Source: Candidatus Poribacteria bacterium (GTDB lineage: Bacteria; Poribacteria; WGA-4E; PCPOR2b). From it: DNA of 64,000 nucleotides. The DNA lies in NCBI GenBank assembly GCA_965218095.1, contig OZ244587.1, forward strand, positions 4,512,001 through 4,576,000. Direction: 5' to 3'. A program made the position numbers and the translations under genes. The stretch's first letter is position 1. Every line of letters begins with the position of its first letter. This document shows, one piece after another, positions 1-64,000 of the stretch. A model generated the notes under the pieces. The model ran no database searches, was not told the origin of the DNA, and saw nothing but the letters and a program-made list of their open reading frames with translations.

Positions 1-738
1 AATGAGTAACGTTGCGAATACGGTGCTACTCACATTGAAGCTGATCTCTTCGCGGGAAAATTGATATGTATCGTAAGTTGTTGTAACCTGATGTACTCGC
101 TCGCGGCGGTGCAATTTTGATGGCGTAAACCCAAGGTGCAAAATATCTTCTCTGATCTGCTCAAGATCTTCTGCTTTGCCGTAGAAGGAAATTCGACTTT
201 TTCCATCACCTTTAACGTAGTAGATATTGCCATCTCCCATCACGTACCCCAAGACTTTTAGCAGATATGGCAAGGCGGGTGAGTCGTATCTCAGCGGCAA
301 CAGATTGCGCTGCTTGAGATGCTTGATGACCTGTTCTCGTCGATTGCCGGATTGACTATCACTGAGTTGATCGAGCCAGCTTTCAATCTGTGCCTGGTCA
401 ACGATAATCTCATCTGATGGTTCTTCATAAGGCACACCTTGAAATGGTGATAACGCGACCTTATCGCCAATCTTGAACTTTAGCAGTTCGACCATCCCCT
501 TTGGCGTCCAGAAGGGGTGATCGGCCGTCGCCTTGATGGTATCACCGCCCTCGGTTTTCAGGCAATATACCGGCTGGGTCGGACGGAGTTTCAGATAATG
601 CCGCACAGAAGTTTGGGTTTCAAAGATATTTTGAAAATCCTGACAACGTAGCATAGCGGTTTCCCAATTTGAACCCATCTCTCCGATTCGTATGGTGTAA
701 CCATGTTGATGAAGTATTTCCGCGTCAGCCGCCAAGCA
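1..738 (-). mobile_element. Intein in RtcB with LAGLIDADG-type homing endonuclease (partial)
   Basis: Starts CLAADAKI right after GYDLN; block B ATADHPF; LAGLIDADG-like LGYVMGDG. Confidence 0.88.
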
Positions 739-1041
739 GTTGAGATCATACCCAATTCCTCCGGGAGACACGACGCCATCTGCCTCCGGATCGGTTGCCG
801 CGACCCCGCCAATCACGAAACCGTAGCCCCAATGCAGATCGGGCATTGCAAGTGAATACTTGATAATCCCAGGCAGATGTGCCACATTGGCAACCTGCTG
901 CAACGCTTCCTCGCTCTTGGCTTGTTGAAGTAATTTTTCATTCGCGTAGACAATTCCATCAACGCGCATTCCCCTCATGTAGCTTTTGGGGATGCGCCAT
1001 CGGTACTCATCGATTTTTTCCAAGGGTATCTCTTTTGCCAT
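1..1041 (-). CDS. rtcB: RNA ligase RtcB, intein-containing, 3'-truncated by window edge (absent from ORF track)
   Basis: Hand translation from ATG 1041: [18 protein letters not shown]...[20 protein letters not shown]...[13 protein letters not shown]; frame runs open to base 1. Confidence 0.93.
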
Positions 1042-1291
1042 GATTCTTCATCTCCAAATCTGAGTTTTCAGTTCGTAAAACTTGCAGTCTCGTTATGAAA
1101 TCCCATTTCCGTTAGTTCTCTTCGATTAATTGTGGAAAATTATACCATCAGCCCGCAGAGGTGTCAACGGACGCTTTAACTCATCATTGAATCTATGCGA
1201 AGTAAAGATAAACTTCGGTACTGTTTTCAACCGTCTAAACAAAGATAATGTTTCATGTTTCACGTTTAGCAAATGACTGAAAGGAAAACCG

Positions 1292-2272
1292 ATGAAAGGA
1301 ATTATCAGAACCGGTGACGGCGGTCCAGAGGTCTTGAAATTGGCGGATGTTCCTGCTCCCAACCCTGGGCGAACACAGTTGTTGATCAACGTAAAAGCAA
1401 CAGCCCTCAATCGGGCAGACACACTGCAACGGCAAGGACTATACCTGCCCCCACCCGGCGAATCGAAGATGCTCGGATTAGAACTTGCGGGGGTCGTTGA
1501 AGTAATGGGCGCCGAAGTGAGTGGCTTCCAGCGTGGCGATCGCGTGTTCGGGTTAGTCGGTGGCGGCGCCTACGCAGAACAGGCGGTTATCGACTATCGC
1601 ATGGCGATGCCGATTCCTGAAAACTGGAGCTTTGAGCAGGCTGCGGCGGTAACGGAGGTCTTCTTTACGGCAAATGAAACGCTCTTCACCATCGGTGGAT
1701 TGCGCGCCGGGGAAACGGCCCTCATTCATGCCGGCGGCAGTGGTGTGGGGACGGCCGGCACGCAGATGGCGTATCGAGCAGGCGTTCGCGTCTTTATCAC
1801 TGCTGGCTCGGTGGAGAAAATCCAGAAAAGCAAACAACTCGGTTGTACAGAAGGCATCAATTATAAGGAGCAAGATTTCGCAGTAGAAATCATACGACTG
1901 ACAAACGGGGAAGGTGTGGATCTGGTTCAAGATTTCATTGGCGCCCCCTACCTTGAACGCAATCTGTCGATTCTCAAGACGCGAGGGCGGTTGGTCATGG
2001 TTGGGCTGATGGGCGGCGGGGTCGGAGAGATCAATCTGGGGCTGATTATGCGGAAACGGTTACAGGTCTTCGGATCGGTGATGCGCCCACAGTCAATCAA
2101 AGAGAAAATTGGGATTACGCAGCGTTTTGTCAATCGGTGGCTGCCGCTACTCAAAGACGGAACGGCTCGACCGATTATCGATTGCGTGATGCCGTTATCC
2201 CAAGCCCGCGAGGCGCATGAATATATGGAGGCGAATCGGAATTTTGGGAAGATTATCCTGAAGGTGGGGTAG
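1292..2272 (+). CDS. NAD(P)H-quinone oxidoreductase (PIG3/zeta-crystallin family)
   Basis: LNRADTLQRQGLY, LGLELAG, HAGGSGVGT, GKIIL motifs. Confidence 0.92.
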   Translation: MKGIIRTGDGGPEVLKLADVPAPNPGRTQLLINVKATALNRADTLQRQGLYLPPPGESKMLGLELAGVVEVMGAEVSGFQRGDRVFGLVGGGAYAEQAVIDYRMAMPIPENWSFEQAAAVTEVFFTANETLFTIGGLRAGETALIHAGGSGVGTAGTQMAYRAGVRVFITAGSVEKIQKSKQLGCTEGINYKEQDFAVEIIRLTNGEGVDLVQDFIGAPYLERNLSILKTRGRLVMVGLMGGGVGEINLGLIMRKRLQVFGSVMRPQSIKEKIGITQRFVNRWLPLLKDGTARPIIDCVMPLSQAREAHEYMEANRNFGKIILKVG

Positions 2273-2322
2273 GTGGCGATTGATGTAGGTAAGCCCGCAA
2301 GGTATTAGGGGTAATACCAGTC

Positions 2323-2436
2323 ATACCAAATGCACTTTAAAATGACAGTTTTCCAAAATCCTCATTATGCAAGATATACGGGCAGATTTTGGCGTTAGTC
2401 TATCTGAAAAGTGTCATTATGAACTGTAAACGGTAT
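2323..2436. mobile_element. Small MITE-like element with imperfect TIRs
   Basis: ataccaaatgcactttaaaatgacagtttt ... aaaagtgtcattatgaactgtaaacggtat; abuts the truncated IS630 ORF. Confidence 0.45.
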
Positions 2437-2580
2437 CAGACGGGTGATTTGCTTATGGGATAATCCTTGGCTCTTGAGCCAAAGCGCCTCCATTTTTCTC
2501 TGCGCCTTCGGATGAGGATGGTGATAACGTTGATAATCGAGTGCTTCGATATCTTCTGGAGTAAAGTCGATAACAATCAT
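2437..2580 (-). pseudogene. IS630-family transposase N-terminal remnant
   Basis: IEALDYQRYHHPHPKAQRKMEALWLKSQG resembles IS630 HTH N-terminus; truncated. Confidence 0.7.
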
Positions 2581-2810
2581 ATGGTTTCCTCGTCAAAAGC
2601 CAAGAAGGTTATTTTAAATCCACAAAAGCAATTCTGTATTGGTCAACGGTGTTTTGCGTAGTGATGAAAAGTCGGAAACACAGATGCGGATTTGTAGTGT
2701 GAGGCTTGCTCCACAAAGGCAGCGGGGAATGAGTTGGGGCAAGCCCCAACCTATGGCTGCGACATATCATTGACTAATACACAATTCCCTCAAATTATAC
2801 TCGATTTCTG

Positions 2811-2852
2811 CTCCCCCCGTTGTTGGATAAGGGCGGTATAAATCTGGTTCAT
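2811..2852 (-). pseudogene. HicB-like antitoxin N-terminal stub
   Basis: GGAGG SD then MNQIYTALIQQRGE, then truncated. Confidence 0.35.
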
Positions 2853-2986
2853 TTTTACCTCCGTAGTTATTGTTGGTCAGAACGTTTGCTGATTTTGTTC
2901 TTAATCTCTGTCAAGGTCTCACTGATTCTGAAGAGACCCTTAGCGAACTCCTATGAAAGTCGCACGAAGTATAGAGTGAGTAGCAG

Positions 2987-4393
2987 GTGCGCCCATGCGT
3001 ATCAAGATGCGATGTCGGCTAGATTCCGACTCGGTGAACTTACCGCCGCATACCTAACTCTAACTGCGCTGCTGGAAACGGCAGGGTTAGAAGCAAGAGG
3101 AAAGGGCAAATGACTCAAAGGGAATGTAGACCCTTCAGGCTGTCATGTCAGGTAAGAGCAATATGACGAAAGCGAAAGTTGAACTGATAGTTGAAGCCTC
3201 GTAAACTCTGAACAGGTTAATCTACAAGTGGAAGACTTTAGAGACCTTCCAATAATCAGCCTGTAGCTAATAAAGCGTGAGCCAAGATACTCTATTCTGC
3301 TATTAGAGTATTGAAGGGCAATATATTTATTCTTTATATTGTCTTGTAAGTCGGAAGGCTTCGGGGTAAAGTCAGCGTCTAAGTTGCTCATGAAACGCAC
3401 CTTGAGAGAGTGTGGGAGTCCCTAAACCGTCTGAAATGAGAGGTTTTCAGACGGCAAGGGAGAGGAGACTGTATAAGGTCTCAAATAGAGGGTGCATATC
3501 CTTCTTTTAATCTGGCAGACCAAATAACCCCATTATTCAACTTGCCACAAGAAAGGAGGTGCAAATTCCATCTCACCGAAAGGAGGAAGTGCCATGCAAT
3601 TTATTTGCATGTTATCGCCCGCAAAGGAGGTGATGCTATGCAAACCTTCATAAGAGACGGTTGTTCTCTGATAGTACCTTACGAATACTATCAGGAATAT
3701 CTTGCCTATATCTGCTTTAAGCGTGCTATGGGTAGAAAGTACGATACTTTCGCTGAATACCTCGCCAAAAGGCAGAAAGGTGAGATAAGATAGCCTTCTA
3801 TTCGATGCCATTTTACACTTGGCTCTATTTGGAAGTCAAGTGTAAAATGACATAGAGACTCAAGCACAGTCAGGTTTATCGCTACGAAATCAATGCAGAA
3901 CCCGATTTAGGGATACTGGCGAAAATCGTGCGTAAGCATGTCGTCCAGCCCCCAATGTTCGGACAGCAGAGATAGTAACAGCGGTTGCAAGTGAAGAAGG
4001 CAGAAACATAGTAAGTTGGGGTGGTCATTGGTAAGGCAACCTAAACCACAACCACCAGACCGACCTACTGCTTGCTGATAGTTACTCATCTTCCTCAAGA
4101 GCGTGAACACGCCCAACGAGGTCATGAATAACTACAGCAAGACAATGTAGAGCGTAATTCTGCGTATGGGGTGTAGGTCAGTCAATTCCAGTAACCTATT
4201 AACCTCATCTATAGCAGTGAATACGTTTACAGGGGTTGAATCTGCCATTATAATCACCTCCTTTGATAATGTTACGATTGTTTAAGGAGGCGGTTTCAAT
4301 AATCACTTATAAACTGGAAACCCGTGTGCGGTGAAAGTCGCACGCACGGTTTGGAAGGGGGGAAAGACTTGCGAAAGTCCTACCTATCCTTAC
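2987..4393 (+). ncRNA. Group IIB intron, ORF-less (no RT/maturase)
   Basis: 5' GTGCG; EBS1 ctgcta (3297-3302, in hairpin loop) complementary to IBS1 tagcag (2981-2986); candidate EBS2 actct (3205-3209) / IBS2 agagt (2973-2977); DV 4319-4352; DVI with bulged A at -8; 3' AC; DIV only ~134 nt (4186-4319). Confidence 0.9.
3638..3793 (+). CDS. 51-aa hypothetical small protein inside the intron
   Basis: AAAGGAGGTG SD shortly before ATG; MQTFIRDGCSLIVPYEYYQEYLAYICFKRAMGRKYDTFAEYLAKRQKGEIR; followed by a 13-bp hairpin. Confidence 0.5.
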   Translation: MQTFIRDGCSLIVPYEYYQEYLAYICFKRAMGRKYDTFAEYLAKRQKGEIR

Positions 4394-4408
4394 AACCACC
4401 ATATAGAT

Positions 4409-5517
4409 GAGGGGTGTGCATAGTAGTTCATTGGAAAACAGCCGCCATATGAGAGATATTGCGAGCAGGTAACTTCCATATGGCATTGGCAATCATAGCC
4501 ACTTGCACTGATAACACCCCGATAGCTAAACAACAGCGTACATTGAAAAACCCCTTGACCGGTAACTGCTTCTGTTGAGGAGTGGTGCCTATCACTTTAG
4601 CAATCAAGTCAAACAACGGTTCAACCGAACTGCGACGTTTGCTTAAACAGAGACGCTGCTTGGGTTGGTTGATAAATCGATGATACGCCTTGGCAAACCG
4701 TCCCTTTGTCCATCTAAGTGCCGGGGTAATCAAAGCGACTTGTGCCTTCGCCCAACGACGGATACGGTCTGCTTGGGTATAGGCATCATCGGCAGTGAGT
4801 GTCTGCGGTGAAAGTTGTGTCAGAATCTCAGACGCTTTAGCATCTATCGCCCAACTTTCGGAGACCGACGCACGGTGCACAGTTATCAGTGTTGGGAACG
4901 CACCTTGTGTGCAGATAATGTGAAGTCCGTAGCCATAGACCCAGCCATGATAACCACTCTTGCTCCACGTGGCATCGGTGTCGAGGTTGCGTAGATGTTT
5001 AGGTACTTTTCCTGCTTTGCGGTCAGTTTGATGCCAGACGGGTCCTCGTGCCTTAAATAAACTTTTGTCGGCTACCAGATGAGCCAAGTTGAATTGTTGG
5101 GACAAGTCAGTGGCATACTGACCGATAAACAATACAAATACCTCTATCACTTCATATAATGCCTTATAGCGACGTGCAATCGTGGTTCGATGAGGGGGCT
5201 GTTGCCACCCCAGCATTTGTAACACTTCTGGGTGATTGATTAGCCACCGCCATTGCGTTTTGAAGCCATAGATGCCGTGAAACTGCATCAACATGAAGAA
5301 AATGATAAACGAGGTGGTTGAATATGTCAATGGTTTTGCGTGTGTGACACCTGGTTTGTCAATACGGTGTTGCATAAACTGCTCAAAGAGTTGCATAATA
5401 AGAGTGACATAATCAGCCAACATTGGTCTTTGTACCATATTGGGGCTCCTTTTGCTATGATAACAATAGGAAACCCTTTTGGCTTGATTATGTCAACTAT
5501 ATTTATGCACACCCCTC
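4409..5517 (-). mobile_element. Complete DDE insertion sequence (IS4/IS5-like), 1109 bp
   Basis: Perfect 14-bp TIR GAGGGGTGTGCATA; 8-bp TSD ATATAGAT at 4401-4408 and 5518-5525. Confidence 0.92.
4428..5438 (-). CDS. DDE transposase
   Basis: VADKS, DTDATWSKSGYHGWVYGYGLH, TADDAY, RSSVEPLF; lies inside TIRs. Confidence 0.9.
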   Translation of the reverse strand: MVQRPMLADYVTLIMQLFEQFMQHRIDKPGVTHAKPLTYSTTSFIIFFMLMQFHGIYGFKTQWRWLINHPEVLQMLGWQQPPHRTTIARRYKALYEVIEVFVLFIGQYATDLSQQFNLAHLVADKSLFKARGPVWHQTDRKAGKVPKHLRNLDTDATWSKSGYHGWVYGYGLHIICTQGAFPTLITVHRASVSESWAIDAKASEILTQLSPQTLTADDAYTQADRIRRWAKAQVALITPALRWTKGRFAKAYHRFINQPKQRLCLSKRRSSVEPLFDLIAKVIGTTPQQKQLPVKGFFNVRCCLAIGVLSVQVAMIANAIWKLPARNISHMAAVFQ

Positions 5518-6594
5518 ATATAGATAGTTTATGACGACAAAGCCATAAGTGAAAACACCTAATTTAGGGCGTAAGATCAGCTTCAGCCCCTCCCGACTTT
5601 CAAAGAGATCAAATGCCCGCTGCCATTCGGAGATCGGCATTTCGTGAGTGATCAACGTCTTTGTGGAAACCATCCCGTGTTCCATCAGCTTGAGCGCACG
5701 TTCCCATGCAGTTCGTTTCTGCGAGATGAAGCCCGTCACCTGAAGTTCCTTGAAGGCAATCCGTTCAAAGTCGATGTTGATCGGATTGCCAAATAAGCCC
5801 ATCTGCGTGTACTTTCCACGCTTGCGAACAAGTTCAAGCCCAAGCCGAGCCGCCGGCCCTGCCCCTGAGCACTCCAAGACGACATCAGCGCCATAGCCAT
5901 TGGTATGCGCCTTCATAGCTTCCACTGCATCCTCCTTCTCGACGTCGATTGTCAGAGCTGCGCCAAGTTCCTCCGCACGTTTGAGCCGATTTGCGTCCAC
6001 GGAGGTTCCACAGACAGCGACAATGCCACCCTCTGCTTTTGCCAGTTGCAAACTGAGCAGACCAATTGTTCCCGGCCCGGTGATCGCGACGAAGTCTCCG
6101 GCGGAGATCTTTGTCTGCTCAATAATGCCGTGAACACAGCAGGCAAGCGGCTCAGTGAGTGTTCCCAAAATGAAATCCACGTTCGGTGGGAGCTTGTGCA
6201 AACCGTGCTCGGGAGCGGTGCAATATTTCGCAAACGCGCCGTTATGCCAGTAGCCGAGGGCCTACCGCTGATCGCACAGGTTGTTAAATCCCGACCGGCA
6301 ATAGTCGCACTGTCCACACGTCCAAAAACCGGGTTCGACGGTCACGCGATCTCCGACTTTGACGCTCTTGACTTCAGTGCCGCACTTGGCGATCGTGCCG
6401 CTGAATTCGTGACCCATCACGACCAGCGGCCTCATCGGAAGGTTGATGTGGTCATGGTGGATATGCAGGTCGGACCCACAGATGCCTGCGCTATGAACCT
6501 CAACAAGCACCTCATTGGCGTTGGGCTTCCGAACCTCGACCTCGCGGAGTTCGGTGAATCCATCTCCATGTTGATATTTTACGACGCCTTTCAT
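5503..6594 (-). pseudogene. Zn-dependent alcohol/sugar dehydrogenase with in-frame TAG
   Basis: GICGSDLH, GHE, CGQCDYC...C, GPGTIG; ORFs 6262-6627 and 5503-6201 share a frame, split by TAG at 6262-6264; native stop apparently lost, reads into IS. Confidence 0.85.
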
Positions 6595-6684
6595 AAGAAC
6601 CTCTTCACTCATGAAATCCAAGCGCAAAAAGGAGAGCAGAACGTAACTCAGCCATTTTTTCTAAGGTATTAACTAATGGTGCTA

Positions 6685-7520
6685 GGTTCTGTTGACATTT
6701 CAAGGGAGCCATATAAGAGTGGCGACAAAGCTGAGAAATCCAAAATAACGGACAGCTAGCTTCTCAAACCGAGAGAAGATACGACGATACCATTTTATCT
6801 TGTTGATGAAACATTCAACCCGATGTCTCTCTTTGTATAAGCGTTTGTCATACGTTCTTTGGTCAACACGATGACTTTTGGGCGGTATCACCGCAATTGC
6901 TCCATTCGCCTCAATAACCGCGATAAAAGCGTCCGAATCGTACCCCTTGTCTCCAATCACATATTCACTGTTATATCCGATTATCAACCCTTCCGCCTCA
7001 GTTATGTCATGTCTCTGACCGGGTGTCAGATGAATTCTTAGGGGATTGCCTAGTCCGTCAACTGTAATGTGATTTTTTGTACTGAAACCGCCCCGAGACC
7101 GACCTAATGCTTGGTTTTCAGTGCCACCCTTTTTTTTAAGGCGCCAGCTTTTTAAGGCGCCCGCCGCAGACGGGTGAGCGCGGCAGATGGTACTATCCAC
7201 AATAAGCGACTCGATATCGGGGTCGGCGGCGAAGTGGGGGTGCATCTGTGTGAAGATACCTTTGTTGCACCATCGAGCAAACCGCTTGTAGCGGGTGTTC
7301 CATTTGCCATAGGTGTCTGGTAGAAGTCTCCATTGAGCGCCGCTACGAGTCACCCACAGAACCGCTTCGACGAAGCGGCGTGTAGCAGCTTCGTCGCCAA
7401 CATAGATGGTGGGACAGCTTAGAAGAAACCGGTATATCTTATTCCATTGTTCATCAGGTAAGGTTATTGGCGTCATTCTTCTATTATGCCACAACCTTAT
7501 ACTCAAATGTCAACAGAACC
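6685..7520 (-). mobile_element. IS5-family element copy 1 (836 bp)
   Basis: TIR GGTTCTGTTGACATTT, TA flanks; near-identical to 41083-41902. Confidence 0.93.
6700..7506 (-). CDS. IS5-family transposase, fused single ORF
   Basis: GAQWRLLP, IVDST, LGRSRGGFSTK, GDKGYDS, ERHRVECF. Confidence 0.92.
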   Translation of the reverse strand: MSIRLWHNRRMTPITLPDEQWNKIYRFLLSCPTIYVGDEAATRRFVEAVLWVTRSGAQWRLLPDTYGKWNTRYKRFARWCNKGIFTQMHPHFAADPDIESLIVDSTICRAHPSAAGALKSWRLKKKGGTENQALGRSRGGFSTKNHITVDGLGNPLRIHLTPGQRHDITEAEGLIIGYNSEYVIGDKGYDSDAFIAVIEANGAIAVIPPKSHRVDQRTYDKRLYKERHRVECFINKIKWYRRIFSRFEKLAVRYFGFLSFVATLIWLP

Positions 7521-8174
7521 TAATAGCCAGTTCGCAGACCCGCTGATTGCCCCGGTTATCTAGTTTGACCCGTCGATTGGACTTCAATTGGGTGAGCCAA
7601 TGCCATCGATAGTTCCGAATCGTCAAAAGATTCTTCAAACTGTTGTACCAACTGTCAAAGACCACACACTCCGGAGAAAAGCCTCTCGCATGAGCATTGG
7701 AGATTAGAGCTTGAAAGTGATTATTTTTGGTCAAGCTATCATTGCGTTTATTATAGAGGCGGTAATCGCAGGGAATGTGACTGTCGCCATCAGTCCACAT
7801 CAGAGTAATGAGGTTAATCCCTGAGACCACTTTTTTGTGTTTGCCTGGCCAATGGCGGGTCACCCGCTCTATTTTTTGTGCATAGGGTTTGTCAAGGGTT
7901 GAGTCGTCTATGACCAAAATCCCCCGGTCTTGGGTGACATAAGCCTGTGACTCTTGCCATAATTGTTGTGGATTGGGTGTAAGCCGATAGAGGAATCGAT
8001 TCAGCGAGTCATGCGCTGCCGGGGTGTTCTGTTGAGGTTGGACTCTGGCAGCCTCGGTACAACTGTAGTATCTGGGAGTCGCAATTAGAAAGTTGATATA
8101 GTCATATTCATTGCATTGGGGTCGATTCATAGCCTTTATTATAATCTATTTTCTGTCCAAGTGCGTAACCCCTA
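7521..8174 (-). mobile_element. IS701-family element, truncated by IS5 insertion
   Basis: ORF 7510-8130 with LVIDDSTLDKPY, HKKVVSGINL, FDSWY; end TAGGGGTTACGCACT at 8160-8174. Confidence 0.85.
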
Positions 8175-8294
8175 CTCTAAATCAGAATAATTCATAGATT
8201 GGAACTCTTAGCATTGAACCGATTGATTCAGATTGGGGATGTCGATTCTCTCTTTAGTGCATTTGTTCTCCAAATGATTTCCAAGTCCGGTGTG
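8174..8294. repeat. 121-bp direct repeat copy A (left edge of R-M cluster)
   Basis: Matches 12654-12774 with 4 mismatches. Confidence 0.95.
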
Positions 8295-9078
8295 CATTCA
8301 TAGTCCTTAAATAAACCTGAAATATCATCTGCTTTTCTTTTTTCAGCCAGCCTTTCTCGTATAATTTCGACATTGACCTTATCGAGTTCAATGCCAATCG
8401 GTTTCCGCCCCAACTGCTCCGCAACGACCAATGTTGTCCCCGAACCTGCAAATGGATCCAACACGACATCGCCGGGCTTTGTCGAAGAAAGGATTATCCG
8501 AAGAAGCAGTTGAATCGGTGCCTGCTGCTTATGCAAGCGATTTCCCTCCACATCCCGCAAGGCTTCATCTCCAGCAAAATAGCCCGATGTCAACTCACGA
8601 ATATCGTCCCACACGTCGGTGAGATATATCCCATTTTCCCGTTCATATTTGTAGCCCGCAGGGAGCGGCGGATTGATTCGTAAGCGGTGAAAGACCCGTG
8701 GACGTTTCCTCTTCGTTGCAAACACAATGATCTGATAGTGTTTACCAAAACGCTTCATTCCGGGGACAGCAGACGTTTTCTTTTTCCAAATAATCAGGTT
8801 TTGAAATGTCCACCCAGATTCACGCAGACACCGCAGCACAGACTCAGTTTTCTTTTCGCGTTGCATAAAATAGATGAAGCGGTCCGGTGATAAACCTTTG
8901 TGCACACCTCACCCATCCACTTCCAATACTGTGCTTCAGGCAAGTTATCATCCCATTCGTTATAACCCTTGTCTTGATTGAAGGGCGGATCAAGAAAGGT
9001 AAGATCAACATGCCCAAAAGCGGTGTTCTGTTGGTCTAACAGCGAGGCACAATCTCCATGTAGCACAGTTGCTTTCAT
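8228..9078 (-). pseudogene. Beta-class N4/N6 DNA methyltransferase, frameshifted
   Basis: LDPPF in 8794-9078 and DPFAGSGTT in 8228-8905 lie in different frames. Confidence 0.85.
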
Positions 9079-9089
9079 GTTATACTCTG

Positions 9090-9896
9090 TTATGCGAAAA
9101 ATTCATCATTGATCATAATCTGAAATTCATTGGTTTCGGCTTCCCGCCTTAGATTTGCAAGACGATTTTGTTGTGAACGGCTAAGCGAATTAAGTCTGAA
9201 ACCCTCACCTGTCGTCAACTTCAAAACTGGCACAGAGGTGTAACTTCTCTCTCTGACTCTCAGATGCTCCAAGTTCGTAAATAGTATCATCTTCACCAAA
9301 CCATCTTTAATGTCACCAAGGGAGGGCAGCTCATCTTTGTTCGTATGCTTTGCTTCAATGAGATGGATTTTGTCCTCATGGATTTCAACCTCACCAATTT
9401 CGCCGATACCTTCGACTTACGTTATGTTCCAGTGCAAAGCATCGGATTGATAAGACATCAACCGATCAATTTCGCTCATGATGTGCTCTGAATTAAACTT
9501 TTGTCCCGTGATTTTATGCGTGTATCTTGTGTTTTTTGAAGCATCAACATAGTAACTAATTATCACGTAAACGCCCAACAAACTCATCAAAGAGATAGTA
9601 TCCCATTGGAGAAAGTCTCGATCGCCCTGTTTACCTCCATCCTTCAAAATTGGGATTATCGTCGCTTTCTTACCAGAAAAACTCAGCGTATCATAGACCC
9701 TTGAATACGGGTAAGACCGTGTCCTTTTTGGCGAAACCCAGCAGCTTAAAGCAATCTGCTTGGTTGGATCAATCTGTAGAATAAAAGTGGCCTTTTCCGA
9801 AAGGACTGTGTCAAAATCTCTATAGCTGAAAGATTTAAGTTTGCTGCATAGCAGAGGGGTATATTTTACTCCAGTAATCCCAGCGAAAATATCCAT
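9090..9896 (-). pseudogene. Putative type II restriction endonuclease with in-frame TAA
   Basis: Frame continues past TAA 9417-9419 into IHLIEAKHT (ExK motif); lies among MTases. Confidence 0.6.
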
Positions 9897-9923
9897 CAGG
9901 TTCTCGTTACACCTCTAACAAGG

Positions 9924-10913
9924 TTAAAACAACTGCCCCTGATCAACAATTGGACGAAGTTGGTCAACCGCATAATCTATATATTTTTGCTGCGTTTCAA
10001 TTCCGATATGCGTTCTGCCTAGTTTTTCTGCAGCACAATTTGTTTGCCCACTGCCGGCAAAAATGTCAATCACCGAATCCCCTTTATAAGAGTAAAACTG
10101 GATGACCCGTTCCGCGAGTTCCAACGGGAATGGGCACGGATGCAGATTTTCTTGTGGGGCTAATGGACGGATTTTCCAGACGTTTTTACTTTTCTCGCCT
10201 TGATAGTCTTTCAGGTCGATTGTGTTATCTTTTTTCTCTTCGTCACTTCTATTCCAATAAATGTTGCTCTGATTTTTCTTATCAGCAGGTTTTTGGAAGA
10301 CAAAAATATATTCGGCAACCAAACTAGGGTAGTAATATCCGGGATAGGGATGCTGCAACAAAACCCCTGACCGCCTATCCCTCGCAACCGGCTTTTCCCA
10401 GATAATATCCTTCTTGAACTGCCACCCAGTTTCTTCAAGCCAACTGACAAAATGAAACGAGAGTGCGGTACGCGCGCCGTTCCATAAGACCGGGGCGATA
10501 TTTACCACATTGTGTCCCCCCGGCTGAGTGATTCTCAGCAACGCCTTGAACCGATCTACCAGAAAAAGCCGATATTCCTCGTAGGATATATCTTCTCGCT
10601 CCCATCGCGCTTTGGTGCCGTGCAGTTTTTCAATGTGCTCCTCGTAATTGATTGCGTTCAGGTAGGGAGGCGAGGTGAACCCAAGCATAAAATGGTTGTC
10701 GGGAAAATCCTCCATGACTGAGAGACAATCCCCTTTGATAATCCGCCCATTGCCAATTTTGATTTCTTGAAAGTTTTTCATACTTGTCATTGACTCACTC
10801 AAGTTCGGGCCCATCGTTAGAAAAACCGAGTTTTTGCCCGTTCTTTTCATAGGTCGAACTTGGGTTAACTCAGATTGGAGCTGTCGATTCACCGTGTAAC
10901 GGTTGTGATGCAA
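9924..10913 (-). CDS. Beta-class DNA methyltransferase (SPPY, probably N4-C)
   Basis: TSPPY, HPCPFP, DIFAGSGQT; true start probably downstream of 10913. Confidence 0.9.
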   Translation of the reverse strand: MHHNRYTVNRQLQSELTQVRPMKRTGKNSVFLTMGPNLSESMTSMKNFQEIKIGNGRIIKGDCLSVMEDFPDNHFMLGFTSPPYLNAINYEEHIEKLHGTKARWEREDISYEEYRLFLVDRFKALLRITQPGGHNVVNIAPVLWNGARTALSFHFVSWLEETGWQFKKDIIWEKPVARDRRSGVLLQHPYPGYYYPSLVAEYIFVFQKPADKKNQSNIYWNRSDEEKKDNTIDLKDYQGEKSKNVWKIRPLAPQENLHPCPFPLELAERVIQFYSYKGDSVIDIFAGSGQTNCAAEKLGRTHIGIETQQKYIDYAVDQLRPIVDQGQLF

Positions 10914-10986
10914 AATCGCGTATTCACAGATAAACGCTCGTTTTTGTATATGTTCTGTACCACTGCGAATCTGGTTAGAATAGCGT

Positions 10987-11781
10987 TTATTGTTTGGAGG
11001 CTATATCGTCTTTTGGTAAATCTCTGGGCTTCCTATTTATTCTCGGGTATATGCTGTCAAAACCCGCAAACGGTTCGGCTAATCTCCTATTTATTAGGTC
11101 TATGTACTCCGGGTTAATCTCTATTCCAATGCAATCTCTATTTAACTGCTGCGCGACTCTTGGTGTTGTTCCACTACCTGCGAATGGGTCGAGGATTTTG
11201 TCGCCTACGTTTGAAGCGGCGCGAATCATTCTTTCAACTAGGGCTTCCGGTTTCTGTGTTGGGTGATTCTCTCGCTCGGGATTAGAGTAGTGGACGTGTG
11301 AAAAATTCCAGACATCTCCGGGGTTTGCGCCAGCCATGTTATTCCTCGCTCTGTAGTATTTCTGAGGGACGCGAATATCATCTAAATTGAATGTAAATTC
11401 CTGACTCTTGTTGAACATCAGAATGTCGTCATGGCGTGGAGAGAAGCCTAATTTTTCCCCCATTCCCTGTGTATAGTGCCATACAATCCAACTATTAAAG
11501 AACATCTCAAGCTCGCGGTGTAGTATATCGTACAAATACGATATGAACCGCACTCCCATAAAAACATAGATTGTTCCTGTCGATTTCAATATCCTGTGCG
11601 TTTCCGTGAGCCATAACCGAGAAAATTCCAAATATTCGCTGAACCCTTTCAAATCGTGATTATTCCCATAATCCTTTCCAAGATTATAAGGTGGGTCAGC
11701 AATGACTAAGTCAATGGAGTTGGGGCGTAAATCCATCAAGATTTCTAAAGCGTTTCCTTGTATGATTTCGATTTTGTTCAT
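10987..11781 (-). CDS. Beta-class DNA methyltransferase (DPPY)
   Basis: ADPPYN, HPTQKP, DPFAGSGTT. Confidence 0.93.
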   Translation of the reverse strand: MNKIEIIQGNALEILMDLRPNSIDLVIADPPYNLGKDYGNNHDLKGFSEYLEFSRLWLTETHRILKSTGTIYVFMGVRFISYLYDILHRELEMFFNSWIVWHYTQGMGEKLGFSPRHDDILMFNKSQEFTFNLDDIRVPQKYYRARNNMAGANPGDVWNFSHVHYSNPERENHPTQKPEALVERMIRAASNVGDKILDPFAGSGTTPRVAQQLNRDCIGIEINPEYIDLINRRLAEPFAGFDSIYPRINRKPRDLPKDDIASKQ

Positions 11782-11817
11782 GGCTTGTTCTAAGCGGTGG
11801 TGGCTTACGGTGGGCTG

Positions 11818-12675
11818 CTAGACGAGACAATACTGGTGGTTGACAAAGGAAATAATCCTGTCCTCTGGAATTTCTCTAACTATTGAAATCATTTGGGCTG
11901 TCGTTGGAATCCTTAATCCACTCATACTTTTGGCTAATTCTAACCATTGACCAAACCCTTTTTTTGAAGCAATAAATTTTCTGTCAAGCATTTGACAGAA
12001 CTCCCACGTTGTGCGAACGGCTCTAGTAACGTAATGTATATCTCGAATCTGAAGCTGTCCTGTGCCTAATGCAGGGTTATAATTTATATCAGAATCTGAT
12101 ATAAATTTCAAATCATAGGCGTTTTGGTCAACTACCTCCATTATACCATTCATCATTTCGGTGTTTTCATCCCTGGTTGAATAGACTTTATGTTTCAGAG
12201 ATAAGATAACGAAAATGTAATCGGGGTCTTCAACGTAAGCTGTCCTTATTCTTCCAAAAGTGGTTATATTTGGAGATTTCCCACTGTTTTTTATATCCTC
12301 TGCTGTTGCCTTAACATCAATTTCCGCTGTTATGCCATATTCATCCTTGCTTATGCGTTTGAACTGTAAGGTAATATCAGCCCTGTGTAGTCGTGTACCT
12401 GCTTCGAGGTGAATAAATTGATACTTGTTGTTTCTGTCCTCTAATATTTCTTGAAAAATCTCTTGTGCCCACGCCTCGATAAATGGTCCAGCAATCTTGT
12501 TAATGTTTTCCATTGGCAATCCAAGTTTGAGGTTGGTGTTTATTATTATGTTGTTCCTGTCGCTATTGATGGCATCTTGGATTATTCCTTCTACGGAATT
12601 AACGACAAAATCTGAGTTTTCTTGATAGTCTGGCGACTCAACGGGAATTTTGAACTCTAAATCAGAATAATTCAT
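11818..12675 (-). CDS. Putative type II restriction endonuclease
   Basis: ADITL...IDVKAT PD-(D/E)xK-like motif; AT-rich; adjacent to MTases. Confidence 0.65.
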   Translation of the reverse strand: MNYSDLEFKIPVESPDYQENSDFVVNSVEGIIQDAINSDRNNIIINTNLKLGLPMENINKIAGPFIEAWAQEIFQEILEDRNNKYQFIHLEAGTRLHRADITLQFKRISKDEYGITAEIDVKATAEDIKNSGKSPNITTFGRIRTAYVEDPDYIFVILSLKHKVYSTRDENTEMMNGIMEVVDQNAYDLKFISDSDINYNPALGTGQLQIRDIHYVTRAVRTTWEFCQMLDRKFIASKKGFGQWLELAKSMSGLRIPTTAQMISIVREIPEDRIISFVNHQYCLV

Positions 12676-12774
12676 AGATTGGAACTCTTAGCATTGAACC
12701 GATTGATTCAGATTGGAGATGTCGATTCTCTCTTTAGTGCATTTGTTCCCCAAATGGCTTCCAAGTCCGGTGTG
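12654..12774. repeat. 121-bp direct repeat copy B
   Basis: Matches 8174-8294. Confidence 0.95.
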
Positions 12775-13172
12775 TCAACCATTCCGATACCGTGCATCAT
12801 CATCAAAATCGTGTCAAATGGGCCTCCACTAAATTCAAAAATGTTGGCACACTGGACTCGATTAACACCTCGTTTGTGCATAATTTCAACAGCTTGACCG
12901 CAAATGTTGATGGCAAAAACCGACAGATCGCGCTCCTGAAGGACTAAGCTATGACAGCCGGTCCCGGCACCGACATCCAAAACATCACCTCGGCAGCGAG
13001 CTATAGCGACGTGCTCTATGAGAGAGAAATCTTTAGAATCTCGAAAGAAGGTGCTGATTGGGAGCTCGGTTGTCAACCCATCATCCGTGTGAATGACAAC
13101 TTTCGCAGAGATATCTCCATTGAAAAAGTCAAAGAGAGCTTGTCCGTAAAGATCTATGGATTTGAGATTCAT
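12708..13172 (-). pseudogene. Class I SAM methyltransferase, truncated and fused to a DNA-MTase C-terminus
   Basis: VLDVGAGTG; last residues TPDLEAIWGTNALKRESTSPI nearly identical to the end of the 8228 MTase. Confidence 0.7.
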
Positions 13173-13264
13173 GTGTCACCAATGAAGAATTATAACGCAA
13201 CTCTGAAGCAGATGCCGTTCAGTTCAAAATAACCCACCCGAAACAACACCAGAACAGATTCACT

Positions 13265-13735
13265 TCACCCAATCAATTGCTGATACAGGTTCGCCATCTC
13301 AATCGCAGCGACAGCCGCCTCTGCTCCCTTGTTGCCCGCCTTCGTTCCGGCGCGTTCGATTGCTTGCTCAATGGTATCGGTGGTGATGACGCCGTAAATC
13401 ACGGGAAGCCCAGTGTTAAAGGAGACTTGCGCGATGCCTTTCGCGCTTTCGCCGGCGACGTAATCGAAATGCGGTGTCGCACCACGAATCACTGCCCCAA
13501 TGCAGATGAGCGCATCGTATCGCCCGCTTTCGGCGAGGCGTTTTGCCGTAGTGGGAATCTCAAATGAACCGGGCGTCCAGAAGATGTCTACATCGTCGAG
13601 GTTCACGCCGTGTTGCTTGAGTGCGCCAAGTGCACCATCTAACAATTTGGTGGTAATAAAGCTGTTAAATCGACTGACCACTATTCCGATTTTCAGTCCC
13701 GTGCCGATTAGATCGCCTTCATAGATGTTTGGCAT
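13265..13735 (-). CDS. ribH: 6,7-dimethyl-8-ribityllumazine synthase
   Basis: [32 protein letters not shown]. Confidence 0.97.
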
Positions 13736-14991
13736 CATTGATTAGCGCATTCATCACAGTGTTGCGCTGACTCCTCCTTCTCATCGTCGATTATGTGTAA
13801 TAGTAAATGCCCGAGCTTTGTTCGTTTCGTTTCCAGGTAGCGACGGTTGAATTCGTGCGGGAGGGTTTGCAGCGGAATCCGCTCGACAATCGCAAGGTTA
13901 TGTCCCTCCAAACCGCTGACCTTTCGAGGGTTATTTGTCAAAAGACGCATCTTCTGCACACCGAGATCGGCCAAAATTTGGGCCCCAACGCCGTAATCTC
14001 GCAAATCGGGGGGAAAGCCAAGTTGCTCATTCGCTTCGACGGTATCGAGTCCCTCGCTATCCTGCAACTTGTAGGCGCGAATCTTGTTTCCAAGCCCCAT
14101 GCCACGCCCCTCCTGGCGCATGTATACCAGTACGCCTCGTCCCCCTTTTTGGATTAATTCCATTGCTGTCTCTAACTGTTCGCCACAGTCGCAACGAAGC
14201 GATCCGAACACATCTCCAGTGAAGCACTGTGAGTGCATGCGTACCAACACAGGTTCACCGTCTGAAACATTGCCCTTGACAAGCGCGATATGGGTCTTTT
14301 GATCATCAGCACTCTCGTAAGCATGGAGCTTGAAATATCCGTGCTTGGTTTGGAGGTCTGCTTCCGTAACCCGCTTGATGAGCGTTTCCGTTTGTCGCCG
14401 ATACGCGATGAGATCCGCAATGGTGATGAACTTTAGCCCGTGTTTTTGAGAAAACTTGAAGAGTTGAGGCAGTCGCGCCATCGTTCCATCTTCATTCAAA
14501 ATCTCGCAGAGGACGCCCGCCGGATAGAGCCCTGCGAGCTGTGCGAGATCAACTGTTGCCTCAGTATGCCCGGCCCGTCTCAGTACACCGCCAGCCATCG
14601 CGCGTAACGGGAAAATGTGTCCCGGACGTACGAAGTCCTCCCCTCTTGTCTGCGGATGGACAAATTTCTGGATCGTATGCGCACGTTCATACGCGGAGAT
14701 GCCGGTGGTCACATCTTTGGCATCAATTGTGACGGTAAACGCCGTATGCATCTGGTCCGTGTTTTCCGAAACCATTAGTGGGAGATTCAACTCTGACAAA
14801 CGCTCCGCGGTTGCAGGGAGACAAATCATGCCACGCCCGTACTTTGCCATAAAATTGATCGCTTCAGGCGTAACTTTTTCAGCCGCCATGGTCAGGTCGC
14901 CTTCGTTTTCCCGGTCCGGATCATCAGCGACGATAACCATCTCGCCACTCCGAATCGCTTCAATCACTTCTGGAATTGTATTAAACTTCAT
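13735..14991 (-). CDS. ribBA: Bifunctional DHBP synthase / GTP cyclohydrolase II
   Basis: [32 protein letters not shown]. Confidence 0.97.
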
Positions 14992-15011
14992 GGGCTATGC
15001 CTTTTTAAGAA

Positions 15012-15112
15012 TAGGAGTTACGCACCTAACGCAGGTCAAGAACTGCCAAGCCTGCATCTTGTATCAGGATTCAAGAGGCATGATGTCGATTGAGCCAACA
15101 GCATAACTCCTA
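15012..15112. mobile_element. IS701-type MITE (101 bp) inside rib operon
   Basis: taggagttacgca ... gcataactccta ends resemble the IS701 end. Confidence 0.6.
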
Positions 15113-15131
15113 AGGAATTGACAATTATCGA

Positions 15132-15776
15132 TTAAACGTATCCGTGTTCCTTTAAGAATCCTAAATCAATTGATGTGTCTTGGGTGGATTGGTGCATCAA
15201 CAATCGCTCGATGTAACGCCCCAATAAATCAACTTCAATATTCACGTGAGCGCCAACCTGTTTACGCCCTAGTGTTGTCACCTGTTTGGTGTGGGGGATG
15301 AGGGCGACTTCAAATCCCTTGTCCAACAGATTCGCGATGGTCAGACTGACACCGTCAACGCAGATAGACCCCTTATATGCTACATACCGCATCACCTCTG
15401 CAGAGATGGAAACCCGCATCAAAGATGAGGTTCCTTCGTCCTGCCAACCGCTAATGATCCCGACTTCGTCAACGTGCCCCAAAACAAGATGCCCGCCCAA
15501 CCGATCATTCAAGCGCAACGGGCGTTCAAGGTTGACCGCATCGCCCGGCTTGAGAGAGCCTAGCGTTGTGCGACGTAATGTTTCAGCCGAAACATCCAGT
15601 GTGAAACGACCTTGAGTTGCACGGGTTATTGTTAAACAGACGCCATCCACCGCGATGCTATCCCCGACCTTGCTATCTGATAACACCTGCGAGGCACCGA
15701 TGGCAAGCTCTCCTGTTTGAGCGCCATGTTGAATTTGTTTAACGATACCGAGTTCTTCAACAATTCCTGTGAACAT
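15132..15776 (-). CDS. ribE: Riboflavin synthase alpha chain
   Basis: MFTGIVEE N-terminus, GDSIAVDGVCLT, GGHLVLGHVD. Confidence 0.96.
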   Translation of the reverse strand: MFTGIVEELGIVKQIQHGAQTGELAIGASQVLSDSKVGDSIAVDGVCLTITRATQGRFTLDVSAETLRRTTLGSLKPGDAVNLERPLRLNDRLGGHLVLGHVDEVGIISGWQDEGTSSLMRVSISAEVMRYVAYKGSICVDGVSLTIANLLDKGFEVALIPHTKQVTTLGRKQVGAHVNIEVDLLGRYIERLLMHQSTQDTSIDLGFLKEHGYV

Positions 15777-15961
15777 AATTGCGTAAAACGTAAAGCGCCA
15801 AGGCTTTAGAGACCATCTCAAAAAGCCTTGGTAGCGACAGAGCCATTTGAATAGATCCGTTGGCAAGTATGAGTCGATTGGCGTGTTCAATATGCATCAC
15901 AAAGTCGTTATTCTGCACCTTTATTGAGGTCATTCGGAGCAACAGCTAGAGCATTCACAAA

Positions 15962-17149
15962 TCATTTACCTGCACATCGTCTGGCATCAACAAGCAAGTT
16001 TGGTGTTTGTTTCTCCAAAAGCTTCGTTTCGTGCTTCACGTACCCTTCAATCAGAAAATCGCCGTTGATTTGGGTCATTTTTACGTCGCGAAGTTCAAAT
16101 GCTTTAGACAAACACTCAATTCCCTCGCCATCAATTGGCCCCGGCGCATTTTTGCCGCCAATCAGCTTTGGTGCAATGAAGAACATGATTTTATCAACAA
16201 TACCGGCTTTTAAGGCAGAGGCGTTGATTTCACCGCCGCCTTCGATGAGCACGTTCGTGATTTCCTTTCTCCCAAGCTCACGCATCAACGCCCCTAAACA
16301 AACCCGCCCATCTTCTTCTTCGATGACCATGACCTCAGCGCCAACGGCTTTCAGGCTCTCGATATTCTTCGGTGGCGCATTTTCTGTGACCGCCATCAGT
16401 GTACCTGCATCGTTGTCTGGATTAAAGATCTTTGCTTTCGGTGGTGTGCGCCCTCGTGAATCAACGACAATACGGATGGGGTCTTTGCCGTTCGGATCCG
16501 GCAAGCGCGTGGTCAACGACGGGTTATCGCGTAGCACCGTGCCAACGCCGACGAGAATTGCATCGACCTGATCGCGAATCTCATGCCCTTTCAACCTCGA
16601 CGCCTGCGAAGTGATCCACTGCGATTCTCCCGAAGCTGTGGCGATTTTTCCGTCAAGACTGATTGCAGATTTGAGGATGACAAACGGATGTTTGGTCATG
16701 ATATATTTGATGAATACTTCGTTGAGCCGCCGCGCCTCACCCTCACACAGGCCGACTTGAACATGAATCCCCGCTTCTTCGAGTTGACGTATGCCATTCC
16801 CGGCGACCCGCGGATCCGCATCCGCCATTGCAACGAAAGCATTCGCTATTCCTGAACGGATGACCGCTTTGGTGCAGGGCGGTGTCCGTCCCCAATGGGG
16901 GCACGGTTCAAGTGTGATGTACATTGTCGCGCCGCGTGCGAGAGGCCCCGCCTGATTTAGCGCATGAACCTCCGCGTGGGCGCCCCCAGCCTTTTGGTGA
17001 TAGCCCTCGCCGACAATCTCACCATCTCGGACGATTGCGGCGCCGACCAAAGGATTCGGGCTAGTGCGTCCACGCGCTCTCGCCGCTAACAGTAAGGCGC
17101 GACGCATGAACTTTTGATCTGTCTCTGACCATTGGATGCGCTCGGACAA
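15962..17149 (-). CDS. ribD: Riboflavin deaminase/reductase
   Basis: PNPLVGA, HAE, TLEPC, SLDGKIA, IEGG; probable TTG start after AGGAG. Confidence 0.96.
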   Translation of the reverse strand: MSERIQWSETDQKFMRRALLLAARARGRTSPNPLVGAAIVRDGEIVGEGYHQKAGGAHAEVHALNQAGPLARGATMYITLEPCPHWGRTPPCTKAVIRSGIANAFVAMADADPRVAGNGIRQLEEAGIHVQVGLCEGEARRLNEVFIKYIMTKHPFVILKSAISLDGKIATASGESQWITSQASRLKGHEIRDQVDAILVGVGTVLRDNPSLTTRLPDPNGKDPIRIVVDSRGRTPPKAKIFNPDNDAGTLMAVTENAPPKNIESLKAVGAEVMVIEEEDGRVCLGALMRELGRKEITNVLIEGGGEINASALKAGIVDKIMFFIAPKLIGGKNAPGPIDGEGIECLSKAFELRDVKMTQINGDFLIEGYVKHETKLLEKQTPNLLVDARRCAGK

Positions 17150-17161
17150 GCATGACTCCTG

Positions 17162-17194
17162 AAAATAAAAAAGCCCAAAGATCGGTCTTTGGGC
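17162..17194 (-). terminator. Intrinsic terminator (FMN riboswitch expression platform)
   Basis: gcccaaaga-ccga-tctttgggc followed by a U-rich tract. Confidence 0.85.
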
Positions 17195-17207
17195 GGAAGA
17201 ATCCCTT

Positions 17208-17334
17208 CTGCCTTCTCCCATCCGGACTTTCACCGTCGGCTCTGGAATCACACCAAATCTGTCCCCGATCGCAGATCGGGGGACTCGCGGGCTTTACCGC
17301 CGGTAGGGAATTGCACCCGTCCCCGAAGACACGC
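17208..17334 (-). ncRNA. FMN riboswitch
   Basis: cttcggggacgggtgcaattccctaccggcggtaaagcccgcgag ... gccgacggtgaaagtccggatgggagaag upstream of ribD. Confidence 0.96.
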
Positions 17335-17529
17335 AAATTCTATGATTTTCCAATGCTATTCACGATTTCTGATAAATCGTGTTACATAATTATATCATAG
17401 CCTGTTTGATAAATCAAAAAGAACAACACATGAACTAGAAATTCCCCATGAGACCTGATTTCTACAAGCGATTTCTACACATGAACAAATTGAGAAGTGG
17501 TATAATTTTAATAAGGGGCGACCTCAACT

Positions 17530-18146
17530 TGAAGAAAACTCCTCGTACTTTTCGTTGAAGAAATTCTGAAGTGAAGGATTAAGTGGTACGGTTGTGTCGT
17601 GTTATTGAAATACAGATGTCCTGGGAGGTCGCAAGATACTATCCAACAACAAGATCTCGCCACTACGAGTCGATTCGTCCAGAACTGGAAGATCTCCTGC
17701 CTCATGCTGATAAGATTCAAGCAACGTCCCATTTTTGGACGGAAAAACGGGGAAATCTCAAGGCTTGTACATAAACCGCTTATGTCAAGAAAGCACTGGA
17801 CGATGACAGTGATGATGGAGACGAAGCGTGGAAGTTCAATAGGGTAGATTCCGACTCAATCGAACTTGTGTGCCGTAACAATCTCAATGTTTATAGCGGC
17901 ACGGCGAGGTTATATGGTCGTTTCCATGGCACCTTGAGGCAAGATGGTGTTGATAGTGTCTTGAAAAGCGCCATCAAGCATGGCTCGTATTCGCAAGAAT
18001 CGCTCTATTTCTCTACCGAAGCAATGCCATCAGTTCGGGAACTCGCCCAAAAGGTCGGCGACTCGCAAGGGCAGAAAATCCACCTTTATCCCCAATCAAT
18101 GCGTTGGCGTTGGCTAGATCTTGCACTTGCTGAATATCGCAGATAA
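17530..18146 (+). pseudogene. Hypothetical gene with several in-frame stops
   Basis: ORFs 17583-17774 and 17868-18146 share a frame across TAA. Confidence 0.4.
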
Positions 18147-18179
18147 CGAAATTACGCATCACGTTTTACGTTTACGGGG

Positions 18180-18280
18180 GATTGAAGAAGAATGCAACCG
18201 TTTGCGGAGATCGGCACGCACGAGGAACTAATGGCCAGATGAATATAAAGATTCTATTATCCGCAACAGTTTGAGGTGTT
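18180..18280 (+). pseudogene. ABC transporter ATPase C-terminal stub
   Basis: AEIGTHEELMAR motif just before the DUF1854-like gene. Confidence 0.45.
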
Positions 18281-18405
18281 GATTGTTGACCACGGTTTTA
18301 AGATTCTCAATCGCTGGGGAGGGTATGCCGGTGAACCATACGGACAGGGATCCGAGCTTGTAATTGAGTTTGGCCACAGCAACTGATATTATGGTGGAGG
18401 ATGCG

Positions 18406-18978
18406 ATGACATTTGAAGAGAAAGAAATCGAAACACTCGCTGAGAATGGAAAAACAAAAGCAGAGAAAACGGTCACGCCAATTCAGGTGACGCACCCTGA
18501 ACACGTCCATCCGAAGGACATTTGGTTGTTTCGAGAACCGCCATGGGCGCTGCGGATGACGATCGAAGGCGACCGTTCGTACCTCAAGATCCGGATCGTT
18601 TGTGCCGCGCCCTTATCCCAACCGTCGCGGTATATCTGCTTCCTCGACGAAAAGAATGAGATCATCTGCACGGTTGAGGATCCGCGCGTCTTGGACACCG
18701 AGTCTCAGCGCATCGTCAAGGAGGAACTCAATCAACGGTACATGACCGCCATCATCGAGCAGGTATACTCGCTTCGGAACGAGTTTGGTGTATCTTATTG
18801 GGATGTGCAGACCAATCGGGGAGGCCGAGAGTTTGTGGTGCGGAACGTCTCCGAGAATGCGCAGTGGATTTCAGAACGTCGCCTGCTGTTGGTTGATGTG
18901 GACGGTAACCGCTTCGAGATCCCTGACCTGGACGCCCTCGATAAAAAGAGCCTTGGGTTAATCGAAATGGTGCTCTGA
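18406..18978 (+). CDS. DUF1854-like protein
   Basis: APLSQPSRYI, WDVQTNRG, DVDGNRFEIPD; GGAGG SD. Confidence 0.75.
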   Translation: MTFEEKEIETLAENGKTKAEKTVTPIQVTHPEHVHPKDIWLFREPPWALRMTIEGDRSYLKIRIVCAAPLSQPSRYICFLDEKNEIICTVEDPRVLDTESQRIVKEELNQRYMTAIIEQVYSLRNEFGVSYWDVQTNRGGREFVVRNVSENAQWISERRLLLVDVDGNRFEIPDLDALDKKSLGLIEMVL

Positions 18979-19278
18979 AAGTCTGCGCAGTGTCTGTGGT
19001 GGAGTCACCGGTTTATGACATCGGCAGACTCGTTTCGGAACAGAAATTCCTATGGTAGGGTAAAGCAAAAAGAAATTGACCAGATCAGCATTCCATTTTT
19101 CCTTGCCTTTTCCCCTAAATACGCGGTATAGTTTTTTAGTTCTTACTCAGTTTTTCCATTCTGAGCGAAGCGAAACATCCCTGGACTCTTGTGCTAGAGA
19201 GATTTTTCACCTCATTCGAGATGAAATAACGTGAGACTTTAAGCAATTATCGTCACGTTCTTAAAGGAGGAAATCGCG

Positions 19279-19971
19279 ATGCAAAAACCCGATTTTGCCC
19301 GAACCGATTTCAGTCAGTTTGTAGACAAGGATTTGCGAGTCTTGATTGAGAATTTCCTACAGCCGGGACGGAGTTATGAAGAGATTGCTCAATTGATTCA
19401 CCGTCTGCCAACGGCGCTCGAATCAATGTTGAATAGCGAATCCGTGTTCAACACAATTCGCGACCAGAATCAATTGATATTAGAAATTTCCCCGTTTCTG
19501 TTCTTCAATGTCCTCTTGCGCCGGAGCCTGGTCGATCAGCAAATTTTAGGGGATAAAAAGGTGATTAACTATATCGCTAACCTCCTGAGTATTTTCGTCA
19601 GGACAGATCGATTGCATCGGATTCGTCGGCACAATGAACAAACCTATCCGTATTTGACCGATATGATTCAAGAAGCGGTAAACGCAGACGCCCGTCGGCA
19701 GTTTTTAATCTACTCCCATATCGGTAACTACTCGCTTTATATCACAGGATTCTTTCCGCAATGGGTTGAATATCGTCGCCGCTATAAGAACCGTCCTGCG
19801 AGTACGCAATTTTATATTGATTTTAGGCGTGAATACTACGAGCGCGCTTCGGCGCATGCGATGGCACGGGAATTTGAACTGGATGAAGTCTTTTTCCGTC
19901 TGTCGATTATGTTTGAAGTCTATAAAGGAGCACTCAATCATCTTGCCAAACAGTATCTGGTTCTTTCATGA
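19279..19971 (+). CDS. Hypothetical protein
   Basis: Strong SD AAGGAGG; 230-aa open frame. Confidence 0.75.
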   Translation: MQKPDFARTDFSQFVDKDLRVLIENFLQPGRSYEEIAQLIHRLPTALESMLNSESVFNTIRDQNQLILEISPFLFFNVLLRRSLVDQQILGDKKVINYIANLLSIFVRTDRLHRIRRHNEQTYPYLTDMIQEAVNADARRQFLIYSHIGNYSLYITGFFPQWVEYRRRYKNRPASTQFYIDFRREYYERASAHAMAREFELDEVFFRLSIMFEVYKGALNHLAKQYLVLS

Positions 19972-20229
19972 GCGCATGAATTTCGAGACTAAGAAATTGG
20001 ACATCGGTAAGATAGAAGGAAAGGACAAGAAGAAAGGAAGGGTGGAAAGAGAGCGATTGCACGTTCTACGTTTTATGCATCACATTTTAGGTGTCACGCT
20101 TGTCATCTTATTATCGTTTACGAGCCTGCCAGGTGTGGTCTGATCGTTTGGGGAGAATCCAAACCTCCACCGTTTTCATTTGTCGTCATTGGAGATACCC
20201 GATCCGGAGCCCGTAATAAGTTGTCACCG

Positions 20230-20614
20230 GCACACGTAGGCAGTGACGCACTAGAAAACTTAGTCTACTGCTGCCCAAAGTGCAATGAGTACAAAGGAAG
20301 TTATTGGTATGAAATTCATCCACCATACATCTGATTGCTGTATCTGAAACAAGATGACTTGACCGTGCATATTCGTGAAAACATGGATGGTAAAGTTGTC
20401 GGCTTAACGAAGGAAGCTGTATTTTTTATTCAACGCTTGCACCTGAATCGTCCATCACTTTGCGCATATTGACTGAAGCGGTGTACTGAATAATTACTCA
20501 AAGGTGAACTTCGCGCTGCTCAGGAACGAGAACAGGTCCTGCTCCAGCGAATTAAGGAGCTGGATGCTGCCTTGCAAGACGGCACCACGCAAATTCAGGC
20601 AGAAACGAATTAAG
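20230..20614 (+). pseudogene. HNH endonuclease remnant
   Basis: GSDALENLVYCCPKCNEYKG ... IQRLHLNRP with three in-frame stops. Confidence 0.7.
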
Positions 20615-20640
20615 AACCTCCTTTTGTTTTTACAGCCCCC

Positions 20641-21906
20641 ATGTCAAATCGAAAGATCTACGCCCAACCCACTGCACTTTCAATCCTCGCCGAAGAGACG
20701 CCACCCATCCATCTGCAAACCGATCAGACCGCACAAATTGCCCTGCCGACTTCGCCGTCAAGACGGGGCGCCGCTTTTGAATTCCTGATCTTGAGCTATT
20801 ACAATTCGGTCAGTGAGCTAGTGGTCGAAGAGTGGTCAAGCTGTTTATACGGGCAGTCCGGCCAGCTCTATCAATGCGACGGCATCTTGTCCGATGGTCC
20901 GCGACGTTATCTGCTGGAGGTGAAGTTTTTTGAAAAACGTTCTGCTTCCGTCCGAGACATAGCAGTTCAAAGGCGTGAACAAGCAGCAAAAGATCTGGAT
21001 TGTCACGGCATCGTCTGTGTTTCGCTCAACGGTTTTGATGACAGCGTGCGCGAATGGTGCCAACAGGCGGATTCGCTCGAAATTCTGCTCGTGGATTGGA
21101 AAAACCTCCGCTCACACGTTCTGTCGCGTCTTTCGGGGTTGGCGTCTGTGCTGCTCGATCCATTCGAGTTGCAGAGCGATCTCATCACCAGCGTAACCGG
21201 AAGCCAACTGCGACTACAGCCACCACAATCCGGCGTACCACTCGCGGATTTCCCGGAGCTCATCGCTTTCCCGGACACGCTCGAAAAATGGATCCGTCGC
21301 TTGCCCAAGCTGGTGATTTCGCAACATCAATTGAGCTCAGGACAATTCGTCTACACTGAATCGGACGGCGCGGTGACGTTGATCGTCAATCGGAAGTCAG
21401 AGCTCAGCCTGTGGGAAGTGTGGCAGTTGGAAGATACGCTTTTCGGATATGCTGCGCGAATCTACAATGCGCTAAAAATCACGGCGCAAGCGGGCGGGAA
21501 ATGTGCGCATGAGCCCCGGAGTGTTATTCAGAAGTGGTTGCGGCGAAGAAGGTGGAAAACCGGGGATACGGGCATTCGCAAGGCGCTCGATGACCTCATC
21601 ATTCTTGGGTTCGTGTCGAAATGACCCGTTGGCAGGCGCATTCACTACTCCCTGACGTCAATGGGGACAGCTTACGTCTCGGCGAAAGATCAGGCAGAGA
21701 CTATCTTTCGCGATCGGTTGTATCAATGGCTTCCGTATCGAACCCTGTGCGAAGCAATCGAGGAGGGCAAGATTGAACCGAAGCGCGAATCCGTCATCCG
21801 GTACTTCAAGGAACAGTACCGTCCGTATGAACCCTATGCACGCTGCCTCTTCAACGACAATTCGACGGATGGGTTGCTTTCGCTGTATCGGACGTTTGAA
21901 ACGTGA
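20641..21906 (+). pseudogene. PD-(D/E)xK nuclease with C-terminal winged-helix-like region, in-frame TGA at 21622-21624
   Basis: GAAFE...CDGIL...LLEVK; ORF 21661-21906 is the same frame. Confidence 0.6.
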
Positions 21907-21981
21907 AACTGAAACGTGATGCGTAATGCGTAATGCGTAAAACGTGAAAGGTTTGATTCGTCAATCTAAAACATGGATTTT

Positions 21982-22120
21982 TATACTGTCCACCGCCAGA
22001 AACTGCGCTTTTCGGTCGTCTAATAGAGGCTTTGCGAAGAATCTTAGCGTCAGAGATCTTTCATTTTGTTCAGGATGACAGATGCCCCCAAAAGCGCAAT
22101 TTGACGCGGTGTTGAGTATA
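21982..22120. mobile_element. TATACT-ended MITE-like element
   Basis: tatactg..tgcgctttt / aaaagcgca..gagtata; related ends at 48566-48755. Confidence 0.55.
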
Positions 22121-22502
22121 GGATTTACGGATTCGCTTTGTCTTTAATCCGTGTAATCCTCTCAATCCGTGCTCTAGGGCAAGTTTTGTGCAACGTAGCG
22201 GGAAATCGTTACAAAAGGCCGGAAATTGAACTTTACCGGCGGCAAATCGCTCCCGGTTCTGGGATCGGTAGTCGTCAATATGCGTGCTGGAATCGTGGCC
22301 GAAGTGGGGGAATCGTCGGTCCGGCTCGGTGAAACGGGGGTATCTAGGAAAAATCGGGCGTCGCCAGGGTGGAACTGCGCGCCGATTCCGCTGATTCTGT
22401 CTCAGAAAAAGTTCACGATTTCAACTTTGGAAACGAATCCACTGTTGGTTGCACATAATTTACGCGAGTCCATTCGTAGATTCGCAAATCCCTGTATTCC
22501 TT

Positions 22503-24212
22503 ATGCCGAGAAAATTTCTCACCGATTGGAAACGCTTATGGCGTGAACCTTCCGTTCTGATGCTCGTCATTCTCATCGGTGGGCTGCTAATTCTGTTTGT
22601 GGTGTTTCCGTTGTTTCAGGTGTTCAAAACCTGTTTCATCACGCACGATGGGGACGATTCGACACTCGCTTTGAAGTATGTCTGGGAACTCTTCGCTAAA
22701 TCTTACAATCTGCAGCCACTTTACAACAGCATCGTTTTGGGCATCTGCGTCTCGCCGCTCGGCACAACCATCGGATTTGCCTTTGCCTACGCCGTCACGA
22801 AGACAGATATGCGGCTCAAAGGATTCCTCCAAGCCAGCGCGCTCTTGCCAATTATTTCCCCACCCTTCGTTATTGCTCTCTCTGCGATTCTCCCGTTCGG
22901 TCGAAATGGACTCATTACCCGTAAACTCATCCTCGAAGGACTTGGCGTCGATCTTTACGCCGCAGGCTTCGACATTTATGGACTGACCGGGTTAGTCATC
23001 GTCGAGACGCTCGCGTACTTCCCCACTGCCTATCTGGTATTGGTTGGCGTATTATCGTCCATCGAACCGGCGTTGGAGGAAGCCGCGTTAAATCTCGGCG
23101 CATCTCGGTGGAAAGTGTTTCGCAGTGTGACCGTCCCGCTTGCGCTGCCGGGGATCGCTAGTGCGATGCTGTTGCTGTTCATAGAGTCGATGGCAGACTT
23201 CGGCAACCCGCTCATTTTAGCGGGGCGATTCAACATCCTTTCTGTGCAAGCATATCTCCAAATCACCGGCAACGACAACCTCTCCGGCGGGGCAGCTTTG
23301 GCGATGGCGCTGCTGATTCCTTCGCTCATTGTCTATTTCTTTCAGCATTATTTCTTGCGTCAAAAGGCGTTTACCACGTTAACAGGAAAGGCGTCTGGCG
23401 CGGGGCTCAAAACGGTTGATAAGCGAATGAAGTATCCCCTGGTGGCTATGTGTTGGGGAACGGGCGGATTTGTCTTTCTTTTCTACGGATTGGTGCTGGT
23501 AGGTTCATTCACGAAGTTGTGGGGCGTAGATTATTCGTTGACGCTGGGCAACTATGTGGAAGCCTTCCGACTGGGGATGGATTACATTCTGGACTCGCTG
23601 CTGCTTGCAGCGACTGCCACACCGCTTACCGGTCTGCTGGGGATGGTCATCGCATTTCTGGTTAAACGAAAGCAGTTCATCGGTCGGAGCCTGATTGATG
23701 TGACATCCATGTTGAGCTTCGCGATGCCGGGGACCGTAGTGGGCATTGGCTACATCCTCGCTTTCAACCAGAAACCGCTCATGCTCAGGGGGACTGCGGC
23801 TATCATCGTGCTGCTGTTCATCTTTCGTAATATGCCTGTTGGAATTCGTGCTGCCGCTGCCGCGCTTGATCAGATTGATCTGTCGCTGGAGGAAGCTTCA
23901 ACCAATTTGGGCGCAGGGAGTATGACTACATTTCGTCGCGTGCTGCTGCCATTGCTTGCACCGGCGTTTTTCGCTAGCCTTGCCTACAGCTTTGTCCGGT
24001 GCATGACCGCCATCAGTGCAGTGATCTTTGTCGTTTCCGGGCGGTGGAATCTAATCACGGTGGCAATTCTGGGATTCGTGGAAAACAGCGATTTCTCACA
24101 AGCGGCTGCGCTTTCGATTATCCTCATCGGGTTTGTGATGACCGCTTTGGGACTGATTCAGCTTGCGTTGACGTCGGTTTTCAAGCGGGGTATCACGGAA
24201 TTTTTGGAATAA
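22503..24212 (+). CDS. Fe3+-type ABC transporter permease (FbpB-like)
   Basis: Two EAA motifs (LEEAALNLGAS, LEEASTNLGAG); multiple TM segments. Confidence 0.9.
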   Translation: MPRKFLTDWKRLWREPSVLMLVILIGGLLILFVVFPLFQVFKTCFITHDGDDSTLALKYVWELFAKSYNLQPLYNSIVLGICVSPLGTTIGFAFAYAVTKTDMRLKGFLQASALLPIISPPFVIALSAILPFGRNGLITRKLILEGLGVDLYAAGFDIYGLTGLVIVETLAYFPTAYLVLVGVLSSIEPALEEAALNLGASRWKVFRSVTVPLALPGIASAMLLLFIESMADFGNPLILAGRFNILSVQAYLQITGNDNLSGGAALAMALLIPSLIVYFFQHYFLRQKAFTTLTGKASGAGLKTVDKRMKYPLVAMCWGTGGFVFLFYGLVLVGSFTKLWGVDYSLTLGNYVEAFRLGMDYILDSLLLAATATPLTGLLGMVIAFLVKRKQFIGRSLIDVTSMLSFAMPGTVVGIGYILAFNQKPLMLRGTAAIIVLLFIFRNMPVGIRAAAAALDQIDLSLEEASTNLGAGSMTTFRRVLLPLLAPAFFASLAYSFVRCMTAISAVIFVVSGRWNLITVAILGFVENSDFSQAAALSIILIGFVMTALGLIQLALTSVFKRGITEFLE

Positions 24213-24325
24213 AGGTTTCGCAGGCGATTTAGCCCCGATAATTCCCTTGACATCTGTCCTGAGTCGAGTAAAATATCAACCGCTAAATCGAATAACCAAT
24301 CATTCCAGAAGGAATATAACTCATT

Positions 24326-25090
24326 ATGGCAACATCACAATTGGCAGCCCAACTGTATACGGTACGCGATTTCACCAAAACCCTAGCTGGCATCGCCGAG
24401 ACAATGAAGAAGGTCAAGCAAATCGGCTATGACGCCGTGCAGTGTTCCGCCCTTGGCGTTATCGATGCTCACGAGTTGAAAAAGATCATTGACGGCGAGG
24501 GCTTAACCATCTGCGCTACGCATACGGACTATGAACGGATGCGTGATGAACCCCAGGCGGTCATCGATGAGCACAACCTCTGGGGCTGTAAACACGCAGC
24601 AATTGGCAGTTTACCGCAAGAATATCGCAACGCGGAGGACTTCGTCAGATTTGCAAAAGAAGCTTCTGAAGTCGCTAAAAGACTTGCGGAGGGTGGACTG
24701 ATCTTTTCCTATCACAATCACAGCTTTGAGTTGGAGAGGTTCAACGGGCGCACAGGGTTGGAGATTTTGTACGAGGAGAGCGATCCAAGATACTTCAATA
24801 GCGAGATTGATACATACTGGATCCAACACGGCGGCGGTGATCCGGCGGCATGGATACGCAGGCTAAAGGGGCGCGCCCACATCGTTCACCTGAAAGACAT
24901 GGTGATGCAAGGCCGCACGCAGTTGTTTGCTGAGATCGGAGAGGGAAATCTGAATTGGCCCACGATCTTTGATGCGTGTAAAGAAGTCGGTGTGGAGTGG
25001 TACATCATTGAGCAGGATACCTGTCAACGCGATCCATTCGAGAGCTTGGGGATGAGTCTGAGGAATCTCAAGGCAATGGGGATTCAATAG
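24326..25090 (+). CDS. Sugar phosphate isomerase/epimerase (TIM barrel)
   Basis: QLYTVRD, YHNHSFE, EIDTYW, HLKD, IIEQD. Confidence 0.9.
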   Translation: MATSQLAAQLYTVRDFTKTLAGIAETMKKVKQIGYDAVQCSALGVIDAHELKKIIDGEGLTICATHTDYERMRDEPQAVIDEHNLWGCKHAAIGSLPQEYRNAEDFVRFAKEASEVAKRLAEGGLIFSYHNHSFELERFNGRTGLEILYEESDPRYFNSEIDTYWIQHGGGDPAAWIRRLKGRAHIVHLKDMVMQGRTQLFAEIGEGNLNWPTIFDACKEVGVEWYIIEQDTCQRDPFESLGMSLRNLKAMGIQ

Positions 25091-25094
25091 AGAA

Positions 25095-25444
25095 GGGCAC
25101 GATTCCTTTCTCCACAATCTGGAAATCTGGCGAATAAAAAAATTGCCTCTTGACAGGCTAGCTGCCAATTCTTGTGGCGTATAAACGAGAATATCCAGCG
25201 AAAAATGACGTGGAAAGAGCAGGCGTTGCACCAGTATCCGGCGATCACGAGGTGAAGCAGACGTTTCTTTCACGATGAACAGATCAATATCACTATCTGA
25301 ATCTGGCGTCGGCTGTCCCCACGCGTGCGAACCGAAAAGGATGATCCGCTTGGGTTGGTATTCTTGGGCAGTCCGTTGAGCGATGCTTTGAATGAGTGAT
25401 TTTTCGGTTGAATTTATTTCTTATCTTGACTCGCTTTCTAGCAT
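25095..25444 (-). pseudogene. Minimal nucleotidyltransferase (MNT antitoxin-like)
   Basis: IILFGSHAWG..DSDIDL..DILVYTPQE; early TAA and 3' frameshift. Confidence 0.75.
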
Positions 25445-25449
25445 AGTCA

Positions 25450-25498
25450 TGGGGATTAGTCTGAAGAACCTCAAGGCGATGGGGGTTCAATAGAAAAG
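25450..25498 (+). repeat. 49-bp imperfect duplicate of the epimerase 3' end (25047-25095)
   Basis: 43/49 identity; same reading frame and stop. Confidence 0.85.
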
Positions 25499-25577
25499 AT
25501 GTGCTTTATTTGGCGTGCAAGGCTTGTTTCTGTTGGGCGATGGCCTAAAAATCCTTTCAAACGAGAAACTGCCTAAC

Positions 25578-26444
25578 CTACTTCACGATCTGCACAGCCT
25601 TGATCCGGCGATACAGAATCCAAAGACACACGCCAACCATCCCGGTGAGCGTCAACAGCGACCAGAGCCAGTGTAAGGCGTATCCAGGCGGTAAACCGAA
25701 TAGCTTGGATCCGAGAATATCGTAGTTTGCCCAGATGGAGATCATCGCCAGCTTACTGCTATCGGTAATCTCCCGAATAATCTCGTAAATCAATGGCGTT
25801 CCAAGAAAGATTGCGGCAAAACCGATGGCGGCATAGCGGGCGTTCGATGTCAGCGACGACACCGCGACAATGAGAAAGCTTGAGGGAATAATGATGACCA
25901 GTGAATAAAGGACAATTGATCCAATCAGCCAGTAGTTTTCTCGGATAAATGTGAAATCATTAACAAGCAAAAGGTGTTCAATAAACAGCAGGAGACCTGG
26001 TATTAAAGTGATTGACGAGAGCAAGATGAACATCACCGCTAGTTTGCCGATAAGATAATCTCTCCACGAGATTGGTTTGGAAAGGTAGATTTGCAGGGCG
26101 TTATGCTTGAGGTCGTTGGCGATTAAGCCCGCGCCACCGAATACCCCAAGTAAACCGATGAATAATCCTGATGGGGTAGGTTGGCGCAGTAAGAATTGAT
26201 AAAAAAATTCAGCATCGATCTGGATGGGAATGGGAAATCGCATTTCGGTGAGGCGATTCACTCCATAGATAAACACTCCGTGCACGAGAATATAGATTGC
26301 CGGCGGAATGGCGACGATGAAGCGTACCCATTTGCGCTGCGCCAGGCATTTCAACTCCGCTTTGGTGATAATCCACCAACGCATAGAAGTACACGGCTTT
26401 AGTTGTCCATCCCAGTGATGGTAGCTCAAGTCGTGGATTGGCAT
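25578..26444 (-). CDS. ABC-2-type transporter permease
   Basis: Multiple TMs; LIANDLKHNALQIYLSKPISWRDYLIGK. Confidence 0.85.
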   Translation of the reverse strand: MPIHDLSYHHWDGQLKPCTSMRWWIITKAELKCLAQRKWVRFIVAIPPAIYILVHGVFIYGVNRLTEMRFPIPIQIDAEFFYQFLLRQPTPSGLFIGLLGVFGGAGLIANDLKHNALQIYLSKPISWRDYLIGKLAVMFILLSSITLIPGLLLFIEHLLLVNDFTFIRENYWLIGSIVLYSLVIIIPSSFLIVAVSSLTSNARYAAIGFAAIFLGTPLIYEIIREITDSSKLAMISIWANYDILGSKLFGLPPGYALHWLWSLLTLTGMVGVCLWILYRRIKAVQIVK

Positions 26445-26571
26445 AGGTTGAGTCCTTTCTTAATCAAACACTGTATGTTTGGCCTGATGTATTGCGTATT
26501 GTGTGATGCGTAGAACGTAATGCGTAAAATGTGAAATCCCTAACTAATTTTGAAGATTAAAGTTCATATTT

Positions 26572-26652
26572 TGGAGGGTAGGAGAACGCTGCTCACTTAG
26601 CCTCTCCTCCGAACCGTGGCGTACACTTTCACCGAGCCGAGCACGGCTCTCC
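26572..26652 (-). ncRNA. Group II intron DV-DVI remnant
   Basis: gagccgtg...gtgaaagt...cacggttcggaggag...ctaccctcc. Confidence 0.7.
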
Positions 26653-26951
26653 GAATCTATGTTTGAATGTAGATGTTTTGATAAAAACTGGAAGGATCGT
26701 GATTACGGTATCAAAATGAGTTCGTTGGATATTTTGTAGAAGGAGAATTTTGGCTTTGGGCTTTTTGTTCTTTAAATGTGGCAAGATATAGCGGTTAAAA
26801 TCCTTACGGGAAACCTGCTTGGGAACCTAGTGTTGTATCTCGATTGCTTTTGATCGTCGTGTTCCATATAAAGTGAATGGGTATCCGAAGCGGAAATTTT
26901 GGGACATAAATTATCTCCCTTCCTTCCTCTGTTTTACCGCATCTTTATATT

Positions 26952-27515
26952 TTACTCAATATGACTTCGATGATATTCGCGATGACAGCCATCACACCTC
27001 GCGAAATTGTCTATCAAGTCCAAACGGGTTCCACATTGACACATCCAACCGTGTTGTCGCGCAGGATTGCCATAGACTAAGGCATAGGCAGGCACATCCT
27101 TCGTCACCACAGATCCGGCGCCGATGAAGGCGTGCTCTCCGATCGTAATGCCGCAGACAATTGTCGCATTGGCGCCGATTGTGGCGCCGCGTTTGACCAG
27201 CGTAGGCTCGTACTCATCAATTGCCTTGGGAAAAGCGCTCCTCGGATTGGACACGTTCGTAAACACCATTGAGGGTCCACAAAAGACGTCGTCTTCGATT
27301 GTCACCCTTTTATAAACAGAGACATTGTTTTGGATCTTGACGTTGTTTCCGATAATCACCCCACTGTCAATATTCACGTTCTGCCCAAGCACGCAATTCC
27401 GTCCAATCTGGCTGTTTTTCATAACATGACAGAAATGCCAGATCTTGGCGCCGTCACCAATCGAAACCGGTTCATCGATATAAGATGATTCATGAACAAA
27501 ATAGGACTTTTCCAT
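26952..27515 (-). CDS. Nucleotide-sugar N-acetyltransferase (WbpD/WlbB-like)
   Basis: Hexapeptide repeats, [31 protein letters not shown]. Confidence 0.9.
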
Positions 27516-27550
27516 TCAACTTACCTTTCCTACCGACATAGACACTACGA

Positions 27551-28609
27551 TTACGCATCACGCTTGATGTCGACCGGTTCACCGTTCTGGTTGCGAGATT
27601 TCTGTGCAGCTTGCAGGACTCGCACAACCCGGAGCCCATCCCTCCCATCGCTTCTGGGTCTCTGATGATTCATAATGCAGTCGAGAAAGTGTTGACATTC
27701 TAGCTTTAGAGGCTCCATCATTTTGATGTATGGCACTGTGATATCACCGAATCGCAGGCTGAGGGCTTCGCCATAGGAGGCATAATCGGTGTTGTTGGCA
27801 ACGCCCTTGTTATAAATTTTGACCATTTCCGTCGTCTCCATATCGTCAAAAACTGCTATTTTGTCACTGCCAACAATTGTCGTTCGACGGAGCTTGTGAG
27901 GGTCTAACCAGCTCAATTGGCTATGAGCGATTACCCCACTGGGAAATTGGAGATTGACGAAAACTACGTCGTCGACACTTTCTTGTAAATAGGTGGCGCC
28001 GCGAACAGATACGTTCTCGGGTTCGGCATCAAGCAGGTACATCGCTACAGATAAATCGTGAGGGGCGAGACTCCACATCGCGTTTTCATCGCGTCGGATT
28101 TTACCTAAGTTGACCCGCTGCGCATACAAATAATAGATCTGCCCGAGTTCACCCGCCTGGATGAGCGTTTTCAATTTTTCAACCGCCGGATGATATTCCA
28201 TCAGGTGTCCGACCATTAAGATTCGATTCGTCTTTTCAGAAAATCGTCTTTTCAGAAAATTGAACCAATTCGACAGCATGTTGGACATCCAGCGTCAGCG
28301 GTTTCTCAATGAAGAGGTGCTTCCCGTGTTGGAGGGCTTTGAGGGCAAAAGCATAGTGAGTTCGCGCCGGCGTTGCGATGACAATCGCGTCAATCTCCGG
28401 ATCGCTCAGGAGGGCATTGTCAGGAGGGCATTGTAGTTATCGGTGACCCCGAGATATGGATATTGCTGTTTGGCTTTGGCTAAATTGTGAGCCTCTAGGT
28501 CGCAGCACACCTTCACACGACAATCGGAGAGTTCATCAAAATTCCGAAGCAAGTTCGGCCCCCAATACCCCACTCCAACCATTCCGAGGGTTATCCTGGA
28601 TTCTTTCAT
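27551..28609 (-). pseudogene. Gfo/Idh/MocA oxidoreductase broken by two tandem duplications
   Basis: GVGYWG, IEKPL, SLAPHD; 14-nt (28406-28433) and 16-nt (28228-28259) tandem duplications. Confidence 0.85.
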
Positions 28610-29012
28610 GTTGTTTCAACCTGCCCGTTGTAAGAAGGACGTCTGACGAGCAATAGGCGTTGGTCGCCTGCGTGAGGCTGGGCTTCGACGGGCAGGCCGA
28701 CCTCCGATGGGGCATCTTTGAGCATGACTTCGACATCTGGCTTTTAACAGCTCGCAATTAGAACTTGTAATCTAGGCATGGAAGATTCCTGTCATAAATC
28801 TTGTGAGGTGTGAGGCGAAAGCGGTTCAAGCACATGTCAACGCAGGGCGTGCAGCGATTAGCAGGGGGTTGAATAACAATAGCATACCTAACATTGCTTG
28901 TCAAGGAAGAATTCATGATTTATCGGGACAACTCGCCAGATTCGGAATCGTTTCCAACGCTAACTATCATATGCATGCGAGGAGTTGTGTCAACAAAACA
29001 GGAGCATTTTTT

Positions 29013-30163
29013 CATTTGCCCCCAGTTTTTAATGGGGGCGCATCATGGGCGGTTTTGTCAGCGATAGGTGTGAGAAAGGATTGTCAGATATGGTAAAATA
29101 CCTCCTTACCCAAAACAGTCATTGTTTGAAGCAAGGAGGTATTATGAAAGGAAAACAGCCCAAAAGCGGGTGAATTCCATTCATTGATTCGGTCTTTCCA
29201 ATCCATGCAGTGATGCACTGTTGGCTCGCTTTCGTGTTAAGTTGCGTTTGTCGAAATCACAAAAAGCACACCTTGATTTTGACAGATGAAATCGACCTAA
29301 TTGGCGATTTCAAAGCGATTGTTGCCGCTCTCCTGTTTCGACACCGGGCGATACCTATCTACTGGCACATCTATAGTGACGCTGAGATTCGGAGTATGAC
29401 ATATAAAAGCCACAATGAGATTATCCAACGCTTTTGTGTCACGCTCTATCGCCAGACCCAAGCGGCTTTACCCCAACCGTGTAAACCGGTGTTGATATTT
29501 GACCGAGGGTTTGCCCGTGGCAGATATGTGATAAAGTTTCTCAAAGCAGAAGCGATTCTGTTTGTGATGCGCGTCTGTCGCAACGTTCGCATCACTGTTG
29601 ATGGGAATGTCAAAACGATGGCACAGTTGAAGGCAACCGGGTTCTATCCACAGATTCTCTATCACCCAACAGAGCAGATTCGACTAAACCTGTATGTGGT
29701 CAGAGATGCGCGGTTTTGTGAGGCGATGTATCTGATTTCAAGCCATCTGACGGGGAGTCAAATCCACCGCTGTTATAAGCGACACATGCAGATTGAACAC
29801 GGATTTCGCGAATCAAAACCGGCTTTGGCTTTGGCAATTTAGTTCTCAAGAAACCGACAAAATCCCGCATCAATTTGTTATGGCTGTTGGCTTGTCTCAC
29901 TTACGGGTTACTGTTTATCATTTATCAAAAGTCCGGCGACCGATGGGCGAAAGTATTCAACACGACGACAAAGACCTATTCGCTGATTATGGTGATAAAG
30001 CGCGTGATTTCTGATGCGTGGACGGGGTGGTGTCTGAGTCCCTTTTTCACGCTTCCCCTGTGTCGGAGAGATACGCTTCAAGACGCTTAACGACAACGAT
30101 TCTCACGCAGGTCACTTCTCAAAACCCGTCAACTCTATACTCTTGAAAAACTGGGGGTAAATG
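29013..30163 (+). mobile_element. Degenerate IS4-like element
   Basis: TIR catttgcccccagttttt / aaaaactgggggtaaatg; IFDRGF, YKRHMQIEHGFRE; frameshifted. Confidence 0.82.
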
Positions 30164-30204
30164 AAACTGAAAAACTTGTATTATCTAAATCCGCGATATG
30201 TTAT

Positions 30205-30388
30205 TAGGACTTACGCACTTCCGTTTGTAGTAGCGCAATTCATTGCGCGTCCGGACGGGCGATAAATCACCCTACTACAAACCTAAAGGCCACTGTAGTT
30301 GCCCGATTCATCGGGCGTCGGGAGTTATGTTCTCCGGCGATGAATCACCGAGCTACAGGACTTTCAGCGTTCAACTGCGTAAGTCCTA
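30205..30388. mobile_element. IS701-type MITE containing REP-like palindromes
   Basis: TIR taggacttacgca / tgcgtaagtccta; TTAT TSD; four internal hairpins. Confidence 0.75.
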
Positions 30389-30593
30389 TTATTATAACGC
30401 AACTTGCCAACTAAAGCCTCAGCGGGGCGATAGGTATATAGAAAAATGTTGGTGGTTTCTTCCACTCCAGTTGCTTTGAATCCCGATCGCAGCATCGGGG
30501 CGGAGCGGTATGTGGAATCTACCACTCGGGTTACTACATTTATAATATAAACGAGAACTTCTTTGCGGATGGATAAATCGAAAGGACACAAAC

Positions 30594-31616
30594 ATGTCAA
30601 AAAAATTGAAAGTGGCAGCAGTGGGGTGTGGCGGAATTGGAATGCGACATCAACTTGGATACCTCGAACACCCCCAAGCGGAACTCGTTGCTGTTTGCGA
30701 TATCGATGAAGAAAAAGCGAAAAACCGCGCGCAGGAGCTCGACATCACCAATTGGTATCCGTCAATTCAGGAGATGGTGGTAAACGAAGAGTGTGACGCG
30801 ATTGATGTTGTTACAGCAGACCATCTGCACTTTGAGCCGGTCATTGAATGCTTGGAGGCGGGGAAGCATGTGATGTGCGAGAAACCGTTGTCGCTTAAAA
30901 TTGATGAAGCGGCACAAATGGTTGCAAAGGCAGAGGAGAAAGGCATGCACCTCGCCATTGACTACAACCGCCGCTTCGCACCGGGGTACGCAAAGGCGCG
31001 GGAATGGTTTGATAGCGGTACCTGCGGACAGATCACGTACATCGACATGAAGTTGTCGCAGGGAGGACCGGTTTCGACGTGGAAGGGACCTTACTATCTG
31101 CTGTACGAACTTCAGACCCACGCAATCGATCTGTTGCGCTGGTTTGGCGGTGAAATCGTTGCGGTCTGCTCGCAGATGGCACATCCGCGCATCAAAGACG
31201 CAAACCCCGATGAGCACCCGTGCTGGACGAGCATGGCGCTCTCTATGCGATATGAGACCGACGCCGTCGCTTCGCTGCTCGCCAGTTGGGACAGTGATTT
31301 CACACACCCGATTGAACGCCTCGAAATCTGTGGCATGGATGCGGAGATTGTCGTCGATAATGTCCTCAGTCGTGCAACCCTGATGAGACGGGACGATTCG
31401 GTCGTCGAAGAATACCGCCCCTCCATTTTTCGGATGGAACAGCTCGCCTTTGACGTCACCTTTGCGTTACGCGTCAAGGCGTTTGTCGATGATCTTCTCA
31501 ACGGTCGTCCGCCGGTGCCCACCGGTCGGGATGGGCTTCAGGCGTTGCGCGTTGTGGAAGCTATTGTGCAATCCTGGGAGGAGAAGCGGGAGGTTGCTGT
31601 CCAACGCGATGAATGA
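30594..31616 (+). CDS. Gfo/Idh/MocA oxidoreductase
   Basis: GCGGIG, CEKPL, THAIDL. Confidence 0.92.
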   Translation: MSKKLKVAAVGCGGIGMRHQLGYLEHPQAELVAVCDIDEEKAKNRAQELDITNWYPSIQEMVVNEECDAIDVVTADHLHFEPVIECLEAGKHVMCEKPLSLKIDEAAQMVAKAEEKGMHLAIDYNRRFAPGYAKAREWFDSGTCGQITYIDMKLSQGGPVSTWKGPYYLLYELQTHAIDLLRWFGGEIVAVCSQMAHPRIKDANPDEHPCWTSMALSMRYETDAVASLLASWDSDFTHPIERLEICGMDAEIVVDNVLSRATLMRRDDSVVEEYRPSIFRMEQLAFDVTFALRVKAFVDDLLNGRPPVPTGRDGLQALRVVEAIVQSWEEKREVAVQRDE

Positions 31617-31895
31617 TGCTATCAGGGGTGGCGGTTGGGTGTTAATGTAAATTGCCAGAATCAGGATGCTCAGTCTGGGAGGATTCTTAGGATAATGAAT
31701 GGCAACGGATGGAATCAATCCTGTAAATCCTAAAATCCAGTAAATCCAGATTCAGACAAAATGTTGCGAGAATTTTAGAGGATATAGTATAATAGCGTAG
31801 GGAAGAAAACCGGAAAAAGGGAAGAATTTGATCGGATTAATGTACCCGCAACAAAACAGGGTGTATTCACCCCAAAAAAGGATTTGATAAGCAAT

Positions 31896-32972
31896 ATGTC
31901 TGATGAAACGAACCCAAATCAATTGCCAACGACCGAAGATAAAGTAGGCACTCTGCTTGACATTGCCACCGATCTTATATCGACGCTAACTCTTCCAGCT
32001 TGGATGATACGAAACGCATCTAAGGCTTTCGGTCAATTGTGTACTGCTGCGGTTGATGTTCCTGTTGCCTATCTTGAAGGGAAAGCCTCTGAAATTCGGG
32101 CAGGAACGGAAGCACGCATTAAAATTAGGGAGGAGACCGCCACCCAAATTGTTCAACAAACGAAGGTTAACCCGGAATATGCGTGGAGAGCAGGGAACAA
32201 ATTCGCGGAAAAAATAATTCGGGAACAGGTCAATCTTGATAAAGTCTCCGTTATCGCTGCAAATGAACTCAAGAAAGAGAAATTTGATAATTCGACACAG
32301 CAGAACGCAGATAGCGGTCAGGAAAAGACGATTAGTGATGATTTTCTTAACAGCTTTGAGGAGGAAGTCAGACAAAAAAGCAGTGAAGAGATGCAACTTC
32401 TTTTCGGTCGCATCTTAGCGGGGGAAATTAGAAAGCCGGGGACATATTCGATACGAACTATAAAAATCCTAGGTCAGTTAGATCAAAATGTTGCAATATT
32501 GTTCAAAAGATTGTGTTCGCTCTGTGTAGTTCATGGAGACCCAGCTGGTAAAGAGATTTTTGATGCAAGAGTTCCCACTCTGGGTGGCAACCCTGGATCC
32601 AATGTACTCCGTAAATACGGCTTGAGTTATGGAAAACTCAATATATTAAACGAGTATGGTCTGATTATTTCAAGCTACGACTCTTGGTATGAGTACAACT
32701 TGTTGACAATAACCGATCAACCCCCTTTCACTTTACCACTTTGGCATCAAGGTCAATATTGGGGTTTATTCGCTTTGCCGGGGTGGAATAAAAGTCAACG
32801 GAAATTTAAGTTGGCAGGTGTTGCGCTTTCCCATGCTGGATGTGAGTTATTCCGCCTAGTCGATCCGGATCCGATGGAGAATTATACTGAAGATCTCAAG
32901 AAATTTCTTGCAGAACAGAACCTACAAATACGCGAAATTAATATTCAAAACGGAAATATAATCCTTCCATAG
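31896..32972 (+). CDS. DUF2806-like protein
   Basis: DDFLNSFEEE..SSEEMQLLFGRILAGEIRKPGTYS. Confidence 0.75.
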   Translation: MSDETNPNQLPTTEDKVGTLLDIATDLISTLTLPAWMIRNASKAFGQLCTAAVDVPVAYLEGKASEIRAGTEARIKIREETATQIVQQTKVNPEYAWRAGNKFAEKIIREQVNLDKVSVIAANELKKEKFDNSTQQNADSGQEKTISDDFLNSFEEEVRQKSSEEMQLLFGRILAGEIRKPGTYSIRTIKILGQLDQNVAILFKRLCSLCVVHGDPAGKEIFDARVPTLGGNPGSNVLRKYGLSYGKLNILNEYGLIISSYDSWYEYNLLTITDQPPFTLPLWHQGQYWGLFALPGWNKSQRKFKLAGVALSHAGCELFRLVDPDPMENYTEDLKKFLAEQNLQIREINIQNGNIILP

Positions 32973-33021
32973 GTACAAGTAGATTGATGAAACAGTGATT
33001 TCAAGGCAATGGATGGGATCA

Positions 33022-34716
33022 ATGAGACATCAGAAAAAAATATTGTGGCATCTAGCTCTGGTTACAATCGTAGGTGTGCTGCTATGCTGCACCATAAGCA
33101 ATGCTCAAACTGTGCCGCAGATTGCCGAAAAAGCGTTAGCAGCTACCGTATCTTTAGAGATGCGAGATAAAAGCGGTGCACTACTCGGACAGGGCAGCGG
33201 CTTTTTCGTCCGGCACAACCTGATTGTTACCAACTATCACGTCATTGAGGGAGCAGCGCACGGCACCGCGAAGTTGGCGGGTAAGAATACCACATACGCG
33301 GTTGAAGGAATTACAGCAACAGATCAGACAAACGACCTCGCACTGCTACAGGTTAAGACGCCTATCATTCTCGTCAAGTTAGCTGGCATCCAACCTCTTC
33401 CACTCGGCGACAGCGATACGGTTCAGGTTGGCGAGACGGTTTATGTCGCAGGTAACCCGCTGGGGTTGGAGGGCACGGTTTCGGACGGGATTATCAGTGG
33501 ACGTAGAGATAAAGGCGTGAAAGAACGCCTCCAGATGACTGCACCCATCTCCCCGGGCAGCAGTGGAGGACCGGTGCTAAACGGCAAGGGTGAAGTGATA
33601 GGAGTGTCAGTCTCAATCTACGGCGGGTTAGCGGCACAAAATCTCAATTTCGCAATTCCTTCAAATACGCTCAAAAGGCTACTTGCACAATCGGGAACGG
33701 CCAAACCCTTTTCGCAAGGGAGCCAATCCATATCCGCCGAGACTTACCTCATTCGAGCCGATGAAAAGATCGGGATGAAGGATTATGAGGGGGCAATTGC
33801 GGACTACACCCAGGCTATCCGCCTCAAACCCGATTATGCATATGCCTACGTCCGTCGGGGAAATGCAAAGGCAAACTTAGGGCAACATTCAGCCGCCATC
33901 GCTGATTATGACACAGCTATCCGCTTCCAGCCTGATGATGCCGTAGTCTACGTTAGTCGGGGATATGCGAAGGCAAGTTTAGGGCAATATTTCGCTGCCA
34001 TTTCCGATTATGATACTGTTATCCGTCTCCAACCCGATGATGCCTATGCCTACGCCAGTCGGGGAAATGTAAAAGCAGACTTAGGGCAACATTCCGCCGC
34101 TATTACCGATTATGACACGGCTATCCGAATCCAACCCGATGATGCCTATGTCTACGTCAGGCGGGGATATGCGAAGTGGCAATTAGGACAACATTTCGCC
34201 GCCATCGCCGATTATGACACGGCTATCCGCCTCAAACCTGATGATGCCTATGCCTACGCCAGTCGGGGAATTGCAAAAGCAGACTTAGGGCAACATTCCG
34301 CCGCCATCGCTGATTATGACACGGCTATCCGAATCCAACCTAATGATGCCTATGCCTACGTCAGGCGGGGAATTGCGAAGGAGCAGGTAGGGCAATATTT
34401 TGCCGCCATCGCCGATTATGACACGGCTATCCGCCTGAAACCCAATGATGCCGGTGTCTACGTCAGTCGGGGAAATGTGAGGACAAACTTAAGGCAATAT
34501 TCAGCCGCCATCGCTGATTATGACACGGCTATCCGTCTCCAACCTAATGATGCCTATGCTTACTACTTTCGGGGAAATGCAAAAATGAGGTTGAAACGCT
34601 TTTGGGAGGCGAAGCAGGATTACAGGACTGCGTTGAAACTGACAAAACAGAATGGCAATGAGAGTCTCAAAACCTCGATTGAGGAAGCACTTCGATTCAT
34701 TGACAGGTGGGAATGA
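33022..34716 (+). CDS. Secreted trypsin-like serine protease with TPR array
   Basis: Signal peptide, TNYHVI, DLAL, PGSSGGP, ~8-9 TPRs; start uncertain. Confidence 0.92.
   Translation: MRHQKKILWHLALVTIVGVLLCCTISNAQTVPQIAEKALAATVSLEMRDKSGALLGQGSGFFVRHNLIVTNYHVIEGAAHGTAKLAGKNTTYAVEGITATDQTNDLALLQVKTPIILVKLAGIQPLPLGDSDTVQVGETVYVAGNPLGLEGTVSDGIISGRRDKGVKERLQMTAPISPGSSGGPVLNGKGEVIGVSVSIYGGLAAQNLNFAIPSNTLKRLLAQSGTAKPFSQGSQSISAETYLIRADEKIGMKDYEGAIADYTQAIRLKPDYAYAYVRRGNAKANLGQHSAAIADYDTAIRFQPDDAVVYVSRGYAKASLGQYFAAISDYDTVIRLQPDDAYAYASRGNVKADLGQHSAAITDYDTAIRIQPDDAYVYVRRGYAKWQLGQHFAAIADYDTAIRLKPDDAYAYASRGIAKADLGQHSAAIADYDTAIRIQPNDAYAYVRRGIAKEQVGQYFAAIADYDTAIRLKPNDAGVYVSRGNVRTNLRQYSAAIADYDTAIRLQPNDAYAYYFRGNAKMRLKRFWEAKQDYRTALKLTKQNGNESLKTSIEEALRFIDRWE
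33780..34620 (+). repeat. 102-bp coding tandem repeats (TPR)
   Basis: Recurring gccatcgctgattatgacacggctatccg every 102 nt. Confidence 0.9.
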
Positions 34717-34970
34717 ATTCCCTTTGAATGTCCAAAGTAAATAGCCGGGTTGGTATCTACACAACCCACAATGCCATAAGAATCGACCAATCCTTGAGTT
34801 TGTAGTCGGGCGATTCAGCATCCATCCAAACGTCCAATAAATTGTGCTGCTACAAACGGAAGTATTTCGTCAAGATGTGAATCTCGACCTACGTAGTACG
34901 TTTTTTCTACTTAATTCGTTTAGTCGGTGATTCAGACAATAATGATTTCCCCCTCCACTTATGCCCTTAG

Positions 34971-37900
34971 TTATGTCACCTGCTCCACACCAATTGTTGC
35001 ATCTTCTCCATTGACCTTCTGTGATTTCAGAAAAGCGTTTGGGCTTGACAACCCAACGACATGCAGCGTCAAGGTTTCGTGTGTGATGTAGTCACGGTAG
35101 CGGTCAAACGCTTCGTGAACGATTGGCGTCGATTCCAAACTGAGCGAGATCCGGTCAGAAACATTGAAATCGGCTTCCTTCCGAATCTGCTGAATCTTGT
35201 TGACCAACTCCCGCGCAAAGCCCTCAAGGATGAGTTCGTGTGTCAATTCCGTCGAGAGGGCAACAAATTTGTAGGCGTCTGCTTCGACGGCGTAACCCTC
35301 CCGGTTCTCCGATTGCACATCAACCTCTGCTCTGTCTAGCCTATAACTGATGCTGTCCGCCTGAATCTGTAACTCACCGTTTCCATCGAGCTCCTGCTTG
35401 AGGGTGAGTGCATCCGCCGCTGCAACGGCTTTCGCAATTGCTTGGACGTTCCTTCCGTATTTCGGGCCCAGCAGCTTGAAATTCGGCTTGATTGTGTAGG
35501 TCGCAAACTCATCGATCCCCTCGTGAAAAGAGATCTCTTTGACGTTCAGTTCGTCCAAGACAAGCGCGGACAGATGATTCACAGCAGCCTGTTGTTTTTC
35601 AGATAGCCCACCGATCGCGATGCATCCAAGAGGTTGCCGTGTCTTGAATCCTGATCGATTCCGAGCAGCACGTCCCAAACCGATTAGGTCACGGGCAAGC
35701 CTCATATCATCTTCCAGTGATATATCAACGAGTGCCTCCTCCACAGCCGGGTAATCGGAGAGGTGGATGCTTTCAGGGGCAGCCGGATCAGCCGAACACA
35801 CCAAGTTTTGGAAGATTGACTCTGTAACGAAGGGAACAAACGGCGCCAGCAGCCGGCTGATCGTCACCATGACTTGATACAGTGTCCGATAGGCGGCGTC
35901 CTTATCTGCGTCGGCTTCCGACTTCCAGAAACGACGCCGGCTTCGACGCAGATACCAGTTCGACAAATCATCCAGAAAATCCTCAACGACGCGGCAGGCA
36001 CCATCCGGTGAAAATTCGTCCAGACGCTCCGTTACCGAGCGGACTGTGCTTTGCAGACGGGATAGAATCCAACGGTCAAGGAAATTTTCAGACCTTTGCG
36101 GTTTGTCTTTCCAGAGGTTCGCATCTGGTTTCCAGCCATCAACGTTGGCATAAGTAACCAGAAAACTGTACACATTCCAGAACGGAATGAGAACTTGGCG
36201 GCGGACCTCATCGGAGTGCTTGTAGCCGAAGAGCAGATTCTGCTCCGGCTTGGCGGCGCAGTACATCCAACGCATCACGTCCACGCCCATCGTCTCGGCG
36301 GCGTCATCAAACCAGATAGCGTTGCCCCAAGATTTGTGCATTGCGCGTCCGTCTTCCGCAAACAGCGTCGCATAACTGAAATTGTGCTTAAACGGGGCGC
36401 GCTGTTCCATCACCGTACTCATTGCAATAAGCGAATAGAACCAGTTCCGAAATTGTCCCGGAAAACTCTCGCTGATCAGATCGGCGGGAAACCATTGACT
36501 CCAATAATCACGGTCGGTGCGGTACTGCATCGTGCTGAAACTGACAATGCCGGCGTCTAGCCAAGGATTCCCAACGTCTGGGATACGGGAAACAGAAGCA
36601 CCGCAACTTGGGCAGGCGATCTTCACCGCATCAATCCAAGGGCGGTGGGGTGTATGCCCCTCAAATTCATCCCAGCCTTCAACAGCGAGTTCCTTCAGCT
36701 CCTCCAAACTCCCAACGAGGTGAAAATGGTCGCATTCATCACATTCGTAGATGGGGAGTGCCAACCCCCAGTAACGTTTCTTAGAGATCATCCAATCGTG
36801 CATATTGCGCAGCCAGTCGAGCTCGCGGGCGAGTCCGAAAGTAGGATACCACTGGGTTTCATTGAGGACAACCTCCATCATCTGGTAGCGTAGATTCTGT
36901 TCCTTCTCTTCTTCAGTCACCTTCTCATAAGGTTTATCCAGTTGCTCGCCCATTGAGATGAACCATTCGTCCACAAGACGGAAGACCAGTTCATCTTCGC
37001 AACGCCAACACACCGGGTAGCGGTGGGTGTAGTCTTCGAGGCGATAGACAACCCCTTTCTGCTTCAGGTTTTCAAAGATGTCCTCCGCGACGGTGTGGAC
37101 CTGGCGACCTGTCAGCCAGTCAAATCCATTGAGATAGATTCCCTCTGCTCCCAGTGGCGCGATGACAGGGAGGGCTTGTTCTTTACTCAATTCAAAGTCC
37201 TCTGCACCGCACCCCGGTGCGGTGTGGACGACCCCCGTACCTTCCGCTTCACCGACTTCATCCCACAGGATGACACGGTGCTGTCCGGCTGCTCCGGATG
37301 TGTGTTGGGCTGGTAGTTCATCGAAGGGACCATCATAAGTCCAGCCTTCCAATTCGTCGCCCAATTTCTCCGCAAGAATCTGATAATCCCCCCGAATGGC
37401 GTTCTCTAAGGCCCCTTTGCTCAACCAGACGCGATGCTCGCCTTGTTCAACCAAAACGTAGGTCAACTCTGGATGTACCGCCGCTGCAACATTGCTGGTC
37501 AACGTCCACGGCGTTGTCGTCCAGACCAGCAGGCTCTCGCCGGGGCGGTTACGTAGCGGGAAGCGGAGAAAGATGCTGGTATGCGTCAATTCTCGGTATC
37601 CGTCGGTGACAATCTCGTGCTGGCTGATGCCGGTATCGCACCGCGAACACCACGGCATTACGTCGGTGCCTTTGTAGATCCAGCCACGGTCGAAACATTT
37701 CTTCAGCATCGCCCAGATGGTGTAATTGTTTTCATTTGAAAAGGTGAAGTAAGAACCCCCTAACTCCGGCAATCCGAGTCTCCCCACGAGTTGTTCAACC
37801 GTGTTCGTGACGGGACCATTCGGTCCCTCCACAGTGAGCATCTGTGAGGGGTCTTGTGCCATTTTCGTTTCCAGTTCGCGTAATAAATCCGGATCGTTCC

Positions 37901-38330
37901 AGTCCATCCAGTAGCCGAGCCGCATTGATTGCTCCGTCTGCGTTGCTGCATGCCGGAGCACCTGCCGCTTGCAGGCGTTGACAAATTCATCCAGTCCATA
38001 GGCTTCAATGTCCTTTTTGGTCTTAAAACCCATGTCGCGCTCGACATTGACCTCAATCCAGAGTCCTTGGCAATCAAACCCGTTTTGGTATCGCATCTGA
38101 TAGCCTTGCATGGCCTTGAATCGATGAAAGAGATCTTTATAAGTCCGCCCCCATGCGTGATGGACACCCATCGGGTTATTGGCGGTGATTGGACCGTCGA
38201 CGAAACTCCAGCATGGTGCATCCTGCCGCAGTTCCTTGAGTTTGTGAAAAACGTTGCTGTTGCGCCAGAAGTCTAAGACCTGATGCTCTTGGGCGACGAA
38301 ATCGACTGTATTGGGTACATCTTCGAACAT
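34971..38330 (-). CDS. ileS: Isoleucine--tRNA ligase, type 2
   Basis: DGPITANNPMGVHH, GFDCQGL, WTTTPWTL, GTGVVH, AMHKSWGN. Confidence 0.95.
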   Translation of the reverse strand: MFEDVPNTVDFVAQEHQVLDFWRNSNVFHKLKELRQDAPCWSFVDGPITANNPMGVHHAWGRTYKDLFHRFKAMQGYQMRYQNGFDCQGLWIEVNVERDMGFKTKKDIEAYGLDEFVNACKRQVLRHAATQTEQSMRLGYWMDWNDPDLLRELETKMAQDPSQMLTVEGPNGPVTNTVEQLVGRLGLPELGGSYFTFSNENNYTIWAMLKKCFDRGWIYKGTDVMPWCSRCDTGISQHEIVTDGYRELTHTSIFLRFPLRNRPGESLLVWTTTPWTLTSNVAAAVHPELTYVLVEQGEHRVWLSKGALENAIRGDYQILAEKLGDELEGWTYDGPFDELPAQHTSGAAGQHRVILWDEVGEAEGTGVVHTAPGCGAEDFELSKEQALPVIAPLGAEGIYLNGFDWLTGRQVHTVAEDIFENLKQKGVVYRLEDYTHRYPVCWRCEDELVFRLVDEWFISMGEQLDKPYEKVTEEEKEQNLRYQMMEVVLNETQWYPTFGLARELDWLRNMHDWMISKKRYWGLALPIYECDECDHFHLVGSLEELKELAVEGWDEFEGHTPHRPWIDAVKIACPSCGASVSRIPDVGNPWLDAGIVSFSTMQYRTDRDYWSQWFPADLISESFPGQFRNWFYSLIAMSTVMEQRAPFKHNFSYATLFAEDGRAMHKSWGNAIWFDDAAETMGVDVMRWMYCAAKPEQNLLFGYKHSDEVRRQVLIPFWNVYSFLVTYANVDGWKPDANLWKDKPQRSENFLDRWILSRLQSTVRSVTERLDEFSPDGACRVVEDFLDDLSNWYLRRSRRRFWKSEADADKDAAYRTLYQVMVTISRLLAPFVPFVTESIFQNLVCSADPAAPESIHLSDYPAVEEALVDISLEDDMRLARDLIGLGRAARNRSGFKTRQPLGCIAIGGLSEKQQAAVNHLSALVLDELNVKEISFHEGIDEFATYTIKPNFKLLGPKYGRNVQAIAKAVAAADALTLKQELDGNGELQIQADSISYRLDRAEVDVQSENREGYAVEADAYKFVALSTELTHELILEGFARELVNKIQQIRKEADFNVSDRISLSLESTPIVHEAFDRYRDYITHETLTLHVVGLSSPNAFLKSQKVNGEDATIGVEQVT

Positions 38331-38394
38331 GCTTTTCTCCTATGCGTGAAACGTGAATGAACTAATGAGCTTATGAACCAATGAACTTCCTTGC

Positions 38395-38437
38395 AAACAA
38401 AAACGCCCACCACCGAAATCGTTTCGATGATGGGCGT
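38395..38437 (-). terminator. Attenuator terminator upstream of ileS
   Basis: 16-bp stem acgcccatcatcgaaa / tttcggtggtgggcgt followed by ttttgttt. Confidence 0.85.
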
Positions 38438-38468
38438 GTGTATCTTTATGATGGCTATGGAATCGAGG

Positions 38469-38588
38469 TTACATTCTTTTCATCAGCCCACCATCGCAAG
38501 ACCGGGTGATAATAATCCCGATCGAAGGGCGTATGCTTCGAGTATCAGTCTTGTTGATTGAGATGGTGGTTGATGATAAATATGACAC
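38469..38588 (-). CDS. Putative Ile-rich ileS leader peptide (39 aa)
   Basis: GGAG SD, GTG start, 7 Ile codons including IGIII. Confidence 0.7.
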   Translation of the reverse strand: MSYLSSTTISINKTDTRSIRPSIGIIITRSCDGGLMKRM

Positions 38589-38628
38589 GATATCAATCTC
38601 CGTTTTGCTTTTAATGATACAAGATAGT

Positions 38629-38657
38629 ATGGTAACAAACGTTTGGAGGGATGTCAA
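38629..38657 (-). promoter_or_regulatory. Sigma70-like promoter of ileS leader
   Basis: TTGACA-17-TACCAT. Confidence 0.65.
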
Positions 38658-38805
38658 GATTTTTTTCGATTCAGCTACAGTTCATCAACTCCATGTCGTC
38701 TCCACTGGTAAAGATTTCTGTTGCAGAAAGATAGTTATTAACGTATAATAGCCGCGCAATAAACGCTTTTCTCCGCAATACAAACCATACTTGGAGGGAC
38801 GCCCT

Positions 38806-39387
38806 ATGTATATTCAGGATTTACTCACCTGGGACCAATTCAATGATGAAAATTCGCAGTATGCATCAGGTTGACCCTTCGCTGGATCTCCGGGATGGGG
38901 TGGATAGGACGGATTTTTTTGAAGCCGCAAAGGCGAAGGTGGAGTCCCATGGGATAGCGTTGCACAGCGTTTTTAGGCAGGTTGGGATGAAATTGCGCTG
39001 GGACTGCCAGATCGAGATGAGAAGATCGAGGCGTGGTGTACGATGCTCCGAAGCATCAGTGCGGCGGGCATCCCGGACCTGGGATACAATTTCAAACCGA
39101 TGGGGAATTTCCGCACAACGTCGACGAAAGGCAGAGGGGGCGCGACGTACAGTACGTTTGATTACGATGAATTCTCCCGGAACCGGCCCACACCACATGG
39201 CCCACCGGCCTCCGAGGGGGAGATGTGGGAACATATCACGTACTTCATCGAAAGGGTGATTCCGGTGGCTGAAGAAGTCGGGGTACGGATGGCGCTGCAT
39301 CCGGACGATCCGCCGATTCCCGATCCGCTTGCAGGTGTGGCACAAAAGCCCCTTCGGATCGACCAAGCTTCATTCCGTTCCCTATGA
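38806..39387 (+). pseudogene. Mannonate dehydratase (UxuA-like) remnant
   Basis: [20 protein letters not shown]; frameshifted and truncated. Confidence 0.8.
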
Positions 39388-39438
39388 CATACCTGTTCAT
39401 AAGCACAAATCCTTCTCTCCGACAAATCATATCTGGAG

Positions 39439-40689
39439 ATGTCTATGAATTTTGCCAAAAAAGTCCAGGAGATTGAATCCCTTCTGGAGCAGCACAGAAC
39501 CTTTCGAGGAAACTGTTTGAACCTCATCGCGTCCGAAAACGTACCGAGCCCATTGGTGGAGCAATTGCTCGTCGAAGATCTGGATCAACGTTACGGGAAC
39601 TACGTCGGTATCGATCTGCACGAGCGGCTTTACCAGGGGAATCGGTTCATCGTGCAGATCGAGGAATTGGCGCACGAGTTGGCGAAGCAACTCTTTGGCG
39701 CGGCGTTTGTCGACCTCCGTCCGCTCTCCGGCAACATCGCGGGCATCGCCGCCACCTTTGCGCTGGCGAGCCCCGGCGATACTGCGCTGGAGGTTCATAA
39801 TGGGCATCAATATGCTCGCAAATTGGCGTCCTCTCCCTTAAAAGTTAAACTTCAATCCATCCCCATCCCTTGGGATGGCATCCGGTCCAACATCGATCTC
39901 GATCAGACGGTTGAGCTTATTCAACAGCATCGTCCCAAGCTTGTCACGATTGGATCGGGGGCGTTTCTCTTTCCGCAACCGGTGCGCGAACTCAAGGAAG
40001 CGATGAACCGATACACTCCCGATTCATACCTATTCTATGACGCTGCCCATGTTATGGGGCTGATTGCCGGCGGACGGTTTCAGTCTCCGCTGGAGGAAGG
40101 GGCGGATGTCGTCATTTCGAGCACGCATAAGACCCTTGCTGGACCGCAGGGCGGTATGATTTTGACCAACGACAGATTGCTTGCGGAACGAATCGGACCG
40201 GCGGTCGCCCCGCTGCTTGAGAGCAATCATCACCTCGGTCGATTGCCTGCGTTGGCAGGAACATTTCTGGAGTGGATGGCTTGCGGCAGAGAACATGCGG
40301 GGACAATTATCAGCAACGCGAAGGCGTTGGGCGGGGCGCTGCATGAGCGGGGGATTCAACTTGTCGGGGAGAAATTTGGATTCACGGAATCGCATACACT
40401 GATACCGATTGTTGACGCATTCGGTGAGGGGAAGACGTTGGCCGACCAACTTGAGGCGTGCAATATCATCGTCGGCGCGGCGAGTGTCCCCCCAGGATTG
40501 GGGACGCACGGCTTGCGGCTTGGGGTGCAGGAAGTGACCCGACGCGGCATGACAGCAGCGGATGCGCCGGAGGTTGCAGATTGCATCGTCGATGCGTTAA
40601 GAGGGGATGACCTCGAAGGTGTTAAAGGTCGGGTGGGTGCGTTGGCGGGGCGATTTAACCAGACGCGGTTTACGCTGAACGCTATCTGA
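39439..40689 (+). CDS. Divergent serine hydroxymethyltransferase-family PLP enzyme
   Basis: LNLIASEN, YDAAHVMGLIAGG, SSTHKTLAGPQGG, GLRLG. Confidence 0.85.
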   Translation: MSMNFAKKVQEIESLLEQHRTFRGNCLNLIASENVPSPLVEQLLVEDLDQRYGNYVGIDLHERLYQGNRFIVQIEELAHELAKQLFGAAFVDLRPLSGNIAGIAATFALASPGDTALEVHNGHQYARKLASSPLKVKLQSIPIPWDGIRSNIDLDQTVELIQQHRPKLVTIGSGAFLFPQPVRELKEAMNRYTPDSYLFYDAAHVMGLIAGGRFQSPLEEGADVVISSTHKTLAGPQGGMILTNDRLLAERIGPAVAPLLESNHHLGRLPALAGTFLEWMACGREHAGTIISNAKALGGALHERGIQLVGEKFGFTESHTLIPIVDAFGEGKTLADQLEACNIIVGAASVPPGLGTHGLRLGVQEVTRRGMTAADAPEVADCIVDALRGDDLEGVKGRVGALAGRFNQTRFTLNAI

Positions 40690-41082
40690 TACGATTTCTT
40701 CAAGGCATTCTCAAAGAGATCATCCGTCGACTTTGGGCTGGTTTTTTCTTCGGTCTTTTGAGCGTCACAATATATCCATAAGCGTCAAAAATAATGGGCT
40801 ATGACCAAAATCACTGGATTTGACGGTAACCGAAAATTGCGTCAATACTGAATTTTGGTGTTTGCTATTGATTGGCTATCCGTACACACGATTTCGCACG
40901 CTAATTTGACTCCAAGAAACCTGCACAAACACTGGCTTGAATTTTCCGCAGATGCCCGAAGATCGCTAAACACGATCAATAATTGATCGCACAGCCCATC
41001 TAAAAATCTCTGAAACCCGCTTAGAATCTACATCCTGAAATTCAGAGTGTTGTTTTTTTCGCATTTTCTACTACAGATTCTA

Positions 41083-41902
41083 GGTTCTGTTGACATTTGA
41101 GTATAAGGTTGTGGCATAATAGAAGAATGACGCCAATAACTTTACCTGATGAACAATGGAATAAGATATACCGGTTTCTTCTTAGCTGTCCCACCATCTA
41201 TGTTGGCGACGAAGCTGCTACACGCCGCTTCGTCGAAGCAGTTCTGTGGGTAACTCGTAGTGGGGCTCAATGGAGACTTCTACCAGACACCTATGGCAAA
41301 TGGAACACCCGCTACAAGCGGTTTGCTCGATGGTGCGACAAAGGTATCTTCACACAGATGCACCCCCACTTCGCCTCTGACCCCGATATCGAGTCGCTTA
41401 TTGTGGACAGTACCATCTGCCGCGCTCACCCGTGTGCGGCGGGCACCTTAAAAAAAAGGGTGGCACTGAAAACCAAGCATTAGGTCGGTATCGGGGCGGT
41501 TTCAGTACAAAAATTCACATCACAGTTGACGGACTAGGCAATCCCCTAAGAATTCATCTGACCCCCGGTCAGAGACATGACATAGCTGAGGCGGAAGGGT
41601 TGATAATCGGATATAACAGTGAATATGTGATTGGAGACAAGGGATACGATTCGGACGCTTTTATCGCGGTTATTGAGGCGAATGGAGCAATTGCGGTGAT
41701 ACCGCCCAAAAGTCATCGTGTTGACCAAAGAACGTATGACAAACGCTTATACAAAGAGAGACATCGGGTTGAATGTTTCATCAACAAGATAAAATGGTAT
41801 CGTCGTATCTTCTCTCGGTTTGAGAAGCTAGCTGTCCGTTATTTTGGATTTCTCAGCTTTGTCGCCACTCTTATATGGCTCCGTTGAAATGTCAACAGAA
41901 CC
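41083..41902 (+). mobile_element. IS5-family element copy 2 (820 bp), two ORFs joined by -1 frameshift
   Basis: Same TIRs; ORFs 41097-41483 and 41432-41887 overlap at an A8 run. Confidence 0.93.
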
Positions 41903-41947
41903 TAGTTGCTTTGAATCCCGATTTCCTATCGGGGCTGGTTCATCTGC

Positions 41948-42838
41948 TTAGGCGGTTACGGGGTAACGGGCTGGCAGCGTCGCTTTAACCTCAGAATTTA
42001 TCTGACAGTGCACCACATCACTTACTATGCGCACCATCGATTTCTCAGCGGAAGGACAGGGGGTAGTTGTCCGGGCAAGCCGAAAGCCGATAAAAGAGGT
42101 TTTGAGGCTAGGATAGAACTGAAGTCGAGAAGTGACAGCGCACCGATTGATGTCGTTTGTCCAAGCGCCGCCGCGGATAGTACGCCAGCTTCCCGTATCT
42201 GGTCCCTTGGGATTCCGTTTGGGATTGTAGGTGTAATAGGCGTCGCTATACCAATCCGCTGTCCATTCCCAGACGTTACCCCCCATGTCCATTGCACCGT
42301 AGTAACTCTTCCCATTGGGATAGCTTCCGACAGGCGCGATGCCGTTGTCATATCCATCTCCGCCGTTCCATGTGTTGGCGTAAGGGCGCAATGAATTGCC
42401 CCATGGCCAGAGTCGATCGGTGGGACCGCGGGCCGCCTTCTCTCATTCTGTTTCTGTTGGTAAACGCATGCCCGCCCATTCGGCATAAGCGAGGGCATCC
42501 TGCCAGGAAACCCCAACAACTGGATGACGTGGGAACTTTAACGCACGTTCAGGCCACGTCCCAATATCGTATTCGCTCGCAAAGTTCTCAGGCGTGTGTT
42601 TGCCAGTCGCCTGCCAGAACTGGTAGTACGCTTCGTTCGTCACTTCATATTTGCCGATATAGTAGGCATCAAGGTACACCTTGTGGGCGGGTTGTGCATC
42701 GAGACCACCCTTTTCACTTCCCATCGTAAATTCGCCGGCAGGGATGCGTATCATCTCCTCTTCAGCGGCGAAGGCGCACATTACCACGACGAGGGTAATT
42801 CCCAGACTCAGCAGGACATGTTTTGCGCTTCTCATCAT
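41948..42838 (-). pseudogene. FGE-sulfatase (SUMF1) domain protein with in-frame TGA
   Basis: RLPTETE*EKAARG (canonical W), DMGGNVWEW, GFR; both ORFs share one frame. Confidence 0.85.
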
Positions 42839-44013
42839 TGTGGTGTCTTCCCTTTAAGGCGTTTGTACATCTGATAATGTGCTTCAGCCAGCTTATCGTT
42901 ACCTGCCTTTTTGTATAGTTTCGCCAGATTGAAGTGATGATCAGGAACTTCAGGGGCAAATTCGACAGCTTTCAGGAACGCCTGAATCGCCTTCGGTATA
43001 TTACCCTGCATTGCATAGGTAACGCTGAGTGTATTGTATAAAGTTGCTTCATGCGGGCGGCGTTGAATCGCATTGAGCACCGCCTTTCGCGCTGATACAG
43101 GGTAGCCAAGCCTGATGAACGCCTCGCTCAGTTCATGATAAAATGAGGCGTTTGCGGGCGCTAATTCAATACATTTTTGAAACACCGGTATCGCCTCTGC
43201 ATAGTTTTTTCGACGCATCAATAACTCGCCCAATCTAGCCCAGCCCTCAATGTTGCCCGGTTCTGTCTGAGTGAGCCGACGGAAATGGTCATATTCCACA
43301 GATTCTTTTTGCAACCGTTGGAATCGAAGCATTTCAGTCCGCGCTTTCTCTCTCTCCCCCAAACGGAAATAGGCTGTGCCCAAACCGTGATGTGGCTGCG
43401 AATAGCGAGGCGAAAGCTGGATGGCTTTCTCGAAGTACAGTATCGCCTCCTTATGTTTTTTTTGATTAAGGTAAGCTATACCCAGTTCGTGGTATATATC
43501 TGGTGAGGTGGGCCTTAACTCAACTGCCTTTTTCAGCGTCTCTGCTGCTTCTGCAAACTGGCGCAACTTGACCTGAGCCTGTCCAAGCACATAGTACGCG
43601 CGAGCGTGCATTGGCGAGAGGGCGATAGCCTTCTGAAGGGCTTCCGATGCCTTTGCCCATTCACCGAGCGTTAAATAGGCTTGCCCCAGTGAATATAAAG
43701 CCTGTATATTGTCCGGCATTAGTTCCAGAGATCTTCGGTAGGCAGCCACAGCTTTGTTCCCGAAATCGATTTTCGCATAGACCATTCTCAGATGATGGTG
43801 GATTTCGTAGTGGTCTAGTTCAATCTTAAGCGCTTTTTCAAATTCTGTGGCAGCGGCCTGGCGCCCTCCATGGAATAGCCGTATGAATCCTCGTTCCACA
43901 TGGGTAATATATTCTAAATGGCGTGCCTCCACATCTGCGTGTCCTGTATTCAGGATTCCTAACAGCATAGAACACAAGCAGGTTATATACAGGAATCTTG
44001 TCGGTCTTCGCAT
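42835..44013 (-). CDS. Secreted TPR protein
   Basis: Signal peptide followed by multiple TPRs. Confidence 0.88.
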   Translation of the reverse strand: MRRPTRFLYITCLCSMLLGILNTGHADVEARHLEYITHVERGFIRLFHGGRQAAATEFEKALKIELDHYEIHHHLRMVYAKIDFGNKAVAAYRRSLELMPDNIQALYSLGQAYLTLGEWAKASEALQKAIALSPMHARAYYVLGQAQVKLRQFAEAAETLKKAVELRPTSPDIYHELGIAYLNQKKHKEAILYFEKAIQLSPRYSQPHHGLGTAYFRLGEREKARTEMLRFQRLQKESVEYDHFRRLTQTEPGNIEGWARLGELLMRRKNYAEAIPVFQKCIELAPANASFYHELSEAFIRLGYPVSARKAVLNAIQRRPHEATLYNTLSVTYAMQGNIPKAIQAFLKAVEFAPEVPDHHFNLAKLYKKAGNDKLAEAHYQMYKRLKGKTPQ

Positions 44014-44129
44014 GAATTAACACCTTATTCAAACTGACTGATGATGGTCGCTTATATTTACGCGCGCCCACCAAGATTAACAACCCGAAGGAGATAGGTT
44101 CACGCAATAAGTGGTACATCAGACACCAC

Positions 44130-44355
44130 GGTAGCACCACAATAAAGTGTGGAATCGCCACACCGGCCGCCTTGGCGCCCATCATCCGTCATACATTTGT
44201 CATACAGATTTTTGTGCAATGGGTCAAGACGCCCATGACCATTAGATTGTCAGTGTCTTACAACGTCAGACAATTGACACTGCGTTGGACGTTTTTTGTG
44301 CCAAATGACCGTTTTTTGGCTCAAATGTACCTCCACACTTAGTTGCAGTGCTACC
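44130..44355. mobile_element. Internally deleted IS / MITE
   Basis: TIR ggtagcaccacaataaagtgtgga / tccacacttagttgcagtgctacc (20/24). Confidence 0.65.
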
Positions 44356-44621
44356 TCGGTATTACGTCCTGTTTGAAAGTGCTGATACTGTGACGGAAGT
44401 CATTTGCCATCCGCTTGAGGAATCTCTACGATTCGCGAAATGGTATAATCTTGACAGAATTAGAGATTGGCGCTATAATTTCCGCATATCGATCGCCACA
44501 GTTTTAAATCATCAATGAGCATGAGATGATTGTGTGGAAATTTCTCAATGAACGGCGGGGCGATCGCTTAGATCCTGCCAGGCTCGTCGATACCCTGAAA
44601 AAATTGTAGAAGGGAATCGCT

Positions 44622-46028
44622 ATGACAAATAAACTCATTTATCAAACATTGGTATTGATCCTCTTGGGGACTGTGCTGATTGTGTGGTTCGGTTGTGGTA
44701 GCAGTGATGATTCCAGCAGCGATAATCCCACGGTGGCAGAAAACGCATCAAGTGACGATTCGATTGCTGAAGTTGCAACCGGTAACCTCAAGGGACGGGT
44801 GGTACGGATTGAAGGCGTGCAGATCGACGTCCAAGTCCTGCAAGATGGCACCGTGATTGCCTCCACCGAAGCTAAGCCCGATGGAAGTTACCAGATCGAT
44901 AACATTAAATCTGGAACCTACACGGTTCAAATCACAGCGAAAGGCTATAAAGTTGTTGAGCAAACCGTGCAGGTCCGCGCGGGTGAAGTTCCGGTGCTGG
45001 ATAACGTAGCACTCGAAGCATTGGAAGCCCCCGTTACCCACATTCGTGGGCTTGTATTAGACCAAGAAACGAAGACCCTCCTCAACGGAGCCCGCGTTCA
45101 ACTCATCAATGAAGCGAGGGTTGTTCGCGAGGTACTGACAAAGCAAACGGGCGTCTTTGAATTTGAAAATGTTCCTGCGGATCAGCAATTCACTCTCATC
45201 ATTGATGGTGAGAAGTACGAGAAACAAGAAATTACCATCAACCCCATTCCCGCCGGTGAAACTGAGAAAGTCGAAGTGGAGCTTGTCCCCCTGCCCAGGA
45301 TACGAGGGCTCTTACTGGATCAAATAACGAAGGACGGTATCCAATCGGCTCATGTTCAACTCATCGAAATGAAGGGGATGATGAACTGGGGCGATGTTCG
45401 TGAGGCAGAGACAAATGCGCTGGGAGTGTTTGAATTTGAAAACGTTCCCACAGATCAGCAATTCGCTCTCATAATTGATATCGATGGATACCAGAAGCAA
45501 GAAATCACCATTAACCCCATTTCAGGCGGTGAAATTGCGAAGGTTGAAGTTGAACTCGTCCCCATTAATCCGGATCAACTCCCCATCGGCGATGGTTTGA
45601 GGGTCGGCGTGGAAGCCCCAGCTTTTAGTCTGCCCGATCAGGACGGAAAGATTCGGACCCTCGCCGATTACGCCGGACAGAAGGTTGTACTGGCTTTTGA
45701 TCGCGGTCGCTGGTGAATATTTTGTCTTGAGCAACTTGTAAAGTTGCAGAACGTTTATAAAGGGATTCAAGCTGAAGATGCAGAAGTGCTCTTTATTACT
45801 TCCGATGCACGACCTGCTGACTTTAAAACAGGCTTCCCAAAGCTCTTAGATCCGAAGACAAAGGCAATTGCGGCTTATAATGCTGCGGATCCCCGTAATC
45901 GCCGGATCGCGAGGCCACTGTACTATATCGTCGACGAAAATGGGGTAATTCGGTGGAAATTTGTCGATGTACGGCTGGCAGGTCGCCTAGATCCGGCTAA
46001 GTTGGTCGACGCGTTAAAAAAATTGTAG
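44622..46028 (+). CDS. Lipoprotein selenoprotein: three carboxypeptidase-regulatory-like domains plus UxxC peroxiredoxin-like domain (468 aa)
   Basis: Lipobox WFGC; APAFSLPDQDG..RGRW-TGA-IFC reads in frame into 45744-46028. Confidence 0.85.
45731..45747 (+). promoter_or_regulatory. Bacterial SECIS-like hairpin
   Basis: gcaactt-gta-aagttgc; loop G lies 21 nt after the UGA. Confidence 0.65.
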
Positions 46029-46039
46029 GCGGAAGTTAT

Positions 46040-46197
46040 TATAACAAATAAACCAATTTATCTTGACTTGAGAGTTACGCTGATTATGTGGTCCGGTTGT
46101 GACAGCAGCGATAATCCCACAGTGACAGAAGACCCATCCGCCGGTAGCCTGAACGGGCAGGTGGAAGTGGTTGAAGGCGTACAGATCAACGCCCGCC
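46040..46197 (+). pseudogene. Decayed duplicate of the selenoprotein 5' end
   Basis: cagcagcgataatcccac and gaaggcgtacagatc match 44622-44830. Confidence 0.65.
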
Positions 46198-46238
46198 CCA
46201 TCGTTAGAAATTCTTGACATGAAAAAAAAGATGTGCTA

Positions 46239-47064
46239 GGTTCTGTTGACATTTGAGTATAAGGTTGTGGCATAATAGAAGAATGATGCCAATAACCTTA
46301 CCCGATGACCAATGGAAAAAGATATACTCGTTTCTTCTAACTTGTCCCACCATCTATGTTGGCAACGAAGCGACAACACGCCGCTTTATCGAAACGGTTC
46401 TCTGGACGACCCGTAGCGGTGCTCAATGGCGGATTCTGCCAGACACCTATGGTAAATCGAACACCCTCTATAAGCGTTTTGCTCGGTGGTGCGACAAAGG
46501 GGTCTTCACACAGATGCCCCCCCACTTCGCCGCCGACCCCGATATCGAGTCGCTTATTGTTGACAGTACAATCATTCGAGCGCACTCGTCTGCGGCGGGT
46601 GCCGAAAAAAAAACGTTGGCACTGAAAACCAAGCGTTAGGCCGCTCTCGCGGGGGATTCAGTACAAAAATTCACATCACCGTTGACGGCCTGGATAATCC
46701 CCTAAGAATACATCTGACGCCCGGTCAAAGAAACGACATAGCGGAAGCGGAAGCAGAAGCGTTGATACTTGGATATAAAAGCGAGTATGTGATTGGAGAC
46801 AAGGGATATGACTCCGACAATTTTATCACCGTTATTGAGGCGAATGGAGCGATTGCGGTGATACCGCCCAAAAGTCATCGTGTGGATCAAAGAGATTACG
46901 ACAAACATCTGTACAAAGAGAGACATCTGGTTGAATGTTTCATTAACAAGATAAAATGGTATCGCCGCATCTTCTCTCGGTTCGAGAAGTTAGCTATCCG
47001 TTATTTTGGATTTCTCAGCTTTGTCTCCACTCTTATATGGTTCCCTTGAAATGTCAACAGAACC
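46239..47064 (+). mobile_element. IS5-family element copy 3 (826 bp, more diverged)
   Basis: Same TIRs; A9 slippery run; 6-nt in-frame insertion. Confidence 0.92.
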
Positions 47065-47194
47065 TAAAATTAAACTATAGTCTCCCTTTTTTAGAGGGTG
47101 TGATATGCTCATAACACTCAAGGGAGGAATCACCAGTGCAAAAGGCGAAGGCGCCTATTGATGCCTCACTTTACTAAAAAGGAGGAAATTGAAG

Positions 47195-47821
47195 ATGCGA
47201 TTGGTAATGGGAATTACGCTAAGTATTTTGGTATTAGTTTGAATGTCTGCTCTTAGCCCGACTTATGCGGCGAAGGAGCACGTTCTTCGCATTGAACACT
47301 CAGGGAGGTTTCATCCAAAGGCTGAGATATGCTGTGGAGAAATGGGTATTGCGTTTGACGCCCTCTTTTTCCAAACGAAGGATGACGAGATAGTCGCTGT
47401 CGACGATAACGACAAGATTCCATCTGTGGCGGGCGAAGGTAATACGGACATAGAGTGGTTCGGCGAATGGAAGCATCACCACGCAGGATGGTTGGCGGAG
47501 AAGGGGTATAATTTGTCGTTCTCCTGGACCCATGATGGTAGGTGGGATTTTCAGGACTTACCGGCAGGGGCTTTGGAGTATACCTTCACCGATGACGATG
47601 GATTTACCCACGTGTGGGCGATGTTTAACGTGTTCAACAACAATGGGATATTTAACCTTCTTATCGATGGAGAACTCATCGCAGGGGTGGACGAGTATGC
47701 CCCTGCCGACAATGCAGGACCTGGTTATACAAACCCGGTATATAACATCGAAGATATTTTGAGCGTGGAGCCTGCCAACAAGCTGGCGGCTACCTGGGGT
47801 GAAATCAAGCGTCGTTATTAG
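47195..47821 (+). pseudogene. Secreted protein with VEPxxKLAxTWGxIK C-terminal motif; TGA in signal peptide
   Basis: AAGGAGG SD then MRLVMGITLSILVLV*MSALSPTYA, in frame with 47243-47821. Confidence 0.7.
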
Positions 47822-47859
47822 ATTGTAACTCAACTTTGTTCACAGGCGCTCAAGTTGAT

Positions 47860-47913
47860 GGGCGCAATCAGTCTGAAAAAGACTTACTATTACTGATTGC
47901 GCCCATTTTTATT
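47860..47913 (+). terminator. Intrinsic terminator
   Basis: gggcgcaatcagt / actgattgcgccc followed by a T-rich tail. Confidence 0.65.
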
Positions 47914-48121
47914 GTCAATTCCTGAACGGGTTTAACGAAAAAATCAGCCTGTCCGACCTGGTCGGATACAGCGACACACCTGCGGAGCATGTACAGGTAG
48001 ATTCCGTGAAGATAGACTCAGGAAACCCCACACTCACTGAGCTAACATCATTCTTGCCGAAGCTCAAAAAGAACGAACTGCGTTTGGGGTCGGCACTCCC
48101 TTCCATGGGGCATTTTGCGCT

Positions 48122-48547
48122 TTATTCCAGGCCGAGCTGGTGCATAAACGCTAGCATCTTTGCCTCCGCCTGCTGGGCAATCGGTTCCAGCGTTTCCGGA
48201 TCTATCGTTGTCTGCTGAATCCTTTCATCGGTGTTTGTAAAGAGACAAAAACCGAGGTTGTGCCTCAGATCATGCATTGCTTGCTCAACATGATCTCTGA
48301 CAGATCCAGGCCGGTAGTGCCACTGCCTTGCCTTGGTCTGTCTCAGGTTTATGTGGCAGTGCCCCTTTCCTTTTGTTTCTTTTGCCTCGCCAAAGCAGTC
48401 AAGACGCAAAATCTCCTGGTCATAGGCATACATAGATGCTGCGGGGCCGTACCCGGCGCGATCATCCCGCCAGTAGACTTTCAGTCGAACATTGTCTTGT
48501 ATCGGATATTCAACCAGATCGTTTCTTCCTTGTTGTTCTGGAGGCAT
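48122..48547 (-). CDS. Hypothetical protein
   Basis: AAAGGAG SD before MPPEQQG; 141 aa. Confidence 0.6.
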   Translation of the reverse strand: MPPEQQGRNDLVEYPIQDNVRLKVYWRDDRAGYGPAASMYAYDQEILRLDCFGEAKETKGKGHCHINLRQTKARQWHYRPGSVRDHVEQAMHDLRHNLGFCLFTNTDERIQQTTIDPETLEPIAQQAEAKMLAFMHQLGLE

Positions 48548-48565
48548 CTTTTCTCCTTTCAATTG

Positions 48566-48755
48566 TATACTGCACAACGGCATAAACCGCGCTTTTGAAA
48601 TCATCCGCGAATAACGCGAATAGACACGAATTTTTATTCTTATTCGTGAAGATTGGCGAGACTCCCAAATCACACCACGATTTGAGGACGATTGAGTGGT
48701 TGGGGAGTCTCGATTCGCTGATAAAAAAAGCGCAATTTTACCCGGCGTTGAGTAT
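48566..48755. mobile_element. TATACT-ended MITE-like element
   Basis: Ends resemble 21982-22120; interior differs. Confidence 0.55.
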
Positions 48756-48802
48756 GTCTCCCTGAATGTATGGTACAGTATATCAGTCTGAATGAGAAAA
48801 GT

Positions 48803-49222
48803 CAAGCGACTACCACTCCTATTAGAAATTCCTCACGCATGGCGGCTAGCTGTTTGAGGCTCGTCTTCGCGGTGTCTTGAATCTCATCTGCTGTGTCCGC
48901 TGGCCGGACTTTAATTCCGATCCATCGTTGTCATCACACAGGTTGCTTCAACCACGTTTGTCTGCTGCCCTGCTTCTACATTTACGCTTCGATAGCATTC
49001 AACAAGACCAACCCCTTCTCCACGTTGACTCCCGGCGCACGCGGTAAAGGATCCGTGCTCACAGCGGAGTTTCCGCTCAATCACCTGCTGGATGTGACGG
49101 CTGAAGGCCGTTGCGGTACGGCTGTTTTGATACGGAAAATTGTACACCGCAACCGTCGATTCCGGATTGAACCCTTCAGCCATCGCACCCTTGATTAGCT
49201 GTAAACGTTTACGTGAGTTCAT
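48803..49222 (-). pseudogene. Frameshifted hypothetical gene remnant
   Basis: AAGGAG SD then MNSRKRLQLIKGAMAEG; frame breaks downstream. Confidence 0.35.
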
Positions 49223-49335
49223 TTGAGGTTCTCCTTCCTGATGTATGAAACGTATTGCGTAAAACGTAAAATTGCGTAAAACGTAAAACGACTCGTTGAT
49301 TTGTTCAAACTTGCGTAAAACAAAAGGAGTTAGAG

Positions 49336-50001
49336 ATGGAATGGAATAGCGAGACAGAACTTTTTGACATGATGGCAGAACAACTGTACGCCGCCGTGAT
49401 TGCAGACGCCCTGGATCGCATGGGGTATCGCAATCAGGCGATGCACCACAACATTCGTCCGTTATACACGGAAGTTGTTGTTGTTGGACGTGCAATGACC
49501 GTTTTAAGTGTAGATGTTTTTGAAATTCCCGACGAACCCTATCAGATGGAAATCGAGGCGGTGGACAACCTGAAGCCGAATGGTGTGCTGGTCTGCACGA
49601 CGAATCATTCAACCCGTCACTGTTTTTGGGGGGAACTCCTTTCGACGGCGGCAAGGGCGCGGGGTGCACGCGGCGCAATCATTGAGGGATTCATCCGCGA
49701 TACCAAACAGATTATGGCAATGCAATTTCCAGTGTTCATGACAGGGTTTTTGCCGTTGGATTCTAACGGGCGCGGCGATGTGTTGGCTTACGATGTCCCA
49801 ATCGTGTGTGGTGGCGTGCAGGTCAATCCGGGAGACATCGTTTTCGGGGATTACGATGGCGTGGTCGTCGTTCCCAGGGCAGTGGAAACGGACGTCATCG
49901 AAGCGGCGTTGGAAAAGGTCAGCGGTGAGAATCGCACCCGCGATGAGCTCCTTAAGGGTTTGACGTTGAAAGAAGTTTATGATAAGTACGGTATTTTGTA
50001 A
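49336..50001 (+). CDS. RraA/HMG aldolase family protein
   Basis: DALD, GRAMTV, WGELLS, IRD, PGDIVFGDYDGVVVVP. Confidence 0.92.
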   Translation: MEWNSETELFDMMAEQLYAAVIADALDRMGYRNQAMHHNIRPLYTEVVVVGRAMTVLSVDVFEIPDEPYQMEIEAVDNLKPNGVLVCTTNHSTRHCFWGELLSTAARARGARGAIIEGFIRDTKQIMAMQFPVFMTGFLPLDSNGRGDVLAYDVPIVCGGVQVNPGDIVFGDYDGVVVVPRAVETDVIEAALEKVSGENRTRDELLKGLTLKEVYDKYGIL

Positions 50002-50037
50002 TGATGTAGCTATATAATTCACGAAAGGAGAAGATCT

Positions 50038-50367
50038 ATGATTTATGAACTGCGCATCTACCAGGTCGTTCCCGGAAAGATGAAGGAACTCAACAATCGT
50101 TTTGCCAATATGACGATACACCTATTCGAGAAACACGGCATGAAGGTGGTTGGGTTCTGGGAAACCGCAATCGGTGAGGCAACGACGACGGAGTTGATTT
50201 ACATGCTCGTCTTTGAAGACCTCGGCCACTATCAACGGGCGTGGGATGCCTTTATCACCGATCCGGAGTGGCAGGAAGCCAAACGGCAGACGGAGGTTGA
50301 TGGGCCATTGGTGAACATCGCGGGATCAAAAATCCTCGAACCGACAGATTATTCCCCTATGCAATGA
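50038..50367 (+). CDS. NIPSNAP family protein
   Basis: IYELRIYQVVPGK, FEKHGM, PTDYSPM. Confidence 0.9.
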   Translation: MIYELRIYQVVPGKMKELNNRFANMTIHLFEKHGMKVVGFWETAIGEATTTELIYMLVFEDLGHYQRAWDAFITDPEWQEAKRQTEVDGPLVNIAGSKILEPTDYSPMQ

Positions 50368-50374
50368 TGAGGTA

Positions 50375-50677
50375 TTACGAGAGAAAGCATTTGCCGAAGG
50401 CCAAGAGCAAGCGCGACGCCCCTTTGAGCTGAATTTTCTGGCGAAGCAACTCCCAGACGATATGCTGCTCTTTGGCGAGGAATTTGAGCCAGGTTCGACT
50501 ATCGGCAGTAACATGCAAATCAGGGATATAGATGGTGAAACCCTTCGATAATTCGGGCATCACTTTATCGAAGTATTCAGATTGCGTCCGAAGTGTATGC
50601 AGCAGAAGCAGATTCGGTCCACCTCCGGTCGTTCGGTATCGAATACTTTGACCGTTTACTTCAAGTCGATTTGTCAT
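50375..50677 (-). pseudogene. Truncated alpha/beta hydrolase, probably a deletion fusion
   Basis: GGGPNLLLLH..IPDL then unrelated sequence. Confidence 0.6.
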
Positions 50678-50725
50678 GACAACATTTCCTTAATATAAAT
50701 GTATATGCACCTATTTTCTAAAAAA

Positions 50726-51166
50726 TTAAACTTTCTGAGCGATTGTGACTGATTCTGACAGGAGTCCTAGCAAACTGTCTAAAGTCTCTTGTCCCAAGCC
50801 CTCCACCATTTTCGCCTGTGCTTTTTCCCAAAGTAGCAGCGCCTCAACTAAGGTCGTTTGCCCCTGACTTGTCAGCCTTACCAATCGCGTGCGTCGATCC
50901 TCACCCGTTGTGCTCTCAATCAAGCCACCCTTTTCGAGCGGCTTGAGGTTGCGCGTCAACGTGGTTCGATCCATCACTAACTCCTCCGCCAACGCCTTAA
51001 TGGTCATTTGACCTATCAACGAAATTGTCGCAAGCACAGTAAACTGTGTCACTCGCAGTCCGCTGGGTTGCAACATCTCATCGTAGAGTTGCGTAATTGC
51101 CCGAGATCCCTTTCGGAGGTTGGCACAGGCACAAAATCTGACGTGGGATAAGTTTAACTCGTTCAT
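50726..51166 (-). CDS. MarR-family regulator
   Basis: CACANLRK, TQFTVL, MDRTTLTRNL, DRRTRLVRLT. Confidence 0.92.
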   Translation of the reverse strand: MNELNLSHVRFCACANLRKGSRAITQLYDEMLQPSGLRVTQFTVLATISLIGQMTIKALAEELVMDRTTLTRNLKPLEKGGLIESTTGEDRRTRLVRLTSQGQTTLVEALLLWEKAQAKMVEGLGQETLDSLLGLLSESVTIAQKV

Positions 51167-51260
51167 TTGGATTCCTTCAAAAGGTGTATACACACGTATT
51201 ATACATGTCTTCGTTGAGTTTGTCAACCAGGATTTTTCTTTTACTGATTCACCGAGCGTT

Positions 51261-54200
51261 TTACCGCAAGATCGCCAACCGACCAATCTTCTCAATCTTG
51301 CCCTCATTTGTCTCAACGATGACCTTGTAGAAATAGACGCCGTTTGCCAGGCGCATCCCATTCTCATCACGGGCATCCCAAAAGGTTTCGTTATAACCCC
51401 GTCTCGCCGATGCATCTTCAATCGTCCGGATGAGCCTGCCGCTCACTGTGTAGAGCTTGATCATGACCCAATCTGGCGCTTGAACAAGGTTATAGGTAAA
51501 CACCGTATTAGTGCGTACCGGGTTTGGCACATTCAGCACGTCCCTGATGTCCACAGCCTCCTCAAGGCAGAAGCGAGAGATGGGCGTTTCAGCCGTGTTT
51601 TCACTCATATCCGTGGCGAGAATTTGAAGCTGGTATTCGTCATTGGGCAGATCGGGTTCAAAGGTAATCTGCGCCTCCATCGGTTGGGTCACGTCAAACA
51701 CAAACTCGTAGCTGTCTTCAGGTAATGGAAGCAGTGGATGGCTTGTTGGGCTAAAGGCAAACTGAACCCTGGCTGGATCGATGCCGCTTTCGTCGGCGGT
51801 CAAAATCTCAAATTGCGGCTGTTCGTGTATAATCTCTCCATCCGTCAGCACCTCGCCGTTGATGCGGATTTCAATGGTTGGCGGCTCAAGATCCGGTTGT
51901 TGCTCAACGAAAAAGCGGAATTCACGAAATCCGCCCTCGCCCCCAAGTGGGTTCCCGTTGAGGTCCTTGACCGAGATTCTGAAGCGATAACGACCAATGA
52001 ACAAGGTTGGTTTGTAGCGGATGGGAACGGCTGTCACCTGCCCTCTGCTGACGACCTTAAAGTCCTTAATGGTTTCAAATGTGCCTTCATCTTTGCTCAC
52101 CGCCAGGGTAAAGCTGTCCAAATCGACCCCATTTTCATCTTCCAGGAGCAAGGAGATTTTGGGACGAGGTGGAATGATGCTGCCATCTCCGTTCCGAGAA
52201 TCCTGATTAGAGGTCCCGACATGCGGCACTTTACCGTCCACCCAGAGTTGGAGTTTTGGCGAATCTTGATCTGTACTCTGCATCAGTGCAAAGGTTGAAA
52301 GGTCCTTTGTTTTCGTGGAGACAACCCCCACAGCCGCCGTACTGAATTTAATCTTGTCCCCAAATTCAAATGGTCGAGCTCCAGAGGTAACAAGCACCTC
52401 AATGCCGATTTCGTTAAGGACTAAAGGTTGGTTGACTCTCCCCACGACGGGAGTCTCATCTGTGTTGCGAATCAGTTCATTTGCCCCATTGCGGAGCTCG
52501 AACCGCTGGCTATCTTGGAAAAAGATGAGCCAATCACCGCTCTCAAACAGATCTTGCTCCCCGATGTTTAAGCGCACATGCGCAGAACCGTCGCCGCGAT
52601 TGACACCCCGCGACGCGGAGAGAAGCACATCCCCGTTTGGTCCCAGATTGGTTTCAAAGGCCAACACATCGCCAAATTCAAAAATCAGATTTCTACCAAA
52701 CTCGTCTGTTTCTCCAAGGTGGGGAATATCTAACTCAACTCCCAGTCTTTCGTCCCTGAAGGGCACATCTACCCGCCCGATTCTGTCTAATTTCTCGATC
52801 TCACTTTTGCCCTTTCTTTGAATGGAGACCTCATATCGGTCGGCATCAAGGAAGAGGAGGACCCATTTTCCCACTGGCGTGAGGTTGGGATCAACGCGAA
52901 CATCAGAGGTCGGCAACTTTTGAACGCTTGTATTTCCCCCTTGTGTTGGCGTCACAAATCTTTCCAAAGCCAAATTCCCGTCATGATCGCGCAGGCTTTC
53001 GGAGGGGAGCCGTTTCCATGCACTAATTGCTTCCTTCCATTGATAGATCGCAAGACTCTCCACTTCCCGTTGTAAGGCGTCATTGAATCCTTCTGCTCCG
53101 GGGCTCAGCCTCAAATTTTTTTGCAAATTATCTTTCAAGGCGTCGAAGTCAAATCGGAGCTTGAGCGCCGCCGGCTCGACTAGTTGCTCGATGTCGGCAT
53201 GCAATTCGATTTGGTACGCCCCACGAAACGAGTTTCCACTTTGCAATGCCGTAGCACGGGGAAGCGGGCCAAAACGCAAGTCGGGCTGAAATGAAACGGG
53301 TGGCTCGATTGCATTGACGGAGAGCGTTATCGTGCGCTCGGAGGAAGCCCCAATTGGAAACATGGTGTCAAACACGCGATCCAAGCTAAACGCCGTGAGT
53401 TCCTCATTGGCCTTTAAGGTGAATTCGTTGACGACGAGAGATACGAAGCTCTTATTATCGAAGGAACGTGGCTCATCGAGCCTACCGACAACTCCATCCT
53501 CGTGGTCGTCGTCGGGCGATTCTGGGTCCGCGAAGACATAGATCTGATGAAAACCGGTGGACAACGGTTCAGTCAAGATTAGCGTCGCCATCGCCTCCTG
53601 AAGGTTCGTCTTGCTTGGTTTCCACGCATCGGCTCTGACCAGAACACGCCCAAGCACCTTTGCTTCGGGATCGATCTGTCCATCTCCGTTTCGATCCAGA
53701 GCACCGTCCGAAAACCAGACCTCGATCTCTATATCGATTTCCCTCCCGCCGTCGTTGATGAGTTGGGCGGTGAGGGTGTGGGCTTTTTTCTTACTTGAGA
53801 AAGCGTAGTGGATGGTCGGTGTTAGCACGGCTGCTGAGGCGATGGCGATATTCGCCCCTTCGGGCACTCTGAGAGATTTTCTGTCGGTCTTGATGATATG
53901 GTTGGTGCGGTCTGTCACCACGACTTGATACCGCACTGTTGCTCCGCTTTTTGGCAGGGGAATTGGCATTTGTAGCTTGTACCAGTGCCCACCGTTCGCC
54001 GCAGGGACGGGTGGTGCTGGATCGGGTATCATGGACATTGTCCGCTCCTTGAATTCCACTGTGTCACTCCAGACTACTTCTACCGCTTTAATTCCAGCAG
54101 GACCTTCATTATCCACAACCAGCGCAAAAAGGTTTAGCGTATTCGTGCCTTGATGCTCCATATCTTCGCGGACTTCGAGGATGGCGGGTTGATACGTCCA

Positions 54201-57200
54201 AAACTTCGTTCCTCCAATCGCTGCCCGCTGATCATCGAAGGCAAACAGACGGACGATACCTCGTCCGGGGGTCACATCTTTCGGAATGGGAATGCGAATC
54301 GCCCCAAACTCGCCCTGCCAAACCTGAAGGTGTTCTTTTCGTCTCGGGTGATCGTTGGTCGGATTATCATCCAGATCGTTGGCAAAAAACACCAGCGCCG
54401 ACATCGCTCCCGTGCTGAAATCGGTTGCCTTATGAAACTCGATTTCTCCCGTAATCGGCGAAAATCGATGACGCCCAACGATGTTCGGTCGAATCACCAA
54501 TTCTTTGTTCGGATCGACCGCAATTTCCTCTAACTCAACTTGCATTCCTAAATCTGGCAAAGCGAGCCGCGTCGCTGGATCGCCGAAGAGGGTGTACTGC
54601 TCTGCGCCGGGAATCCACAGTTGCGGCGCTTTCATCATAAACTGTGTCTTCGCATCGGCGATAATTGCGCCGAGTGTCGGGGGCTTAACGGTGAAAATGG
54701 AGGTGAAGAGGTCCTTATCGAACTCCGCGTTGGCACTTCCAAAGGTCAAACGGGTTGCACTCAGTATGCCAATTGCACCACCCCTCTCCATCAGAAACTG
54801 TTCACTCAGGCTCCGCTGCTCAAACTGTAGCGGCTGATCAAATTGACCATTGAGGCAGGTCGTTGTGATAATAAACGGTAGGTGCCGGTTTCGCAAGCCC
54901 TCTGCATCCGCAATGCGGAAAATGCCCTCATCCGCCCACGTTTGCGTGCCGCCATGCCCCGAATATTCGAGGATGAGGACGCCATCATCGATTGTCGTAA
55001 GGATGGCTTGTTTCGTGCGCTCTGGACTCCCAATCCGCCGCAGGTACACTTTGCGGGTATCATAGCCGACAGGAATAAATTCTTCGATGAGTTGTTCGCG
55101 GCTGCGCTCAAAAATGTCGTCCGTTGGATTATCCACCTCGTTATCCGCAACCTGCATTAGCTGACCCTGCCATGGGCCGGTTTGTTGCTTTGCCTCATAA
55201 TCGATGATCTTTTTCACCATCGCATCCAACTCGTCCGGAAATTGTACCGGCAATCGCCCGATAAACATATCTGGCAGCGGGTCATCGCCGCTGACGGTGA
55301 CGAAACGATGGTCCATCGCGGTTTCCCCGCTCGCAGGCGCCCAGCCGTGAAACGTCGGAACATAGATTGGGTAGAGGTTATACCGCCTATCGAACTCTTG
55401 CTGATACAGCTTGACAGTCGCCCTCTTATAGTCATAGTGGGCGTCACCGACCAGCAGGACATACGTTGGCTTCGGGGCGCGCCAACTGGTGTAGGCGTAG
55501 CGTAAAAATTTCTGGATGGCGAGGGGATTGAAAATTCCATAATTGAACTGATCATACACCTCCTCAACGTCAACGACCATGAGTGACAAGCCTTGCGACC
55601 GCCGAAATGCAGCGAGCGGTTGGATGCTGTTAATAAAGTCTCTGTGAGAGATAATGATATAATCTGCCTGATTTGCAGGATTCCTGAGCATCGACGGTTT
55701 GATGGGGAGAATGTGTTGCACCTGACCATGTCGATCCCGTTCAACGACAAAATAGCTAAATTGTCCTATCACATTAGCCTCGAAGGTGATTTGGAATCTC
55801 CCCCCATTCCGTTCAATCCGCCCGTTAGTCAGCTTTGCGAATATGCTTCCGTCGCGGATCTGGTACACATCAACGTTGGGGCTATGAAGGTTTGTCACGC
55901 GGTACTGGACAGTCCCGGTCGATCTCGATTCGGTTTCCGAGTTAAATTCGAGTCTGCCTTCCAACGCTTCAAAGGTGTGCCAGTAGTCTATTTCAAACCA
56001 GTCCAGGTAAAAATCAGGTTTGCCTGGCGGTGTCCCGTTCTGATCTTCGGCGATAATCGTTAAAATATCAGTATCCTCGGGATGAATGAGTCGGTTTTGC
56101 TCGAATTCACGCTTAACCAACGGCGCGGCTTGTCTCCGCCACTCCGCAACACGTCCGAGTGGTGTCCCGTTGAACAGGATACGCGCCTGGTGTCTTGCAT
56201 TCCGCTCGCGTGACGCCCCTTGAAACTTCATGCGAATCTTAGCCTTCTGATTAATTTGTCCTCGTGGCACAGCACGCGGAAGCTGAATTGGGAAATCCTT
56301 CTTGCTGAATCGGCCATCAGCGCCCCCGGTTAGGCTTGTCCAAAAATAGTGATCTGCCAGTTCAAATTTCACGTCAAGCAGCCGGTCGTGCTTGCGATCT
56401 TGTTCAAAACGTTCAGTCTTCTTGAACGCAAAAGGAATCGGTGCATTCGGCGTTTTCGGTGCAGCGTTTTTGATGCGCACCCGTGAACCGCCGATGCCTC
56501 CCCAACTTAACCAATACACGTTATCGTCGGTAAACTTATCCCCGATCAGGGCTTGACCGAAAAACACAATCGAGTCGTCCCGATCGAACCTGCTGTCTGT
56601 ATCGCGGTCAAAGGCATAAGCCCCGACCCTCCGTCCACGATTCTCCATCTTGAGTGTCTCAAGGTCAATACGTGCCGGATTGGCGCCGGCTCGCCTGAGC
56701 TCGCTATAAGTGATTTTATAAACCCCTGTTCGGTCGATCAGGATTTTATATCGTTCTTCGGGTATGTGCTGCGCCGCGGGGGCGGCCGGTACATTTTGTG
56801 GATATCGCCGCCACGCCTTCGCCTGATTATAATTGAGCAGTTTTGCCTGAAACAGTTGCTCAAATGGATGCGATGTTACTATAAATGGAGGCGGGGCGGC
56901 GGAGGATGAAGACGGGGAATTGAGGTCGATTCGGATCAGCAGTTCGCGATAGATCTTGATTTGAGATCTGGCGGGGTTATACTGAATTGGCTGGATCTGG
57001 AGTCGCGCAACGCGCTGTTCGCGGATGAATCCGATCGGCACAACTCCGACAACATTGGCTGGCTGGAAATGATCGCGTCGATAAAAATCTGTGTCGATGG
57101 CAAACGTGGGTTGTTGATTGGCGAATGTCGGTCGCTGGGCGGGGATAATTCGTCCGGTTTGGCGGACTTCAATCCGGGAGTTAATGATGGTCGCATGGGG

Positions 57201-57737
57201 TGACGCGTCGATTGGAATCCCAATTAACTGCGCGAAAACAGGCTGGCTGGGGCGTCCAACCTCCATCGTGAGGGGCGCCCTCGTAAAAGTAATCTGCGTA
57301 AAGGCGTGTCCGTCGATTTCCTGTTGGCTGAACTGTAGCTTAGGCACCTCAAATTTGAGGATGAGGCTGTCGGTATTTACCTGAATGACTTGTAGGGGTG
57401 ATTTGGCTGCAATGGTGGATGACCATATTCCAGAAAGCCAGAAAACCGGAAGGACGTAAAACGTAAAACGTAAAACATAAAGCGTGAAACGTGCTGCGTA
57501 ACCCGTAGTGCGTAAATGAACCCATCGATAGCTCGGGGTATCCCCCGATAGATCAGGGCAGGTTGTGCTCGTTCGATTGTTTTGAATCCTTGATGCTTCA
57601 TCGGGATCTGATCGAACTTCGCTCCAACCTGAACACCCTGATAGCTTGGGATTTCCGTGCTTGTCCGATCTGATCGGACTTCGCTCCAACCTGAACGCCC
57701 GAAGGCTTTGTCTTTCTTTGCCTACTCGCTCACTCAT
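51261..57737 (-). CDS. Large C25 (gingipain/PorU-like) cysteine peptidase with T9SS-like/FlgD-Ig C-terminal domain
   Basis: C25 propeptide-like N-region, ADYIIISH, YVLLVGD, IGRLP, YSGHGG (His), TTCLNG (Cys), LFGDP, CTD NGVYFYK; start uncertain. Confidence 0.88.
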   Translation of the reverse strand: MSERVGKERQSLRAFRLERSPIRSDKHGNPKLSGCSGWSEVRSDPDEASRIQNNRTSTTCPDLSGDTPSYRWVHLRTTGYAARFTLYVLRFTFYVLPVFWLSGIWSSTIAAKSPLQVIQVNTDSLILKFEVPKLQFSQQEIDGHAFTQITFTRAPLTMEVGRPSQPVFAQLIGIPIDASPHATIINSRIEVRQTGRIIPAQRPTFANQQPTFAIDTDFYRRDHFQPANVVGVVPIGFIREQRVARLQIQPIQYNPARSQIKIYRELLIRIDLNSPSSSSAAPPPFIVTSHPFEQLFQAKLLNYNQAKAWRRYPQNVPAAPAAQHIPEERYKILIDRTGVYKITYSELRRAGANPARIDLETLKMENRGRRVGAYAFDRDTDSRFDRDDSIVFFGQALIGDKFTDDNVYWLSWGGIGGSRVRIKNAAPKTPNAPIPFAFKKTERFEQDRKHDRLLDVKFELADHYFWTSLTGGADGRFSKKDFPIQLPRAVPRGQINQKAKIRMKFQGASRERNARHQARILFNGTPLGRVAEWRRQAAPLVKREFEQNRLIHPEDTDILTIIAEDQNGTPPGKPDFYLDWFEIDYWHTFEALEGRLEFNSETESRSTGTVQYRVTNLHSPNVDVYQIRDGSIFAKLTNGRIERNGGRFQITFEANVIGQFSYFVVERDRHGQVQHILPIKPSMLRNPANQADYIIISHRDFINSIQPLAAFRRSQGLSLMVVDVEEVYDQFNYGIFNPLAIQKFLRYAYTSWRAPKPTYVLLVGDAHYDYKRATVKLYQQEFDRRYNLYPIYVPTFHGWAPASGETAMDHRFVTVSGDDPLPDMFIGRLPVQFPDELDAMVKKIIDYEAKQQTGPWQGQLMQVADNEVDNPTDDIFERSREQLIEEFIPVGYDTRKVYLRRIGSPERTKQAILTTIDDGVLILEYSGHGGTQTWADEGIFRIADAEGLRNRHLPFIITTTCLNGQFDQPLQFEQRSLSEQFLMERGGAIGILSATRLTFGSANAEFDKDLFTSIFTVKPPTLGAIIADAKTQFMMKAPQLWIPGAEQYTLFGDPATRLALPDLGMQVELEEIAVDPNKELVIRPNIVGRHRFSPITGEIEFHKATDFSTGAMSALVFFANDLDDNPTNDHPRRKEHLQVWQGEFGAIRIPIPKDVTPGRGIVRLFAFDDQRAAIGGTKFWTYQPAILEVREDMEHQGTNTLNLFALVVDNEGPAGIKAVEVVWSDTVEFKERTMSMIPDPAPPVPAANGGHWYKLQMPIPLPKSGATVRYQVVVTDRTNHIIKTDRKSLRVPEGANIAIASAAVLTPTIHYAFSSKKKAHTLTAQLINDGGREIDIEIEVWFSDGALDRNGDGQIDPEAKVLGRVLVRADAWKPSKTNLQEAMATLILTEPLSTGFHQIYVFADPESPDDDHEDGVVGRLDEPRSFDNKSFVSLVVNEFTLKANEELTAFSLDRVFDTMFPIGASSERTITLSVNAIEPPVSFQPDLRFGPLPRATALQSGNSFRGAYQIELHADIEQLVEPAALKLRFDFDALKDNLQKNLRLSPGAEGFNDALQREVESLAIYQWKEAISAWKRLPSESLRDHDGNLALERFVTPTQGGNTSVQKLPTSDVRVDPNLTPVGKWVLLFLDADRYEVSIQRKGKSEIEKLDRIGRVDVPFRDERLGVELDIPHLGETDEFGRNLIFEFGDVLAFETNLGPNGDVLLSASRGVNRGDGSAHVRLNIGEQDLFESGDWLIFFQDSQRFELRNGANELIRNTDETPVVGRVNQPLVLNEIGIEVLVTSGARPFEFGDKIKFSTAAVGVVSTKTKDLSTFALMQSTDQDSPKLQLWVDGKVPHVGTSNQDSRNGDGSIIPPRPKISLLLEDENGVDLDSFTLAVSKDEGTFETIKDFKVVSRGQVTAVPIRYKPTLFIGRYRFRISVKDLNGNPLGGEGGFREFRFFVEQQPDLEPPTIEIRINGEVLTDGEIIHEQPQFEILTADESGIDPARVQFAFSPTSHPLLPLPEDSYEFVFDVTQPMEAQITFEPDLPNDEYQLQILATDMSENTAETPISRFCLEEAVDIRDVLNVPNPVRTNTVFTYNLVQAPDWVMIKLYTVSGRLIRTIEDASARRGYNETFWDARDENGMRLANGVYFYKVIVETNEGKIEKIGRLAILR
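57605..57696. repeat. Two 30-bp direct repeats in the 5' region of the C25 gene
   Basis: gatctgatcgRacttcgctccaacctgaac at 57605-57634 and 57667-57696. Confidence 0.85.
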
Positions 57738-57780
57738 CCCATCCATCCTCCTTCGACAACACTCAGGAGTTCGTAGCCAT

Positions 57781-59178
57781 TTACGCTACGGTCAACTCAT
57801 CAGCGATTTCTTCAGCAGGGTAGCTCAACGCCTCGCCAAGGGTTGGGTGCGGATAGGGAATATTCAGGACATCAAAGACGGTGTCATTGTGATAGAGGTG
57901 TGGTAGGGCAATCTGCATAATATCGGTCGCGTGCGGACCGAGGATATGTAGCCCGATGATTTTCCCGGAGGGTCGCTCGGCAACCATCTTGATAAAACCA
58001 TCTATTTCCCCGATTGCCACGGCTTTGCCAATATCCTCCATTGGCGTTTTTACGGTTATCACGTCCAGCCCCCTCGCTTTTGCCTCCGCTTTAGTGAGAC
58101 CAACCGTGCCGATTTCGGGGTGAGAGAAAATGATGTTGGAGACTAAGTTGTAATTCATTTTTACGCCACGTTTCCCCGCCGCGTGCAAGCCAGCGATTTT
58201 TCCTTCCATCGTGGCGGCATAAACTAGCGCCGCTTTGCCGGTTACGTCCCCGACCGCATAGATATGTGGAATACTGGTCTGCATGTAGTCATTAACCTCG
58301 ATGGTGCCTTTTTTACCCAGACGCACGCCGGTTTTTTCCAAGCCTAACCCATCTATCGCAGGGGCGCGGCCGGTGGCTACCATGAGCTCCTCCGCACTGA
58401 CAACCTTTTCTTCACCCCCTTGTGCGAAGTGTACTTCCTTACCGTTCTTCGTACGTTTAAACGATTTCAGGCTCGTCTCGGTCAGAATATTCATCCCATC
58501 ATGCCGAAGCAGTTCCTGTAATTCAAAGCCGATGTCCGGGTCGAGGCGTCTTAAAATGCGCGCGCTACGGACTAAGATGGTGACTTCGACCCCCATCTTA
58601 TGAAAGAGATACCCTAACTCCATGGCGATATAGCCGCTTCCTATCACAATCAAAGAAGCGGGAAGTTCTTCCAGGTAGAGCGCCTCGTCGCTGGTGATGT
58701 ATCCCATCTCTTTCAACCCTGGCAAAGGCGGAACGTCAACCGCAGATCCGGTTGCGATAACGATTTTCTCTCCAGAGTAGAGGTCATTTCCAACCTGAAT
58801 TGTATGCAGGTCAGTGAAACTCGCACTGCCTTCGACGATATCCACCGATGCCTTGAGAATTGCCTCTCTGCGGGCGGCGAAGAAATCTTCTTCCACGAGG
58901 GTTCGGACACGCTTCTGAACGGTGAGCCAATTTACCTGTAGATCGCCTGAAGTGATACCAAAATTTGGACTTTCTTCAAAGACGCGCTTCACACTCGCAG
59001 AGGCGAGAAGCGTTTTAGACGGCATGCATCCCTCGTTCGTACATAGACTGTATCCGACGCGACGCTTTTCTACCAGGAGAATCTTCTTAAATCCTTCGGC
59101 TTTGGCAGCCATTGCCGCCGAAAATCCGCCACTGCCGCTGCCAATACAAATGAGGTCGTAGTGATGTATATTTGTCAT
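57781..59178 (-). CDS. Dihydrolipoamide dehydrogenase-like flavoprotein disulfide reductase
   Basis: GSGSGG, CTNEGCMPSK, ATGR, HPTLGE. Confidence 0.9.
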   Translation of the reverse strand: MTNIHHYDLICIGSGSGGFSAAMAAKAEGFKKILLVEKRRVGYSLCTNEGCMPSKTLLASASVKRVFEESPNFGITSGDLQVNWLTVQKRVRTLVEEDFFAARREAILKASVDIVEGSASFTDLHTIQVGNDLYSGEKIVIATGSAVDVPPLPGLKEMGYITSDEALYLEELPASLIVIGSGYIAMELGYLFHKMGVEVTILVRSARILRRLDPDIGFELQELLRHDGMNILTETSLKSFKRTKNGKEVHFAQGGEEKVVSAEELMVATGRAPAIDGLGLEKTGVRLGKKGTIEVNDYMQTSIPHIYAVGDVTGKAALVYAATMEGKIAGLHAAGKRGVKMNYNLVSNIIFSHPEIGTVGLTKAEAKARGLDVITVKTPMEDIGKAVAIGEIDGFIKMVAERPSGKIIGLHILGPHATDIMQIALPHLYHNDTVFDVLNIPYPHPTLGEALSYPAEEIADELTVA

Positions 59179-59303
59179 ATCAATCTCCCTTCTGAGTACA
59201 CTTTCGTCAGCTATAAATTGAGGTTTCATCATGACTCGATGTCAAGTTTGGAAGGAAAGGAAAGAGGGAAGGAAAGAAGGGAACAGAAGGCATTTCGTTG
59301 ATT

Positions 59304-59354
59304 TTCGGGACCAACTCCCGCGGCATCGCCCATTGTAATGCCGATTCGGCGTGG
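59304..59354 (-). pseudogene. PdxA N-terminal stub
   Basis: PRRIGITMGDAAGVGPE. Confidence 0.55.
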
Positions 59355-59451
59355 GATTGTTTCGATTGCAGGTTGTGGGGTGTTCCAATTGTGGGATAAA
59401 AATAAAATAGACCCCGATCTTTGATCGGGGTCTGGTCATCTACTCATCACG

Positions 59452-59706
59452 TTATGATTTGTCGATTCGCCGGTAGAGGGTTGAGGCTTTCCCTTTTGGA
59501 ACGGCGCCAGATGGAACTTCCAGCACTTCATACACAGACATGCCCTCGTCTCCGAAGTCGATGGATAACGTGTCACCAACAGCGAGTTCTTTGCCCGCTT
59601 TTGCCGGATGACCGTTGACCATGACCCGTCCACGACTACAGATCGAGCTAGCAACGGTACGGCGTTTAATGATGCGGCTCACTTGCAGGAATTTGTCCAG
59701 GCGCAT
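59452..59706 (-). CDS. S4-domain RNA-binding protein (YabO/RqcP/Hsp15-like)
   Basis: [19 protein letters not shown]. Confidence 0.9.
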   Translation of the reverse strand: MRLDKFLQVSRIIKRRTVASSICSRGRVMVNGHPAKAGKELAVGDTLSIDFGDEGMSVYEVLEVPSGAVPKGKASTLYRRIDKS

Positions 59707-62113
59707 CGGGTGTCCTCAAAGGCAGATCCAATACCTCAGTGACGGCATCGCTCTCAGGCGAATCGGGCATCTTCAAAGCGAGATCTAACACTTCGGTCAT
59801 GTCGTTAACTTTGTAAAAATGCAGAGAATGGCGGATTTCTTCAGGAATATCGGGGAGGTCTTTGTCGTTCTCCTCAGGGATGATAATGTTTTTGATGCTA
59901 TTGCGGTGCGCTGCTAATATCTTCTCCTTCAACCCCCCAATGGGTAGGACACGCCCACGTAAGGTGATTTCGCCAGTCATCGCGATATCCTTGCGAACCT
60001 TCGTACCCGTCATTGCAGAAATCATTGCTGTTGCGAGTGTGATTCCGGCCGACGGTCCTTCTACAGGAACAGCCCCCTCGGCAACATGAATATGGATATC
60101 GCGTTTATTAAACTCAAAATCAGGAGGCACATTCAGGGATTCAGCTCGCGAGCGGATATAGGCGAGCGCCGTCTGAACGGATTCACGCATGATCTCCTGA
60201 AGTTGGCCCGTCATTGTTAACTTGCCCTCCCCTGCCATTGTGGCGGCTTCAATTGCAACGATATCTCCACCAGCTTGCGAAATGGTCAGGCCCGTTGCAA
60301 CACCGACCTGATCTTGTTTTTCGGCTTTTCCCTGTGTAAATTTTGGGGGCCCCAGATATTCTGTCAGATCATTGACATCAACCTGGATTTCCTTGTCCTC
60401 CTCCCCGCTTTTCACAATCTCCTTAGCGACTTTGCGACAGATGCCGGTGATCTCGCGTTCCAGGTTTCGGACGCCCGCCTCGCGGGTATACTTTTGAATG
60501 ATTTCAAAAATTGTCTCGTCCGAGAATTGGAGGGATGCTTCCTTGAGACCGTGTGCTTTAATCTGTTTGGAAATCAAGAACAGGCTGGCAATTTTATGCT
60601 TTTCATACTCCGTGTATCCGGGAAGCTCGATGATCTCCATGCGATCTTCCAGGGCCGGTGAAATTGGAGCCCGTGTGTTCGCGGTTGTAATAAACATAAC
60701 TTCCGAGAGATCAAATTGTACATCCAGATAGTGATCACGGAAGGTATCATTTTGCTCTGGATCGAGGACTTCAAGCAGCGCAGACGCCGGATCGCCACGA
60801 AAGTCCATACTCATTTTGTCAATTTCATCTAAGAGGAAAAGGGGATTCTTCGATTTCGCGTCCCTCAACCCTTGAATAATCCGACCGGGCAAGGATCCGA
60901 TGTAGGTGCGGCGATGTCCACGGATCTCCGCCTCATCCCGGATGCCTCCCAGGGACATACGAATGAAGTTTCGACCGGTTGCCCTGGCAATCGACTTGCC
61001 TAATGACGTTTTCCCGACCCCGGGCGGGCCCACGAAACAGAGAATTGGTCCCTTGAGTTTTTTGACCAATTGCAGCACGGCGAGATATTCGAGAATTCGA
61101 TCTTTCGGCTTTTCCAAGCCATAGTGATCATCGTCGAGTATCTTCTCCGCTTCGCTCAGGTCGATTTTACTTTCTGTCCGTTTATTCCAAGGCAAAGCGA
61201 TGAGCCAGTCAATATATGTTCTGATGACACCCGATTCGGCAGACATCGGTGGCATCTGTTGAAGCCGGTCCAGCTCTTTCAAGGCTTTTTCTTCGGCTTC
61301 CTCGGTCATACCTGCCGCCTTAATCTGTTCACGTAGTTCGTCAATGTCAGCTTGATCATCTCCACGACCGAGTTCCTTCTGGATTGCCTTCATCTTTTCG
61401 TGGAGGTAGAACTCCCGATGCGTCTTCTCAACTGACTTCTGGACTTGAGTATTGACTTTTTCCTCCAACTTGAACAGATCCAACTCTTCCTTAAGCAACT
61501 CAATGACAACCTGAAGCCGCTTAATCGGGTTAATCTCGTCCAACACGCGCTGCAACCCATCTGAATCTATGCTAGTAGTGAAGCTGGCAATTGAATCAGC
61601 GAGATAGCCGGGCTCAACCTCTTTTCGGACCGCCATCAGGGCTTCACGTGGCGTTTGCTGATTTGCTTTGATATACTCTTCAAAAGCTGCAATCGCTGTT
61701 TTCATCAGCGACGTCGCTTGTTTTGATTGATCAGATTCCTCATGGACGATTTTGACTTCTGCTTTCAGAAAATCATCCGCCTCAAAACAGCGCAGCACGA
61801 TTGCACGGCCATATCCTTCAATCGCAAGTCGAATGCTTCCATCGCGTGGATCATAAGAATCCGCAATGCTTGTGGCTGTGCCAACACGATAGAAGCTATC
61901 AGGGTCCGGGTTTTCTTCCTCTTTGTCTTTTTGATTGAGCAACAGCACATCCTGATTTGCGTGCATGGCGTATTTTGTTGCCTGGACTCCCATCTTGCGA
62001 GTAACAATTAACGGAGTACTTGTACGGGGAAAGAAAACTTTCCCGGGGGTAGGAATAACCGGAAGTACAAAAACTTCATCAGCTTGGTGGTTTCTATTCG
62101 AATCTGCACTCAT
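59666..62113 (-). CDS. lon: Lon protease
   Basis: [29 protein letters not shown]. Confidence 0.97.
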
Positions 62114-62176
62114 AATCAACTCCTTAGAATAATGCAAACGAAATACGTACGAACTCATTGCGGGTAGTTTCTTGGC

Positions 62177-62249
62177 AGTCTAATAGAGCGCAGCGAAGAA
62201 TCTCCTCGTTAAGGTGCAAGAGATCCTTCACTCCGTTCAGGATGACAGA
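62177..62249. repeat. GCGAAGAATCT...AGATCCTTC palindromic intergenic repeat
   Basis: Related copies at ~19156-19226 and ~22016-22080. Confidence 0.6.
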
Positions 62250-62309
62250 AGAAGAGCGCGTTTTACTCGCTATAAGTTCTACTACATAATTTGCCCATTC
62301 GTCAATTTT

Positions 62310-63581
62310 TCAGGCGGTTAAGGCTTTGGGTTCATCTCCATAAACCAGGGTGGGAGGCTCATTTTTCAAGATAGAATCTGCCGTGATGATACATTCTTTG
62401 ACAACTTTGGAGGAAGATGGAATTTCATACATGATGTCTAGCATCAGGTTTTCCAGAATTGACCTTAACCCTCTTGCACCAGTTTCACGCTTAATGGCTT
62501 CCTGGGCGATGGAACTTAGTGCATCCTCCATGACCCGGAGATTGACTCTATCATAACGAAAAAGTTGAGTATACTGTTTGACCAGAGCATCTTTGGGACC
62601 GGTTAAAATCTGAATCAAAGCAGATTCATCAAGGTCATGGAGTATTGCAGTAACAGGTAGGCGTCCGACGAATTCTGGAATAAAGCCGTACTTAATCAAG
62701 TCCTTGGGGACAACCTGGGAAAGAATTTCGTGGATCTTTTTTTCGTCCTTCGCTTGAATTTGCGATCCAAACCCCATCCCTTGCTGTCCAACCCGCTGTT
62801 GTATAATCTTTTCAAGGCCGATAAAGGTGCCACCACATATAAATAAGATTTTTGAGGTGTCGACTTCAATAAATTCTTGATGGGGATGTTTCCGCCCCCC
62901 TTGTGGAGGCACGCTCGCTGTTTTCCCTTCCAGAATCTTCAATAACGCCTGCTGAACCCCTTCACCTGAAACATCCCTGGTGATCGAGGGATTTTCAGAT
63001 TTGCGGCTAATCTTGTCGATTTCGTCGATATAAATAATCCCCTTCTCCGCACGTTCCACATTGCCTTCTGCTGCTTGTACCAACTTCAGGATAATATTTT
63101 CAACGTCTTCGCCTACATATCCAGCTTCCGTGAGTGTCGTCGCGTCAGTGATTGCGAAGGGTACATCCAGAATGCGTGCTAAGGTCTGAGCCAGAAGAGT
63201 CTTACCTGTGCCTGTGGGGCCAATCAACAAGATATTACTTTTGTCTAACTCGACATCTGAATCCTTGCGAAATCGCAGTTTTTTGTAGTGATTATAGACT
63301 GCAACAGATAAGCTCTTTTTCGCTCCATCCTGACCGATTATATACTCATCAAGCTGGGCTTTAATCCCGGCAGGAAGCGGAAGGGGAAACAGATCTGAAA
63401 CCGCCGCAAATTTTTCCTCTGTTTCCGACTCATATAACTCAGCAAGGATGTCGTTGCATAACTCAACACACTCGTCACAGACGTAAACACCAGATCCAAT
63501 AGGGCTTGCAATGAGCTTACGGACATCCTCCTGGCCCTTATCGCAAAAGGAACACTGTTGATCGTCTATAATACCCGGCAT
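62310..63581 (-). CDS. clpX: ATP-dependent Clp protease ATPase ClpX
   Basis: CSFC zinc finger, [18 protein letters not shown] loop. Confidence 0.97.
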
Positions 63582-63652
63582 GGAAGTCTCCAAATTTTTG
63601 TGAGTTTATACTTTCGTTAACGTACTTAGTGAACTGTTTGACGTGATACGCA

Positions 63653-64000
63653 TCACGCATCACGCATCACTTCTTTGGTAGACCGATGAGAAACAACTGA
63701 ATCAATGATACCATATTTACCATATTCAAGTGCTTCCTGAGCTGTCATGTAGAAATCACGATCAGCGTCCGCTTGAATCTTCTTCTGCGATTGTCCGGTA
63801 TGCTGGGCTAAAATGTTATATAACTCGCCCCGGATGCGAAGGATTTCCTGCGCATGGATACTGATATCGGAAGCCTGACCGCTAACACCACTAATAATGG
63901 GTTGGTGAATTAACACGGTAGAGTGAGGCAAAGCATGCCGCTTACCACGCTCACCACCCGCAAGCAAAATCGCCCCCATGCTGTAAGCTTGACCGACACA
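63653..64000 (-). CDS. clpP: ClpP protease (5' end outside window)
   Basis: [28 protein letters not shown]. Confidence 0.95.

What the first reader, a model, noticed from the sequence alone, without database searches (positions are those of the whole stretch)
2987..4393. ORF-less group IIB intron with intact exon pairing but an ACC catalytic triad
Seen: GTGCG start, EBS1/IBS1 (ctgcta/tagcag), plausible EBS2/IBS2, bulged A at -8, AC end and a ~134-nt DIV with no RT. DV reads AACCCGTGTGCGGTGAAAGTCGCACGCACGGTTT, giving A-C-C at 4320-4322 where AGC/CGC is essentially invariant. No host ORF is visibly interrupted. Inference: a freshly inactivated non-autonomous intron, a base-call error, or a non-splicing intron-derived RNA kept for another role.
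Basis: partly seen in the sequence, partly recalled or inferred. Interest (0 to 1): 0.75.

Follow-up and report, generated by a model that had tools for sequence, protein, structure and literature searches.

The report
Dead copy of a group II intron
This is a real self-splicing-type (group II) intron that has lost its reverse transcriptase, and one private base change at the heart of its catalytic centre most likely makes this copy a dead relic.

Summary
Window 2987-4393 (+) is a 1407-nt group II intron: GTGCG start, Rfam DV/DVI match at 59.6 bits, bulged A at -8, AC end, and 6/6 pairing of ctgcta with tagcag. DV reads A-C-C at 4320-4322.

ACC is private to this copy. Of 23 DV matches in the same genome, 20 read AGC, 2 AAC and 1 ACC. 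A sister copy is 99.1% identical over the ribozyme core and reads AGC. In 29 genomes of the family, the same DV pattern reads AGC 34 times, AAC once and ACC once, ours. A public-run contig reproduces C at 4321, so a base-call error is unlikely.

Two corrections. DIV is about 800 nt, not 134. It is not empty: it holds a conserved 51-aa micro-ORF that is not an RT.

The intron lies in non-coding DNA, with an IS element 14 nt after its 3' end.

Side finding: the family has two tandem hairpins, and either can pair with the 5' exon. This copy and its sister have identical loops but use different ones.

The parts
2972..2977 (+). IBS2 (TAGAGT) in the 5' exon
   Evidence: Complementary to 3205-3210 (6 pairs, 1 G-U), read. 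The loop's role is supported by covariation in relatives.
2981..2986 (+). IBS1 (TAGCAG), the last six bases of the 5' exon
   Evidence: 6/6 Watson-Crick with 3297-3302.
2987..4393 (+). Group II intron copy 'A', 1407 nt, with no RT
   Evidence: GTGCG at the 5' end. Rfam DV/DVI match at the 3' end. 99.1% identical over 2987-3633 to sister copy B at G000:3601485-3602927, with unrelated flanks.
3205..3210 (+). EBS2 (ACTCTG), in the loop of the GCCTCG...CAGGT hairpin
   Evidence: Compensatory exon/loop changes in relatives: L083 against L085, and G022 against G023 copies.
3295..3303 (+). Hairpin HP1, 9-nt loop TTCTGCTAT. Its positions 3-8 (3297-3302, CTGCTA) are the EBS1 used at this site.
3326..3334 (+). 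Hairpin HP2, 9-nt loop TTTATTCTT. Its positions 3-8 (TATTCT) pair 6/6 with the exon of sister copy B (AGAATA), not with this copy's exon.
3505..4312 (+). Domain IV, about 800 nt (approximate bounds), with no RT remnant
   Evidence: Alignments with family members. Pfam finds nothing. tblastn with the genome's intron-encoded protein gives only noise.
3552..3630 (+). Three AAAGGAGG motifs (3552-3559, 3579-3586, 3623-3630) upstream of the micro-ORF
   Evidence: Read. Identical in copy B.
3638..3793 (+). Micro-ORF, 51 aa plus stop, member of a small conserved protein family of unknown function
   Evidence: Conserved in frame in copy B, with a 24-nt indel; 7 synonymous and 10 nonsynonymous codon differences in 42 codons. 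A 41-aa homologue occurs in G007. Five cluster representatives score E 1.1e-13 to 7.8e-08 among 1.84 billion proteins. AlphaFold2 model pLDDT 85.9.
3809..3849 (.). 13-bp perfect hairpin after the micro-ORF, conserved in copy B
   Evidence: Read. Not followed by a T run; the only terminator-like site is 3487-3505 (+), near the DIII/DIV boundary.
4046..4260 (.). Segment of DIV unique to this copy. Copy B has unrelated sequence here, with a 67-aa two-helix membrane-like ORF on the opposite strand.
   Evidence: 33.5% identical columns.
4319..4352 (+). Domain V. Triad position 4320-4322 reads ACC in place of AGC.
   Evidence: The MFE base of the helix opens: -14.2 kcal/mol against -17.4 in copy B.
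4355..4393 (+). Domain VI, with bulged A at 4386 and 3' terminal AC
   Evidence: alignment. Identical to copy B.
4408..5518 (-). IS element with a DDE_Tnp_1 transposase, 15-bp terminal inverted repeats and a 6-bp target duplication TATAGA (4402-4407 and 5519-5524), 14 nt after the 3' splice site
   Evidence: 39 further copies at over 99% identity in the genome. Ends and duplications. Pfam.

Best explanation
Window 2987-4393 is one of at least 13 related group II introns in this genome, which by GTDB family is kin of a Candidatus Poribacteria MAG.

It is a derivative without a reverse transcriptase/maturase. It reached this non-coding site by reverse splicing, guided by its EBS1 and EBS2 loops; that step is inferred from the intact pairings.

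After it separated from its sister copy, it picked up a G-to-C change at the middle base of the DV catalytic triad (4321). In solved group II introns this guanine forms the G.U wobble of the metal-binding triple helix, and even a conservative G-to-A change nearly abolishes catalysis. This copy is therefore most likely unable to splice or reverse-splice. It is a recently killed relic, further isolated by an IS insertion 14 nt downstream.

Shown: the anatomy, the privacy of the change, and its presence in a public-run contig.
Inferred: the loss of activity and the order of events.
For: 1. Genuine intron.

2. ACC is private.
- 20 AGC, 2 AAC and 1 ACC among 23 DV matches in the genome. Only 150 of 527 candidates were scored, so 23 is a lower bound.
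- In sister copy B the 77-nt DV/DVI differs only at this base.
- B is 641 of 647 identical over 2987-3633 and has unrelated flanks.
- In 29 genomes of the family, the exact DV pattern reads AGC 34 times, AAC once (G066) and ACC once.

3. The C is real in at least one read set. Contig record 5 of run X1 covers 3817-4351 with 0 differences, at depth 5.9.

4. Functional weight of the base (all three papers read as passages only).
- PMC3669008: G359 of the triad is invariant, pairs as G-U, and G359A abolishes activity 'almost completely' by loss of metal binding.
- PMC4424553: the triad is AGC, or CGC in some introns.
- PMC4496777: a triad mutant is the splicing-dead control, and genomic RmInt1 copies are inactivated by single point mutations.

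5. Nothing is served by splicing here.
- No ORF spans the junction.
- An IS lies 14 nt downstream.
- The genome's only intron-encoded RT/maturase (in the intron at 598220-600671) is broken across frames.
Against: - Run X1 may be the very data the assembly was made from, so the support for C at 4321 is not independent. No listed contig of the other three runs crosses 4321 together with this copy's unique DIV.
- The rest of this copy's ribozyme is clean. Its private change at 3089 turns a U.G pair into U-A by my own pairing's alignment, and all exon pairings are intact. A copy left to drift for long would show more damage, so the inactivation is either very recent or the RNA is still under some constraint.
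- Contigs from two RNA libraries cover 3587-4252 at 99% or more. The tool warns that this does not show transcription.
- Loss of activity was not measured.
Confidence: 0.72

Rival explanations
1. The intron-derived RNA is kept for another role. On this reading the ACC copy is a non-splicing, stably folded transcript that serves as an expression platform for the DIV micro-ORF (three strong Shine-Dalgarno motifs, a 51-aa conserved protein) or for a DIV non-coding RNA, and loss of splicing is tolerated or even favoured.
For: - The micro-ORF belongs to a real, conserved small-protein family.
- It is kept in frame in both copies, while neighbouring DIV sequence carries frame-breaking indels.
- The ribozyme core of both copies is 99.1% identical while DIV is 26-86% identical, depending on the segment. 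That fits constraint on the fold.
Against: - Sister copy B carries the same micro-ORF with an intact AGC, so ACC is not needed for it.
- ACC is seen in one copy only.
- High identity of the core is equally explained by recent copying or by gene conversion.
- Transcription is not shown.
Confidence: 0.13
2. Assembly or base-call error: the true base at 4321 is G, and this is an ordinary, active RT-less intron that depends on a protein supplied in trans.
For: - It is a single-base difference from an otherwise identical DV/DVI.
- The genome's only intron-encoded protein shows frame breaks that could themselves be assembly errors.
- Repeats such as DV are hard to polish.
Against: - A separately built contig of run X1 reads C at 4321, in one piece with 500 nt of copy-specific DIV and with 0 differences.
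- The nearby T at 4308 (G in copy B) lies on the same contig, so this is not a mix-up with copy B.
Confidence: 0.08
3. The ACC form still splices, for example with help from a host or trans-acting protein that tolerates the C/U mismatch.
For: All other elements are intact: GTGCG, EBS/IBS pairings, DV bulge and GAAA loop, and the DVI branch A.
Against: - Even the pair-preserving G-to-A change at this base nearly abolishes activity in the O. iheyensis intron (PMC3669008, passages).
- Among 59 DVs whose triad I read, none but this one reads ACC: 23 in the genome, and 36 family-type patterns in 29 genomes, which overlap the 23 in part.
- No joint 2986/4394 appears among the listed joints.
Confidence: 0.05

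Closest known systems
[quoted passage not shown]
   Same: - No RT or maturase in DIV.
- The genome holds related introns. One encodes an RT + X + HNH protein, and one carries an internally deleted remnant of such a protein (i1598).
- The ribozyme domains and exon pairings are otherwise complete.
   Different: - The only full-length helper protein is frame-broken in this assembly.
- DIV is not a small stub or a protein remnant. It is about 800 nt of unrelated sequence with a conserved non-RT micro-ORF.
- The triad is ACC.
RmInt1 copies of Sinorhizobium meliloti 1021 inactivated by single point mutations (PMC4496777, passages)
   Same: Near-identical genomic copies of one intron, some disabled by one base change in the ribozyme. 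The authors read this as ongoing inactivation of a mobile intron within a genome.
   Different: In RmInt1 the natural mutations lie in DI (C232) and next to the DV bulge (C1832). Here the change hits the triad itself, which in that paper is mutated only in the engineered negative control.
Oceanobacillus iheyensis intron active-site mutant G359A (PMC3669008, passages)
   Same: The same base of the catalytic triad is changed: the middle G, which forms the G.U wobble.
   Different: - G359A keeps a pair (A-U), is engineered, and sits in a IIC intron with a CGC triad.
- Here the change is G to C, which leaves a C/U mismatch, and it is natural.

Membership tests
Group II intron (ribozyme) | 5' end GUGYG | tested here: met
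   GTGCG at 2987-2991. The same start occurs in all 13 family copies examined: 12 GTGCG and 1 GTGTG.
Group II intron (ribozyme) | Domain V helix followed by domain VI (Rfam RF00029) | tested here: met
   59.6 bits against a gathering score of 40, full model 1-77.
Group II intron (ribozyme) | Catalytic triad AGC (or CGC) at the base of DV | tested here: not met
   ACC at 4320-4322, with a non-standard pair flagged by cmscan. Of 23 DVs in the genome, 20 read AGC.
Group II intron (ribozyme) | Bulged branch-point A in DVI, 7-8 nt from the 3' end; 3' end AY | tested here: met
   A at 4386 (-8) and an AC end.
Group II intron (ribozyme) | EBS1-IBS1 and EBS2-IBS2 pairing with the 5' exon | tested here: met
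   EBS1-IBS1 is 6/6 Watson-Crick. The control of loops against the exons of other introns gave 0 of 342. EBS2-IBS2 has 6 pairs including one G-U.
Group II intron (ribozyme) | Domains I-III of recognisable type | tested here: inconclusive
   Rfam group-II-D1D4-7 scores 26.4 bits, below its gathering score of 34. However, the region aligns throughout with 12 other introns of the genome.
Group II intron (ribozyme) | Splicing (ligated exons, lariat) | not testable with these tools
   Only contigs of public runs were available. No 2986/4394 joint was listed, which proves nothing.
Mobile group II intron (retroelement form) | RT/maturase ORF in DIV | tested here: not met
   Pfam finds no family in the DIV ORFs. 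PF00078 and PF08388 do not hit this locus. tblastn with the family's protein gives only noise.
Subgroup IIB | EBS2 present; EBS3 in the coordination loop rather than a delta base next to EBS1; class-specific DI/DIII features | not tested
EBS2 is present.

The most novel reading that the evidence does not exclude
The lineage of this intron and its sister is a two-specificity, cargo-carrying group II intron.

Its domain I has two tandem hairpins with 9-nt loops, and positions 3-8 of either loop can serve as EBS1. The two copies have identical loops but sit at two unrelated sites: this copy at a site matching HP1 (TAGCAG), the sister at a site matching HP2 (AGAATA), each 6/6. Across the family, close relatives switch between the two loops.

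In place of an RT, DIV carries a conserved micro-protein of a family seen so far only in or right beside such introns (3 of 3 genomic contexts seen).

If so, a duplicated target-recognition loop would be a natural way for an intron to widen its target range, and the micro-protein would be a new kind of intron passenger or helper.
Probability: 0.3. Interest if true: 0.7.

Novelty: new member of a known kind. Interest (0 to 1): 0.33.

Why it matters
As posed, it matters little. A single private mutation has killed one copy of a multi-copy mobile intron, which is the expected way for such elements to decay. It is still a clean natural example of a hit on the most conserved base of the ribozyme.

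The surroundings are more instructive:
- The phylum-level group involved (kin of Candidatus Poribacteria) turned up in two papers alongside group II introns, neither of which, judging by title and abstract start, is about introns in that group.
- The genome holds at least 13 related introns served by at most one, frame-broken, helper protein.
- DIV has been refilled with a conserved non-RT micro-ORF.
- Domain I has two tandem exon-binding hairpins that appear to be used alternatively. My phrase search found no paper on duplicated or alternative EBS1 hairpins. It returned one paper, listed for the phrase 'alternative EBS1', which I did not open.

If the last point holds up at the bench, it bears on how group II introns change targets, and on their design as gene-targeting tools.

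Tried and rejected
1. Spliced product. The contigs of four public runs laid on 2900-4500 listed no joint 2986/4394. The listed joints (for example 3134/4311 and 3891/4301) fit shorter relatives or copy B. Contigs cannot show absence, so this is not used as evidence.

2. Transcription. Contigs from RNA libraries X5 and X7 cover 3587-4252, but DNA carry-over cannot be excluded.

3. Function of the micro-ORF.
- Pfam found nothing at or below E 0.05. The weak hits were DUF7688, DUF5338 and DUF2089.
- The word-based homologue search found nothing.
- PDB sequence search: best E 0.35.
- Foldseek against PDB: best E 5.
- Protein atlas: one unnamed cluster at 0.78, below the useful range.
- From recall only, the strand-helix-helix pattern reminded me of ribbon-helix-helix repressors or antitoxins. 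No tool supported this, and I do not claim it.

4. Minus-strand ORFs in DIV (4248-4135 and 4125-3907). They share one frame and are split by a TAG. Pfam finds nothing, and in copy B the homologous DNA has frame-breaking indels. I treat them as non-coding.

5. Remnant of the intron-encoded protein in DIV: none.

6. More copies of this lineage.
- No DIV match in 40 relatives by DNA.
- No exact DV-DVI match in metagenome contigs.
- The micro-protein pattern was not confirmed in metagenome contigs.

7. HP1 as a classical EBS2, with IBS1 deleted from this copy's exon. Rejected: the real EBS2 is another loop, shown by covariation, and a precise 6-nt deletion is unlikely.

8. Shine-Dalgarno targeting by the family. 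7 of 13 copies have an SD-like IBS2 and a start codon at the junction, but the ORFs that follow are only 17-74 aa (none near the junction for i267). This is left as an observation.

Supplementary files of papers were not consulted. Of PMC4424553, PMC4496777 and PMC3669008 I saw only the passages returned by 'find'. All other papers I saw only as search listings.

Full report
**What is there**

Window 2987-4393 (+) starts with GTGCG. It ends with a full-length match to Rfam Intron_gpII (DV plus DVI) at 4317-4393: 59.6 bits against a gathering score of 40, E 3.5e-09. A permissive scan adds only a sub-threshold group-II-D1D4-7 match at 3030-3173, 26.4 bits against 34.

The DV alignment shows A-C-C where the model has A-G-C, and cmscan flags the pair as non-standard. 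C4321 faces the U that normally forms the G.U wobble. The bulged A lies at 4386 (-8) and the intron ends in AC.

**Is ACC a property of the family or of this copy?**

The window is G000:C1:4512001-4576000. The genome holds 23 Rfam DV/DVI matches; only 150 of 527 first-look candidates were scored, so 23 is a lower bound. Reading them out gives 20 AGC, 2 AAC and 1 ACC, this one.

A sister copy, B (G000:3601485-3602927, 1443 nt), has a 77-nt DV/DVI identical to ours except G for C at the triad. It is 641 of 647 identical over 2987-3633. Its flanks are unrelated, so the two are separate insertions and not a segmental duplication.

Across 29 genomes of the same GTDB family, the exact DV pattern of this family occurs 34 times with AGC. 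It occurs once with AAC (G066) and once with ACC, ours. One member of that family is labelled a Candidatus Poribacteria MAG by its own record title.

ACC is therefore a private, derived substitution.

**Is the base real?**

Contigs of four public runs were laid on 2900-4500. Record 5 of run X1 (535 nt, depth 5.9) covers 3817-4351 with no difference. It therefore carries C at 4321 on the same piece as 500 nt of DIV that only this copy has. It also carries T at 4308, where copy B has G.

This speaks against a base-call error, but the run may be the assembly's own source. None of the listed contigs of the other three runs links 4321 to the unique DIV.

**What the change should do**

I saw only passages of the following papers.
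- PMC4424553: the DV triad is AGC, or CGC in some introns, and binds the catalytic metals.
- PMC3669008: the middle G (G359 in the O. iheyensis intron) is invariant and forms a G-U wobble. Even G359A, which keeps a pair, abolishes activity almost completely because the catalytic metals no longer bind.
- PMC4496777: a triad mutant serves as the splicing-dead control, and natural RmInt1 copies in one genome are inactivated by single point mutations.

Here G to C leaves a C/U mismatch. In the minimum-free-energy fold the three base pairs at the foot of DV open, giving -14.2 kcal/mol against -17.4 for copy B. Loss of splicing and of reverse splicing is thus a well-grounded inference, but it was not measured.

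**Exon pairing**

I located EBS2 by comparison. In multi-copy 742-nt relatives from three other genomes, the 5' exon is conserved (AACCYAAGTTGCTAG|). The loop of the GCCTCG...CAGGT hairpin co-varies with the exon: CCCAA with TTGGG in G022, and CCTAA with TTAGG in G023. In another subfamily it is CAAACT with AGTTTG in L083, and CAATCT with AGATTG in L085.

In our copy that loop gives ACTCTG (3205-3210) against TAGAGT (2972-2977): six pairs, one of them G-U. Both pairings are therefore intact, and the copy sits at a cognate site.

**An unexpected feature of the family**

Most of the 13 copies I delimited in this genome have two tandem hairpins with 9-nt loops, HP1 and HP2. The last six exon bases are complementary to loop positions 3-8 of one of them.
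- HP1: this copy, i2598 and i707; i598; and the single hairpin of i4426.
- HP2: copy B, i1598, i5863, i5526 and i468.

That is 9 of 13 by script, counting 6 pairs with at least 5 Watson-Crick, plus i598. The remaining i4389, i267 and i4703 reach 5 of 6 at best. Pairing every loop with the exons of the other introns gave 0 of 342.

Close relatives differ in which loop they use. Examples are i5526 against i2598 and i598, and i5863 against i707.

Most tellingly, this copy and copy B have identical loops. Ours sits at a site that fits HP1 (TAGCAG), and B at a site that fits HP2 (AGAATA). The nearest relative in another genome (G016) is of the HP2 type, with an exon like B's...AGAAGAATAA.

I read this as a duplicated EBS1 hairpin whose two copies are used alternatively, with our copy perhaps an ectopic insertion through HP1. 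This is inference. A phrase search found no description of such a thing: the one paper returned was listed for the phrase 'alternative EBS1', and I did not open it.

**Domain IV**

DI-DIII aligns with the other copies up to about 3505, and DV begins at 4319, so DIV is about 800 nt.

It holds no RT.
- Pfam finds nothing in its ORFs.
- PF00078 and PF08388 hit only the intron at 598220-600671, plus one unrelated RT.
- tblastn with that intron's protein gives only noise in both copies.

By contrast, i1598 and the G016 relative keep an internally deleted protein (N-terminus joined to the HNH end, 159 aa in G016). That shows how the family usually loses its ORF.

The single full-length protein gene is split across frames in this assembly. 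It is either a pseudogene or carries assembly indels.

**What DIV does hold**

Three AAAGGAGG motifs (3552-3630) precede a 51-aa ORF at 3638-3793.

Copy B keeps this ORF in frame despite a 24-nt indel. It shows 7 synonymous and 10 nonsynonymous codon differences in 42 codons. The DNA further on differs by frame-breaking indels.

A 41-aa homologue (E 1.2e-04, 1 of 150 other genomes of the order searched) lies in G007. There it sits about 40 nt upstream of a related intron that has lost its first ~28 nt.

A profile of the three sequences finds five cluster representatives of 35-46 aa, with E 1.1e-13 to 7.8e-08, among 1.84 billion proteins. The AlphaFold2 model on the 8-sequence alignment is confident (pLDDT 85.9): a short hairpin followed by two helices.

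No family, structure or atlas search names a function.

The segment 4046-4260 is unique to this copy. Copy B has other sequence there, with a 67-aa two-helix membrane-like ORF on the opposite strand.

**Setting**

No ORF crosses the exon junction of this copy or of B.

Fourteen bases after the 3' splice site lies an IS element at 4408-5518. It encodes a DDE_Tnp_1 transposase, has 15-bp inverted ends and a TATAGA target duplication at 4402-4407 and 5519-5524, and has 39 further copies at over 99% identity.

Upstream lie fragments of other repeats. The neighbourhood also holds two more transposase genes and a split zinc-dehydrogenase gene.

Both this copy and B lie antisense to, and at the 3' end of, a convergent gene. 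Nothing obvious depends on their splicing.

**Verdict**

This is a non-autonomous group II intron copy disabled by one recent base change at the most conserved base of the ribozyme. I put this at 0.72.

The rivals are retention for another role (0.13), assembly error (0.08) and residual splicing (0.05).

The parts worth a second look are side products: the two alternative exon-binding hairpins, and the conserved micro-ORF that fills DIV in place of the RT.

Noticed in passing
window 3295-3334; family copies in G000 (coordinates); L086: Two tandem 9-nt-loop hairpins in domain I. The last six exon bases pair with loop positions 3-8 of either the first or the second hairpin. Usage switches between close relatives, and between the two sister copies, whose loops are identical. 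Own-exon matches were 9 of 13 by script, plus one; the foreign-exon control gave 0 of 342.
   Followed up: partly
window 3638-3793; L002:2148-2276; L063:1492-1617: A conserved micro-protein family of 35-51 aa, with motif ..VPxE.Y.EYEAxICF.RAMG..YxTF. It lies inside DIV of two introns and just upstream of a truncated related intron in a Candidatus Poribacteria MAG. It has five further cluster representatives in 1.84 billion proteins. Function unknown.
   Followed up: partly
G000:598220-600671 (outside the window): The only group II RT/maturase/HNH gene in the genome is split across reading frames, with one TGA inside the RT match. At least 13 related introns and 23 DVs therefore share at most one, possibly broken, helper protein.
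   Followed up: partly
G000 copies i1598, i5863, i5526, i2598, i267, i598 and i468: In 7 of 13 family copies, IBS2 is a Shine-Dalgarno-like AAGGAG/GGAGG at -15 to -11, and six of the seven (not i267) have a start codon at or beside the insertion point. The intron loops that pair with it resemble an anti-SD. The ORFs that follow are short (17-74 aa).
   Followed up: partly
window 4408-5518: An IS element with a DDE transposase, 15-bp inverted ends and 6-8-bp target duplications, present in 40 near-identical copies (over 99%) in the 6.35-Mb genome. This points to a recent burst.
   Followed up: partly
G000:1767684-1767773, G000:5730063-5730142 and G066:C111:40818-40849: Three other group II DVs read AAC at the triad, the same kind of change as the engineered dead mutant G359A. 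They are probably further dead copies.
   Followed up: no
window 1-1041 (-): The start of an RtcB RNA-ligase gene interrupted by an intein. Pfam gives RtcB for residues 49-102, followed by Intein_splicing.
   Followed up: no
window 17206-17334 (-) and 14793-14894 (+): An FMN riboswitch at 112.5 bits, and a borderline match to Vibrio RNA AS9 at 50.9 bits against a gathering score of 50. The second is probably chance in this organism.
   Followed up: no
window 5503-6627 (-): A zinc-dependent dehydrogenase gene is split into an N-terminal ORF (6262-6627) and a C-terminal ORF (5503-6201). The tail of the C-terminal ORF runs into the IS end.
   Followed up: no
window 3918-4262: Contigs of three runs (X5, X6, X7) differ from the window by one indel and by T>C at 4210 within the copy-specific DIV segment. 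Strains therefore vary here. The indel's position was not shown.
   Followed up: no
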